From assembly GCF_009914755.1 (NCBI RefSeq), contig NC_060931.1: DNA of 64,000 bases. One strand, written 5' to 3'. The notes under the pieces were generated by a model. It was not told the DNA's origin, did no database searches, and saw only the letters and a list, made by a program, of their open reading frames with translations. The stretch comes from the human T2T-CHM13v2.0 reference genome, Homo sapiens. The translations under genes and the position numbers were made by a program. This document shows positions 1 to 64,000 of this stretch, piece after piece; position 1 is the stretch's first letter, and the number at the start of each line of letters is the position of its first letter.

Positions 1-268
1 AGAGAAAGCAGGAAAGATGTAAAATTGACACCCTAACATCACAATTAAAAGAACTAGAGAAGCAAGAGCAAACACATTCAAAAGCAACTTAAAGTATAAT
101 TAAAAAAAAGAAAAAAACACATTCAAAAGCTAGCAGAAGGCAAGAAATAACTAAGATCAGAGCAGAACTGAAGGAGATAGAGACATAAAAAACCCTTCAA
201 AAAATCAATGAATCCAGGAGGTGGTTTTTTGAAAAGATCAACAAAATTGATAGACCGCTAGCAAGACT
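1..268 (+). mobile_element. L1PA ORF2 fragment (post-endonuclease region) running off the window start; contains a nested micro-insertion at 86-114
   Basis: Translates as [46 protein letters not shown]..., near-identical to the reverse complement of the in-window L1 at ~45700-45915. Ends abruptly at ...ctagcaagact. Confidence 0.93.
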
Positions 269-857
269 GTTAAAACTAAAATGGAAGTTACACACAGCCT
301 ATTGGCCACAAAGTTTAGGAAAAGTAGAACGCATGAACCGGACACTCAAGCAGCTACTGAAGAAATATTGCCAAGAAACTCATCTAAGATGGGATCAGGT
401 CTTGCCTATGGTCCTCCTCCGAGTCAGGTGCACCCCCACCAAACAAACTGGGTATTCACCCTGTGAAATTTTGTTCGGTGGGCCTCCCCCAATCATAAGT
501 CAAATAAAAGGTACTCTCCGGGAACTAGAGAAATTAACTTTAAGAAAGCAAATGCAGGCGTTAGAAATAGCCATGCAAGAGGTTCATGGCTGGGTACGAG
601 AAAGAATGCCTATAAGGCTGACAGGCCCAGTACACCCCTTTAAACCTGGAGACTCTGTTTGGGTTAAAAAGTGGAATCCAACTTCTCTAGGACCCATATG
701 GGATGGGCCCTATACTGTAATCTTGTCCACTCCCACTGCTGTTAAAGTTGCAGGTGTTTTACCTTGGATCCACCACAGTTGGCTAAAACCGGCAGCTCAG
801 GACAAGTGGACCAGTCAGCAGGACCCAGATCACCCAACCTGGTTGATCCTGAGATGA
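269..857 (+). pseudogene. Class I (gamma-like) ERV pol remnant, integrase C-terminal half
   Basis: Frame reads [27 protein letters not shown]...[27 protein letters not shown], which includes the integrase catalytic E region and the GPY/F motif. Confidence 0.92.
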
Positions 858-1080
858 GACCAAGCTGCTGCTAAAGATGACTGCCCTGCTCTGGTCACTC
901 CGGAAGCTGACTACTCTACCCACGGCTGAAGCTTGAGGACTCATCAAGCAAGTAAATGTGGTTAGAAATCTTAGAGCTAGTAGCTTTCCTTGTAATACTA
1001 ACTGTTTTCCTGTTGTTCTGTCGCTGTGCCCAATCTCCTCCCCCAGGTAAAGACCTCTTCTATCCTTGCTGAATATAAAT

Positions 1081-3052
1081 ATGCTGTACATTGTTTTGCT
1101 GTTGTTACCCCCCCTAACTATGCTAGAAGAAGCACCTATAGAAGGATGTCCCCACTGTACACATACTACCTGGTCAGGGAACAGTATAACTAAAACTCTA
1201 TTGTGCCATACTTATTATGAGTGTACAAGGACTCGCTTAGGAACTTGTATTTATAATCAGACCTCCTACTCAATTTGTGACCCAGGAAATAACCAACCTT
1301 ATGTATGTTATGACACCAAGTTTTCACCTGGTAAATGGTTTGAAATCCATGCAGGGTCAAAGGACTGTTCCCTCTTAAACCAAACCAAGGTCCCTCCCTT
1401 TTACCTAGGGCCTATTTCTCTATATTTTGATGCTTGTCAGGTAGCATACCTAGACTCACCCGTCTGTCGTAACCTACCTTTAAAAAGAGACTATAAAAAT
1501 GACTACAAATATGTATGCAAGTCACCTCGTCCCCCTGGGACCCCAGAAAAAGATTGTCAGTATTGCATATCGTGGCACCCTAGCACACAACAAAGGCCAA
1601 TTATGCTTACCAAAATGATGGTAAAACCAGATTGTAAAACAAAAACCTGTGATCCTATAAATTTCACCATTCTAAGGCCAAACCTACCCATGTGGACTGC
1701 AGGTTACCCCACACATGTCTACATACACACATACCCAGCAACCTACCTATATGTTATCAAAAAGGAAACCCGGACCCATCTGGCCCAGCAACAATTCTGA
1801 GTCTTTAAATCATTCTATAAGCATGTAGACTAAAAGTTACCAGAGCCTCCTCCTTTAACCAAAAACCTGTTTGCTCAGCTGGCTGAAAACATTGCTGGCA
1901 GCCTAGGCATTTCCTCATGTTATGTTTGTGGAGGAACTAACATGGGAGACCAATGGCCTTAGGAAGCAAAAAAGTTAATGCCACAAAATTATTTTACTCT
2001 GACCCTGAACTGACACCCATAAGTTCAAGCATCTGGCTCCTAAAAACTTCTATTACAGAAAGATACTCTGTTGCTCACTGGGGAAAGGCTTTTACAGACC
2101 CAGTAGGAGAACTAACCTGCTTAGGACAGCAATATTATAATGAAACACTACGGAAAACTTTGTGGCAGGGCAAAGATAACTCCAAATCACCTCATCCAAA
2201 TCCATTCTCCCATTTCTCTTCTCTAAACCATACCTAGTATCGGCATAAAGCTCCAAATACCTGGCAAGCACCCTCTGGTCTCCGCTGGATCTGTGGGCCA
2301 TGGGCCTACCAACAGTTGCCAGCCAAATGGACAGGGGCTTGTGTACTTGGAACAATTAGGCCATCTTTCTTCTTACTCCCACTGCAACAAGGAAAAACTT
2401 TAGGGTGTCCTGTCTATAATAAAATTTTAAACAAAACACAAAAGAAATAGAGACATAAAAAAAGACACAAAAATAGAAAATTAAAAAGACACAGATTGGC
2501 TCCCTGAAAGAATAATTCAGTACTATGGGCCAGCTAGGCACAAGATGGGTCGTTGGGATACCGTACCCCAATTTACATGCTTAACCACATCACAAGGTTG
2601 CAGGCAGTACTTAAAATCATCACTAATGAAACAGCAAACGCATTGGATTTACTGCCCAGCAAGCCACAAAAATAAAAAATGCCATCTACCAAAAGAGTTT
2701 AGCTTTAAACTACCTCCTAGCCCAGGAAGGAGAAGTATGAAAAAAGTTTAATCTAACTAATTACTGCCTAAAAATTAATAACAACGGGAAAGCTATGATG
2801 AAAATAACTGCAAAAACAAAAAAATTAGCCCATGTTCCAGTCCAAACTTGGAAGGGGTGGACTTCTAATTCCTTCTTTGAAGGCTGGTTTTCTGTCTTCG
2901 GTGGATTCAAAACCTTAATAGGAGTAGTTCTAGCCATACTAGGAATTTGTTTAATACTCCCTTGCCTCTTACCCCTCCTTATTAAAAGCATCCAATCAAC
3001 TATAAAAGCCATTGTAACTAGGCAAACTACCACTCAGCTAATGGCTCTGTGA
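1081..3052 (+). pseudogene. ERV3/HERV-R-like env, disrupted by stops and frameshifts
   Basis: Signal peptide then [53 protein letters not shown], an ISD-like YQKSLALNYLLAQEG and TM anchor [22 protein letters not shown]. Collinear with ERV3-1 Env as recalled. First stop at 1798-1800. Confidence 0.9.
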
Positions 3053-3160
3053 ATATCAGCCTGTGCCTAAAAAAGAAGATCTGCTCTTTCATAAAAAATC
3101 AAATAATAGGGATGCTTTCTATTAAAATCTTGTTTATAAAAAAAGCATCAAAGGGGAAAC

Positions 3161-3696
3161 TGAGGCAGAAATTTAAGGAAAAATAAATACTGCATTTATT
3201 CACTCCAAGAAAAGTAAGGGTTAAGTAAGAAACACAAGTTTTCCTCTACTGCAAGCAAGGCTGTAGACAGGTTGTAGTGACCTAGCCTGCAAAAATGAGC
3301 TCCAGACACCCCTGAGCAAGGTTAAAAGAAAAAAAACAAATTCCTTTACTGTCTCTCCTGTACTGAACTATTAGTTATGACTATGTTTGCCAATGCTTAT
3401 ATTTAGTAAAATTTATAAATTCCTGTTTTTCTTTCAACGTAGCTGGAAGGTCACTAGCTATACAAGGCCACAAGTTATGCCAAGTCAACAGTTATGCCAT
3501 AAATTACATGACTTGTAATTTATGTAATTACCGCCTTTGTTTTGCTCTTGTATACTAGCCTATATAAGCTAAACTCTGTCTTTGTTTGGGGCTCAGGTTT
3601 TTAAATGTGAATCCACTGAGCCAGTGCGTACCTTAAAATAAATATCCTCCTATATTCACCCATACTTGTCTCTCTAGTCCTCTGCGTCCCCCAACA
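3161..3696 (+). mobile_element. 3' LTR of the ERV3-like provirus (~536 bp)
   Basis: PPT aaaggggaaa at 3150-3159, LTR starts TGAGGCAG and ends CCAACA. TATATAA at 3561-3567 and AATAAA at 3637-3642. Confidence 0.85.
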
Positions 3697-3719
3697 ATAT
3701 AAATGACAATATTTGCTAC

Positions 3720-3880
3720 CATTTATTGCATCATGGTGCTAAGCACATCACAGACAGCTGGCTTACTCCTTACCACAGCCTTCAGTGATTACAGATGGGG
3801 AACACAGGCTCAGAGAGGTTAAGTAACTAGGAATTGAGGCCAGACCTATTTAGCTCCATAATTTGCCATTCTTAACTACT
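3720..3880 (-). repeat. MIR fragment
   Basis: MIR core-like ttacagatggggaacacaggctcagagaggttaagtaact. Confidence 0.65.
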
Positions 3881-3926
3881 GTTAGATATGCTAATTCCCA
3901 GAATCATAAATGCACATCTGGAGGAC

Positions 3927-4298
<372 letters not shown>

Positions 4299-5267
4299 TA
4301 GAGCTTTTAGTTGAATTTGGATAGCTTTCATTAAATTCCCCCCCAGCATTTTGCTTAAGGAGAAACAAAGGTCCAGAAAGACGTACCTGGAATCATATTG
4401 TTTTGTTGTTGTTGTTGTTGTTGTTTTTGTGCTTTGAAGAGAGCGGTACTAGAATCATATTGTTACCTCCTAATTAGGGGGCTAGAACCTAGGGCCCCTG
4501 GTTTCAAATTAAGTCCTCAATTAGCCCTTTGATGAATCAGAGACACACAAGAATATTCTATACATCTTTTTTTTTTTCCTCCTAGATTGAGTGGGTAAAT
4601 AAATCAGGAGGAAGTTAGGGAAGGGGGCAATTAATGGCTGGTGCTATTGCAAGCTAGTGGTGGTAGGTTTGACTTCTGGGGAGTGGATTGTTAGTTATCA
4701 AGGCAAGAGGAGCCACTGGTCACCCTCCCCCGCATTCCTGTCTGTAGCCTAGGTCCCACAGTTTGGGAACCTCCTTAAGGGATGGCTGTCACACTTCCAG
4801 CAGTGGGAACCGGGTGCATAGGCCTGTTCTTGCTTCTCTTTCCTTAGCGCCCCTTCCACTTATGATGCCCACAGACCCACCCTTGGGCAGATTTCTGTGG
4901 AAGCCTCTCACTTGGGGATAAAGCCTGTCTATATGTAGAGGTGACTGTGGTCCCTCAAGGCAGGCAGCTGCAAAAATCTCAAAGGACAGAGAAGATGGTT
5001 GTAGAAGCAGTACCATGGGACCCTTCAATGGCTCTGTGGGCTGATTTCCAAGCTCCACCCCTCTCCCCTTGGTCACAGGGCCACCTGACTTCCCTTTGGT
5101 TCTTCGAGGTTATACAACATCCCCACCTGCCAAACCTCATACCAAACTCCTTCCTATGTTTAGGGCTTTATTTGGCCCCCTCCTCTAAGGCTTTCTCTGG
5201 CCTTCCCTTCCTCTCCAGGGTAGTTGCATGCTATGTGTGCCTCTGGTAATCTTTTTTTTTTCATGGC

Positions 5268-5567
5268 TTTTTTTTTTTTTTTTTTTTGACAGAGTCTCCC
5301 TCTGTCGCCCAGGCTGGAGTGCAGTGGTGCCATCCTGGCTCACTGCAACCTCTGCCTCCTGGGTTCAAGCCATTCTCCTGCCTCAGCCTCCTGAATAATC
5401 TGGGACTACAGGCATGCACCATCACACCCAGCTAATTTTTGTATTTTTAGTAGAGATGGGATTTTACCACATTGGCCAGGCTGGTCTCGAATGCCTGACC
5501 TCAAGTGATCCCCCCGCCTCGGCCTCCCAAAGTGCTGGGATTACAGGTGTGAGCCACCGTGCCCGGT
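5268..5567 (-). mobile_element. AluS
   Basis: Full dimeric Alu in antisense with polyT. Confidence 0.92.
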
Positions 5568-6279
5568 CATTTCTTGCATGGCTTTGCCACACTTTGAAAC
5601 TGCACATTTTGATTTCTTATCATGGGTGTTTTTTTAAAAAAAATTGAAATTGCACATTTATATGTTCCCATGTTGGGTCCCCCTCATTACGTATTCAGCC
5701 AGTAAGGGCAGGATATTTGTGTCCGCTTTCCCAGGGTCCAGCACATGACCTAGCTTGATCAGTACATATTATTGAGCCTCGACAAATATGAGATTGGGCT
5801 CAAGAAATATTTATTGGGCTCAGTGAGTATTATTGAATGAATGAATATGGCCTTTCCGGAGCCTTTCCCCAAGGTCCAACACAATTGCCGAATTAATGCA
5901 GCCGAGGACACAGCATCCAGTTCCTACTCCTGCAGCCCAGTTACCCCCATCCAACACCACCCCCCTACCCAACCCCCGCTGAAAAGCGGACCTGTGTTCA
6001 GAACCTGCCTTCATACTTTTCAGCCATGCTCTTTGGAATAATGAAAGATACGAAGAAGTCAGTGGGAAGATAGACATGGGGAGGGGGACATAGAGGGTGC
6101 CTTTGCGTTTTGCTACCCAGGACCCAGGACTCAAGGGCAGGGTGGTCTTGGCCTGGGGTCGCCGTCCTCTTTAAGGGGCGGGTCAAGGGACCCTGGCTGC
6201 CCGGGCCTCTGCCACCGACCCTCTGCTCCCTCCGACCCTCACCGCCCAGCACCCAGCCCTCTGCCCCCACCGGCCACCC

Positions 6280-6930
6280 TGTAACAGCCCAGCGGGTTCA
6301 CCTTGCCTGCTGCCTAGACAGAGCCGATTTATCAAGACAGGGGCATTGCAATAGAGAAGGAGTAATTCACACAGATCAGGCTGCGCGGGACACTGGGCAG
6401 AGTTTTTAAGGACAACTTGGTGGGTGGGGGAAGGCCAGTGAGTCGAGAGTGCTGATTGGTTGGGTCGGAGGTGAAATCTTAGGGAACTGAAGCTGTCCTC
6501 TTGTGCTGAGTTAGTTCCGGAGTGGGGGCCTAAGATCAGATGACCTGGTTTATCGATCTGGTAGGTGTCAGTTGATCCATCAAGTGCAGGGTCTGCAAAA
6601 TATCTTGAGCACTGATCTTATTAGCAGTTTAGGGAGGGTCAGAATACTGTAGCCTTGCTGCCTGACTCCTAAATCATACTTTCTAATCTTTTGGTTAATT
6701 TGTTAGTCCTACAAAGACAGTCTATTCCCCAGGCAAGAAGGAGGTTTGTTTTCAGAAAGGGCTGTTATCATCTTTGTTTTAAACTATAAAGTATAAACTA
6801 AGTTCCTCCCAAAGTTAGTTCAGCCAACGCCCAGGAATGAACAAGGACAGCTTGGAGGTTAGAAGCAAGATGGAGTTGGTTAGGTCAGATCTCTTTCATT
6901 ATCTGTTATAATTTTGCAATGGCGGTTTCA
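6280..6930 (-). mobile_element. Solo LTR8 (ERV1 class)
   Basis: Reverse complement begins TGAAACCGCCATTGCAAAATTATAAC...GAAAGAGATCTGACCTAACC and ends ...GGGCTGTTACA, matching LTR8 termini as recalled. Flanked by ACCC/ACCT (4-bp TSD, 1 mismatch). Confidence 0.85.
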
Positions 6931-8000
6931 ACCTAGTGGCCGAACCCGTCCCATCCATCTCCCGCGCCCCTCCGCTCCACCACAGCCCTCGGTGCCTCGG
7001 TTCCCTGCACCTGCACTCCCGCCCGCCCCCGACGCTCCGCCCCCGACGCTCCGCCCGCCCTCCACGCTCCGCCCCGCCCTCCCGGCCCCCGCCTGCGCCC
7101 GCGCCCTGGGCTGGTGCCCGCCACCCCAGCGATCTCATACTGGCCCCTGGGCGCACGGTGACCCTGCGGCTGCCCGGCCCCTGCCTCCGCCCGCGCGGCC
7201 CCCTCGCTCAGGTCGCGGGCGCCCGGGGCCTGGCTTCGCGTGGGTCCTGGCTCCTCCCGTTCCGCAGTTGGTGCCGTCTGACAGCCCCTTCCGCGCGGCG
7301 CGGCGCGGCGCGGCGGGTGTCGGGCGGGGCGCGGGCCTCCGGCCTGAGGCCCGGCGAGGTGCTGGAGGGAGCGGGGCGCGGATCCGGCCCAGATGGGCAG
7401 CTCCGTCCGCGGGGTCAGGGCCGGGCTTCGGCTTCACCGCAGCCTCGCCTGAGCGGGCGCCTCTGAAGTGGAGGGCGGGCCGCCTGGGCCGCGGGCCTCG
7501 GGAGGATGGTGGCGCCCTGGCGCGTCTCCGTCAGGGTTTGCCTGTCGCACCTGAGGTGCTTCGAGCTCAGACAGGGACTCAGCCTCCTGAGGCCCTCCGA
7601 GTGCCCTCGCGATGCCAGGCTCTGCTGGCTTCTGCTGGGCACTTTGCCCAAGGTCGTCTCCCTGTGCGGGGACGTGGGTGAGGGGGCCCCTGACGTTCTG
7701 AGTCGGCGAAGGGTCCGCTGCAGCGGGGCGGCTGGCGCGGGGCCCGCGGAGAGCCTCCCCCGAGCGGGACCTCTGGGCGGCGTCTTCCTGCATCTCCGCC
7801 TCTGGCTTCGCGCCGGCGCTCTGTTGGTGAAATTCTTCCCCCTCCTACTCCTCTACCCCCTCACCTACCTGGCTCCCAGCGTCTCCACCCTCTGGCTCCA
7901 CCTGCTTCTGAAAGCCACCGAGACCTCAGGCCCAACCTACATCAAACTGGGCCAGTGGGCCAGCACCCGGCGCGATCTGTTTTCGGAGGCTTTCTGTGCC
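6931..8000. promoter_or_regulatory. ADCK2: CpG island and ADCK2 promoter with multiple GC boxes
   Basis: Very high GC and CpG density, repeated ccgccc Sp1 sites at 7020-7100, (GGCGC)n at ~7295-7314, no TATA. Spans the start codon at 7506. Confidence 0.88.
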
Positions 8001-8438
8001 CAATTTTCCAAGCTGCATGTCCGAGTGACGCCCCACCCGTGGACTCACACTGAGCGCTTCCTTCGGCAGGCTTTTGGGGATGACTGGGGGAGCATCCTCT
8101 CTTTTGAGAACCGGGAACCTGTGGGCTCAGGCTGCGTGGCCCAGGTGTACAAAGCATACGCCAACACTGCCTTCCTGGAGACTGACAGCGTCCAGAGACT
8201 TGGCAGGGCCTCCTGTCTGCCGCCCTTCTCACATACTGGGGCAGTCGGTGGGCTGAGAGAGCTCTTTGGATACCTTGGAAATGGCCGGAAACCTCCAGAA
8301 AATCTCGCAGACCAGTCGTTTCTAGAAAGGCTGCTCCTCCCTAAAGCTGACCTGGTTGGATCAAATGCAGGGGTGTCTCGGGCTCAGGTCCCTGGCCACC
8401 AACCTGAGGCCACCAACCTCATCTCCGTGGCAGTGAAA
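7506..8438 (+). CDS. ADCK2: ADCK2 coding exon 1 (311 codons), aarF/UbiB-domain atypical kinase
   Basis: Strong Kozak aggATGg, MVAPWRVSVRV..., UbiB KxGQ motif (YIKLGQW), VGSGCVAQVYKA, ends VAVK then gtaagt donor. Confidence 0.96.
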
Positions 8439-8785
8439 GTAAGTGTTGTGAGAGCTCACAGCTCACCTACCCACTGAGCTATCCCAGATCAGAAACAACC
8501 GCCATGCAAATCGCCCCCACGTTTATTTCTATTTGCCTGACCAATATCTGAGTGCTTATTTCATGCAAGCTGTTTCATTTATTGGCTTGAAGTGGCGGTG
8601 TGAATAGTCTGATAGAGGAAAATGAACTGAGTCTGGAGTGAACTAACTGCTTGGGTGTCGGGACCACATCCTCTTTTCTTTGATAAGAAGCCACCTGGCT
8701 CTTGCTTGGATGGTGGGACCCAGCCCTGGCTGGGTAAAATGTGTCCAGCAGGTTTCTCCTGTCTCACGGTTCCTCTTTCTGACAG

Positions 8786-8932
8786 GTGTTGCACCCTGGC
8801 CTGCTCGCTCAGGTGCATATGGACCTGCTGCTGATGAAGATTGGCAGCCGAGTCCTGGGAGTTTTGCCAGGCATCAAGTGGCTTAGCTTGCCTGAGATTG
8901 TGGAGGAATTTGAGAAGCTGATGGTCCAACAG
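8786..8932 (+). CDS. ADCK2: ADCK2 exon 2 (49 codons)
   Basis: ttctgacag|GTGTTGCAC (VLHPGLLAQVHMDLL...EEFEKLMVQQ)|gtgagt. Confidence 0.95.
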
Positions 8933-9039
8933 GTGAGTTCTCCTCCCCTCAGCTGTAAATAGCACCTAACATAGTTCTTGCCATTAGCTGCTACTTAGTA
9001 AATGTTGAATGAATAATTTTCTGGTATGTCATAACTCAT

Positions 9040-9860
9040 GTGATGTGTTAGAGCTGGTAACACTAGCTGATAAAGAACATCCAAATCTCAGTGGCTTAAT
9101 GCAACAAATTAATTTTTTGCTTATATCAAAGTTCTGGCCGGGCGTGGTGGCTCATGTGTGTAATCCTAGGACTTTGGGAGGCTCAGGCAGGTGGATCACT
9201 TGAGGCCAGGAGTTCGAGATCAGCCTGGCCAACATGGTGTAACCCTGTCTCTACTGAAAATACAAAAATTAGCTGGGCGTGGTGCTGCATGCCTGTAATC
9301 CCAGCTACTCAGGAAGCTGAGGCATGAGAATTGCTTGAACCCAAGATGGAGGTTGCAGTGAGATGACATCATGCCACTGCACTCCAGCCTGGCGACAGAG
9401 TGAGACTCCATCTCAAAAGAAAAATAAAAACAAAAAACAAAGTTCTATGCAGGTGAACTGAGGCAGAGAAAGGGAGCTCTTTATTTTATTATTTTAAAAA
9501 CAGAGACAGGGTCTTGCCATTGTTGTCCAGGCTGATTTTGAACTCCTGGGCTCAAGCCATTCTCCCTCCTCGGCCTTCCAAAGTGCTGAGATGACAGAAC
9601 TAAGCCACCGTACGGTCAAGAGAGGGAGCTCTACTCCCTAGTTTCAGGGGACTCAATTTCTTCCCAAGTTTGGCACTGCCTCCTTCAACATGTGTCATCT
9701 GGGGTCAGTGTGGATTGGAGGCAGAGGCCATGCAGGGTCATGTAATAAATTTTGTGGCCAGGCCTGGAAGTGGCAAACATCACTTCTTTCCTGTTCACTG
9801 ATCAGAGCTGTAACTGCCTGGGCCCAGTGTAACTGTGAGCTTGGGAAATACAGTCTTCCT
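9040..9860. repeat. Old MaLR (MLT1-like) fragments interrupted by AluS (+, 9136-9440) and a FLAM/Alu monomer (-, ~9480-9620)
   Basis: Alu flanked by caaagttct TSD and monomer flanked by agggagctct. MLT1-like phrases aatctcagtggcttaatgcaacaaa and ggcctggaagtggc. Confidence 0.65.
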
Positions 9861-10219
9861 TTGTGACAAGGAAATGATTCTGGTGGAGAACATCTAGCAT
9901 TATTTCTGCCATAATCAATGACTCCAGAGTGAGAAAATAATTAGCAAAGTCACATACTGTGCCTTTGTTCTGCTTTGATTCCAGGGCAATTGAGTCAACA
10001 AGGACCTCCTTCATGCTCAGGGCCCTTGGGACCTTTGTATAAGGATACAGACTTAGCAAACACACTGGGGTGGTCGGGGCTCCACTTAGGTACCTGTTGG
10101 CTCCTTGTTGGGTAGTGCAGGAATTGGGAGGTTTTCAGAAGCAACCTGCCGAGTATTTGTTTGGAGGCTCTGATTTAAGATTTTAAGTCCTAGGGATTCA
10201 TTCCAATGTTTAGAAAGTC

Positions 10220-10570
10220 TCTTAGTCTGTTCGGACAGAATCCCATAAACTAAGTAGCTTACATACAACAGAAATGTATTTCTCGAGGTTCTGGAGGCTG
10301 AAAATTCCAGATCAAGGCATCGGCAGATTCGATGTCTGGTGAGGCCCCACTTTCTGGTTCATAATTGGCACCTTCTGTGTCATCACATGGTAGAAGGGGT
10401 AAGGGGTCTGTCTTGGGTCTCTTGTGTAAAGGCGCTGATTCATTCATGCAGGCTCTGCTCTCATGACCTAATCACCTCCTAAAGGCCCCATCTCCTAATA
10501 CCATCACCTTAGGGCTTAGCATTTCAACAAAGGAATTTTGGGGGGACACAAACATTCATAGCTACAGAGC
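10220..10570 (-). mobile_element. MaLR LTR (MLT1A/MST-like)
   Basis: Typical caacagaaatgtatttctc..gttctggaggctg..tcatgacctaatcacctcctaaaggcccca..ggggggacacaaacattca. Confidence 0.75.
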
Positions 10571-10914
10571 AATGTAATTTGATAATAAAAGCAAATTAAA
10601 ACAGAGAAAATAGCATCGATTCCAACAACCATCTCTGCATTAATTCCTCTCAGTCCTGCCACTCATCTGAGTTTCAGTTCCCCTTGCGGAAGTCTGACAG
10701 ACATCATGTGGTTCCATCACTTCAAACTCACATCTCTGAATCACACCCCATTTGTCTTAAAAATCAGCTCTTCCTACTAAGCCTGTGTCCGTCTCTCAGT
10801 AGTCCCATCATGTTCCTAGGCTGGAAGCCTTAGAGTTGTGGGTCTGGGTATAGTGTGTGAGTGTCTCTCCATTCATTTATAAGTTTATGTAACAGTGACT
10901 AAAAACTCTGTTAG

Positions 10915-11895
<981 letters not shown>

Positions 11896-13329
11896 TGAAC
11901 CTGAGCCTGGCTGAACCTCAGCATGGTTCATCAGGGCTCAGAGGAGGACTTGGTTGGTGTCCTTAGCTTGAGCTGAGTATTGAAAGGTGACTGGTGTTTG
12001 CAGTTGGACCAAGTGGGGGAATAACATTCCAATTCGAGGCAGTAAAGAAGCCAGAGGAGAGCCGGGGGTGTTAGCCACTCTGGGATGTCGAGCACTATAT
12101 GGAGTTGGGTGAGGCCAGGTCTTGGGTGGTAAAAGGCAGGGGAAGGTGCCATGAGAGATGGACCTGGACAGAGAAGTAGGGGCCAAATCATGACCCACCT
12201 GGATGCCATTCTAAGGAGTGCAGACTTCACCATGCAGGTAATGGATTGGAGAGGAAGGATGGGTCAAGGAGCACACTCGAGGCACCTCTGTTTGTGCTCA
12301 GGTGACTGGACCTGAGGGCATGCGCCTTGGGAGTGGCATTGGGGGACAGGGACTGATCTGAGGGCGGTGAGGCTGCAAACTTGATGGCATTGGGCCATTG
12401 CTGTGCACGGAGGGGAAGAGAGAAGGCATGATCTGGGGACTCAAAGGTGACTGAGTGCGTGGGGATGGTGAAGGGAAATTCCATTTAGGCACAGAGCTTC
12501 AGGGTCTCTGGGCTCCCACCGGGCCACATCCAGGTGTCATTGGATATATCACTCTGGAGACTGGCATTGAGGTCTGACCTGGGGATCAAGGTGCTGTCAG
12601 AGGAGGCGCCGGCTGAGGGCTTGGTGGCTGTCAAGGGGACACACACGCTCACTTCGGTCAGGAGAAAGGACATCAGCTCCTGGGGGCACAGGAGACCCAG
12701 CCAAGACAGGACAGCGAGAGGCAGCAGGGGTGCCAGGAGAGTGAAGGGCAGGTGCCGGGGGAAGAGCCATCACGGAGAGACAGGTCAGCAGCGGCACCAG
12801 CCCTGGATGCCCACAGAGGTTGATGATAAACCTGGAAGTGGTCCTTTGGGTCTGGTGAGTGGTGGTTGGGGAGAGTAGCAGTGGCAGTGTCGATGCGGTG
12901 GGTGGAGAGCTGCCGCGAGATGAAGGGGTAGCCCTGTGTGGAAGCGCCCACAGCACGCTGGCCCTAATGGAAAGAGAGGGCTGGGGGCTGGCCTGGAGAA
13001 GCCAGACCCCAGGGAGACGGGGAAGGGACTCATGGGCTGGTGTGAGGCAGGCGGGTGGCAAGGGCGAGAGTAGCAGAGAAGCAGTGCAGCCCAAAGCCCA
13101 CCAGGGCACCTGCCGTCTGCAGCCTCCAGGAGTTCACACAGAGATCTGGGATTGCTGGGGCAGGCTGTAGCCCACGGATGTCGCCTCCTGAGTTTCTGGG
13201 CAAGTTCTGCGGGGCAAGCTGGTGGGGAAGGTGGGGTGGATCTCATGACTTGCTAGCTCCTTGGCATTGCAGATGTCACTGTGCCTGTACCCAGACTAGC
13301 CCTCATCCTTTCTGTCCATTTCTCTGTAG

Positions 13330-13458
13330 ATTGACCTGCGTTACGAAGCTCAGAATCTAGAACACTTCCAGGTCAACTTCCGGAATGTGAAAGCCGTCAA
13401 GTTCCCCACCCCTCTGCGCCCCTTTGTCACCAGAGAAGTCTTGGTGGAAACGTATGAA
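13330..13458 (+). CDS. ADCK2: ADCK2 exon 3 (43 codons)
   Basis: tctctgtag|ATTGACCTG (IDLRYEAQNLEHF...VLVETYE)|gtaaga. Confidence 0.95.
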
Positions 13459-13834
13459 GTAAGAGTGATGGCTTTGCCTGGCCATACCTTTCACTTGCCA
13501 CTCGCAGTGGGCCCGTCTCCAGCCCACAGAAAGGCTTCAGTCTGGAGAGAGGATGGGATTTGTGTCTGTAAAACTGTGAGGAGCTGGGATGTGTTGGCCT
13601 CGGCGGGAGGCAGTGTTGGAGTGAGGTAGCTGAGAACACTGGGTGTGGCCCGATCCCCTAGATTTGAAAATCTGCTCTGCCATTTTATTAGTTGGTGACC
13701 TGCCTTAGAGGATTGTCTCAGGAGTAAATGACACACTGAATGCAAAACAAGGAGTTGGGCACAGAGAAAGTGCTGAACAACCTTGTGTCATCTCACTTGC
13801 CCTAGCTATCCTCTACTCTAGTTCAGCCTTCTCT

Positions 13835-17482
<3,648 letters not shown>

Positions 17483-17844
17483 TAAAGAGACATAGGAGGT
17501 TTTTATGCTGAGGAATGCCCTAATGTCACAACCTCATGTCCACTGTGTGGAGTTGGAGTGGGAGGGTGAGACGAGAGGCAGGGGAGTCAGAAGGTGGATT
17601 TTGATTCTTGGACATTTAAACATGTTCAAGTTCTCCAGCTCTCACCACATGCCTGGGTCCTCCCTACCATGATTCTTTTCCTCTGAGACCCGGGTATTCT
17701 TCCTCCTAAGAACCTGGGTTTCCATCTCCTAAGAATTCTTGGTTGGTTTTGTCTTTCCTGTGTCTACCAGCGAGGATTCTGAAGGCCCCCCAGCTGAAGA
17801 GGGGCCTGGCCGCATCAGGAGGGCATTCTTTGTTTCACAAAGGC

Positions 17845-18040
17845 CAGAGCCGTGGTTTACAACAGGGTGGTTTTGTCTACCAGGGGACATCTGGCGATGT
17901 CTGGAGACATTCTTGGTTGTTATAGTTGGGGGTTGGGGGTGCTACTGGCAGCTGTTGGGAAGAGGCCAGGAGCTTACCACCCCAGAGTGCAGGGACAGCC
18001 GTCCCCACCCCCAGCAATAGACTGAGAAACCCTGGGCTGG
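17845..18040. mobile_element. MER20-like hAT DNA transposon remnant
   Basis: ccaggggacatctggcgatgtctggagacattcttggttgt...ggtgctactggca...gaggccagg...tgagaaaccctg. Confidence 0.7.
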
Positions 18041-19428
18041 AGGGATGGAGAAACTTACAGGCACAGGGACAGGATTTGATGGTGCTTCCATGGGAAACCT
18101 TCTATTTCCTTGTGAACTAAGGGGCCATTGTTCTCTGCTGGGAGTAGGATGCAGAGGGCCATGGGAGAGGAGGTTTAAAGAGAACACAGAGGTTTGAAAT
18201 TGCTGCCCTGGGACTAGAAAGAGCTACTTGGAAAATGTGGATGGTTGTCAGGAGGGGCAAGCCATGTTGGTGTTGGAGAGGCAGAGGGGTATTTTGCCTA
18301 TCTGCAGTGTAGCCTGGGGGTTAGGAGCCCAGAGCAGGATTTGTTTTGAGTTCAAATCTCAGCTTCCAGTTTACTAGCTCAGGGCAGAGAGGAGTGTCTG
18401 GGGCAAGTTACTTAACCTTTGTCGTCAGGCTTCTTATCTTTCAAAAGAGGATAAGAAGTGCCTTCCTCATAGGGTCACCATGATGGTTAAAGGAGTGGAA
18501 ATTCCTAAGGAGCTGCAGTGAGTCCTAAGCCACGCTAGTTATGGCTGCCTTCGTTGGCAGTAATCGTGACCCAGCATTGTTAGCAGCCCCCATGCAGGAG
18601 ATCTTAGATTGTCGGGGGTCTGGACTTTCTGGTGGTTGGGACAGAGGACAGTGGTTGAAGGGATGGATGACAGGAATGGGCGATGGGGTCGAGGCGGATA
18701 GGGAAGAAGAATACCCAGGTCTCAGAGGCGAAGAATCATGGTAGGGAGGACCCAGGCATGTGGTGAGAGCCGGAGAATGAATCGAGGAGTCAGAGATCGA
18801 GCTGTTGGTGGAGGCACGTCTGGAGTCCCCGCAGCAGGGGCGCTCAGAGCAGGTGGAGTCCTGCAGGCTGACAGCACGCACGCACATGCGGAAGGCTGAG
18901 AGCCGTTGTGGGGGTGGGCTCAGGTGACACCACTCCAACCCTAATTCCACTCCACCCCAGGGCCTGTGGGATGGGGAGTCAGCAGCTCCCACCCCTCTGG
19001 CTCCTGGAGAAGCAGGATTGTTGAGGCACACCTAGGTTTCAATTCAGTAGTTGCAGTCAGAACCCGGTGGCAAGAGGACTTTGTCCACAGGAACAGGGCT
19101 CCAAGGGGCACAAGAGGGATGTAGCCAGGGGAGAAGCACCATGAAGCAGCACCAGGAGTGGAGCGAGGATGAGGGGCCTCCAGTTTTGGGGTCAGGATCG
19201 GGGCATGAGACCCTGGGCAGAGCTGAGGGCAAGGTTCCAGAAGATTCAGAAACTTAAAAAAAAAAACAACTGAATTATAGCAACATTCAATAAAGTGCAT
19301 AGATCTTAAATTATGCTCAGTGAATTTTTAAAAGTATACTAGGCCAGGCATGGTGGCTCACTCCTGTAATCCCAGCACTTTGGGAGGCTGAGGCCGGCCG
19401 ATCACTTGAGGTCAGGAGTCTGAGACTA

Positions 19429-19765
<337 letters not shown>

Positions 19766-20390
19766 TCACACCGGTAGCAGCTTCCCTTATCCCTACCAAA
19801 GCCACAGTCTGGACTAGGACAGTCCCTTCATGGTCTGCCGCCATAAGGGATGGGGTCTATGGCCTGGATTTACAGGGAAGAGGGGATCTACAGTGCTTGG
19901 GGCCCCATGTCAGCTGGAAGCAGTCCCTGAGAGCCCGTCCACCAGCAGCTGCTCTGCTCCTGCCTTGGTCTCTCCTCTCATCCCCCGTGGAAGGATTGCT
20001 GGGGTTTCCCTGACCTCCGAGATGACCGGTTATTGGAAGCTGATTCCTGTTCCACAAGCCGTGCCAAATCCAACACAATCCCTGGGGGTTGCTGCCCAGC
20101 TTAGCAGGTTCAAAGCCGTGTCCTTCCTGCTCCTCTAATTCTGCATACCAGTATGTCCTGAGAACTGTGTCCTCCTCCACAGAAGGGCTCTGTGTGCATG
20201 TGGCTGCTAGTGGCACTTGCTCTCACACCTCACTGATGTGGACAGGTTGAAGTAACGGAGGGAAAGTCTGATTTATGAGCTGTTTTTAAAGAAATGCAGT
20301 TCTATGAGTTTAAAGAACATAGAGGTTTGGGGAAAATCTTTAATAAATAGCTAATTATTTTAGTTAGAATATTAATGATTCAAATCATAA

Positions 20391-20692
<302 letters not shown>

Positions 20693-21164
20693 TGATCCGC
20701 CCACCTCAGCCTCCCAAAGTGTTGGATTATAGGCGTGAGCCACCACACCCGGCCTTATTTATTTATTTTTACAAGACAGGGTCCTGCTGTGTCACCCAGG
20801 CTGGAGGGCAGTGGCATGATCATAGCTCTGTGTAACCTTGAACTCCTGGGCTCAAGTGACCCTCCTTCGTTGGCCTCCCAAAGTGCTGGGATTATAGGTG
20901 TAAAGCCACTGAGACCGGCCCCTTTATAATCTTTTAAAAATGCTTTTTACTTTGAAAATAATTTTTCTCTTGAAAACTTTAACTTAGCTCATCCTTGTAC
21001 AAATTCTGAGTTGACATCTAAACAAGAAGGGTCTATAGGACATGCACCTCTTTGCGGCTGTGATAGAGTGCTGGGAGCTTATTGTCACCTGGCAACTTTC
21101 TTTCTCTGTAGGTTGGTGGTGCTCTAGGGGCGACTCACTCATGAGCATTGTGATCTCCTTCCAG

Positions 21165-21939
<775 letters not shown>

Positions 21940-23140
21940 CTACTTGGGAGGCTGAGGTGGGAGAATCACTTGAGCTCAGGAGTTTGGGGCTGTGGTGAGC
22001 TAGGATTGCACTGCTCTACTGCAGCCTGGGTGACAGAGTGAGATCTTAGTTTTTTTTTTTTTTTTTTAAAGTTTCAAAAAATTAATGGAGATGGGTTTTG
22101 CTATATTGCGCAGGCTGCCTTGGCCTCAAGCCATCCTCCCATCTCAGCCTCCTGAGTAGCTAGGACTACAGGCTGGGCAGGGGGTGAATCTTTTATACTC
22201 TGGGGAATGCCTCTGTCTCTGTCTTTTTTTTTTTTTTGAGACAGAGTCTCGCTCTGTCACCCAGGCTGGAGTGCCTTGGCGTGATCTCAGCTCACTGCAA
22301 CATTCACCTCCTGGATTCAAGCAATTCTCCTGCCACGCCTCCTGAGTAGCAGGGATTACAGGCACATGCCACCATGCCCGGCCACTTTTTGTATTTTTAG
22401 TAGAGATGGGGTTTCACCATGTTGGCCAGGCTGATCTTGAACTTCTGACCTCAGGTGATCCACCTGCCTCAGCCTCCCAAGGTGCTGGGATTACAGGTGT
22501 GAGCCACTGCACCCAGCCAGAATGTCTCTGTCTTGAAACAGGACAGGTCTCCTTAGCCCGGTCATTCTTGTCAATGCTCACACTTGCCAGTGTGCCAGAA
22601 ACGAGTGGAGGGAGGCAGGAGGACAGGAGGCGAGGCTGCCCTTAAGGGGCTTTCTGTTAGCAGGTGCTGGGTGCAAATCAGGCCAGTTCTGAGTGGCAGA
22701 TGGTTTGGGACTGTGGGAAGAAACAAGTGCTGTTTCGTGTTAGTAGTTTCTGGTCCTTCTCCAGCAAACATCCAGCTGGTCAGCAGGAATGCTGGCTTCT
22801 TGACCAGATAATGGCTGCCCCTGGTGTGTGCTACCTGCTGCAAGGTGGCAGGCTGGTGAGATGCGACAGCATAGAGAACACAGCCTCTAAGTGGGGCACA
22901 GCATGCTGGCACGTCCGATGTGGGGACATGAGTAGTTTTTGCAGCCTCCCCTGTGATTCTGAGGGTCTGCAGTGGTTGAGAATGATTATTTAGAGAAAAG
23001 GCATTCGGCAAGGCCTCTGCAGAGTCAATTGAAAGCACTACGTCGTGGGTGACTCTGAGGAGGCCCTCTGGCCGGCTGGCAAAGAATTCTCCAGCAAGAA
23101 AAACACTGGGAAAAAGAGAACTGTTTTTTTTAAAAATTAA

Positions 23141-23401
<261 letters not shown>

Positions 23402-23771
23402 TAAAATGCTGGGATTACATGTGTGAGCCACTGCATCTGGCTCTTTTTAAAAAAAAATTTTTTTTTTTTAAACAGCAAAATGCAGGGCAGTCCCTGCCTC
23501 TGAGAGGGCAAACCCAAAGCTGGGGCCTGCAGCTGGTTTGAAAGTGTCCCCTGGGCCAAGGTTAAGCACTGAGGCGCAGTGCAGCGGGGGTGGGGGCATT
23601 CCTCCCTATAGGTATGGGCAAAGGGAAAAGGTCACAGCCCGAGGAGGAAGAGCCAAAAGCAAGATGCCAGAAAAGTCAGGGTGGAGCTGCTGAGATGAGA
23701 AAGACGCTTGGGCACCGCATCCAGGTTTATGCTAGCTCCACTCCAAGTCCCTTTTCCGTTGCATTTTCCAG

Positions 23772-23900
23772 GGCCAGAGAGTGGCTGAGCTGATCCTGCA
23801 TCATGCCCGGGCCAGCGAGTGCAGGGACGTGGAGGGGTTCAAAACCGAGATGGCCATGCTGGTGACCCAGGCCAGGAAGAACACCATCACCCTGGAGAAG
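23772..23900 (+). CDS. ADCK2: ADCK2 exon 6 (43 codons)
   Basis: ttttccag|GGCCAGAGA (GQRVAELILHH...TITLEK)|gtgggc. Confidence 0.93.
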
Positions 23901-24198
23901 GTGGGCAGGTCACTTGCGGAACAGGGGCTGGGGAGTCCATACCTGGCCTGGGGCAGAGCAGATCCTGGGTCTAAGGGAGACCTCTTTATGAGGGGTGTGA
24001 GTTTTAAAGCAGAAAAAGAACCACCCCACATCTTCCAGGCATGAGGAGCCCCAGTGAAGTCCGTTGTGCTCAAGGGGGCCTCCTTGTGCGGTGCCACTTA
24101 GGAGGCTGCAGCTCCTTCCTCATCCAGGGGTCGCTGTTCATTTGGGGACAGCCAAGCATACAGGGAGGGAGGACTGTGGTCTCCAAGCAGCCAAATGA

Positions 24199-24729
<531 letters not shown>

Positions 24730-24934
24730 TGACCGAGTCTTGAGGTGGAGTTGGGCTTGTGCTGGAGGAGTCCTTTCAGAGTTTGTCAGATGGTCCCTTT
24801 TGTGCTGACTGGTGTATGTGTGCCCTGGCGGGGGAGTGGGGTGGGATGCTGGGGCTGAGAGTGTGGGGGTGGTGGGAAATGAGCGGTTCTGGAAGGCTCG
24901 GTGGTCTGCATTAGCCTTTATTTTGTTTTTCCAG

Positions 24935-24988
24935 CTTCATGTGTCCAGCCTTCTCTCTAGTGTCTTTAAGTTGCTGATGACTCACAAG
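24935..24988 (+). CDS. ADCK2: ADCK2 exon 7 (18 codons)
   Basis: tttttccag|CTTCATGTG ([18 protein letters not shown])|gtgagg. Confidence 0.93.
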
Positions 24989-25227
24989 GTGAGGGCCATT
25001 CAGAGGGGAGGTCTCTGGGGAAGGTGGGACGGGGCAGGGAGGAATGGGAGGACACAGGGTGGTGGGAGGCGCTTCTATTATATGGTTCTTGTTTTTTGTT
25101 GTTGTTTTTCTTTTTTTTGAGACAGAGTCTCACTCTGTCGCCCAGGGTGGAGTGCAGTGGCGCGATCTCGGCTGACTGCAGCCTCTGCTTCCTGGCTTCC
25201 AGTGATTCTCTTGCCTCAGTCTCCTGA

Positions 25228-25455
<228 letters not shown>

Positions 25456-26229
25456 TAGCTGTTAGTCTATCTGTCAAGTCAGTGCAGTCTAAGTATCTGT
25501 GACATTTAAATGTAGAAAAGTGTATTTAAAAATGTAGAAACAGCCTACCTCTGGCTTTTCATGTCTTTCCCTCCTTGGTTCACTTTCATGATGCTTGTGT
25601 TAATGTAAGTCATGCTTAGCTCTTTCCTGGTGGAATGAAGTCCTGGGGTCCAGAGGCCGCTCTAGAGGGTCATGCCTTGTGTCCTGGTGCTTTCAGAGGC
25701 CCTAGCGGGACTGCTGTGGCCCCTGCCTGGCTGCTGTAGTCCATTAGAGGGAGCTGGCCTCATGGTTCATCTTAGCCTGTGCCCCGGCTCTGTCGCCTTG
25801 TCATGGAGCCTAGTCTCCGGCACTCTTTAAACTAAGGCTGCTGGCCAGGGACAAGCAGTGTTGAAGGTGGAGAAGGGAGGACCTCGTTGGAAGATGGCCT
25901 TTTCCATTGCATTACTTAACTATATGACATCTATTAGTAACCAATTTATCCCCTCAGTCTTCCAAGAGGCAGGCACCAAAGCCGAGAGGCCGAGCAGCTC
26001 ACCTGTGGCCATGTGGGCCAAGCCCCCGCCTGCTGCTGGGTCCTCCCGCCTCCGTGGCTCACTCTGAGCATCTGCTCCCCACACAGTTTCCAGCACGGTG
26101 GGTGAGGGGCCTTGAGTGTTTGCTGCTGCTGCTGCTGTTCCCAGGATGGAAGAGGAGACAGAGGGCCTAGGGCAGCTACTGCACTCCAAGCACTTCACTA
26201 GGCACTTAAGTTTGAAAACATTTACAAAT

Positions 26230-27330
<1,101 letters not shown>

Positions 27331-27862
27331 CACTTAATTTTTTTAAATAAAGTATTTGACAGTAACACAGAGATAAAGGAATCTAATCCACACTAAGAAC
27401 CCCCCACCCAGCTTCAGAATGAAAGCATTCCCAGAGGTGTTAGAGCCCTGGGTTCCCACCCGGACCAGAGCCTGTGTGGCCAATCTGCCAGGCTGGAACT
27501 CCACAAGCTGCTCCTGGGAGCATGCTGCTGCTTCTGGATCCACCTGACCCCGACAACCTTCCAGCCCTTAACGGAGACAAATACTCTTTAATTTCTAACA
27601 AAGAATATTTCCCATGATTCAACCTTCCATTTCTTGACCTTCTGTCCACTTAAAAAGCAGATTCCTGTTCTTCTAGGTTTACATCTGGCTCTATTCCTCC
27701 TCACTCAGTGGCCTTGAGCAAGTCATTGAACCTCTCTGAGCCACAGCTTCTTTCTCTATAGAATGGGGATAACGATGATACTTTTGAAGAATAGTTGAAG
27801 AATCCATGTCAATTGCTATTACTACTAATCTGGCTCTGAAGGGACAGCTGTACCCTGTTTGA

Positions 27863-28490
<628 letters not shown>

Positions 28491-28838
28491 AAGGTTACTG
28501 TAGGTTTCGAAGAATTACCTGTATTTAAATGTATAGTTTCTGGGATGTGTGTGAAAGATTTATTTGGTCATTCATTCATACACACATGGACACAAACCTA
28601 GAAAAGTATATTCCGCACCCCTAGATTTTTCCTTAGTGTGTCCAGTAGATGGGAGGCTGGGCGAGTAGGTGAGATGGTTGGGGAGATGACGCGGTAGAGA
28701 AGAGAATGTCAGGTAGATGGTAAACATCCCGTGGGCAGGTCTGAGGGAGGCTGAGAGTGGACAGCAAGGTGATTATCCAGAACACACGTCCCTGTATCAG
28801 CATGTTCTGAGATGAACTGTTCTGTTTTTCTGTTCCAG

Positions 28839-28979
28839 GTAAAGCTTGAGAGCAACTTTGCCTCCATTGTGTTTGCCATCATGGTGTTGGAGGGGCTTGG
28901 CCGCTCACTGGACCCCAAACTGGACATCCTGGAGGCAGCGAGGCCCTTCCTCCTCACGGGCCCAGTGTGCCCCCCGTGA
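28839..28979 (+). CDS. ADCK2: ADCK2 exon 8 coding part (46 codons + TGA); spliced total 626 aa
   Basis: tgttccag|GTAAAGCTT (VKLESNFASIVFAIMVLEGLGRSLDPKLDILEAARPFLLTGPVCPP*). Exon codons sum to 311+49+43+32+84+43+18+46=626. Confidence 0.95.
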   Translation, partial: VKLESNFASIVFAIMVLEGLGRSLDPKLDILEAARPFLLTGPVCPP

Positions 28980-29265
28980 TGGGGCAGTGGCCTCTGTGGG
29001 CCCTTGTCAAGAGCTGGAGGCCACTCCCAAGAGCCTCTCCTATGGCAGCTGGGACGTTTTAAAATTGGGACACCAATTTCAAATGTAACCCTCCAGTGGT
29101 GGAAGGCACACCATGGCTTCCTCTGCTTGGTTTGAGGGTCTGTTCAAAAGCTTTGGGCCAATTAGGGAGTAAAAGGAGGGAAGGGGCCTATCCATTCCAT
29201 TGTGGAAGCTGGGCCAGGTGCCAGGGACACTCTCCTTCAGGGAAAATGTTATGTGGAGGAGGACG

Positions 29266-29271
29266 AATAAA
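29266..29271 (+). terminator. ADCK2: ADCK2 polyadenylation signal AATAAA
   Basis: First AATAAA after the stop, ~290 nt downstream, followed by a T-rich tract. Confidence 0.8.
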
Positions 29272-29405
29272 TTTATTTTGTTTTCCTGTTTTTCTCATTT
29301 CTTGACCCGCTATACTCCCTGGTCAGATGGGTACTGCTGGTAGTTCCCAGACTTTGATATTCAGGTTAGAAAATGCCATCAAGTCCTACTGATCTGTGGC
29401 ATGTG

Positions 29406-29430
29406 CACACACACACACACACACACACAC
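29406..29430. repeat. (CA)n microsatellite
   Basis: About 12 CA units. Confidence 0.9.
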
Positions 29431-29529
29431 TCTTTATGTATAAATATCATGCAGGTGCTACCTGCCAGCATAATATACACTTAGGGCAAATTTCATTGTA
29501 CTTCAAATTATCTTCTTGGTAATTTTTAA

Positions 29530-31260
<1,731 letters not shown>

Positions 31261-32029
31261 GCCGCCTGCCCTCGGGAGACGCACGCGTGAATGCGGAGCG
31301 GGCTGAGCCAGTCGGCGCCGGCGCGGGCGGTCCAGGCGGAGGAAGCAGCGTGCGCGGCGGGTGTGGACGCTCCTGGAGCGAGGCGGGGGGCGGCGGCGGT
31401 GAGGCCTAGGGAGGGCGCGGTCCAGGGTCCCGGTGCCTGGCTGCGGAATTTAGGGTAGAGTCTGTTCGGCAGCCTTTAATCGGAGACGTCACGTGGCCGC
31501 TTTTTAATGCTGAAAAATCACTCTGGCTGCAGGGAGTGGAGGCTGTCGCCCAGAGAGAGCGCCGTCGGGTGAGAGGAGCAGAAAGCCGGAAGCCAACGCT
31601 GGGGCAGCCGTGGCGTTTAGGAGAGTGACAGGCAGAGCCGCCCGCGAGGTGGCCCGAGACGCAGACCGGAGGGCGGAGGGCTGGGGGTGCGAGGTAGGGA
31701 GCGGGTGCGAGGTAGGGAGCAGCTGCCGAAGCCGAGTTAGTGGTGTGCAGAGATTCCGTAAGAGCAGGACTGGAAAAGAGTCATGGATGATTCCAGGTCC
31801 CTTAGATCATCAGCTACACTTTACCAAGAGGCAGTGTGGGGTCGTGATTCCAAGCGGGATTCTGGCCGCACAGTGGCTGGGTTCAAATCCCACCTCTGCC
31901 ACACTCCAGCTGTGGGACCTTGGAAAAGTTTCTTATTCTCTTAATGCCTCAGTTTCCTCACCCATTTGGCGTCCATTTGCAAGGAACTAAATGAGTTACT
32001 GTTATCTAAAGCGTGTTTGTGTGTTTTAG

Positions 32030-36153
<4,124 letters not shown>

Positions 36154-37010
36154 TCAAGAACCACTGCCCTGTTACTGTTCACGAATCTGTGCATTATGAA
36201 GACAAGATATTTTAATGCACTTTTCCTACAGGTACGAATTTCTGTGCTACATAAAAGAGAATATGGTTTACAAGCTGATTCTTATCTAGATGAAATTGGT
36301 AAACATATTTTATATAGGAATTCTCTTAAAAATTTTTTATCCACTTCTGTTTATTAGCATATATATGGCTGATGAATAGGTTTTAGGAATAGCCCCAGTA
36401 GGTGCAAATAATTTAAATTAGATGCAACGTATAATATTTATACTCCAACTGAATAAATTGACTATAACTCTTATGGACTCTGTGCCACAACTTGTCAAGT
36501 GTCTGAATGAAAAGAAGAAAAAAGAAACACGTATTCAAACTTACTGTTTAAAGTTCTTTGTTCAGAGCCATTAGCATATTTAATAGGATTTGCGAGTCCT
36601 CTCTCCCATATGGTTGTCTTTTAATAAAGATTGTAATAGGCAGAGGACATAATTTGCCTCAAATAGATAGCTAAACAAAGCAAAATTAATTTATTTTTCT
36701 GAGTAAGTTAGTGACCTGCTAACAAGTTCACAGTCCCTTAACTAAAACCTTTGGGGCTAGCACCCCAGAATCAACACATTCAAATTTCTAGTGCAAAATA
36801 ATGAATCTTCACTAATTGAAAACCAAAATTAGCCTCTTGTCAGTTTTGGTCAGTTTTTGCTGCTACACATGAAGCAAGCTTAGTAAAAAGTGAGTATTTC
36901 AAGGGATTGTGAACTTCTGTCTATATTTCAGTGGAGATGAGAAACATTAGCGTTGGTTCTAGGATGTAACTCAGAGGAGTTTTGGATGACTTAACGCTTT
37001 GAGAATGTAG

Positions 37011-37418
<408 letters not shown>

Positions 37419-37893
37419 TAGGTTGCCATCTTAGGGAGACTAAAAGCTCATTTTTTTTTTTTTTTTTTTTGAGACACAGTTTCACTCTGTCACCAGGCAG
37501 GAGTGCAGTGGCACAATCTCGGCTCGCTGCAACCTCTGCATCCCGGGTTCAAGTGACTCTGGTGCCTCAGTCCCTTGAGTAGCTGGGACTACAGGTGTGC
37601 ACCCCCACGCCGGCTAATTTTTTTTGTTGTTAGTAGAGACGGGGTTTCACCATGTTGGTCAGGCTGCTCTCAAACTCCTGACCTCAAGTGATCCACCTGA
37701 CTCAGCCTCCCAGAGTGCTGGGATCACAGGCGTGAGCCACCGCGCCTGGCCAGAAATGAATTCTTTTACCTTCTGAACTAGCGGTTCATTGGTAGGTTAG
37801 GTTTCACACTTAAATTCCTTTAAATGATGAATGTCTTCTGGTCTGTCCAGAGGCCCAGGGCAGCCAGGTTTGGGTGGGATGGATGTGAGTTAA

Positions 37894-38137
<244 letters not shown>

Positions 38138-39036
38138 TAGCCAGGATGGTCTCGATCTCCTGACCTCATGATCCACCTGCCTTGGCCTCCCAAAGTGCTG
38201 GGATTACAGGCGTGAGCCACTGCGCCCGGCCAGTTTTAGTGATTTTCTAACATATCATTAGCCTCAACTGAGGTTTTACCACATTTGCAGACCGTTCTTT
38301 GGGAAATTACGTCTTTAAGACATTGAAATCTGTGCTTGTTTATCCAGGATACTTTGAGTTGTAGTAAATTTGGGTTTGTTTCCAGGATAGGAAAAAAATC
38401 TTAAGCAGTATGTAAGTTTTAGAAGCATCAGGTTGCTTCATATCCCATTTCTCTTAGAACTTCTCTGTGCCGTTGTCCTTCAGTAAGGAGCTGCCTGGGT
38501 GTCTGTGAACTGTCCACACATTTACTATTTGAGGTGCCCCTGCCTCACTGTAGGTCAGCTGTCCGGAGTATGTACAGTATGTATAGCTGTTAGGCCTGAG
38601 ATGATGATGATGCAGCCAGATAAGCCCTTAGATCAGGATTGGAGATGAGGAAGTCCACCTGAGGCTTCTCCATTTCACAGCAGTAATGTTAGGAGAGTTG
38701 GAAACATATTTTGCCAGGACTTTGCCAGGATGTCAGGAACCTTTGAAACCTATTGCCTCCACTTCCCCCTACCCTCCCTCTATCACAGACACGTACCATT
38801 GGCTTAGGCTGGTACCTCCAAATGGGGAGGCTTTTAAAATTCAGACCAGAGCCCATATAATGAACAAACTAAAGAACAGGTGGGCCATCGAATAATTAAA
38901 GTAGAATTTGTTCCTGTGGTCAGGGGCTGAGCCATATTGTTTTTTTTTTTTTCTTTCCAAGATTTATTTAACAATTTAATTAGTTGCACAGAATGTAAAT
39001 TCTTGACTTTTCTTTCTTTTAAATGGTTGTCACCAG

Positions 39037-39111
39037 GGTCACTTTCCGTATCCTGATCCTTCCCAGTGGACAGATGAAGAATTAGGTATCCCTCCTGATG
39101 ATGAAGACTGA
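39037..39111 (+). CDS. NDUFB2: NDUFB2 exon 3 coding part (exon runs to 39140); total 105 aa
   Basis: caccag|GGT CAC TTT: GHFPYPDPSQWTDEELGIPPDDED*. Donor ctgtacaa|gtgggt at 39140/39141. Confidence 0.95.
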   Translation, partial: GHFPYPDPSQWTDEELGIPPDDED

Positions 39112-39256
39112 AGGTGTAGACTCAGCCTCACTCTGTACAAGTGGGTGTGCTCCAAATTTCTTTATGTCATATTTACCTTTTTTCATAAACATTAGTTTTT
39201 ACTTTGTGCCTATGATGGACTTGAAAAAACTGCATATTCTAACAGCATGAAGTTGA

Positions 39257-39400
<144 letters not shown>

Positions 39401-39560
39401 TGAGTAGCTGGGATTATAGGCACATGCTACCACACTTGGCTAATTTTTGTATTTTTAGTAGAGGCAGAGTTTTGCCACGTTGGCCAGGCTGGTCTCGAAC
39501 TTCTGACCTCAAGTGATCTGCCCACCTCAGACTCCCAAAGTGCTAGGATTACAGGTGTGA

Positions 39561-39794
<234 letters not shown>

Positions 39795-40168
39795 TAATAA
39801 AAAAAAATTTTTTTCCTAAGTTAGGTTATAATTTTAGGGTTTCATTTATCCATCCACTGATCAAAGATATATTAAGACCAATTCTGTGCCAAGCACAGGC
39901 CTACAGTGGTGAACAGGACAGATGGAGCTTACAGTACGTAGCTGCAAAACTACAGTGTCCTGCTCTCAACATTTAAATAGATCCAGCATATGGGAGTATT
40001 ACTATATAGAACTATATGAAAACTAACTCTTTAAACAGTAAAGGGTTATGGCTTTTTCATTTTCCAGGTCAGGAAGTCAAGAATTTTTCTTCTTTAAAAA
40101 GGGAGGTACTAAGAAGGTTCCCTTTCCTCATAAACCCCTAGGGGTTAATATGTTTTTATTTAACATGC

Positions 40169-40287
40169 TTTTATTTTATATTTTATTTTATTTTATTTTA
40201 TTTTAGTTTGTTATGTTATGTTATGTTATGTTATGTTTTATGTTATGTTATGTTATGTTATGTTATGTTATGTTATGTTATGTTATT
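40169..40287. repeat. Compound pentanucleotide repeat (TTTTA)~7 + (TTATG)~14 in an Alu tail
   Basis: Read directly. Abuts the Alu body at 40288. Confidence 0.92.
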
Positions 40288-40739
40288 TGAGACAGGGTCT
40301 CATTCTGTCATCCAGACTGGAGTGCAGCGTGATCATGGCTCACTGTAACCCCAACCTCCTGAGCTCAAGTGATTCTCCCGCCTCAGCCTTCTCAGTAGCT
40401 GGGACTACTACTCTTGGCTAATTTTTGTATATTTTGTAGAGATGAGGTTTTGCCATGTTGCCCAGGCTGATCTCAAATTCTTGGACTCAAGTGATCCACC
40501 TCTTGGCTTCCCAAAGTGTTGGGATTACAGGTGTGAGCCAGTGTACCTGGCCAACAAATTTGTTTTAATGACTGGACTGTAAACCCTTGAGAGAGGAAGG
40601 GTGATTTTGCTTCTCTTGTCTACAAGGCTGTCACATGATCAGTGCTCAATAAATACTTGAATAATTGAATAAATGAATTATGGATTTGAATTAGTGAATA
40701 TAAAAGTACTTAAAGCTTTCTACTTTTGTTTTCCTGCAG

Positions 40740-41094
<355 letters not shown>

Positions 41095-41603
41095 TGACCT
41101 CAGGTGATTCACCCGCCTCGGCCTCCCAAAGTGCTGGGATTACAAGTGTGAGCCACCTCACCCGGCCTGGATCTTTCTGATAAAGGCAACTACCCTTTAT
41201 GGATTATTATTTTTTCCAACTCCCGCGCTTAGTGGTTTAGTGCCCTTTCAGCCGATCCTCTTAGGTACCCCATTGACATAGACAGGCATTAGCTCCATTT
41301 ATCAATGAAGACTGCAAGGTTCACAGAGATGAAGTTACTTGCTTAGCATCACAGGCTGGTAGGCAGCGAGATGAGGACTCCAGAGCTCACCCTTAGCTGC
41401 AGGGCTGTGCCGCCACCACCTCAGCTGGTGTCTTAGCTGTGTGTCGGCACTTCCTGTGAAAACTCTTGCCCTTTGTCCACTGCACTGGATTCTTGCCCTG
41501 AGTACACAGAGGTTAGAGGTCAGTGCAGTCGATTTATGAAGTAGCTCCTGTGGACTGGGCAGTTGTGTTGAGGGGCCGTTGTGCAACTCTTAAGGCATAC
41601 TTC

Positions 41604-42776
41604 TTTTTTTTTTAGTTTTTATCTCAAGTTTTAATGAACAATTAGAAGACAAGTAGTTTGACCTTTATGACTAAGTTTCAATATATTCTTACAGTTTTTA
41701 TATATTTAATATAGGTTTAGAAGCATTTTTTACATAAAAATATTCACAAATAACATTTCTAATTATCATTTAAGTAATAAATATTCTAAAACATATATTT
41801 AAACTAAATAGTGGAAATGCAACACAGTTATGAGTATTCTTATATAAAAGTTAAGCTCTAATAAATGGAACCAGAGAAAGTTGTATAGGAAAACAATATT
41901 TTCCCAACCGACATTAGTTTAGAAACTAATGTTGATTCTTAAGGTATTAAATGATTTCTGAGTCATATAATTGGCAAATTGTCTGTGGCATGGTGTGCCA
42001 TAACCATTATCACTTGTTAATGTGTAAAAATATTTTAAATTGGCAAATAAAAAGCATTAAATGCTTTCTTGAATATTTCATTTTTTGCCACTTCAACCAT
42101 AAAATTTATATAATAAAATATTTACAGAAAATGTTATTGTCAATTATATGAAATATTAGAAAATGACAAACAACATGTTAGACTTAGTGGTACAGAGTAG
42201 ATTGCAATGTAATTCCTGATAACTCTAACCATGTCAATTGGACAGGTCCACAATAGTAGAAAAGGATTTTTAATTGAGCAGTATTAAAATATTTACTATC
42301 TTGGAGACTAGGATCATTTCTTTTTAATCAGGACTAATTCATTAGCAAAACTTTTAAAAAGTATTAATGTGGCAACTTTCCAAGTTACAGTTTTCATATA
42401 TGTCTTATGAATGTTCCTGAGCCCTTTTCATATTTTATTTTCACAGTGTATTTCCTTGCTCATAATCTTCTCCCCAGGGATGGGAGCACCATTCTTGTAA
42501 GACAAATTCTGTGATTATTCCTCTTGAAAAATCTATTATTTTTAGTCCTGACACAGAGCAGGTACTCAAATGTTTGCTGAATGCATGAGCAAATCCAGCT
42601 TTATCTGCTCTTGTCTATAAAGGAAACCTTTTCAATATAGTAACTGGGGTTATTCATATTTTTTAAAGCTCTGATATGCTAATAATTCCACTCCAATGAC
42701 ACATATTACATTAAATTGCAAATATATTTCAAAATACTGTTAACCACAAAGCTTTATCAAATATCCTTCCTACTAC
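41604..42776 (-). mobile_element. Putative L1 3'-transduced genomic segment (~1.16 kb) with its own polyA tail
   Basis: AT-rich block between the L1 polyT (42777-42790) and a second polyT (41604-41613). Minus-strand ATTAAA at 41630-41635. TSD aaggcatacttct (41592-41604) pairs with aaggcatactgct (48408-48420). Confidence 0.82.
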
Positions 42777-43007
42777 TTTTTTTTTTTTTTAAATTTTATT
42801 ATTATTATACTTTAAGTTCTAGGGTACATGTGCACAACGTGCAGGTTTGTTACATATGTATACATGTGCCATGTTGCTGTGCTGCACCCATTAACTCGTC
42901 ATTTACATTAGGTATATCTCCTAATGCTATCCCTCCCCCCTTCCCCCACCCCACAACAGGCCCCAGTGTATGACGTTCCCCGTCCTGTGTCCATGTGTTC
43001 TCACTGT

Positions 43008-46828
<3,821 letters not shown>

Positions 46829-46891
46829 TATGCTGTTAGCTGGTTATTTTACTCATTAGCTGATGCAGTTTCTTCCTAGCCTTGATGGTCT

Positions 46892-47905
46892 TTACAATTT
46901 GGCATGTTTTTGCAGTGGCTGGTACTGGTTGTCCCTTTCCATGTTTAGTGCTTCCTTCAGGAGCTCTTGTAGGGCAGGCCTGGTGGTGACAAAATCTCTC
47001 AGCATTTGCTTGTCTGTAAAGTATTTTATTTCTCCTTCACTTATGAAGCTTAGTTTGGCTGGATATGAAATTCTGGGTTGAAAATTGTTTTCTTTAAGAA
47101 TGTTGAATATTGGCCCCCACTCTCTTCTGGCTTGTAGAGTTTCTGCTGAGAGATCCGCTGTTAGTCTGATTGGCTTCCCTTTGTAGGTAACCCGACCTTT
47201 CTCTCTGGCTGCCCTTAACATTTTTTCCTTCATTTCAACTTTGGTGAATCTGACAATTATGTGTCTTGGAGTTGCTCTTCTCGAGGAGTATCTTTGAGGT
47301 GTTCTCTGTATTTCCTGAATTTGAATGTTGGCCTGCCTTGCTAGATTGGGGAAGTTCTCCTGGATAATATCCTGCAGAGTGTTTTCCAACTTGGTTCCAT
47401 TCTCCCTGTCACTTTCAGGTACACCAATCAGATGTAGATTTGGTCTTTTCACATAATCCCATATTTCTTGGAGGCTTAGTTCGTTTCTTTTTATTCTTTT
47501 TTCTCTAAACTTCTCTTCTTGCTTCATTTCATTCATTTCATCTTCCATCACTGATACCCTTTCTTCTAGTTGATCGAATCGGCTACTGAGGCTTCTGCAT
47601 TCGTCACGTAGCTCTCGTGCCTTGGTTTTCAGCTCCATCAGGTCCTTTAAGGACTTCTCTGCATTGGTTATTCTAGTTATCCATTCATCTAATTTTTTTT
47701 CAAAGCTTTTAACTTCTTTGCCATTGATTTGAATTTCCTCCTGTAGCTCGGAGTAGTTTGATTGTCTGAAGCCTTCTCTCAACTTGTCAAAGTCATTCTC
47801 CGTCCAGCTTTCTTCCGTTGCTGGTGAGGAACTGCATTCCTTTGGAGGAGGAGAGGCGCTCTGATTTTTATAGTTTCCAGTTTTCCTGCTCTGTTTTTTC
47901 CCCAT
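46892..47905 (-). CDS. L1 ORF1p, uninterrupted 337 aa frame
   Basis: MGKKQSRKTGN...REKG..ARR..YPAKLS..LQKHAKL with no stops. Expression is not shown. Confidence 0.85.
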   Translation of the reverse strand: MGKKQSRKTGNYKNQSASPPPKECSSSPATEESWTENDFDKLREGFRQSNYSELQEEIQINGKEVKSFEKKLDEWITRITNAEKSLKDLMELKTKARELRDECRSLSSRFDQLEERVSVMEDEMNEMKQEEKFREKRIKRNELSLQEIWDYVKRPNLHLIGVPESDRENGTKLENTLQDIIQENFPNLARQANIQIQEIQRTPQRYSSRRATPRHIIVRFTKVEMKEKMLRAAREKGRVTYKGKPIRLTADLSAETLQARREWGPIFNILKENNFQPRISYPAKLSFISEGEIKYFTDKQMLRDFVTTRPALQELLKEALNMERDNQYQPLQKHAKL

Positions 47906-48556
47906 CTTTGTGGTTTTATCTACCTTTGGTCTTTGATGATGGTGACGTACATATGGGTTTTTGGTGTGGATGTCCTTTCTGTTTGTTAGTTTTCCTTCTA
48001 ACAGACAGGACCATCAGCTGCAGGTCTGTTGGAGTTTGCTAGAGGTCCACTCCAGACCCTGTTTGCCTGGGTATCAGCAGCGGTGGCTGCAGAATAGTGT
48101 ATATTGGTGAACCGCAAATGCTGCTGCCTGATCGTTCTTCTGAAAGTTTTGTCTCAGAGGAGTACCCGGCCGTGTGAGGTGTCAGTCCGCCCGTACTGGG
48201 GGGTGCCTCCCAGTTAGGCTACTCGGGTCAGGGACCCACTTGAGGAGGCAGTCTGCCCGTTCTCAGATCTCAAGCTACATGCTGGGAGAACCACTACTCT
48301 CTTCAAAGCTCAGTTGGAAATGCAGAAATCACCCATCTTCTGCATCGCTCACGCTGGGAGCTGCAGACGGGAGCTGTTCCTATTCGGCCATCTTGGCTCC
48401 TCCCCACAAGGCATACTGCTAACTAGTTTTTGGGGCCAGAGGAATGGGTGAAGCAGGAGTTTTTACTTTTTCTAAAATTTGTTGCAAAGCACTTTCCAAC
48501 TCTCTGAGACTGGACAGAATTCTCCTCTACCCACAGATCTGTATCTATGTATCTAT

Positions 48557-52860
<4,304 letters not shown>

Positions 52861-53509
52861 GCAGATGAGTTTTAAAACGGTTTACTTCCTTTCTGGAAAC
52901 TCTGCCCAGTAATTTGATATATTTTGTCTGAAGATACTCTAGGAGTTTTTCAGACTTCAGTGAATTTTATTTGGGGAAGGGTCATGAAATCAAATGCAGA
53001 AAATCAACTCACTGAGGTAACCAGCATAAAAAAAAATGAAGTAGAAAACATGAGTGCATAGTTTCAAGTAAATGTTAGCGTGCGTGTGCTGTGTTGCTAT
53101 AGAAAATGTAAGCTGTCAAAAGTTTGAAAAAATACAATTCTAAGGTGAGTTTCTGCAGATAAACTTTAAACATGACTAAAGTAGAGCACATACTCCAACT
53201 GAACCACATGGAGGAAAGCAGTGGTTTGAAACTAAAGATACATCAGGTCACAACATCTCAAATATTTAAGGGTCATCACCAACACCTGACAAACGACTGT
53301 TGCCACTGCAAGTTGTATAGCACGTATAACCTACCATGCATGAAACTTGACAACTTACTTGAACTTCTACCCACTAAGCAGTAACCAACATTATGTATGA
53401 AACAAAATGTACATTTCTCAGTCTCTCCATTGTCTAGAAAAACTGTTAAAACTGCTGACTACTTTTGTTACTGAATGTAATCGTGTTAGAAAAATAGTCT
53501 TGATGAAGA

Positions 53510-56500
53510 CTTCTCCATGCAGTCAATCTTTATTATAGCAGTATTCGCATATTCACATCAAGTACATAGAACTTTTTTTGCCTTTTATATAATACAGTTT
53601 TTAAATAACTTTACACAGAAATAAATTTCTTCAATCTGAATTTCAGCTATCTTTTTTTATTCTCCATGCTTTCTATCCAAACTGAACAATATTTTCTGTT
53701 ATACAAATTTACATGAGAAAAACTCCAAAGTACAAATGAAGGGACCTGAGCAGGAAAGAGAACCAAAGTATCAGGAAGTGGGTATGGGGGAGAATTAAAA
53801 AAAATAATAAAAGATTCAAGCAAACATTGAGAATAGGGGAAAAGAGGGAGACATCATCCATTTGACTGAAAATAAATGTCTTTTTTATGAATTGAAAAAT
53901 AAGCTTTAAAAATAGTTACTCCATTGTAATTTTTGCAAAGCAGGTATAGAGAGGTCTGTGGACAATTAAAAAGTCCCCATCTTTTCACTGGGCACGCCCC
54001 AGACTCCACGAGAACCTTTTCAATGCTTGAGTGGAACTGAAGTGTACTAAACCCGAACCTTTGGCAGTAACAGAAAAGAGGAATGTGTGTGTGAGTCGCC
54101 ATAAGGTTTGGAGTGGTGAAACAGGAACCGTGAATTCACTGCAGTTCAAACAGGAAGCATCTCCCTTTCCTCTCCCTTACAGGAGTCATGTCCTCAAACC
54201 AAGGAATACATGAAAAGGGGGGATTTCCTTTTTCTTGGTCTAAACCAAAGAGCAATGACAACTACTGAATAAAATTCAGAGACACATGTTGATGAATGAT
54301 CAAATTCAATCCCCTGATCAGTTGTATGATCCTATCTTAGGAAAGGCAGCAATTGCCATGTTGAGGAAAGGATCAGATGTACAACCAACAAATGAGATTA
54401 CCACAAATACATATCACTGTGATACAGTCCTCAAAAATCAGGCGATATCATGAAGGCCAAACTGAGTCTATATATGTGGCATGGCCAAAGGAAACACGGA
54501 GGACCCATGGATGCATTTTAAAATGAAGGCAGGAGAAGGGGACAGCACAGAGACATACACCCCTGTATGTAAACTAACATAACATGAAGATAAATAAGAC
54601 ATAAAGGCTAGCCACTTACGTTGGTCATTAACATGAATAAAAAGGCATTATATGTTGATATAGCTGGTTTTAATCAGCTATGGAACATACACAAATGTAT
54701 TAGGAAGGAATGATTCTTAAAAAAACCGTTCACAGCTTAGAATAAAAAGCATACTTATTGCACTCTTACATTTGATTTCAGGTAATTACAGTTTATTTCC
54801 CACCCTCACATTAATTTTTCCCTATCCTAGATTTACTGCCACCTCACCCCATTTTGGTCTCTGTTCTCTACATCTGTGCCTACTCTGTGAGCTTTGTTGT
54901 TTATGCTAGTTTGCAGTGACTTCCAACTCATACTCCACCAAAACACACGTGGGTTCAAAAACTTAACACAAAAATGCAACGCAGTAATTTTCAAAACAAA
55001 ACCAGGACTAAGCAACTTCATCAAAACCCCCAATCCCACCCGTCAACAGACCCTTCCTTTGCGGCATCTCTTCACAAATTTTCTGCCAACTCTCCCGCAT
55101 ATGTGCTGTACATGAGAACCAGCGGTCACGGTGCTGGAGAATGAACTCGGCTGGCCGGGAGAAGCAGATGGTTTGTACAAACATTTTTTGATACTACCAT
55201 GAATAAACATATTTTAGTTGTTTTCAGAGCACTTCTATCTACAGAATTCTTTAAAAAAAAATGCACCTCTAAAAAATGGATACACTGGCTTACATTGGCT
55301 GTGTCCTCATACACACTCGTCAAGTCACTATAATTATTCAAAATAGCTAAATAAATGTCAACATTTTAATAAAGCTGATTTAGTAATTAATAAAACTTAA
55401 CAGTTGAAGTTGTGGATGTTAAATAAAAGTACTTTAGTCACTCATTGAGTTGCCGACTAATTGCCCCATGCATTTTTTTTTTTTAAAGCACTGTTACCTT
55501 AATTTAAGATTTTAGGAGTTGGGTTTCTGTCCTTTTCCACATTAAAAATACCTGATAGGAACTGTTAATTACCCTTTCCACAATTAACAAAAATTAGAAT
55601 TGAATTTCAATTTAAATGTCTTTGCCCAAACAAAAGTGAAAATAGGTTATTTGAAAACAACAAAACAGAGCTTACTGTCTAGTGTACTAATAAAACAAAC
55701 ATCTTACCAGTATTTTTAATTTTACCAGAGCTAGCAACATGGACCACAGATATACTGGTGACTCCGCTCTCCTCTGGCCAAGCTACAAATCATCACCTGA
55801 GGCAGAGATGCTACTACCCTCTTCTGGGGCTCAACTACCGATGGGCATCAGTAATCCATCCCAGTATAACATTTCAAGGATGTGCTGGAGACAATACATG
55901 GACTTTCTCTTTCAATGGTGAGGAATGAAACAAGATACAAGAACCACAGCATGGAATATGTTTTCTTTTACATCCAATGGCCAGGTCATAAAGGATGCCT
56001 TGAGACCTCCACCCTGGCCCCCACAGCGCTTTGGGACAGGATGACTAACGCAGTCCAGCTTCATGTGCAATCAAGTCCCGGGAAGAAATTTACATTTCAA
56101 ACTCTGAAAAATCAGTGTCTAGGTTGGCAGCAGTACTCTGGAAACTGATAAAACCAAATTCGGTCCTATATTTCAATTTCCCCTTCTAAGTTAATACATG
56201 ATTGCTGCCCATCATACAGTACTTCAACCCTAAACTACAGCAATTTCTGTCAACATTTCTGTTGTATAAAAGTTCCATGCTTTGAAGAGCCTATGGGAGT
56301 AGAAAAAGTTTCTCTAGAAATGTCACTGAACTATATTTGCAACCTAGTTGCTCTATGTGATAAATATATCTGACTATACTAGGGATTATGTGCTTTAAAA
56401 AAATAATTTTGTTCACTGAAAATTTACCTGTGTGTTTTCTCATTGTTAAATGTGATTTTGGCTATAAACTCTTTAGTGCATTTACCTATGCAGTCTAAAT

Positions 56501-59500
56501 TGCACTCTAAAAATTATTAACACAGCTGAGTTAAACCAGAGTGGCTGCTCTCTTCACAAATCACTGATTTCTGCTAAAATGTTAGCTTTTTTATTGCATC
56601 ATGAAGGCACAGTAAGATCATTTGGCAAATTGTCAAGGTATTTTTCTAGAGCCTCACCTACACCATTTCAACTCATGACCTGTAAGCTATTTGCTGTTCA
56701 TACTCACAGTAAACCTTCCATCTCTGGCTATGGTGTTTATAGCCTAATGGTTGGAATCTGCTCGTCTCAAGGTGCTGGTATTCCTAGCACTAACAATGCC
56801 AACTTGGACAAAGAAGAGAATCTTGCAAAAAGAGTAATCATTCTACCCTCTTAGCTGGGTGGTCTTTCTATGAATGCCTGTGCATGTGACAAAGCTGCAG
56901 CAAACTCATTATGAGGATGTACTGTCATGCCAAGCCTACTGAAAATTAAAATTACATCACTGTTAGTGAAGTGATACCACAGCTATTTAATTTCATGCAA
57001 TTGACTCAAGGTTAAGATTCTGAAACGTACCCCTAAACCGGTTCTGGCACCACTTTCAACAACATTCAGATATTCCGAGCAACACATTTTTTTACAGTAT
57101 TACTGCTTAAATGTATAATGCCCTTTAGGACAAAATGAGAGTGCTCAAATACAAGTACACAAAAAAGTTAAAATCTTAAATCATCGTCATGTTCTAGAGC
57201 TCCTGACTTTTCATATTTTAAAATAAATAACTATTCATTACCTCATTCTGAAGAGGTAGTTTTTTGTAGAGGTCACCTGAACCCTGCAATGTGGTTTCGA
57301 ACTAAAGCTAGAGATGAGGTTTGCAAGCAGCTGGCGGGTGGATGTACAGTGGGGACAGGTGAGATCTGAGGAGGATGTGCAGCAGCTCGCACTCCGCCTG
57401 GTGAATACAAGGTAACATCCTGTGATGAAAGTGCTGTCACCGCACCAAACCAGAAGCTAGGAAATATTTACAAAGTTTCAGGTTGACAGTGCTGCAGTCT
57501 TGAATTATTTCTTTATATACTGCTCTTTCTTCTCCAACACCAACATAAATATAGCATATATCATTTGTATGGGATTTTATCTTCTAAAATGCCCCAGTAT
57601 GCCCTACTAGATCTCAAATACAATCAGGGGTGAGATATTCGGGAACCAGAATTTGACAGCTAGACAGAATCTTCTTTTAAGGTGCACATTAACAACAAAT
57701 GATCACACTGAATTTTCTATTCACAAATCCCTTTTATAAACTATTTTTTTGGTCAATATTATTTCAGTGGCAAAAGTCTAGGTCCTTGACTCTAACGATG
57801 AAAAAAGTCCATCAGGAATACTACACAGTTACAAACAATCCTCTGTAGTTGCTCTCAAATTTTTCAGAAGGCTTCACCTCTCCCTACCAAAAATAAAACA
57901 CACTACAGAAGGCACTGCAGCCACTTTACAGACAAGACTGTTACACCCTTACAAGATGATCAGTGACGCAGCCACATACTGTCTATACAATTACTCATAA
58001 AGTGCTTTTCACAAATAAGGACTTCTTCCTCGTTTTTTTAGGAGCTCAGTAAGTCTAACTGTTGTCTAAGCATCAAAAAATAAAGCAGATAAAACACAAA
58101 TAAAACCTATTTTCATGTCATTTGTAAACTAGAGAAAAAACCTATTTCATAGAAAAAGGAAGAAAAGAGAGGTTTAAATATTTTATTTTTTAAGGTATCT
58201 ATAAAAATCTCAATATGCTAAGCCTGGCTCCTGGGCACAGCTTCATTTGAGATCAAGTCTGCTCCCCCGTTCAAATGAGATACCAGCCTATTCTAAAATG
58301 CAAGGGAAGAAAAAGTGTATCACCCTGAATATTGTTTAAGAAACTGAAATGCTAAGCTTCCTCCCTAATGGTACCGCCCCTGCCCCTGCCCCACGGAGGC
58401 AGTCCCGGACCCAGGCTGCACATGTTCTACCTCCTCAGCAGGACATGAAACACATCCTCTTGTTCAAGCCCAGGTCTCTCTACCTGCGGAAACTTGAAGC
58501 CAATCTTGGTAAAGGGAACACAGCCACATTTAAAAGCATCTAGAGATATATTTAAAAAGAAAAAACAGCCAATGCTTTTCAAGAGAGGCAGTATTATTGC
58601 ACAGAAGATGTTCTTCAAATCAGCGTGAATTATTTCCACCTTTGCAATTTCTGAATTTTGTAAGACACTGCCCTGCTGATGTAAAACTTAAAAACAAATT
58701 TGCTTTTCAAACTGATTAATAACTTAAGGATCTTTTCCATTTTACTAGGACAACCTTTTACAAGACAATGAAAATTTCAATAGGCTTTCTTCTGAATACA
58801 TGTATGTTAGCAAAAATCTAATGGTAGTGAGCTTTTAGTGGCTGCAATATAGACAGCAGGGCCTGGAGTTACAATCTGAAATTTTTAAATAACAATTTCT
58901 AATTCCTTGATTTATTCTGGGTCTTGTTTAATTTCTTTCAAGTCCTTGGCTATAGCTTGGTTGGTCTGATTTGATTTGTGTTCCTAAATTCTGAGTCTAG
59001 ATTCCTGATAAGGGAGGTTTTCCATTAATTTGCCATTAATACATCCGCTTTCTTTGCTATGACTGTGATTGATATTACCCTTTAATAAAGGCCAAAGGAA
59101 GCTATAACTAGGTTATATTTTCCATTTGTGCAAAGATAAGATTTAGGTTCTTAATGAATGCCAGTTCTTTCTATAAAAACAACTGATGACAGCTTTCCCA
59201 CACCCTCCCTCAGTCCTAATATCCCTAAAATTGCTCTATTCTCTGTCTGGGAATTCAGCTGCCAAATTGCCCAACCTTTTGAAGACCAGGCTTGGGAAAA
59301 AAGGAAGAAGGAGAATGAATGGAGACGCCACCATTTTTATTTTAGGTTGCATATTCTAGATAAAAGACTAGAAAGAAGATGTGGGATATAGTGTTAGGAA
59401 TCAGTTGGAAGAAACAATGAGATTATTAGCAAAGATGTTAGTGTGGATCCAGCAAGTACCATTAATTGAAAAATTATAAATATTTGTCATTATGCTAAGA

Positions 59501-60670
59501 CTCCTCATATTTAGGTAGAGAAAAGGATAATGATCTTTCTTAAAAGTTGTTTATATAACAAAAATACAATTTTCAGGATATATAATTCTGGTGGGAAGTA
59601 TTGTTTTTTTCCAATTCAATTAAATCTGAAAATTATTTTCTTTTTAATAAAAATAGAAAAGAAGAAACTCAGAAATTAAAACCTGTACCTTATATTTAAA
59701 TTATCTAAATTTCTCACATTCAAAACTGTTATTAAGCAGTTTTGTGGGGGTTTAGTTAGATACTGCCACGGCATTTTGTGCCCTGGACAAAGTAGCCGCA
59801 TAAGTAGTTGGTGACTGGAAGAGCATAGGAGGAAGATATAAACTGTATTTCCTGAGAATTTGCTACATTGTGGAGGAAAAAAAAAAAACCCAAACACTTA
59901 TCTTCATTGCTGGACCCAATGAGAAAGAAGGCAATGTGTGCCAGCACTATCTAGCCTGCTTGGTTAGACAGACCCCTCAGTGAGCAAGGAAACAAAAGGC
60001 CAGAGACCCCGGAGGTCAGGAAGAAGATGCAGCATGCCCTTTTCCTCCATACCAAGACACATCTACTCACCACTCAGCCTCCATTTAAATAAAATAGTTT
60101 CCTTTTGATAAAATCTGTCAAGGCCTGAACACGCACCACATAGAAAGGGCAAGCTGCATTTTTGTTCCATCCCTCAGAAACTAACTGGTGGTCACTAGGG
60201 GAAAGAGCTCCAAAACAAAATTCCAGAACAGGAAAGAGAACGATGCTTGGTGATTGAAACTGCCCCATCAGATGATCAGCCACAAATTGATCTGGTGGTT
60301 AGAAGGGCAAAGTTGACTGGCAGACTTTCCATAGCAAATCTCCCAAGCTGTAGCAGCAGTTTCTTTCCATCATGCCTGACCATCAAAAGGTCAGAATTCA
60401 GGGTCTCTCCTCTTTCTTCCTGGGACTGGGCAGACTTGTATGCTCGTGGTATTTTTGTTGAAGAAACACTGGCAGCAGAGAATTCTGGTTCCTAAAACAT
60501 TCTTTCCTCTTTTGTTGGATGGGAAATTCCATTCTGTTCCACATCAACTTATGCATTGGAAATTTTGTATCTTTAAAAAAAGATTTGAGGAACAGAACTG
60601 TGTTTTGATGTTAACAAATTGTACGAACACAAGACTTAAGAAATAAGAGCAGATGCTGCCATGATGGTGG
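53510..60670 (-). other. BRAF: Long 3'UTR of the BRAF alternative terminal exon (X1 isoform)
   Basis: Follows the TAG at 60671-60673. Alu-free and AU-rich. Minus-strand AATAAA at 59336, 58911, 58182, 56590, 54792, 53656 and 53529. Confidence 0.8.
53529..53534 (-). terminator. BRAF: Distal BRAF polyadenylation signal
   Basis: tttatt (AATAAA on -) near the edge of the repeat-free block. Fits the recalled ~7 kb UTR. Confidence 0.7.
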
Positions 60671-60693
60671 CTACTTGAAGGCTGCAAATTCTC
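60671..60693 (-). CDS. BRAF: BRAF alternative last coding exon, (G)EFAAFK*
   Basis: Minus strand: ttgtcctccctctacag|GA GAA TTT GCA GCC TTC AAG TAG. Matches the recalled BRAF-X1 C-terminus GGYGEFAAFK. Confidence 0.88.
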
Positions 60694-61354
60694 CTGTAGA
60701 GGGAGGACAAGAGCTAATTTTAAAAAAGTCATCTCAAATAACCTAGAGACACAGAAAAGCCTCATTTGAGCTTCACTGAAAAGTAACTAGTTATATATTT
60801 CAAGTCTAGCAACAGCATTGCTAATTTAAAAGCAAAAACGGCTGAAACCCATGGAAGAACACAACATATATAGTATACAGAATATGGTTCAGCTCTATCA
60901 ATTAAATAGCAAGTCTGCAGAATTTTCCAGTTGGGTTTTATGTATCATGGTTCTGATCAAGCTGAAAACAGTTCCAATGAACAAAATTTCTCAGAAACTG
61001 AATGTAAAGTAGTAATGTCAATTTGTAGAATACTTCCACCTCTGAATTATCAACTCATTTTCACCTATCATATTATTATAATGCCACTATTAGGAAGAGA
61101 GAGGCAGTAGTTATCCTCATTTTGCTAAAGATACAATTAAGAGGTCAACTGATTTGTTCACACCACACGTTTGACAGAGAAAGAAAATCCAGACTGCCTA
61201 TTTTCTAGTTAATTTCACCTTCAATCTAACAAAAAATTAAATATAGGCACATCACTGAACATAATTATCAGCATAAAGAATTCTTTAAACCACAAAGTAC
61301 CTTTGTGATATCATGCTCCTTTAGCTTAATGAATTTGGGGGCTTCATGCCATTA

Positions 61355-64000
<2,646 letters not shown>

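What the first reader, a model, noticed from the sequence alone, without database searches (positions are those of the whole stretch)
48290..48405. The same L1 is a spliced integrant (SpIRE97/622): its 5'UTR intron was removed before insertion
Seen: the minus strand reads ...GCATTTCCAACTGAG|CTTTGAAGAGAGTAGTGG..., with the junction at 48309/48308, exactly 97 nt from the L1 5' end (48405). The 5'UTR is 500 nt instead of about 1 kb. Established: L1 has a donor at TGAG|GTAC (nt 97/98) and an acceptor at GACAG|CTTTG (~nt 621/622), and such spliced integrants lose ~524 nt including most of the internal promoter, the antisense promoter and ORF0. Together with the transduction, one RNA was spliced, read through, polyadenylated downstream and fully reverse transcribed (~6.8 kb). 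That combination is rare and lets a SpIRE be traced to its parent locus.
Basis: partly seen in the sequence, partly recalled or inferred. Interest (0 to 1): 0.75.

Follow-up and report, generated by a model that had tools for sequence, protein, structure and literature searches.

The report
Published spliced L1 with missed transduction
This human L1 retrotransposon copy beside BRAF really was made from a spliced L1 RNA, but it is already catalogued, and the only new detail is that it also carried 1.17 kb of chromosome 3 sequence with it.

Summary
On the minus strand an L1 starts at 48405, and its nucleotide 97 (48309) is joined directly to the sequence that follows a 483-532 nt stretch in unspliced relatives. 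That stretch begins with GT in 25 of 27 relatives and ends with AG in 26 of 27.

The element is already in print. It is SpIRE(97/622)-67, L1PA4, hg38 chr7:140708549, in Larson et al. 2018, and S1 Data there shows the window's own flank and 5'UTR letters. The main claim is therefore right but known.

What I add:
- **Missed transduction.** The paper scores this element "Transduction: No" (10-bp target-site duplication (TSD), 16 untemplated nt). Window 42780-41609 is a 1.17 kb copy (3.7% diverged) of chr3:79959671-79958505. It is bounded by the L1's own A-run and by ATTAAA, an A-run and an exact 10-bp TSD.
- **Parent missing.** The chr3 site holds no L1 in this assembly. It reads like an empty L1 endonuclease site, so the parent is lost and its splicing state cannot be read.
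- **No siblings.** No other copy of the tag and no closely related SpIRE turned up.
- **Side note.** 9 of 29 loci with the same junction were not found in the published list.

Ape orthologues could not be checked.

The parts
48408..48417 (-). 5' copy of the target-site duplication AGTATGCCTT (13 nt with one mismatch if extended to 48420)
   Evidence: identical 10-mer at 41601-41592
48406..48407 (-). Two extra nucleotides (GT) between the duplication and L1 nucleotide 1
48309..48405 (-). L1 5'UTR nucleotides 1-97, the part upstream of the splice donor
   Evidence: matches the first 97 nt of 29 other L1 copies at 96-98% identity
48308..48309 (-). Splice junction ...CTGAG|CTTTG..., the 97/622 join in L1.3 numbering
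   Evidence: 27 unspliced relatives with GT...AG; 29 of 29 other spliced copies identical; published sequence
47906..48308 (-). Remaining 403 nt of the 5'UTR. It includes the ~125-nt stretch (about 48158-48034) that younger L1 copies lack, which is the region Larson et al. describe as the 129-bp ZNF93-site segment
   Evidence: younger copies lack query 248-372; paper text
46892..47905 (-). ORF1, still open (337 aa), with the trimerisation, RBD-like and dsRBD-like Pfam domains complete
43008..46828 (-). ORF2 remains, broken into at least five open pieces; the endonuclease and reverse transcriptase domains are recognisable
42777..42790 (-). The L1's own A-run (14 A). The last four A are also present at the chr3 site
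41609..42780 (-). 3'-transduced tag, a copy of G000:C3:79959671-79958505 (minus strand)
   Evidence: 1107 of 1149 ungapped columns identical; homology stops at both A-runs
41630..41635 (-). ATTAAA polyadenylation hexamer, 16 nt before the terminal A-run and conserved at chr3
41602..41613 (-). Terminal A-run (A10 G A). The first five A could be templated by chr3
41592..41601 (-). 3' copy of the target-site duplication AGTATGCCTT

Best explanation
This is the published element SpIRE(97/622)-67, an L1PA4 copy.

Inferred sequence of events:
1. A full-length L1 once sat at chr3 (T2T ~79,959,67x, minus strand) and was transcribed from its own start site.
2. The 5'UTR intron (donor after nt 97, acceptor before nt 622 in L1.3 numbering) was spliced out.
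3. Transcription ran through the L1's own poly(A) signal and was polyadenylated 1.17 kb downstream, after an ATTAAA.
4. The whole ~6.8 kb RNA was copied into chr7 by target-primed reverse transcription, producing a 10-bp target-site duplication (TSD).

Directly shown: the junction, the GT...AG ends of the missing stretch in relatives, the identity with the published entry, the homology of the tag to chr3 and its exact limits, the TSD, and the absence of an L1 at the chr3 site.

Inferred: that splicing happened in the RNA that made this copy rather than one generation earlier, and that the parent was a polymorphic L1 later lost. The tag divergence points to roughly 12-19 million years ago.

Consequence, taken from the paper and not tested here: the copy lacks most of the sense promoter and is expected to be a dead end.
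For: **Junction.**
- Junction and 97-nt count.
- The missing stretch is 483-532 nt in 27 of 29 relatives; GT starts it in 25 of 27 and AG ends it in 26 of 27.
- The same junction is present in 29 of 29 other fetched spliced copies.

**Published identity.**
- The S1 Table row is SpIRE(97/622)-67, PA4, chr7 140708549.
- S1 Data 'Clone 67' shows the window's own flank and 5'UTR.

**Tag.**
- The tag has exactly one other copy in the genome, on chr3.
- Homology covers window 42780-41609 only. Neither the L1 body nor either chr7 flank matches chr3.
- At chr3 the tag is preceded by ...GCTT|AAAAGTAG, whose bottom strand reads TTTT/AA, the L1 endonuclease consensus quoted in the paper.
- The tag ends after ATTAAA-N16 and an A-run.
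- An exact 10-bp repeat, AGTATGCCTT, lies right after that A-run and 2 nt before L1 nt 1.
- Tag divergence is 42 of 1149 (K2P 0.038), with no differences at CpG sites.
Against: - No orthologous ape locus could be examined, so a later deletion is excluded only by argument.
- Larson et al. did not detect the 97/622 splice by RT-PCR in transfected HeLa cells.
- The parent L1 is absent at chr3. The usual corroboration for a transduction, an L1 directly upstream of the source copy of the tag, is therefore missing.
- The nick site implied on chr7 (TACT/G, or TGCT/A with the 13-nt TSD) is not the canonical TTTT/A.
- The terminal A-run is short (10 A, G, A), and five of its A could be templated by chr3.
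- The published curation of this same element chose another TSD and wrote 'No' for transduction.
Confidence: 0.88

Rival explanations
1. The splice is inherited. The lost chr3 parent was itself a SpIRE97/622 that retrotransposed again, so the intron was removed one or more generations before this copy was made.
For: The parent cannot be inspected. The paper finds that the SpIRE97/622 5'UTR keeps weak promoter activity. A later paper reports one SpIRE, in RAP1GDS1, that produced two offspring (passages only). In the tree the window groups weakly (SH-aLRT 86) with two other SpIREs, L016 and L024.
Against: The copy starts at L1 nt 1 with only 2 extra nt and no 5'-transduced host sequence, unlike the RAP1GDS1 case, which used a host promoter. 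None of 28 other SpIREs shares more than 4 rare variants with it over 1.9 kb. No second copy of the tag exists. The paper measures strongly reduced promoter activity and retrotransposition for SpIREs. The tree sample was biased, so its grouping carries little weight.
Confidence: 0.08
2. This is a genomic deletion after insertion. A full-length L1PA4 inserted, and about 525 bp of its 5'UTR were later lost through the 2-nt AG microhomology.
For: The break point is ambiguous by 2 nt (AG on both sides). No orthologue could be checked. The 97/622 splice was not seen by RT-PCR in HeLa cells.
Against: The ends fall exactly on GT and AG. The identical junction recurs in 29 of 29 other fetched copies at separate loci and in the 116 catalogued copies spanning L1PA1-L1PA6. 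Independent random deletions would not repeat to the base in this way.
Confidence: 0.02
3. The published reconstruction is right. There is no transduction, the 1.17 kb is native chr7 flank, the TSD is the A-rich 10-mer with one mismatch, 16 nt at the 5' end are untemplated, and the chr3 copy is an unrelated duplication.
For: S1 Table and S1 Data of Larson et al.. The implied nick TTTT/G is closer to the consensus than mine. AAAAACTAGT (48431-48422) against AAAAAGTAGT (42781-42772) is a 9-of-10 match.
Against: The 3' half of that proposed TSD is itself part of the chr3 sequence (AAAAGTAGTAGG). The chr3 homology begins exactly at the L1 A-run and ends exactly at ATTAAA-N16 plus an A-run followed by an exact 10-mer repeat of the 5' flank. 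A duplication would not stop at these marks. Sixteen untemplated nt are also unnecessary under my reading.
Confidence: 0.04
4. This is a template-switch chimera. Reverse transcription began on a polyadenylated chr3 transcript and jumped at its 5' end to the poly(A) tail of a spliced L1 RNA.
For: The layout, L1 then A-run then unique sequence then A-run then TSD, is formally compatible.
Against: The tag starts at chr3 exactly where the bottom strand reads TTTT/AA. This is expected for the insertion site of a parent L1, but would be a coincidence for an RNA 5' end. No transcript evidence was available.
Confidence: 0.02

Closest known systems
SpIRE97/622 (Larson et al. 2018, PLoS Biol, PMC5860796), specifically entry SpIRE(97/622)-67
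   Same: It is the same element. The flank, 5'UTR and junction letters are identical, and subfamily PA4 and hg38 chr7:140708549-140714306 agree.
   Different: The paper records no transduction, a 10-bp TSD with 1 mismatch, a TTTT/G nick and 16 untemplated nt. I find a 1.17 kb 3' transduction from chr3 and an exact 10-bp TSD lying 2 nt from the L1 start.
SpIRE(97/622)-13 (same paper): L1PA3 with a 705-bp 3' transduction and a second copy on chr5 at 96.1% identity
   Same: It is a spliced L1 that also read through into flanking DNA, and its tag has one other genomic copy.
   Different: The tag here is longer (1,172 against 705 bp). I also show that the source site holds no L1. The table does not say whether an L1 adjoins the chr5 copy.
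L1 3' transduction (Moran 1999; Goodier 2000; Pickeral 2000; the last two are cited in the paper, and the mechanism is recalled)
   Same: There is read-through of the L1 poly(A) signal, use of a downstream signal, and a TSD placed after the second A-run.
   Different: The parent element is absent from the source locus in this assembly.
SpIRE in RAP1GDS1 that produced offspring through a host promoter (bioRxiv 10.1101/2025.02.02.635956, also Cell Genomics 2026; passages seen)
   Same: It shows that a SpIRE can be a parent, which is the rival reading for the lost chr3 element.
   Different: Those offspring carry 5'-transduced host exons. This copy begins at L1 nt 1.

Membership tests
SpIRE97/622 | L1 5' end intact to nt 97 and joined directly to nt 622 (L1.3 numbering) | tested here: met
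   The numbering comes from the paper.
SpIRE97/622 | The missing stretch is bounded by GT...AG in unspliced L1 copies | tested here: met
   GT in 25 of 27 and AG in 26 of 27 unspliced relatives
SpIRE97/622 | Hallmarks of target-primed reverse transcription: TSD, 3' A-run, endonuclease-like nick site | tested here: met
   An exact 10-bp TSD and a terminal A-run are present. The nick site is a non-canonical variant (TACT/G or TGCT/A).
SpIRE97/622 | Listed in the published catalogue | tested here: met
   SpIRE(97/622)-67
SpIRE97/622 | The segment was lost before integration, so all orthologues carry the junction | not testable with these tools
   No ape genome is on hand. Only the recurrence argument is available.
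L1 3' transduction | Unique non-L1 sequence between the L1's own A-run and a second A-run that is followed by the TSD | tested here: met
L1 3' transduction | The tag maps to one other genomic locus, with homology ending at the two A-runs | tested here: met
   two copies only, and no flank homology
L1 3' transduction | A polyadenylation signal shortly before the end of the tag | tested here: met
   ATTAAA at 41635-41630, 16 nt before the A-run, and conserved at chr3
L1 3' transduction | A full-length L1 directly upstream of the source copy (corroborating rather than defining, since parents are often lost) | tested here: not met
   in 9.9 kb of chr3 there are only two small L1 3'-end pieces, 1.28 kb away. 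The site reads as an empty TTTT/AA site.

The most novel reading that the evidence does not exclude
The lost chr3 progenitor was itself a spliced L1. On that reading this copy is second-generation offspring of a SpIRE that started transcription at its own nt 1 without a host promoter, so 97/622 SpIREs would not be strict dead ends. Nothing here excludes it, because the parent is gone, but nothing positive supports it either. A more modest reading is much better supported, at about 0.85: the published entry misses a 1.17 kb 3' transduction whose parent is lost, and the catalogue of 116 lacks at least 9 copies.
Probability: 0.08. Interest if true: 0.4.

Novelty: already known. Interest (0 to 1): 0.15.

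Why it matters
The main claim repeats a published catalogue entry, so it adds little.

The correction has small practical value. It shows that hand-curated empty sites for old L1s can mistake a transduced tag for native flank. It supplies a second long, well-supported transduction among SpIREs. It also gives an age for the insertion that is independent of the L1 subfamily clock (K2P 0.038 between the tag and its source).

A SpIRE whose tag leads to an empty source site illustrates that the parents of fixed L1 copies were often unfixed alleles.

The 9 junction-bearing loci not found in S1 Data suggest that the share of spliced copies among full-length L1s (~1.8% in the paper) is an underestimate.

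Tried and rejected
- **Finding an unspliced parent.** The tag leads to chr3, but no L1 is there.
- **Looking for siblings from the same parent.** The whole tag and its first 169 nt each have only the chr7 and chr3 copies.
- **Asking whether this copy belongs to a propagating SpIRE lineage.**
  - The tree of 56 rows (30 spliced, 26 unspliced) used 962 columns. L010, L055 and L058 were dropped for poor span. It is star-like with no strongly supported clade around the window, and its sampling was biased by how the loci were chosen.
  - The rare-variant count over 1.9 kb among 29 spliced copies (L010 dropped) gave at most 4 shared sites.
- **An unbiased search with the downstream 5'UTR plus ORF1.** Their splicing state is therefore unknown.
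- **Earlier findings of this scan.** These were not open to the session.
- **Ape orthologues.** No tool holds them.
- **Literature.** A search for SpIRE + transduction + LINE-1 from 2018 onward listed 12 of 14 papers. None of the listed titles or abstract starts concerns this locus. I did not open them, except the two papers cited above.

Full report
**What is there.**

On the minus strand an L1 begins at 48405 (GGGGAGGAGCCAAGATGG...), two nucleotides after the flank ...AGCAGTATGCCTTGT. Its sequence runs ...TTTCCAACTGAG|CTTTGAAGAGAGTAGTGG... with the join at 48309/48308, and 48405-48309 is 97 nt.

The ORF1 ATG is at 47905, so the 5'UTR is 500 nt. ORF1 is still open (337 aa, three L1 ORF1 Pfam domains). 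ORF2 is in at least five pieces.

**Is the 5'UTR really short by one clean segment?**

I used the first 97 nt to fetch 29 other L1 copies from the same genome and aligned the window's first 706 nt to each.
- 27 of 29 carry an extra 483-532 nt exactly after nt 97.
- One (L038) is another copy with the same junction.
- One (L055) joins nt 97 to a point 64 nt inside ORF1, which is the 97/976 type.
- The extra stretch begins with GT in 25 of 27 (L040 has CT, L041 has GC) and ends with AG in 26 of 27 (L063 has a local deletion there).
- The upstream part also ends in AG, so the break point is ambiguous by 2 nt.

A search with the whole spliced 500-nt 5'UTR returned 39 other contiguous matches. I fetched 29 of them, and 29 of 29 show the identical ungapped junction.

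**It is already published.**

Larson et al. 2018 (PMC5860796) define SpIRE97/622 by donor G98U99 and acceptor A620G621 of L1.3, a 524-nt loss. I read sections 7, 8, 11, 16 and 17, passages elsewhere, S1 Table whole, and S1 Data by term search. They list 116 copies in L1PA1-L1PA6.
- S1 Table has [quoted passage not shown].
- S1 Data "Clone 67 ... chr7:140708549-140714306" prints the window's own flank, 5'UTR and junction.

The paper also reports:
- five transcription-factor sites are lost and promoter activity is severely reduced;
- SpIREs are generally dead ends;
- the 97/622 splice itself was not detected by RT-PCR in HeLa cells.

That the antisense promoter and ORF0 lie inside the lost segment is my recollection. 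The paper's text only says they are in the 5'UTR.

**The transduction.**

After the L1's 14-A run (42790-42777) come 1,172 nt (42780-41609). These have exactly one other copy in the genome, G000:C3:79959671-79958505 on the minus strand. The first 169 nt alone also have only these two copies.

The homology stops at both ends of this stretch. Neither the L1 body nor 1.5 kb of either chr7 flank matches the 9.9 kb of chr3 that I fetched. The only exception is two small L1 3'-end pieces 1.28 kb away.

At chr3 the sequence reads ...CATGCTT|AAAAGTAGTAGGAAGG.... The bottom strand is TTTT/AA, the endonuclease consensus quoted in the paper, so this looks like the empty insertion site of a parent L1.

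The end of the tag is conserved in both copies as ...CATTAAAACTTGAGATAAAAACT. Chr3 then continues with A5 GCTTC, while the window has A10 G A followed by AGTATGCCTT. ATTAAA (41635-41630) lies 16 nt before the A-run.

AGTATGCCTT (41601-41592) is repeated exactly at 48417-48408, 2 nt before L1 nt 1. With one mismatch the repeat extends to 13 nt.

This anatomy is that of a read-through transcript from chr3, polyadenylated downstream and inserted into chr7. The integrant spans 48405-41602, which is 6,804 nt.

**Why the published empty site is probably wrong.**

The paper pairs AAAAACTAGT in the 5' flank with AAAAAGTAGT after the L1 A-run and calls the 16 nt in between untemplated. That second 10-mer is part of the chr3 sequence. 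My alternative needs no untemplated stretch beyond 2 nt.

Two points count against my reading:
- its implied chr7 nick (TACT/G or TGCT/A) is less canonical than TTTT/G;
- the terminal A-run is short.

**Age.**

The tag and its chr3 source differ at 42 of 1149 ungapped columns (31 transitions, 11 transversions, none at CpG), plus 8 indel events. K2P is 0.038. At 1.0-1.5e-9 substitutions per site per year this gives about 19-12.5 million years.

This fits L1PA4. The subfamily's age of roughly 18 million years is recalled, not checked; the paper gives ~27 million years for L1PA6. I therefore expect the element in great apes and not in Old World monkeys. This is an inference.

**Parent spliced or not?**

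This cannot be read, because the parent is gone. Indirect evidence leans towards an unspliced parent:
- the copy starts at L1 nt 1 with no host 5' sequence;
- no sibling carries the tag;
- none of 28 other spliced copies shares more than 4 rare variants with it over 1.9 kb;
- the tree is star-like (biased sample, three rows dropped).

A later paper shows that one SpIRE did produce offspring, but through a host promoter and with 5'-transduced exons (passages only).

**Verdict.**
- The novelty class is "already known".
- The added value is a probable correction to one catalogue row, with about 0.85 confidence in the transduction, and the finding that the source site is empty.

Noticed in passing
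Loci L008 (C7:21317873), L010 (C18:9334280), L011 (C9:8210673), L012 (C11:74223910), L018 (C11:12431566), L024 (C2:154477697), L027 (C11:27297864), L029 (C13:23549450), L033 (C23:57109790): These nine loci carry the same ungapped 97/622 junction. A 24- or 25-nt piece of each 5' flank gave 0 hits in Larson et al. S1 Data. Two control loci (L005, L007) and L013 were found by the same test. No S1 Table row lies near them after allowing for local T2T-hg38 offsets, which is my own estimate. The catalogue of 116 is probably incomplete. Caveat: a single base difference between assemblies inside the search term would also give 0 hits.
   Followed up: partly
window 47505-50213, minus strand: According to the gene table supplied with the task, an exon of alternative BRAF transcripts covers the first ~900 nt of this L1 in the sense direction. 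It ends at 47505 inside ORF1, just before an A-rich run. That 3' end might reflect oligo-dT priming on the A-rich stretch rather than a true poly(A) site. Larson's table leaves the 'Gene' column empty for this element.
   Followed up: no
L003, G000:C3:79960954-79961117: Two abutting small L1 3'-end pieces in opposite orientations (L1 nt 5333-5450 and 5583-5623 of the window copy) lie 1.28 kb upstream of the tag's source. They look like a short inverted, 5'-truncated L1 insertion and are unrelated to the transduction.
   Followed up: partly
L055, G000:C6:110935042-110935138: In this copy L1 nt 97 is joined to a point 64 nt inside ORF1, the 97/976 type of junction. By position it is probably the listed SpIRE(97/976)-6 in FIG4.
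   Followed up: no
L040 and L041 (unspliced L1 copies): The donor dinucleotide is CT in L040 and GC in L041, instead of GT, at the 97/98 position. These are ordinary decay of old copies. Larson et al. report that the donor lies in a RUNX3 site, so such changes would also affect the promoter.
   Followed up: no
window 48431-48424 and 41620-41613, minus strand: The 8-mer AAAAACTA occurs both in the chr7 5' flank and at the very end of the transduced tag, where it is templated by chr3. It is probably chance in A-rich sequence. It could also reflect annealing of the RNA 3' end at the target.
   Followed up: no
window 46892-47905, minus strand: ORF1 of this ~12-19-million-year-old copy is still open over 337 aa with all three domains, while ORF2 has at least five breaks. 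Given the break density in ORF2, an unbroken 1 kb is not unusual.
   Followed up: partly
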